A DNA stretch of 18,798 bases from Promethearchaeota archaeon (GCA_011364975.1 RDOE01000061.1:1-18798); one strand, 5' to 3'; positions 1 to 18,798 are shown, counted from the first letter of the stretch. The notes: a model not told the origin generated them from the sequence alone. A program made the numbers and translations.

Positions 1-34
1 ATTTTAAAAGTATTAATCTTAGATTTTCATAATG

Positions 35-62
35 ATAAAGGAAAAAAGAAAGAATAAAAAAG
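35..62 (-). terminator. Putative archaeal-type T-tract terminator downstream of icd
   Basis: On the minus strand several T runs (CTTTTTATTCTTTCTTTTTTCC) follow the icd stop codon. Specificity is low in AT-rich DNA. Confidence 0.3.
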
Positions 63-74
63 ATGAATTCATAC

Positions 75-1286
75 TTACTTTTTCTGATAATTTTCCCACT
101 TTTTCTCAAGATTTGGATCTTGTAAAGTTTGCATGATATATTTACCAAATTCTTCCCCAGTTGCCCCAGTGTCTCGTCCTGTAACTTTTAACTTCTTTTC
201 ATAAATTGCACAGATATCTAATGCCATTTCCAGTTTTCTTGCCTTTCCTACAAATCCAATATGGTTTAGAAGCATAGCAGACGCTTTTATTATGCTTGTA
301 GGATCCGCATATTTTGTTCTTCCTGTTTCTACCATTCTTGGTGCTGTACCATGAATCGCTTCAAACATTGCATATCGCTTTCCAATGTTTGCACTACCCG
401 CCGTACCGACAGAACCTTGAATTTGAGCGGCTTCATCAGTAATTATATCTCCATATAAATTAGGTGCAACAAATACTCTGAATTCTTTTTGACGTTCAGG
501 ATCAATCAATTTTGCTGCCATGATATCAATATACCAATCATCAAATTTGATTTCTGGATATTCTTCTTTAGCAAGTTTTTTCGCCATATTTAGGTACATT
601 CCATCAGTTGTTTTAACAACATTCGCTTTAGTAACAAGAGAAACTCGATTTGCTCCAGTCTTTTTAGCGTAATCAAAAGCTAATCGTAATATTCGGTCGG
701 TGCCTTGTTTAGTGTGAACACAAAAATCAAAAGCTAGATCTTCAGTTACACTTATCCCTTTAGATCCCAAAACATAAGCACCTTCAGTATTTTCTCGAAA
801 AAATATCCAATCTATACCTAATTCGGGAACTTTGACAGGACGGACATTAGCGAATAAATCTAATTCACGTCGCATGGAAACATTTGCGCTCTCTAAATTT
901 GGCCATTTTCCCGAAGCTAAATCCGCTGATGAGGGTGTATGCGTAGGACCTTTTAAAATCACATGACATTTTTTCAATTCTATTAAAACATCATCAGGAA
1001 TAGCTTTCATTAATTTTGCTCTATTTTCAATTGTTAAGCCTTCAATATCTTTGAATTGTATCTTACCGCTTTCGACTTCTTCCTTCAAAAGGAACTTTAA
1101 AATACTTTCAGCATGTTTAGTAATTTCTGGACCAATATAATCTCCACCAGCAACTCCAATAATTATTGGTTTCAATTTGGAATAATCAATCCAATCAGCA
1201 CCTTTTTTAAGTTCCTCTATTCTTTTCAATTGAGCTTTAACTAATCCTTCAAAGTGGTCTTTTGCTTTTTGCACTACATCTTCCAT
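75..1286 (-). CDS. icd: Isocitrate/isopropylmalate dehydrogenase family protein, probably isocitrate dehydrogenase
   Basis: Motifs GDYIGPEI, LKGPTHTP, SANVSMRRELDLFANVRP, RENTEGAY, TKANVVK, NLYGDIITDEAA and FEAIHGTAP. The ORF track starts at TTG 1301, but ATG 1286 follows a GAGGA RBS (ttGAGGAagaactatATG) and is preferred. Position next to aclAB supports isocitrate as substrate. Confidence 0.85.
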   Translation of the reverse strand: MEDVVQKAKDHFEGLVKAQLKRIEELKKGADWIDYSKLKPIIIGVAGGDYIGPEITKHAESILKFLLKEEVESGKIQFKDIEGLTIENRAKLMKAIPDDVLIELKKCHVILKGPTHTPSSADLASGKWPNLESANVSMRRELDLFANVRPVKVPELGIDWIFFRENTEGAYVLGSKGISVTEDLAFDFCVHTKQGTDRILRLAFDYAKKTGANRVSLVTKANVVKTTDGMYLNMAKKLAKEEYPEIKFDDWYIDIMAAKLIDPERQKEFRVFVAPNLYGDIITDEAAQIQGSVGTAGSANIGKRYAMFEAIHGTAPRMVETGRTKYADPTSIIKASAMLLNHIGFVGKARKLEMALDICAIYEKKLKVTGRDTGATGEEFGKYIMQTLQDPNLEKKWENYQKK

Positions 1287-1426
1287 ATAGTTCTTCCTCA
1301 ATACATCTTTTATTTTTATTTTTGATTTGCTTTTGTTTTTAATTTTTAGTCTTTCTTAAAATTTATTATTATAAATTTATAAAAAAAATTAATTAAAATT
1401 TCTAAATAACCAATTAGAATATTTTT

Positions 1427-3262
1427 TTAGCTTCCAAATAGAATTTCATCCCAAGGTTGTCGATATAGGCCAGCACGTTGACGCTTTTGATCAAATACAT
1501 GCCCCATCATTCCAATAGTTCTTCCTAGTACAAATAAACCATTTAAAGCTTCGCTTTGAATAACATCCTCAATTTCTTCTTGACTAAAATCTAAATTTTC
1601 TAATAAGTCTAAAAATGTAATACCAATACATCCATCTACATTTAGGATTAGATTATTACGCTTAGATGTTGTGAGTTTTTCTACTTCCAAAGCATAATCC
1701 AAATGGGGGTGTTTTTGAAAATTTTTGAATACGAAATCTTTGAGTAAGGTTACTCGAACATCGGGATTCTGAACGGACTTTATTCTATGTCCGATTCCGG
1801 GAATATTTATTTGTACAACATTTTTCATATAACCTATAAATTCCAATGGAGGCATCTGCTTTTGCAAGGCTTCTCTGAAATATTTTGCTGCATCAGAAAT
1901 TGCTCCACCAAATCGAGGTCCAATAGTTAATATTCCTGAAGCAAGAGAAGACATTAAATCTTTACCTGCACGAGCAGTAATAATTGCATTATGCGCTCCA
2001 CTCACAGCAGGTCCATGGTCCGCAGTAAGCTTTATTACCATTTCTATGAACTGTTGAGCAAATTCTGGTAATTCTTTTTTAAACCATAAGAGACCAATTA
2101 CATATCCAATGGATTTATTCTTACGGATAATTTCGTCAAGACCTATACCAGCAAAGGTTGGGACATCTCCACGATCATCTGAAATTGTGACTACTACATC
2201 ACTTTGACGTCTAACTATTCCAAGACGAATCGCTTCATTAAAATCAAGTGGAATTTTAGGTGGTTCCTCTTCTTTTATTGGTATTACTTTACCTTCTGTT
2301 TTTAATTTTTCGAAGGTTGCTTTAATTATTTTATCAAAATCTTCGTATGAATCTGGGACTATTGCTCCAGCTTCTTTAAGGGCCTTATTCTTAGCTTCAG
2401 CGGTTTCTCTATCACTTCCAGCCATCGCGCCTGCATGTCCAAATTGTAAGCCTTTGGGTAAAATTCTTGCTGCAGTTCCCGTTACCCATATAACAAGAGG
2501 CTTTTTAATCTTTCCATTAATTAACGCATCAACTATTTCGTATTCTTCACTACCTCCGATTTCACCTAGACAAACTAGCATTTTGATTTTCGGATTTGCC
2601 TCATACCTTAAGAGATGATCTATTAAACGTGAACCAGGGTATCGGTCTCCTCCAATCGCTATACTTTCATAGACACCATCAGTGTTTTGAGCAATCATGA
2701 AGTTCATTTCATTACTTAAACCACCAGACTTAGAAACAAAACCAACAGATCCAGGGCGATATAATTTTGATAATATAATATTCTCAAGTGTTCCTGCGGT
2801 ATTCCCAATCTTGAATGCTCCTGCTCTTATTCCTCCAACAGTTGCGGGTCCAATAATGACTTTTCGGCGTTCTTGCGCAATTTTATTTAAAAACTGACTC
2901 TGTCGTTCTGGTACTCCTTCAGCAATAATGACTACAACCCTGATTGTCTCTGATTCAAGTGCTTCTTTACTTGTGTCATATGCGGAACGAAATGAGGCAA
3001 AATTTATTAACACATCTGCCTTAGGATGCTTTTTTATAGCCATATTTAACGTTTTATAGATTGGGATAATAATCTCCTTACTCCCCCAAAATACTTTATG
3101 ATAAGCAACCGCAGCCTCTTGCGTAGGTTGAATCATAGCAGCAACAGAGGGGGTTTTCCGACGACATACATAATCAAAATCTATCATTCTTTGAACGGGA
3201 GCTGCTTGTAATCCATAAATTATAGCCTGAGTATTCTCATTAAAAAGTTCATAATCTTCCAT
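1427..3262 (-). CDS. aclA: ATP citrate lyase alpha subunit (CoA-binding + CoA-ligase + citryl-CoA lyase domains)
   Basis: 611 aa with ACL motifs FASFRSA, IIAEGVPE, GPATVGGI, VSKSGGLSNE, IGGDRYPG, phospho-His QFGHAGA, DHGPAVSGAHN, IGPRFGGA, GIGHRIKS..NPD.RV, NLILNVDG and LNGLFVLGR. Confidence 0.95.
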   Translation of the reverse strand: MEDYELFNENTQAIIYGLQAAPVQRMIDFDYVCRRKTPSVAAMIQPTQEAAVAYHKVFWGSKEIIIPIYKTLNMAIKKHPKADVLINFASFRSAYDTSKEALESETIRVVVIIAEGVPERQSQFLNKIAQERRKVIIGPATVGGIRAGAFKIGNTAGTLENIILSKLYRPGSVGFVSKSGGLSNEMNFMIAQNTDGVYESIAIGGDRYPGSRLIDHLLRYEANPKIKMLVCLGEIGGSEEYEIVDALINGKIKKPLVIWVTGTAARILPKGLQFGHAGAMAGSDRETAEAKNKALKEAGAIVPDSYEDFDKIIKATFEKLKTEGKVIPIKEEEPPKIPLDFNEAIRLGIVRRQSDVVVTISDDRGDVPTFAGIGLDEIIRKNKSIGYVIGLLWFKKELPEFAQQFIEMVIKLTADHGPAVSGAHNAIITARAGKDLMSSLASGILTIGPRFGGAISDAAKYFREALQKQMPPLEFIGYMKNVVQINIPGIGHRIKSVQNPDVRVTLLKDFVFKNFQKHPHLDYALEVEKLTTSKRNNLILNVDGCIGITFLDLLENLDFSQEEIEDVIQSEALNGLFVLGRTIGMMGHVFDQKRQRAGLYRQPWDEILFGS

Positions 3263-3265
3263 TTT

Positions 3266-4555
3266 TTATTTACCTCCCATTTTTTCTACCATTCGTGCAA
3301 CTGGACGTGTCATACTACTATATCGATCGTAGATCTCAATTGGGATGCCTGTTTCTTCTCCAACCTTCCTCATTAGTTCAAGTCCTTGCTTTTCATTAGG
3401 TCCTCCTCGTCGAACTAAGATTTTTACATTAGCTTTTTTTAACTTTTCGACTGATTTTTTAATAGCATTTACGATTCCACCGAAAGTTGCTTTTACGTCT
3501 GTAAAATTGGCTATTCCGCCCCCAATTATAAGGTACTTTTCCCTTCCTTGAGGATCTGGATGTTCTGTTATTAAATCTATTAAAGTTTGAGCATATATTT
3601 CAGTATGTTCTTGACTGGGATTTCCCGAATACTCACCATAATTAGCTAATTCCTTTTCAAGCCCCAAATCCGCGATAGTATCAGTATAAATAACACTTGC
3701 TCCACCACCTGCCACCATAGTCCATATTTTCCCTTCTCGGTTTAAAATGGTCAACTTCAATGAAGCTCCAGTCTTTTCATCAAGTTCCATAATTTTCTTT
3801 TCTTCAGTACTCATTGATTGACCAAACGCCGCGGGAAATTCAATGGGCTTTTCAGGATTCCCCCAAGTATCCGTATGGAGAAATGCCGCAGTATCATCTA
3901 ATCTCGCTTTAACATCTAAAGGAACAACTTTTTTATCCTTTGTTATAGCAAAAGGATTTATCTCTAAAAATGCAAAATCTTGATTTATAAACACTTGATA
4001 AAGCCCTTTAATAAAGGGGATTATTGTATCCTTTAAGTCTCCGAGATTTGGGATTTTTCCTTCTAAATCAAACGAATTTATATCCGTTCCAACAGGTATG
4101 GGAATATGAATTACTTTATCCCAATTCTCCTCAACAAATATCCCCCCTTCAAAACTAAAATGAATTACATCATTGTTTCTTTCCGTTGTAATTGAGATAT
4201 AATATTCTTTTTCATGAGGGATAAATGGTTCTATTAATAATCGTTTCAATTTTCCTCGTACATTTCCAATTTCAAAGACTTTATCTAAGTTATTATGACA
4301 AAAATTTTTCATTTCATTGTAGTTGGCATCAAGAAGAATAAGCTTAGCTTTTCCTCTTTTCCCAAACAATTGATCCGGTTTAGCGACTAATTTTTCTGTT
4401 TGAAGCCAAGGATTTTTAGGAATCGCTTTTTCAAGGTCAGTATCATAGTCAACGATTAGCAATTTATTATGATAATTAAAATTGGGATAATATTTTGGTA
4501 GTTCTTTTGCTAGGATTTTCTTTGCATCATATTCATATATATTTTTTTGAGCCAA
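3266..4555 (-). CDS. aclB: ATP citrate lyase beta subunit (ATP-grasp + citrate-binding domain)
   Basis: 429 aa, TTG start. Motifs IYEYDAK, KPDQLFGKRGK, LEINP, ASLKLTILN, IWTMVAGGGASVIY, ELANYGEYSG, GGGIANFTDV (citrate-binding) and VRRGGPN. Confidence 0.95.
   Translation of the reverse strand: MAQKNIYEYDAKKILAKELPKYYPNFNYHNKLLIVDYDTDLEKAIPKNPWLQTEKLVAKPDQLFGKRGKAKLILLDANYNEMKNFCHNNLDKVFEIGNVRGKLKRLLIEPFIPHEKEYYISITTERNNDVIHFSFEGGIFVEENWDKVIHIPIPVGTDINSFDLEGKIPNLGDLKDTIIPFIKGLYQVFINQDFAFLEINPFAITKDKKVVPLDVKARLDDTAAFLHTDTWGNPEKPIEFPAAFGQSMSTEEKKIMELDEKTGASLKLTILNREGKIWTMVAGGGASVIYTDTIADLGLEKELANYGEYSGNPSQEHTEIYAQTLIDLITEHPDPQGREKYLIIGGGIANFTDVKATFGGIVNAIKKSVEKLKKANVKILVRRGGPNEKQGLELMRKVGEETGIPIEIYDRYSSMTRPVARMVEKMGGK
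3272..3277 (-). promoter_or_regulatory. Shine-Dalgarno site for aclA inside the 3' end of aclB
   Basis: GGAGGT lies 9 nt upstream of the aclA ATG (atgGGAGGTaaataaaaaATG), consistent with translational coupling. Confidence 0.65.
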
Positions 4556-4812
4556 TTCTTTTTCGAACTCTAGATTATTATTTTCATTATATATTATAGA
4601 TAATTAATATGAGTAGAATTCATTTTAATAAAAATTTTTCCCACATTTCTTATATGGGAAGGATTTCCCTTTAATATAATGTTTTTATTATTATCTTTCA
4701 AGCTCTTAAAGATTTAAGGTATTAATTAAATTAGCTTTAATTAAATCGAAGTAAATAGGAAAGAACTTAAAGTTTTTACCTTTCTGATTTATACTTTTAA
4801 GATTGTGTTTTT

Positions 4813-5934
4813 TTATTCTATTAACTTTATCTGAGTAAGACCTTTTTCTTTTATTACTTTGGCACCTATATCACTGATTCTATTTGCTAATTCACTGATT
4901 TTCCATTTTTCATATCCTTTTACATATGTAGAAAAAGTATCTTGCAAAGGATTAGTCCATTTCTTAGGGATTTTATCAGCTCCGAGTTGAGCTCCTAAGA
5001 TGGCACCAACATTTCCGCAATTGCAATCCGTATCAAGACCCATCATTGCAGAAATGCATATTGATTCACCGAGTTGATCTTTATCATTATGTGCTCCATA
5101 CAATAAAGATAAAATGATAATGCCAATATTAGGAAGTACATGAACTTCTGGAATATGAATACCCGGTTTTATTTCATTCAAAAAGCTTAATCGTCTTTCA
5201 TCTGTAATAGGGGTTTCTTTCACTAATCTTTCTCTAATTGTATTCCAATATTTAATTAATTTTTTTCTTCCTTTGATATAATCATCAGGAAATTCTTCGT
5301 AAATATCCAAAGCAGAAAGTATCATTTGAGTATATAAGCTTTCATCCTCTTTTGGTAAGAATCTAAGAGCTTTTTTAATGTTTTTTTCTATATTATTTTC
5401 AAAAAATGCTTGTGAAACCATAACGGCAATATAAACTTCACCTTCAATTCCAATACCTGCATGAGATATACATCCATCAATTTCTGCATAGGTCTTTGCA
5501 ATAAAAGGACATCCTGGAGCAATTTGACCCCAAATATCTGCTCTCATTTGAGCACCAATTGCATCATAATATTCATTATTATAGGTTCCAGATTCTGGAG
5601 GCCATATATTTGATTTTAAGTTGTCTATAGCCACTTTTTCTGCAGTATAATTTAATGTATATAAAAGATTGATCCATTCTTCGGCAATATCCCTTGAGGT
5701 AAGATTAATCCCCTTCTTTTCTAAAGCAATTAATGCACAAATTTCATACATCTCATCATCATTGACAAAATTCAGATCAATAGGTTCTAAATAATATGTA
5801 ATATCACCATATTTCTTTTTTCTATCAAAATACGGCATAAACTCAACAGGTGCCCCTATAAAATCTCCCGCAATACGTCCTAACCAAGAGCCTAAAATCT
5901 TATTATAGTAATCTTTAGATGTTATTTCATACAT
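4813..5934 (-). CDS. ADP-ribosylglycohydrolase (ARH/DraG) family protein
   Basis: 373 aa with motifs GDFIGAPVE, VNDDEMY (metal-binding DD), GAQMRAD, ISH and GLDTDCNCGNVGAILGA. Confidence 0.88.
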   Translation of the reverse strand: MYEITSKDYYNKILGSWLGRIAGDFIGAPVEFMPYFDRKKKYGDITYYLEPIDLNFVNDDEMYEICALIALEKKGINLTSRDIAEEWINLLYTLNYTAEKVAIDNLKSNIWPPESGTYNNEYYDAIGAQMRADIWGQIAPGCPFIAKTYAEIDGCISHAGIGIEGEVYIAVMVSQAFFENNIEKNIKKALRFLPKEDESLYTQMILSALDIYEEFPDDYIKGRKKLIKYWNTIRERLVKETPITDERRLSFLNEIKPGIHIPEVHVLPNIGIIILSLLYGAHNDKDQLGESICISAMMGLDTDCNCGNVGAILGAQLGADKIPKKWTNPLQDTFSTYVKGYEKWKISELANRISDIGAKVIKEKGLTQIKLIE

Positions 5935-6003
5935 ATACTATTCTAAGGATTCATATAAATGATAAAAGAAAAATATTAGGAAAAAGTAAAGTCAAAGATT
6001 ATA

Positions 6004-6864
6004 CTATAATAGTTTTTTAATCAACTTAGGCACATCCCAAGGAGTCCTTGCTATAAATCCACCAGCATTTTTTAATGCCTTAATTTTAGCTTGTGCGGTA
6101 TCAAAATCTCCTGAGATTATTGCGCCCGCATGACCCATTCGTTTTCCTTCGGGTGCACATTTTCCAGCAATAAATGCTACAATGGGCTTATCGACATTAC
6201 GCTTTACATATTCAGCTGTTTTTTGTTCTTCATCGCTCCCTATCTCTCCTATTAAAACAATAAGTTTTGTAGTTGAATCTTTTGAATAATATTCAACAGC
6301 TTCTTTCATTGTTGTACCCCGCACTGGATCTCCTCCAATACCAACGTATGCAGAAACCCCAATTCCCGCATTACCGATTATATTTGTTATTTCGTACGAT
6401 AAAGTACCACTTTTAGAAATTACGGCTACCTCTCCAAAATGACACATATCATCCGGCATTATTCCTAGTTTAATTTTATCAGGTATGAGTATTCCAGGAC
6501 AATTAGGACCAACCAGATGAAGGTTTTTTTCACGAGCAATTTCAATCAATTTGATCATATCAAATACTGGAACATTTTCAGTTATAATGCAAGTTATTTT
6601 AATATCAGAAAACAAACTTTCTCTAACAGCTCCAAAAGCAAATTTTGCAGGTACAAATACAATGCTGGTATCACATCCAGTTTCTTTTTTTGCCTTTTTC
6701 ATGTTATTAAAAACAGGCACACCATAAACTTCTTGTCCTCCTTTACCTGGGGTGACTCCTGCGACTACCTTTGTTCCATATTCTAGCATTAATTGAGTAT
6801 GGAATCTCCCTTGGGTTCCAGTAATCCCTTGTACGACTACTTTAGAATCATCATCAATATACAT
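6004..6864 (-). CDS. sucD: Succinate--CoA ligase alpha subunit
   Basis: Motifs VQGITG, GVTPGKGG, GPNCPG, SKSGTLSYE, GIGGDP, GEIG and phospho-His MGHAGA. Confidence 0.93.
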   Translation of the reverse strand: MYIDDDSKVVVQGITGTQGRFHTQLMLEYGTKVVAGVTPGKGGQEVYGVPVFNNMKKAKKETGCDTSIVFVPAKFAFGAVRESLFSDIKITCIITENVPVFDMIKLIEIAREKNLHLVGPNCPGILIPDKIKLGIMPDDMCHFGEVAVISKSGTLSYEITNIIGNAGIGVSAYVGIGGDPVRGTTMKEAVEYYSKDSTTKLIVLIGEIGSDEEQKTAEYVKRNVDKPIVAFIAGKCAPEGKRMGHAGAIISGDFDTAQAKIKALKNAGGFIARTPWDVPKLIKKLL

Positions 6865-7989
6865 CTATTTTTTCATCACTTCTTTTAACTTTTTAACAGC
6901 TTCCATGACATCTTTAAATACAGTGATATTGTTTTTTTTAAGTATTTTAATACCCTCAATTTCATTTGTTCCTGTTAACCTGATAACCATTGGAGGGGTA
7001 CTTTTAAAATTGTGTAAAGCTTCAATTATTGCTTCAGCCACGGCATCACAACGAGTTATTCCTCCATAAATATTTACAAATACTGCTTTAGGATTCATTT
7101 TAAAAAGGAGTTCTAATGCTTTATAAATTCTTTCTTTACTTGCGCCACCGCCTACATCCAAGAAATTAGCAGGTTTTAGCTCTAGGCTTGATAAAACGTC
7201 TAATAGTGCCATAGTAAGTCCAGCACCATTCGCAAGAATGCCAATATCTCCCTTTAATTTAATAAATGAGAAACCTGCTTCTTTAGCAAATTTTTCAAAT
7301 TCACTTAATTTTTTTATCAGTAATTCTTCTACTATAGGTTGTCGAAAAGCTGAATCCTCATCTAGGATCATTTTACCATCCACAGCAATCAAGCCGGATG
7401 GCGTTATTACTAAGGGATTGATTTCCACTAATTGAGCTTCTAAATCAACAACTATTTTCCATAACTTCAGAAAAATGTCTTTAGCTGAAATTAAATTTTC
7501 AATCGAAAATTCAAGATTATTAGCTATTTTTTCAGCTAAATTCGCTGTTAATCCTGTTCTATAGGAAAATTCCTCCTTAATTATCGCATCAGGGTTACTT
7601 TTTGAGACTTCCTCAATATCGATTCCTCCTTCTCTACTTGCAATCAAAAAAAACCTCCTTCCTGAAGCGTCTAATGCAATAGAGCAATAATATTCCTGTT
7701 GAATGGTTACTAAAGCTTCAATTAAAATCGCCTCTACATTAAATCCCGCTACAACCCTAGTGAAAAATTCTTTACACAAAGATGTAGCTTCTTCTTGATT
7801 CTTAGCTAATTTAATTAAACCTGCCTTCTTTCTACTACCGATGGCAATTTGAGACTTAATAATAGCAGGATATGGAAAATTCATTGTTTTTTCTTCAATT
7901 TCTCTTGGATTATTGATTATAATAAAATTTGGGATTGGAATTCCAAACTTTTTAAAAATTAACTTACTTTCATATTCAAGAAGTCGAAT
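6865..7989 (-). CDS. sucC: Succinate--CoA ligase beta subunit (probable ATT start, 374 aa)
   Basis: Motifs GGIDIEEV, EINPL, NGAGLTMALLD, PANFLDVGGGA, NIYGGITRCD and RLTGTN. The frame stays open 35 codons upstream of ATG 7884 and encodes the conserved SucC N-terminus (I/M)RLLEYESKLIFKKFGIPIP, beginning at ATT 7989. Confidence 0.9.
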   Translation of the reverse strand: MRLLEYESKLIFKKFGIPIPNFIIINNPREIEEKTMNFPYPAIIKSQIAIGSRKKAGLIKLAKNQEEATSLCKEFFTRVVAGFNVEAILIEALVTIQQEYYCSIALDASGRRFFLIASREGGIDIEEVSKSNPDAIIKEEFSYRTGLTANLAEKIANNLEFSIENLISAKDIFLKLWKIVVDLEAQLVEINPLVITPSGLIAVDGKMILDEDSAFRQPIVEELLIKKLSEFEKFAKEAGFSFIKLKGDIGILANGAGLTMALLDVLSSLELKPANFLDVGGGASKERIYKALELLFKMNPKAVFVNIYGGITRCDAVAEAIIEALHNFKSTPPMVIRLTGTNEIEGIKILKKNNITVFKDVMEAVKKLKEVMKK

Positions 7990-7995
7990 CTATAA

Positions 7996-8001
7996 ATCAC
8001 C
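7996..8001 (-). promoter_or_regulatory. Archaeal-type Shine-Dalgarno (GGTGAT) for sucC
   Basis: GGTGA is followed by 7 nt and then ATT. The same motif and spacing occur at GGTGA 13914-13918 before ATG 13926. Confidence 0.6.
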
Positions 8002-8230
8002 CATAAAATATAAGAAAATTATAATATAAATCAGTATAAATCGAAAATTATCCTAATTAGGTTTTTATCCATATTTATAATAAAATTTGTTCTAATAGAT
8101 TATAATTAATAAAATACAATATTCCAATTTGTAGGAATTAAAAAATATTGGAATAACCATGATTTTAGTAAAATCATTTAAAATATGTCCATACCAATAA
8201 CGAACTAAAAAAAATTAAAGGTATTAAAAC

Positions 8231-9655
8231 TTGAAATCGATTGAAAATGGGTTAAAGATAACAAAATCTGAAGAATTGAGTACGAGGAAAATGATATTAT
8301 TTTCCACGGGCTATTTCTTAAACACTTTCTTAATGTTAGCTTTTAATAATTATGTCTGGACGTTTTATGAAGGAGAATTCGGATTAATCGAAGTAACTTC
8401 TTTTTGGCCAATCTATATGGCTCTTGCAAATACGATTTTTACAATATGGAGTATAATAAGTAACCCTCTTTTGGGGTATTTAACGGATAAACCTATGAAA
8501 TGGACCAAAAAACGTGGTTTTCATACTCCATGGATAATTATTGGTGGTATCCCTTCAATTATTTTCTTTTTCTTACTCTTCACACCACCCAATGTCTCAG
8601 GGCCTAATAGTGTATTTATAGTCTTCATATACTATTTATTAATTGTAGCTATTTATGACACTTCTTATTCTATTCTTCAAACCCACTCCTTTGGTGCTTT
8701 TGCCGCTCATTTTAGGAGTGATAATGACCGCAGAAAAGGAGGAATATTAACTCAAGCTTTTACATTTTTAGCAAATTTTTTAGCAATTACTATATTTTCA
8801 CAAATCATTGATCCGGGTGTTCCAAGCACATTCACGAGTGCTGCTTTAGTAAGTGTAATCATATTAGCAATATCCCTTACTATTTTTTTACCGGGTTCAA
8901 AAGAATCTGAAATGATTAAGGATCGCTTTATTATGGGTTACAAAAATGCAAAAAAAGTTTCGTTTTTAAAAACAATGAAAATGGCATTAAAACAAAAAAA
9001 TTTTATGCTAGTGATCATATCATATATTTCTTTTATGATAGCCATGGGATTAGTAAATATGAACTCTGTTAATTTTGTTGATGATATCTTACATGAAGAG
9101 CAATATATACGATCAATTGGATCTATTCTGATGTTACTCGCTTCCCTTATAACTATGCCATTATGGGCTAAACTTGCAAAAAGAATTGGACATTCCAATA
9201 CTTATACTCTTGGTTTAATTTCTTTTGGAGTTAGTTTATTATTTTATTTCTTTATTATTAATACTTTTCAATTCTATATTTTAAGTATATTAGGAGGTAT
9301 CTCTGGTGCGTTATTCCTAATAATGTTATCACCCGTTCTAGCAGATTGTTATGATGAGATTACTGTAAAAACTAAAAAACATCATGAAACTACATTAGTA
9401 GGTATAAGAAATGTATTTGTAAGAATTTCATTAACGGTTCAAAGTTTTATCGTAGCAATAATTCATGCGATTAGTTTTTACAATCCGAATGAGACTATTC
9501 ATAGCTATGAAGCGTTAATGGGACTTCGTATGATCCAAGGAATAATTCCTTTCGCTTTTTGTATTCTTGGAGCTTTGATTTTTTACAAATGGTTTGATTT
9601 AAAAGGAGAAAAAAAAATGAAGATGTTGCAAGATTTACAGGAGATTGGTTTATAG
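8231..9655 (+). CDS. MFS transporter, glycoside-pentoside-hexuronide (MelB-like) family
   Basis: 474 aa, TTG start, about 12 hydrophobic segments. NPLLGYLTD..KWTKKRG...PWI motif, second-repeat LAKRIG, and LADCYDE. Confidence 0.85.
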   Translation: MKSIENGLKITKSEELSTRKMILFSTGYFLNTFLMLAFNNYVWTFYEGEFGLIEVTSFWPIYMALANTIFTIWSIISNPLLGYLTDKPMKWTKKRGFHTPWIIIGGIPSIIFFFLLFTPPNVSGPNSVFIVFIYYLLIVAIYDTSYSILQTHSFGAFAAHFRSDNDRRKGGILTQAFTFLANFLAITIFSQIIDPGVPSTFTSAALVSVIILAISLTIFLPGSKESEMIKDRFIMGYKNAKKVSFLKTMKMALKQKNFMLVIISYISFMIAMGLVNMNSVNFVDDILHEEQYIRSIGSILMLLASLITMPLWAKLAKRIGHSNTYTLGLISFGVSLLFYFFIINTFQFYILSILGGISGALFLIMLSPVLADCYDEITVKTKKHHETTLVGIRNVFVRISLTVQSFIVAIIHAISFYNPNETIHSYEALMGLRMIQGIIPFAFCILGALIFYKWFDLKGEKKMKMLQDLQEIGL

Positions 9656-9674
9656 AATGTATTACGAATTAAAA

Positions 9675-10718
9675 TTAATAAGTCCCTATTTTTTCTATTA
9701 TGGTTTTCGCGATACCTAAATTGCGACTTGCCATAGTTATAGGTTCCCATGGCCATTCACAACCCGCTGCATACATATAATTACCTTTTGGCTTTCCAAT
9801 CTCAATTGTTGTAGATATTTCATTTATAATTTCTGTCAGGGGATGGGTGGGGTCCCCCAATATCGTAGTATTAGTATTTCCACGGATACAATTTGTACTT
9901 CCAATTTTTTGTTTGGCTATTTTTAAGTCAACCTGATAATCTAAATCTAATATTGCTGCATTAGTTTTTGATATTAATTTTAGCATATCTCTTCCCTCCT
10001 TATCAATCACAGAATTATCTCCGCAAACATGATATAAAACGGGTACTTTTTTTTGAATGGCTTCAAATAGATTTTTTGTCGCTTCTAGGCAAGATTTTTC
10101 ATACCTCATCGGACCAATTTGCGAAATTGCCGAGTCTCCTGCCCCTATAATATTAGCACCCTCCTCAATTTGCATTTTTGCGAATTCAATTTGAACGGGA
10201 ATAACACGATTAATTAAGTTCCTTATTTTTTTATCCCAATCAGAATTTTTACATAACATTAAAACATTTACTAAACCAAATAGACAATTAATTTCAGCAA
10301 ATGGTGCTTCGATCCAACCTATAATACACTGTTTACCACCTACTTTTTGATTTAATTTCTTTACAGAATTGACTCGATTCATAGTTCTTTGGTTAGATTC
10401 TAAATCTGGTTCTTCTATTGAATCAAATTCATCTATCTTTAAATGTGATTTAGCGGTAGGTGTATGACCCTTCCAATCAATTTCTATACCCCAAGCGTTT
10501 GCTTCACGGTATGCGTCTGTGGAGACATTTACATGGTCAATACCAAAAAAGTTCGAACACTTTATCTGAGCTTCAGCTAAAGTTTCCGGATATTCACAAT
10601 ATTCTCTATTATAGTCTAAATTCGCTAAAGTCGCTGCCAGATGCATAATAAAAGGATTAAAGGGGATCTTTTCAGGGATTCCTTTTATCGCTGATAGAGT
10701 TAATTCTAGAGAATTCAT
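9675..10718 (-). CDS. Uroporphyrinogen decarboxylase family protein, MtaA/CmuA-like methylcobamide methyltransferase
   Basis: 347 aa with EANAWG, GWIEAPF, QIEEGA.IIGAGDS, putative Zn ligands HVCG and C-terminal AAGCE, and IRGN. Confidence 0.78.
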   Translation of the reverse strand: MNSLELTLSAIKGIPEKIPFNPFIMHLAATLANLDYNREYCEYPETLAEAQIKCSNFFGIDHVNVSTDAYREANAWGIEIDWKGHTPTAKSHLKIDEFDSIEEPDLESNQRTMNRVNSVKKLNQKVGGKQCIIGWIEAPFAEINCLFGLVNVLMLCKNSDWDKKIRNLINRVIPVQIEFAKMQIEEGANIIGAGDSAISQIGPMRYEKSCLEATKNLFEAIQKKVPVLYHVCGDNSVIDKEGRDMLKLISKTNAAILDLDYQVDLKIAKQKIGSTNCIRGNTNTTILGDPTHPLTEIINEISTTIEIGKPKGNYMYAAGCEWPWEPITMASRNLGIAKTIIEKIGTY

Positions 10719-10871
10719 TTTACAAACTTAGCTTACTTCTTTTAATTATATATTGAGCATTCAAGGTATAAAAAAGGTTATATTTTTACAAATAAGTCCA
10801 TTAGCTTTTCATAAATTCTTTTAATATTGGTTTTTTTATAACAACTATAAATCCCTAATTGAAGTGATCAT

Positions 10872-11759
10872 ATGGTAATAGCAAAAGCAAATAATATTGA
10901 AATAGAATATGATACTTTTGGAAACCCATCATCTAAACCACTGCTACTAATTATGGGACTCGGTTCTCAGATGATAATGTGGGTTCCAGAATTTTGCGAT
11001 GCACTCGCAAAAGAAGGCTTTTTCGTAATTCGATTTGATAATAGAGATGTTGGTTTATCTACTAAATTTGACAATGCCGGAGTTCAAGATATAATGAAAG
11101 TAATTAATGCTGCTCAACGAGGAGACCCTATTAATGCGCCTTATACTTTAAACGATATGGCTGATGATGCGGTTGGACTTTTAGACTTTCTTAAAATAGA
11201 GAAAGCCCATATATGTGGTGCATCAATGGGAGGGATGATAGCTCAAACTATGGCAATCCGACACCCTTCAAGAGTATTAAGCTTAACCTCAATTATGAGC
11301 TCAACAGGTAATCCTAATTTACCCCAACCCAAACCAGAAGCTATGCAGGCTTTAATAATTCCTGCTCCAAAAGAAAGGAGTGCTTATATAAAGCATATAG
11401 TAAAAATGGGAAAGATCTTATATGGTTCTGGCTTTCCTTATGATGAAGAATTACGAAGCGAACTAGCAGGAAAAGCTTATGACAGATGCTTTTATCCAGC
11501 CGGTTTTAACCGTCAAATGGTTGCGATACTAGCAAGTGGAAGCAGAAAAGATGCACTTAAATCCCTTAAAATCCCTACACTCGTAATACATGGTGGAGAT
11601 GATCCTCTCGTACCTCTTGAAGGTGGAAAAGATACAGCTGAATCGATTCCTAATGCAGAATTACTAGTAATAGATGGTATGGGTCATAGTTTACCCCCAG
11701 AAACATGGTCGCAAATAATTAGCGCTATTTTGAAAATTACTGAAAAAGTAAAAATTTAG
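10872..11759 (+). CDS. Alpha/beta fold hydrolase (esterase-like)
   Basis: LLLIMGLG, RFDNRDVGLS, nucleophile GASMGG, HGGDDPLVP (Asp) and GMGH (His). GTGAT RBS upstream. Confidence 0.9.
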   Translation: MVIAKANNIEIEYDTFGNPSSKPLLLIMGLGSQMIMWVPEFCDALAKEGFFVIRFDNRDVGLSTKFDNAGVQDIMKVINAAQRGDPINAPYTLNDMADDAVGLLDFLKIEKAHICGASMGGMIAQTMAIRHPSRVLSLTSIMSSTGNPNLPQPKPEAMQALIIPAPKERSAYIKHIVKMGKILYGSGFPYDEELRSELAGKAYDRCFYPAGFNRQMVAILASGSRKDALKSLKIPTLVIHGGDDPLVPLEGGKDTAESIPNAELLVIDGMGHSLPPETWSQIISAILKITEKVKI

Positions 11760-11883
11760 GAATTAGCTTTAAAAATTATTTTCCCTTTTTTTTAAATTCT
11801 CGGAATAATTTTAAGTTGACAAATTCTCTTTATAGATATAAAAGTATTTCTTTCTTTAAACACTAAATAATTAAATAATTTGG

Positions 11884-12327
11884 ATGAATCAAATGATCTT
11901 TCAGATTGATTTTTTAATCTTTAATATTTTATGGGTTATTATTTCTGTATTAGCAACAACCTTAGTAATATCTCTTCTACTTTTTAAGTTAGAGTCCAGA
12001 GAGAAAGTATTGGAACAAAAATATATGATAATATTATCGAGTTTTATAATTGTCTTATTTTTACCGTTATTTTTAGGGATAATAAATTTACTTTTAGAAA
12101 TTTTGGGGGATGTGTTGACTTTACTACGATTAGATCATGGTGGAAACAATTACCTTATATCATTTGTTCCAATAATGGGTTTGCTATTAATTTTCGGTTT
12201 AATTAAATACTTTCTTAACATTAATTGGGAAATCTCATTATGGATATCTTTACCGGTCTTATTTGTTCTTTATATAATTTATTCACTTATACCAGAATAC
12301 TATCAATTTTTCGGTTTTGGATTATAA
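11884..12327 (+). CDS. Hypothetical integral membrane protein (about 4 TM helices)
   Basis: 147 aa ORF with four long hydrophobic stretches. No family recognised. Confidence 0.65.
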   Translation: MNQMIFQIDFLIFNILWVIISVLATTLVISLLLFKLESREKVLEQKYMIILSSFIIVLFLPLFLGIINLLLEILGDVLTLLRLDHGGNNYLISFVPIMGLLLIFGLIKYFLNINWEISLWISLPVLFVLYIIYSLIPEYYQFFGFGL

Positions 12328-12524
12328 TCAATAATTTTTGAAGATTGACTTAAATTTGAGTAGTATACCTAGAAATTGTAATTAAGATATATGTATTTAG
12401 AAATGAGATTATTATTTCTTAATTCTTTGAATTTTTCTACAATTAATTTAGTATTAATATAAAGTTTTTTTAGAATGTTCTTTCTAATAAGCTTATAAGA
12501 ATTAGATAATGAAAGGAATGAAAT

Positions 12525-13910
12525 GTGAAATATCGCTTAGAAAAAGATATATTAGGCGAATTAGAGGTCCCAAGTGATGTTTACTGGGGAATAAATACTC
12601 AAAGAGCTATTCAAAATTTTAAAATAAGTGGTTGTACCTTTCCAGAGATTTTTATTTTTTCTTTAGCTCAATTGAAAAAAGCTTGCCTATTTTCTAATAC
12701 CGAACTGAAATTAATTGATAATAAAGTCAGTGAAGCAATTCTTAAAGCAATTAATGAAATATTATTAGAAAAAAAGTATTTAAACCAATTTCCGATTGAT
12801 ATCTTTCAAACAGGGAGTGGGACTCAAACTAATATGAATATAAATGAAGTGTTAGCAAATCGTGCAAATGAATTACTTGGCTTTCCATTAGGAAAAAAAG
12901 AGCCTGTCCATCCTAATGATCATATAAATAAAGGACAATCATCCAATGATGTTATTCCAACTACGATGCATATTTCTGCTCTGTATATGCTAACTAAAAA
13001 GTTGTTACCTTCAATGAGTAAATTAATTGAAGCGTTAATTAGCAAAATTAATGACTTTAACGATATTATTAAAGTAGGGAGAACTCACCTTCAGGATGCT
13101 GTACCTCTTCCGTTAGCAATGGAATTTGAAGTGTATAAAAAGCAAATAGAAACCAGTAAAAAAAGAATAGAAAACGCGTATGAAGAGCTTTATGAAGTCC
13201 CGATTGGAGGTACAGCAGTAGGGACAGGTCTAAATAGTCATGAAGATTTCTCTAAATTAACAATTAAATATCTTTCACAAATCACCAGTTTTCCTTTCCG
13301 CGTTAATTCCGTGAAAGCGGAAGGAATCTCTTCTCATAATACTATAAGCCGTGTTAGCAGTGATCTCAGATTATTAGCGTTGTCCCTCCTAAAAATGGCA
13401 AATGATATTAGATGGATGGGAAGCGGTCCTCGTGCCGGACTTGGTGAATTGATTTTACCTCAAAATGAAGCAGGCTCCTCAATAATGCCTGGGAAAATCA
13501 ACCCTACTCAATCTGAAGCATTAATTCAAGTTTGTCTCAAAGTAATAGGTAATGATTATACAATATCTTTGGGAGAAGCATATGGTAGTAATCTCGACTT
13601 AAATGTATGCAAACCTTTAATGATATTCAGTCTTTTAGAATCTATTGAATTATTATCAAATTCTATTACTTCATTTGTAGATCATTGCCTATTAGATTTA
13701 AAAGCTAATATACCACGAATAAATTCACAATTGGAAAACTTGCTAATGGTGGTGACTAATCTAACTCCTCTACTTGGATATGAAAAATGTTCTACTATTG
13801 CCATTAAGGCATATGATGAGAATAAAAGTATAAAGGATGTAATAAAAGAAATGAAAATACAATTAGATGAGGATTTAGATGAGCTCCTAGATCCAAAGAA
13901 AATGGTCTAA
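12525..13910 (+). CDS. fumC: Class II fumarate hydratase
   Basis: GTG start. Motifs YWGINTQRA, QTGSGT..NMN.NEV, HPNDHINKGQSSND, GRTHLQDA, SGPRAGLGE and signature GSSIMPGKINPTQSE. Confidence 0.92.
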   Translation: MKYRLEKDILGELEVPSDVYWGINTQRAIQNFKISGCTFPEIFIFSLAQLKKACLFSNTELKLIDNKVSEAILKAINEILLEKKYLNQFPIDIFQTGSGTQTNMNINEVLANRANELLGFPLGKKEPVHPNDHINKGQSSNDVIPTTMHISALYMLTKKLLPSMSKLIEALISKINDFNDIIKVGRTHLQDAVPLPLAMEFEVYKKQIETSKKRIENAYEELYEVPIGGTAVGTGLNSHEDFSKLTIKYLSQITSFPFRVNSVKAEGISSHNTISRVSSDLRLLALSLLKMANDIRWMGSGPRAGLGELILPQNEAGSSIMPGKINPTQSEALIQVCLKVIGNDYTISLGEAYGSNLDLNVCKPLMIFSLLESIELLSNSITSFVDHCLLDLKANIPRINSQLENLLMVVTNLTPLLGYEKCSTIAIKAYDENKSIKDVIKEMKIQLDEDLDELLDPKKMV

Positions 13911-13925
13911 ATGGGTGAAATGATC

Positions 13926-14981
13926 ATGACTATAGAAAATATGTCATTGGAGGAAATACGAGAAATTGCTAAAAGTAAATTAATGGGTATCTGTGGTGTC
14001 TATAAGGACTGCGATGGGAGCCCTATGAGGATTTGTCAAGGTCAAAGTTATGGGAAACCTCTAAAATTCGGAGGAATTGGAAGTGGTGCAAGCTTTAATA
14101 ATAACTTTCTAGCTTTGAAGAATTATCACCTTAAAATGAAAGTTATTGGAGAACACTTTGAACCTGATACCTCCTATGAATTTTTTGGTAATAAATTATC
14201 TATGCCGATCATGGGAGCAAGTGTAGCAGGAGTGAATAGTTTTGGTGGGGAAAGTGTAATCTCTGAAAAAGAATTTTGTCGGGCGGTAGTATTAGGTTGT
14301 AAAGAAGCGGGAACTGTTGGTTGGAGGGGAGATACATACACTTATTCACTTGAAAAAACATTTGGATTAGATGCTATTAGAGAAACGGGTGGATGGGGTG
14401 TTAAAATTGTTAAACCAAGAGATCAAGACATGATTATGAAATTGTATCACATGGCAGAAAAAATTGGATGTATAGCCGTTGGAACAGATGTGGATGGGTG
14501 TGAATCATTCGCTATGACTACTCATAATCAACCAGTATTTAGAAAAAGTGTTGATGATCTTAAAGAATTAGTTTCATCCACCAAATTACCTGTTATCATT
14601 AAAGGCATTATGAGTGTTGAGGATGCCCTGATTGCACAAGAAGCAGGAGCTGCAGCAATTGTCGTATCAAATCATGGAGGTAGAGTGTTAGATCATACTC
14701 CGGGAACTGCTAGTGTCTTACCTGTAATTGTACAAAAGGTTAAAAATAAACTTCACATTTTCGTTGATGGAGGCATAAGAACCGGTTATGATGTATTAAA
14801 AATGCTTGCTTTAGGAGCAGACGCTGTATTAATTGGTCGTGATATGGTAAGAGCTGCTGTGGGTGCAGGTATTTATGGTGTAAAAACTCATATGGAATAT
14901 TTAAAACAAACACTTTCTAAAGCAATGAAAATGACTAATTGTAAATCTTTAAATGATATTTCTCAAGATATCATAAGCTAA
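13926..14981 (+). CDS. FMN-dependent alpha-hydroxy acid oxidase/dehydrogenase family protein
   Basis: TDVD, IIKGI, catalytic SNHGGRVLD, DGGIRTG.DVLK.LALGA.AVLIGR. In-frame ATGs at 13911, 13920 and 13926; 13926 is chosen for its GGTGA RBS 7 nt upstream. Confidence 0.88.
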   Translation: MTIENMSLEEIREIAKSKLMGICGVYKDCDGSPMRICQGQSYGKPLKFGGIGSGASFNNNFLALKNYHLKMKVIGEHFEPDTSYEFFGNKLSMPIMGASVAGVNSFGGESVISEKEFCRAVVLGCKEAGTVGWRGDTYTYSLEKTFGLDAIRETGGWGVKIVKPRDQDMIMKLYHMAEKIGCIAVGTDVDGCESFAMTTHNQPVFRKSVDDLKELVSSTKLPVIIKGIMSVEDALIAQEAGAAAIVVSNHGGRVLDHTPGTASVLPVIVQKVKNKLHIFVDGGIRTGYDVLKMLALGADAVLIGRDMVRAAVGAGIYGVKTHMEYLKQTLSKAMKMTNCKSLNDISQDIIS

Positions 14982-15042
14982 TAATCTTAAAGATTATATA
15001 ACTAAATATACGCAGTATAAATAAAGTAATACAACCAGCTTT

Positions 15043-15336
15043 TTACTTTTTCCTTTTCTTTTTTTTCTTACGTTTATCTTCAGGTTCAGGAGTTACATCA
15101 ACATCGATTTCTGCGACAATAAATGCTAAGTAAATAGGAGGTGCATTTGAATAACGATTGTCATTAAATATATTAAACTTGATATCTCTTATATGGCAGT
15201 ATTTTTCGCTAGTTTGTAAAATTTGGAGATTTCTATTAACCGCTTGGGCAAAATCTGATGGCTCATCATATGTTCCCCCTACTGCATATATCTGTTCTAT
15301 TCTAACAATCTTTTTCTCTTCGGGTAACTCTTCCAT
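15043..15336 (-). CDS. Small hypothetical protein with polybasic C-terminal tail
   Basis: 97 aa ORF with a globular-looking core and the tail PEPEDKRKKKKKRKK. Confidence 0.7.
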   Translation of the reverse strand: MEELPEEKKIVRIEQIYAVGGTYDEPSDFAQAVNRNLQILQTSEKYCHIRDIKFNIFNDNRYSNAPPIYLAFIVAEIDVDVTPEPEDKRKKKKKRKK

Positions 15337-15479
15337 GATTAACGAAATATTTTTTTTTACTATATTTTAATTACTTAATTTGTTCTATTAAACTATTTTG
15401 GTCTAAATGATAATCATGAATTAACCTAAAAAACTAAATAACTTATTTTGTTCTTTCTAACCGTTTCATGAATATAAGA

Positions 15480-16400
15480 TTAAATCAAAACTAAACCTCT
15501 GTAATAATGTATAGCATTTATTACTGAATTTAAAATTGTATCTTTTAAAGTTTCCACTTTAGAGAACTCTTTATAAATATTTTGCCATAAGATATCCCTA
15601 ATATAACTGGGATTATCAAGATAATTTTCATTTTGTTTAAATAACTCCATCCATTTGTAATATGTTTCAACAGAACCATTAATAAAATCAGCTATATTTC
15701 GTTCTGTGAATACTCCGAAATGTGCAATACATAAATAATCCAAATTAAAAGATTGAATTTTTTTAATAGACTCAAGGTATTCACTTTTATTCCAAAAAGC
15801 ACTATTAGCATTACAGATGAAGAAGTCCGGAAACCAAGACATTCCAATTGTATCACCAACAAACATTGAATTATTTTTTTCGTCGTAGATCGAAATATGA
15901 TCTATCATATGTCCTGGTGTTTCAATAATTTTTAACGAGAAATTTTTACCAATTTCAATAATTCCTTCATCCTTTATTGGAATAATTCCTTCAAGATTTG
16001 GTAGTTTCATTGCATAACGTTCTTCAGCTACGAAGCATGTGTTATAAGATTGATCCCTTAAATAGGGAATTGCTTTCTCTGAAGCGTATATTTCAATTGG
16101 ATTTCCCAATTCCTTTTCAACCTTATCTCGGAAAAATATTACACCCTGAGTATGATCCCAGTGGGAATGAGTTATAATTATTTTTTCTAAAGGCCACCCT
16201 CCTAGCTTTTTAAGAGCATTAAATATACTTCTAGCACCACTCTGTGTAGCTGGATTAATTAAACAATTGTGTCCATCATTGGTTCTAATTAAATAAGCGG
16301 AATTACCAAATCTAATTTTTTTCCCTTCTAAATCCTTAAAAACGGCATCAATTAACCATGTGTTAGTATTAAATTTTCCAGGGGTAAATATATGTACCAA
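15480..16400 (-). CDS. MBL-fold metallo-hydrolase
   Basis: THSHWDH (HxHxDH), TPGHM.DH, FVGD and AHFG. TTG start preceded by a GAGG RBS. Confidence 0.88.
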   Translation of the reverse strand: MVHIFTPGKFNTNTWLIDAVFKDLEGKKIRFGNSAYLIRTNDGHNCLINPATQSGARSIFNALKKLGGWPLEKIIITHSHWDHTQGVIFFRDKVEKELGNPIEIYASEKAIPYLRDQSYNTCFVAEERYAMKLPNLEGIIPIKDEGIIEIGKNFSLKIIETPGHMIDHISIYDEKNNSMFVGDTIGMSWFPDFFICNANSAFWNKSEYLESIKKIQSFNLDYLCIAHFGVFTERNIADFINGSVETYYKWMELFKQNENYLDNPSYIRDILWQNIYKEFSKVETLKDTILNSVINAIHYYRGLVLI

Positions 16401-16410
16401 TTTAATTTCC

Positions 16411-16563
16411 TCAATAAATATAAAGCATTATTAAAAAAAAAGAATATAATTTTTGCTTTTTATGATTTGACAATCTAAAGAAAAATGTTAATATGGATAG
16501 AGTAATTCCAAATCCAGTGATTACAAACCATAAAATTTTATTCAAATTCCGCCAAATCCCCAT
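16411..16563 (-). CDS. Possible 50-aa small membrane protein or gene remnant
   Basis: Manual translation: MGIWRNLNKILWFVITGFGITLSILTFFFRLSNHKKQKLYSFFLIMLYIY*. It is below the ORF track size cut-off and may be spurious. Confidence 0.2.
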   Translation of the reverse strand: MGIWRNLNKILWFVITGFGITLSILTFFFRLSNHKKQKLYSFFLIMLYIY

Positions 16564-16584
16564 TCCATTATAAACTTCAAGAGT

Positions 16585-16605
16585 AAAACAGGGAAATGCT
16601 GTTTT
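16585..16605 (-). terminator. Short stem-loop downstream of the methyltransferase gene
   Basis: AAAACAG-7 nt-CTGTTTT inverted repeat 13 nt after the stop codon; the stem is weak. Confidence 0.25.
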
Positions 16606-16618
16606 TAATAATGATAAT

Positions 16619-17380
16619 TTAGTTTAACTGGCCAAAATAAATTTCAGTATCATATTCAATCCTGATTAATCCATTTTTTTGGTGTTTATTATATAGCTCT
16701 TTTAGTTCATTTAACATTTGAATGAAATTAGCGCTCTCCTCCTGTGGAATATACGATGTTGAGAGTAATCTCCCCTTTAAGCTTTCAAAATTCAACTCTT
16801 GATAATTATAAAAAGTAGCTTTATTATATTTAAAGAATTTATCAACATTTTTCTCATTCTTTCTGACTTCTTTATAATCAGTGCCATATTTCAGGATGAA
16901 TTGTTCATAATCAGATGAAAAATTTGTTCCATATTTCCTTCGATTATTCCATATTAATATAACGTAACCCTTAGGTTTTAAAATTCTTCTGAACTCAGTT
17001 TTAGTTTCATTAAGCATAAACCAGTGAAAAGCTTGCCCTGCAGTTATAAGATCGATAGATAATTCTCTTAAGTTTGTTGATTCTGCAGATCCTTTTATAC
17101 TCATAAAGTTAGAATATTTTTTAAGAAAATTTTCGCTCGCCCTCCTCATATCATCATTTGGTTCTATTCCATATACTATGTTTCCATTCTTTAGGAATAA
17201 TTCACTTAATATTCCTGTTCCAGAACCGATATCTGCAATTTTAGAATCTTTTTTAAGAATTTCTTGTTTGATAAGAAAGGGTATTATTTCATTAGGATAA
17301 CTAGGACGATACTTAATATAATTTTCTACTCGAGAAGAAAATCTTGTTTTAGGATCAACTTTATATCCAGTATTGGGCAT
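16619..17380 (-). CDS. Class I SAM-dependent methyltransferase
   Basis: RFSSRVENYIKYRPSYP, motif I ADIGSGTG, GIEPN..MR, DLITAGQAFHWF and RILKPKG. Confidence 0.9.
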   Translation of the reverse strand: MPNTGYKVDPKTRFSSRVENYIKYRPSYPNEIIPFLIKQEILKKDSKIADIGSGTGILSELFLKNGNIVYGIEPNDDMRRASENFLKKYSNFMSIKGSAESTNLRELSIDLITAGQAFHWFMLNETKTEFRRILKPKGYVILIWNNRRKYGTNFSSDYEQFILKYGTDYKEVRKNEKNVDKFFKYNKATFYNYQELNFESLKGRLLSTSYIPQEESANFIQMLNELKELYNKHQKNGLIRIEYDTEIYFGQLN

Positions 17381-17510
17381 TAATTATTGATAATTTTGAA
17401 TCTAATAAAAAGAGTCAGATTTAATTAATACTATCAAAGCTCTTAAAATTACAAAACTTAATTCATATAAAACAAAATTAAAAATTAATAAATTCTTCTC
17501 ACAAATCATA

Positions 17511-18798
17511 ATGCTGGGTAATGGCTATTTTGGTGAATGGATTATCGATGAACATGGATTACCTGCTTACAATTATAAATGTAATCAATTAATAGATCCA
17601 AAAGCAAAAACTAAAACTACTTATGGTTTTTCAACTGATCATTTTCATCAAATAGGAAATGATAGAATAATGGGCACTGCTCATAATGGAGGATATGTTC
17701 AAATCTTAGATGGATCTAGAGGATTTAAATGGTTAACATACCAAGACAGTAATAATGGTAAGCTTGGTGGCGGAATAGGTCTATATTATTTTGAGAATGA
17801 AAAAACCTGCTTTTCGGACCTCTACACTTTTGAGAACTTAAATAAATTTACTAAATTTGAGAGAATCTTCGGAATTGGTTATTTCAAGAAGAAATATAAA
17901 TTTAATGATATAGATATTCAACATAGCATTTGTACTCCATTTTCAGATGATCCTATTGTCATATCCGAATTTTTAGTCTCATCCAATTATGATAATTCAA
18001 ACAATAATAAAATTAAAATCGTGGATTTATGGGATATTAATATTCACCCAATTTTAAAATCTTTAATTGTAACTTGGAAGAATCGCAAGAGATTCGGAAT
18101 ATCTAAACTATTCAACTTAGTAGGAAGAATAATAACATTAACTTTTAAACTTATTAGAAGGGATACAGAAAGTACTAGAAGAAGATTTGCTAGGAAATTC
18201 AAATATATAATTTCCTATAATCCGGAATTAAAAACTATTATTTTAACACCAAAGTATAAAAAGAAACCACCTGTTGCTAAGGATGAACCATCTAAATACG
18301 ACTATTATCCCAAATCCCTCTTTTTAACTATGTTCAACCAAATAGATGTCAAATTTTTTATTAATAAAAGAAATTTATTCAAAGGAAATGATATTTCTAT
18401 AAATTGGGATTCAAGAGTTGAGTTAAGGAAAATTAAAAAGCAAGGCTTATGCTTAGGTGCAGGAGTTAGCCTAAATCTAAATAATGATAGAAATAAAAGA
18501 ATAATCACGCTTTTTGGATATGAAGAGCTGGATAAAATAGAAGGATTAGTGAAAAAGTACAAGCAAATTGTCTCAAATCAATCAATATTAGAATGGAGTG
18601 CAAACCAGTGGCAAAAATCAATAATCAGCTTAGATATTAAAGATGAGCCTCAACTTTTTCGTGAAACTATATGGCATTCATATTATACACGCAGTGCTTT
18701 ATTTTATGATGAATATTATAAAAAGCATCGTCTATATCAAGGTTCAGTTTATCTATTTGGACATGGTATTGATGGATCGATTCGAGATTATATTCTTT
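17511..18798 (+). CDS. Large glycoside hydrolase/phosphorylase-like protein (GH94/cellobiose phosphorylase-like), 3'-truncated by the window
   Basis: Absent from the ORF track because there is no stop in the window. Manual translation is open for 429 codons from ATG 17511: MLGNGYFGEWIIDEHGLPAYNY...HQIGNDRIMGTAHNGGYVQ...ERIFGIGY...RETIWHSYY...YQGSVYLFGHGIDGSIRDYIL. The GN..NGG, G.GY and G..RD elements resemble GH94-like architecture. The ORF is secure; the family call is tentative. Confidence 0.65.
   Translation, partial: MLGNGYFGEWIIDEHGLPAYNYKCNQLIDPKAKTKTTYGFSTDHFHQIGNDRIMGTAHNGGYVQILDGSRGFKWLTYQDSNNGKLGGGIGLYYFENEKTCFSDLYTFENLNKFTKFERIFGIGYFKKKYKFNDIDIQHSICTPFSDDPIVISEFLVSSNYDNSNNNKIKIVDLWDINIHPILKSLIVTWKNRKRFGISKLFNLVGRIITLTFKLIRRDTESTRRRFARKFKYIISYNPELKTIILTPKYKKKPPVAKDEPSKYDYYPKSLFLTMFNQIDVKFFINKRNLFKGNDISINWDSRVELRKIKKQGLCLGAGVSLNLNNDRNKRIITLFGYEELDKIEGLVKKYKQIVSNQSILEWSANQWQKSIISLDIKDEPQLFRETIWHSYYTRSALFYDEYYKKHRLYQGSVYLFGHGIDGSIRDYIL

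Follow-up and report, generated by a model that had tools for sequence, protein, structure and literature searches.

What does an ATP-citrate lyase (ACL) do in an Asgard archaeon when its genes lie beside those for isocitrate dehydrogenase (IDH) and succinyl-CoA synthetase (SCS), and in which direction does it run? The window considered here – the whole stretch of DNA analysed, 18,798 nucleotides – holds, by ORF calling and profile search, six consecutive ORFs on the minus strand at 75-7989 (sucC-sucD-ARH-aclB-aclA-icd); the start of fumC, on the plus strand, is 4.5 kb from that of sucC. A preliminary description of this DNA had given the same minus-strand order, with fumC about 4.5 kb away, and the ORFs lie where it placed them. 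The source organism is a Promethearchaeota archaeon (Asgard, Lokiarchaeia-type) from sediment: gene by gene, the contig matches MAG records of Promethearchaeota (Asgard), in agreement with the Asgard lineage first proposed. The genome is 99.25% complete by markers and assembled into 200 contigs; this one is typical of its bin in GC content (0.316, genome mean 0.307) and in tetranucleotide profile (rank 99 among 166 contigs).

The junctions were checked against contigs from runs of three other studies. One contig bridges icd-aclA-aclB (X3 record 17, 181-3529) and three bridge aclB-ARH-sucD-sucC (X2 record 10, 3714-7000; X4 record 27, 3531-7000; X3 record 19, 4447-7608). Bridging in independent assemblies rules out an assembly artefact as the source of the gene order and, because the arrangement recurs in relatives, the clustering goes beyond chance.

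The lyase and the genes that accompany it

The small subunit gene, aclB (3266..4555, minus strand, TTG start), encodes an ATP-grasp domain of the ATP-citrate-synthase type (PF24948, 225.2 bits, cut-off 83; 9e-67) together with the ACL-specific citrate-binding domain (Citrate_bind, PF16114, 253.2 bits, cut-off 26.8; 1.3e-75). The large subunit gene, aclA (1427..3262, minus strand), encodes a single 611-aa protein in which Pfam recognises CoA_binding (PF02629), Ligase_CoA (PF00549) and a C-terminal Citrate_synt module (PF00285, residues 383-600) – that is, the CoA-binding domain, the His-phosphorylation domain and the citryl-CoA lyase module of the large subunit. It is the fusion of this last module that sets two-subunit ACL apart from the split CCS/CCL system. 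Alignments to solved enzymes are collinear over the full length: AclA scores 788 bits against 6hxi_B (residues 2-609 of 611 aligned) and 736 bits against human ACLY, and AclB scores 431.5 bits against 6hxi_A (residues 1-423 of 429). The alignment with 6hxi_B retains the GHAGA motif, which carries the catalytic (phosphorylated) histidine, along with the motifs of the citryl-CoA lyase module. Judged by these archaeal and human matches AclA and AclB are predicted to be a genuine two-subunit ATP-citrate lyase, as the preliminary description claimed; such an enzyme would convert citrate, ATP and CoA reversibly into acetyl-CoA, oxaloacetate, ADP and Pi.

The gene that follows, icd (75..1301, minus strand; Iso_dh, 1.2e-66), would encode a 408-aa homodimer-type isocitrate dehydrogenase of the Iso_dh family, with an N-terminal extension of about 47 aa that relatives also carry. 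Among the 17 NCBIfam families listed for it no equivalog cut-off was reached (best NF006673, 231.4 bits against 509) and, because it falls below all curated equivalog cut-offs, the gene is named from its context and nearest structures. In the PDB its top matches are IDHs (6m3s/6ltf, 177.7 bits; 6lky, 170.2 bits), the closest solved relatives being NAD-dependent; among beta-decarboxylating dehydrogenases IDHs score 170-178 bits, ahead of HICDH (136-141) and IPMDH (at most 121). An S-x-N motif, which we take to denote an isocitrate-type substrate, aligns with that of the solved IDHs.

Context points the same way. Among 55 Asgard-type loci with at least 1.5 kb of sequence downstream of aclA, 50 have an IDH gene following on the same strand: 45 of the Iso_dh type and five monomeric (1238-1266 bits), these five including records titled Promethearchaeum syntrophicum MK-D1 and Ca. 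Lokiarchaeum ossiferum. That two unrelated IDH types share one slot argues for IDH function there. The synteny check proposed at the outset thus finds the order conserved – the aclBA pair and the IDH gene behind it form a module inherited among Asgard archaea – and some other clades carry an aconitase gene directly beside it. Counts across relatives, here and below, are not independent.

At the far end of the cluster lie sucD (6004..6864, minus strand; SCS alpha subunit, NF004230, 377.8 bits, above the cut-off of 336) and sucC (6865..7989, minus strand; SCS beta subunit, NF001913, 369.9 bits against a cut-off of 370). Read from 7989, sucC begins with ATT directly after an in-frame TAG, and the SucC profile is matched from its position 2; an ORF started at ATG (7884) would be without the first 35 residues. 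Of 20 genes compared, 17 have a codon other than ATG at position 1. The end coordinate of 7989 given earlier holds with the ATT start; for an ATG start it gives way to 7884.

The arrangement is nothing new and is routine in its lineage. Within the genus, 35 of 41 genomes have ACL, as do 80 of 134 in the family and 122 of 400 in the phylum. The preliminary description had implied that the cluster is rare, and had named in advance routine occurrence as what would overturn this; routine occurrence is what the genus and family counts show.

Neighbouring genes and the contig end

Between sucD and aclB lies an ADP-ribosylglycohydrolase-family gene (ARH, 4813..5934, minus strand), which starts 69 bp after sucD on the same strand and matches ADP_ribosyl_GH almost end to end (PF03747, 135.7 bits, 3.4e-39, profile positions 1-286 of 287). 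As a DraG equivalog it scores 23.2 bits against a cut-off of 337, and its sole PDB match is weak (1t5j, MJ1187, 37 bits). Could ARH be a functional partner that strips ADP-ribose from ACL or SCS and so regulates them, in the way DraG acts on nitrogenase? Its position, at junctions confirmed by independent assemblies, invites the idea, and ARH lies upstream of aclB in four relatives' loci and occupies the same slot in the related genomes G267 and G270 (possibly the genomes of two of those four loci). These four, however, are among 51 loci with enough upstream sequence, and elsewhere the slot is filled by unrelated genes: glycosyltransferases, a peroxiredoxin, methyltransferases, SH3 proteins, a flavoprotein disulfide reductase and a TPR protein. 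ARH moreover shares just 60-66% identity across genomes in which AclA shares 78-91%, and searches with Pfam and NCBIfam profiles saw no ADP-ribosyltransferase in the window. A partnership is highly improbable; we regard ARH as a passenger in a slot of variable content and reject it as part of the ACL system since the slot carries unrelated genes in other genomes. The 257-bp spacer between ARH and aclB (4556..4812) is AT-rich (GC 0.278 in the 4001-5000 bin), has no Rfam family match and is likely a separate promoter region.

On the plus strand, fumC (12525..13910) scores best as a class II fumarase, aspartase being the alternative: 565.7 bits for TIGR00979 (cut-off 664.75) against 506.3 for the aspartase model PRK12273 (cut-off 510), with fumarases filling the top 26 PDB matches (393-444 bits; best aspartase, 376). 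It is abutted by a gene of the FMN-dependent L-2-hydroxyacid dehydrogenase/oxidase family (13911..14981, plus strand; PF01070, 2.1e-65; best PDB match L-lactate oxidase 7f22, 180 bits), which adjoins fumC in three further loci (L066, L132 and L138).

The last gene (17511..18797, plus strand) is cut by the contig end. What remains encodes the first 429 residues of a protein of about 900 aa and aligns with residues 20-448 of a 913-aa G270 frame; the remainder of that frame has no close match anywhere in the source assembly (G000). The same gene order is found in G267, where the counterpart of this gene is followed by a 645-aa aconitase (969 bits, cut-off 612), and an aconitase follows it in G270 as well. 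An aconitase of this type was not found in the source assembly, where its sole relative is a LeuCD/HacAB-type pair; the likely reason is that the contig ends some 2 kb before the gene, which would then lie just past the break. Alternatively the absence may be a real loss, as G255, the nearest genome at the locus (86% complete), is also without it. Among the 70 loci of relatives, 6 have an aconitase gene immediately upstream of aclB and 12 have one in the available flanks.

Divergent from the cluster is an MFS_2 (GPH-like) transporter gene (8231..9655, plus strand; PF13347, 6.3e-41). A homolog (at least 55% identity) lies upstream on the opposite strand in 24 of 70 loci and is thus a conserved divergent neighbour; in one relative a CitMHS citrate-transporter-family gene stands between sucD and aclB. 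Both would suit a reading in which imported sediment citrate or another tricarboxylate is the substrate, cleaved by ACL for fermentation while IDH and SCS handle related acids independently – an arrangement that would work even with aconitase truly absent. Against it, the MFS_2/GPH family carries mostly glycosides and the conserved transporter gives no sign of carboxylate transport, CitMHS turned up at one locus only when the slot genes were scanned, and the tight pairing of aclA with IDH, with aconitase adjacent elsewhere, points to a citrate/2-oxoglutarate unit. We consider citrate import unlikely as the basis of the cluster.

Genome inventory and the direction of citrate turnover

A complete reductive TCA (rTCA) cycle calls for a fumarate reductase (FrdAB, TfrAB or equivalent), and none was found in the source genome. 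Its only strong FAD_binding_2 protein is the L-aspartate oxidase NadB (729 bits, cut-off 629), tblastn with Asgard SdhA returns NadB alone (34% identity), and a search for SdhB/FrdB gave no Fer2_3 match. The nearest genomes by locus identity (G255, G267 and G270, the last two listed as 100% complete) likewise yield only a NadB-type match for the fumarate reductase/succinate dehydrogenase flavoprotein. Citrate synthase is missing too: the only Citrate_synt match in the source genome is AclA itself. Because these enzymes are lacking in the source genome and the three genomes nearest at this locus, neither an oxidative nor a reductive cycle is closed. The complete rTCA cycle entertained in the preliminary description is not encoded, and its caution that autotrophy is not shown was correct. 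Of the genes it listed for a genome-wide search, korAB- and porAB-type genes and malate dehydrogenase (MDH) candidates are present; frd/tfr, citrate synthase and, in this assembly, the 645-aa aconitase are not.

Might a complete autotrophic cycle nonetheless fix CO2, its missing steps being carried out by unrecognised or unassembled enzymes? ACL, IDH, SCS, fumarase and MDH candidates are present, as are three KorAB-type sets (489.9 bits for NF006412, cut-off 411; 505.9 for TIGR03710, cut-off 482.75; and one at 407.9, below 411) and two POR/VOR-type four-subunit sets, with models that do not resolve the substrates of either kind. Of the 41 genus genomes, 12 have an SdhA/FrdA-type gene, mostly on the contig that carries ACL, the assembly is demonstrably broken inside a gene at the window's end, and passages in print propose the cycle for Lokiarchaeia in general. 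Set against this are the absence of both fumarate reductase subunit types from the source genome and of the flavoprotein type from the three genomes nearest at the locus, the lack of pyruvate carboxylase (PYC) and phosphoenolpyruvate carboxylase (PEPC), and the presence of a Wood-Ljungdahl CODH/ACS (CdhC and CdhD). A complete cycle is, in our estimate, very improbable.

We favour instead a genuine ACL in an open, non-cyclic pathway, with a probability of roughly 0.85. Such a line would connect acetyl-CoA plus oxaloacetate reversibly with citrate, isocitrate, 2-oxoglutarate, succinyl-CoA and succinate. It would join glutamate through glutamate dehydrogenases (GDH; four strong ELFV_dehydrog paralogs), acetyl-CoA through CODH/ACS and POR, and oxaloacetate, PEP and pyruvate through GTP-PEPCK (578.8 bits, cut-off 504), a malic enzyme, two Ldh_2-type MDH candidates and fumarase. 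The usual direction, in a presumed peptide-fermenting anaerobe, would be citrate cleavage: IDH would reductively carboxylate 2-oxoglutarate derived from glutamate and, after isomerisation, ACL would split the resulting citrate, giving acetyl-CoA for lipids and for ATP via ADP-forming acetyl-CoA synthetase, and oxaloacetate for PEP and gluconeogenesis. The remaining 2-oxoglutarate would be oxidised to succinate by 2-oxoglutarate:ferredoxin oxidoreductase (OGOR) and SCS, with a yield of ATP. This statement as a whole, direction included, is put forward tentatively, at slightly less than even odds.

The direction of ACL cannot be read from sequence; its reaction is near equilibrium, and Desulfobacter postgatei reportedly runs it towards citrate. 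Hints of cleavage are the conserved transporter together with the single CitMHS gene, and the lack of PYC and of either PEPC type (no PYC_OADA, PEPcase or PEPcase_2 match in the source genome) to feed oxaloacetate into citrate synthesis. A true citrate synthase accompanies ACL in 10 of 41 genus genomes, often as a separate citrate synthase-aconitase pair on the same contig, which suggests that ACL is not merely the citrate synthase. Counting against cleavage are the missing 645-aa aconitase and the similarity of icd to NAD-dependent IDHs, reductive carboxylation being usually ascribed to NADP enzymes; the glycoside-type family of the transporter counts against a carboxylate link.

The same open line may run in reverse, as the kind of incomplete oxidative branch that some methanogens have, with ACL serving as citrate synthase and conserving ATP. 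Oxaloacetate and acetyl-CoA, the latter from fermentation or the Wood-Ljungdahl pathway, would then yield citrate and one ATP, and aconitase and IDH would lead on to 2-oxoglutarate and glutamate. CODH/ACS is present, AclA is the sole Citrate_synt protein in a nearly complete genome, the reductive route to 2-oxoglutarate is blocked without fumarate reductase, and the NAD-IDHs nearest to icd work oxidatively. Within the order, moreover, 22 genomes that lack an ACL match have a full-length citrate synthase in its place – a partly complementary pattern – and D. postgatei is said to offer a precedent for ACL as an ATP-yielding citrate synthase. Indeed, because there is no citrate synthase, de novo glutamate from acetyl-CoA would need ACL as synthase, unless one of three short IPMS/homocitrate-synthase-family paralogs (all below every equivalog cut-off) is a Re-citrate synthase. 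That possibility itself weakens the case, as do the co-occurrence of citrate synthase with ACL in the genus and the four GDH-family paralogs, which suggest a plentiful rather than limiting supply of glutamate. The genome yielded no dedicated oxaloacetate-forming carboxylase, although GTP-PEPCK could in principle operate in reverse. Finally, of the 151 genomes of the order that were searched, 41 carry neither ACL nor citrate synthase, several of these 41 being 95-100% complete by markers, so the citrate step is dispensable in the lineage. We regard synthesis as possible but doubtful. Both alternatives of the preliminary description – breakdown of 2-oxoglutarate/glutamate via IDH and ACL, and ACL in reverse – are live options.

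Comparison with known systems

The closest counterpart among solved enzymes is the ACL of Methanothrix (Methanosaeta) (PDB 6hxi / 6znw), with the same domain order and with both subunits collinear end to end. Human ACLY shares the domain order, and the bacterial Chlorobium-type enzyme (6hxj) is far more distant (439.6 and 181.1 bits). Desulfobacter postgatei is likewise an anaerobe without conventional citrate synthase in which ACL could conserve thioester energy; its oxidative cycle is said to be complete and to use a terminal electron acceptor, whereas the source genome encodes no closed cycle.

Published accounts of Lokiarchaeia and other Asgard archaea concern the same enzymes (ACL, IDH and OGOR) in the same lineage. 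Their co-occurrence in Lokiarchaeia was read as rTCA in 2018 (bioRxiv 10.1101/385732), and passages in this and other papers place ACL in 'most Asgard phyla' and in 'various Asgardarchaeota' (bioRxiv 10.1101/2022.10.25.513756; PMC11976288; bioRxiv 10.1101/385732); these passages do not describe the gene cluster itself. Where they infer autotrophic rTCA for Lokiarchaeia as a group, the pathway of the source genome is open, because it and the three genomes nearest at the locus are without fumarate reductase and citrate synthase.

A further comparison is with the MK-D1 (L145) and Ca. Lokiarchaeum ossiferum (L121) records, whose aclB-aclA is 62% and 78-79% identical to that of the source and has IDH directly downstream. 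In those two records a 644-675-aa aconitase lies directly upstream, the IDH is monomeric (748 aa, PF03971) and no sucCD or ARH is adjacent; in the source window sucCD-ARH stands upstream and the IDH is of the dimer type.

Gene order and lineage of the cluster

ORF calling places six consecutive genes between 75 and 7989, all on the minus strand, with identities drawn from Pfam and NCBIfam: an Iso_dh-family dehydrogenase (icd, 75-1301), AclA (1427-3262) and AclB (3266-4555) of ATP-citrate lyase (ACL), an ADP-ribosylglycohydrolase-family protein (ARH, 4813-5934), and SucD (6004-6864) and SucC (6865-7989) of succinyl-CoA synthetase (SCS). A class II fumarase-like gene (fumC) starts at 12525, 4.5 kb from sucC; its best solved relatives are fumarases (393-444 bits, against 376 for the top aspartase), and an aspartase is the less likely identity. 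The arrangement proposed in the preliminary description – sucC-sucD-ARH-aclB-aclA-icd with fumC nearby – is borne out by ORFs and profiles and by independent contigs: the junctions aclB-ARH-sucD-sucC and icd-aclA-aclB are spanned by contigs from runs of three other studies. In all, 20 runs from six studies contain the stretch, and no RNA run is listed among them. Base composition of the contig is typical for its bin; scans of the window with Rfam (gathering thresholds) and for tRNAs gave no matches.

A scan for AclA, using one genome per species, returned 80 loci. Seventy of these encode an AclA at least 70% identical to that of the window. The titles of nearly all name Promethearchaeota, Promethearchaeia or another Asgard group, and two cultured organisms are among them, Promethearchaeum syntrophicum MK-D1 (79%) and Ca. 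Lokiarchaeum ossiferum (78%). The remaining ten (54-62% identity: Methanothrix, Thermoplasmatota, Aenigmatarchaeota, an unclassified archaeon and one divergent Promethearchaeota-titled record) were excluded from synteny counts. Because many other genes of the window (the transporter, a URO-D-like gene, fumC, an FMN dehydrogenase, a methyltransferase and the last ORF) recur in Asgard records at 55-92% identity, the Asgard assignment is supported by more than ACL. One locus titled Nanopelagicaceae bacterium (L123) encodes an AclA with 91% identity to that of the window, amid the same neighbours; it looks like a mislabelled or contaminated bin.

Synteny was counted over the 70 Asgard-type loci; the genomes are related, so these numbers do not represent independent events. 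Fifty-five loci extend 1.5 kb or more beyond aclA. In 45 of them an icd of the window's type lies downstream of aclA on the same strand (within 400 bp in 34 of the 45), and in five more a monomeric isocitrate dehydrogenase (IDH) occupies the same slot; an IDH gene thus follows aclA in 50 of 55, and synteny across Asgard genomes is conserved. Fifty-one loci extend 5 kb or more upstream, and 21 of these have sucD there on the same strand. Across all 70, aconitase stands directly upstream of aclB in six and inside the available flanks in 12, fumC is present in 16 and a divergent MFS_2 transporter homolog in 24.

The monomeric enzyme (748 aa, PF03971, 1238-1266 bits) represents a non-orthologous displacement of the dimer-type Iso_dh, and it is found at five loci (L121:10883-13129; L145:10872-13118; L105, L124 and L144), those of MK-D1 and L. 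ossiferum among them. The alternation of two unrelated IDH families in this slot is good evidence that its function is that of an IDH. The window's icd reaches no curated NCBIfam equivalog score; it is accepted as IDH because of this shared slot, its best solved relatives and an aligned S-x-N motif.

Recurrent neighbours also include a URO-D/MtaA-like methyltransferase (window 9675-10718), and at one locus the space between sucD and aclB is taken by genes for a B12-binding protein and a URO-D-like protein (L101:5243-7465). This hints that genes for corrinoid-dependent methyl transfer lie near the cluster.

The sucD-aclB slot and the start of sucC

The space between sucD and aclB is variable. 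ARH is found upstream of aclB in only four of the 51 loci that extend 5 kb or more on that side, and also in two of the three genomes nearest at the locus (G267 and G270), which may equal two of the four. Elsewhere the slot holds glycosyltransferases, a peroxiredoxin, methyltransferases, small SH3 proteins, a flavoprotein disulfide reductase, a TPR protein or a NosD-like protein. A role for ARH as regulator of ACL or SCS was rejected as the default on the basis of this rarity and of the unrelated genes that otherwise fill the slot; its only match among PDB sequences is weak (MJ1187), and we read it as a passenger. At a single locus the slot carries a gene of the CitMHS citrate transporter family (L142:6121-7560).

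Compared with the closest relatives (L086 and L122), icd and aclA are 91-92% identical, aclB 78-79%, sucD 72-74%, sucC 63% and ARH 60-66%. This unevenness suggests recombination within the cluster.

The sucC reading frame reaches 7989 only by way of an ATT start (7987-7989) directly after an in-frame TAG. Read from this ATT, SucC matches its profile from position 2 (369.9 bits against a cut-off of 370). Comparison of 20 sucC genes (the window's genome plus 19 loci within L086-L142) gives, for the codon at the position of residue 1, ATA in eight, ATT in seven, ATC in one, GTA in one and ATG in three, and in none of the 20 does a canonical in-frame start occur upstream before a stop. A GGAGG-like motif lies ~8-10 nt upstream in most of the 20, and TTG at codon 3 offers an alternative start in seven loci. 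Residues downstream of the first codon are conserved and thus presumably translated. Initiation of sucC at non-AUG codons appears, from these alignments, to extend across Lokiarchaeia and may reflect translational control.

Reach of the pathway and direction of flux

The genome to which the window belongs (3.74 Mb in 200 contigs, 99.25% complete by markers) contains three KorAB-type and two POR/VOR-type 2-oxoacid oxidoreductase sets, plus indolepyruvate oxidoreductases, CdhC and CdhD of the CODH/ACS complex, four strong glutamate-dehydrogenase-family paralogs, GTP-PEPCK and one malic enzyme. A search for malate dehydrogenase found two Ldh_2-family dehydrogenases as sole candidates. Searches of the same genome for FrdA/SdhA/TfrA gave L-aspartate oxidase as the only strong family member, and found neither the SdhB/FrdB domain, nor pyruvate carboxylase or either type of PEP carboxylase, nor any citrate synthase apart from AclA's own module. 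Likewise, in the three genomes nearest at the locus (G255, G270 and G267; 79-83% nucleotide identity) the only FrdA/SdhA-type match is of NadB type, and the only Citrate_synt match is weak (E ~1e-19 to 1e-20), equal in strength to that of AclA's module in the window's genome. The genome is thereby shown to be unable to close the cycle, and ACL here is no indicator of a reductive TCA (rTCA) cycle. Of the metabolic readings previously offered, breakdown of 2-oxoglutarate/glutamate via IDH and ACL, and ACL in reverse as an ATP-yielding citrate synthase, still stand; a complete rTCA cycle does not, given the missing fumarate reductase, citrate synthase and carboxylases.

An SdhA/FrdA-type gene occurs in 12 of 41 genomes of the genus, and a full-length citrate synthase in 10; some Lokiarchaeia may therefore close the cycle. 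The fuller TCA gene set is often on the ACL contig, and in some genomes of the order citrate synthase lies directly beside a second copy of aconitase. These genes resemble a variable 'TCA island' surrounding the ACL module (genomes G262, G263, G217, G223, G271, G164 and G163). Within the order, ACL and citrate synthase do not strictly replace each other: all four combinations occur.

In the window (12525-14981) and at three other loci (L066, L132 and L138), fumC abuts, with no spacer, a gene of the FMN-dependent L-2-hydroxyacid dehydrogenase/oxidase family, whose best PDB match is L-lactate oxidase (180 bits) and whose N-terminal half is divergent. Since the genome has no Ldh_1-type malate dehydrogenase, it is a candidate for oxidation of malate or another 2-hydroxyacid. 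On another contig of the genome (C184; L056:1762-7198) a KorA/KorB/gamma-type 2-oxoacid:acceptor oxidoreductase set is followed immediately by an HdrA2-like gene (1061.7 bits; cut-off 1100). This order suggests that 2-oxoacid oxidation is linked with electron bifurcation of the heterodisulfide-reductase type.

Aconitase requires separate treatment. The 645-aa type (NF005558) is found in 32 of 41 genomes of the genus and 106 of 131 of the family, and is absent from the assembly of the window's genome, where the search found only a LeuCD/HacAB-type pair. This pair (contig C128) scores as IPM/homoaconitate dehydratase family and has unrelated neighbours; it is a possible stand-in. True loss in the lineage is also possible: G255, too, is without the 645-aa type, and the corresponding end of its contig holds no aconitase fragment. 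However, the window stops mid-gene, its last ORF being the first 429 residues of a ~900-residue protein, the rest of which has no close match in the assembly. In G267, with the same local gene order, aconitase follows this gene, and in G270, with a slightly different order, it lies within about 1.7 kb. The split ORF and these neighbours make a position just past the contig end the most likely one, and we consider that the aconitase gene is probably there.

The enzymes are predicted to form an open, reversible line that joins acetyl-CoA and oxaloacetate, via citrate and isocitrate, to 2-oxoglutarate and finally to succinate. The cleaving direction is favoured, with glutamate-derived 2-oxoglutarate flowing to citrate and citrate being cleaved by ACL: glutamate dehydrogenases are abundant, no carboxylase supplies oxaloacetate for citrate synthesis, PEPCK can pull ACL-made oxaloacetate into gluconeogenesis, ACL co-occurs with true citrate synthase in 10 of the 41 genus genomes, and the neighbourhood has a conserved transporter gene. 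Its main rival is the opposite direction, with ACL as an ATP-conserving citrate synthase. In favour of this, the genome is devoid of citrate synthase, the reductive route to 2-oxoglutarate is blocked and the IDH is closest to NAD-dependent IDHs; three short IPMS-family paralogs, which may include a Re-citrate synthase, weaken the case.

We propose, tentatively (at roughly two chances in five), that the inherited aconitase-ACL-IDH module of Lokiarchaeia devoid of fumarate reductase and citrate synthase serves as a dedicated shunt between glutamate/2-oxoglutarate and acetyl-CoA plus oxaloacetate, rather than as a cycle for carbon fixation or a Krebs cycle. In the reductive mode, a syntroph short of hydrogen could use such a shunt to ferment glutamate to acetate, with the electrons of only one ferredoxin released for each glutamate; in the reverse mode, each citrate formed would return one ATP. 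Both modes would save energy through ACL in a way not yet demonstrated for archaea.

Comparison with known ATP-citrate lyases

Lokiarchaeia have been described as having IDH, 2-oxoglutarate:ferredoxin oxidoreductase and ACL, a set taken there as an autotrophic rTCA cycle (bioRxiv 10.1101/385732, 2018), and ACL has been placed in 'most Asgard phyla' (bioRxiv 10.1101/2022.10.25.513756, 2022) and in 'various Asgardarchaeota' (PMC11976288, 2025). The ACL-specific Citrate_bind domain is present in 122 of 400 genomes of the phylum, 80 of 134 of the family and 35 of 41 of the genus. Novelty of the cluster is accordingly not upheld: it is a well-formed, ordinary member of a published kind, and ordinary for its lineage. 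The gene cluster itself was not found described in the texts on Asgard ACL, whose supplements may list ACL or the cluster; the main text of Imachi et al. 2020 (PMC7015854) does not contain the word 'citrate'. Two cultured Asgard strains have the conserved aclBA-IDH unit, which adjoins aconitase in some clades.

ACL is taken as an rTCA marker, and metagenomic surveys therefore call Lokiarchaeia rTCA autotrophs. Its presence in an open pathway devoid of fumarate reductase, in this genome and its nearest relatives, means that marker-based calls of Asgard autotrophy need checking genome by genome. Which way the flux runs matters for understanding what the archaeal ancestor of eukaryotes did with acetyl-CoA and citrate. 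The origin of eukaryotic ACL has already been treated by published trees (bioRxiv 10.1101/2022.10.25.513756; PMC11976288); the shunt, if real, bears on the contribution of the archaeal host to the cytosolic enzyme.

As to the enzyme, residues 2-609 of the 611 of AclA align to the solved Methanothrix enzyme (788 bits; human ACLY, 736 bits), with the histidine motif and the citryl-CoA-lyase motifs conserved, and residues 1-423 of the 429 of AclB are aligned (431.5 bits). Judged by these near end-to-end alignments, the proposed ATP-citrate lyase is genuine. In the split citryl-CoA synthetase/lyase system the lyase is a separate protein, whereas in the window the lyase module is fused to AclA; the enzyme is thus predicted to be ACL proper.
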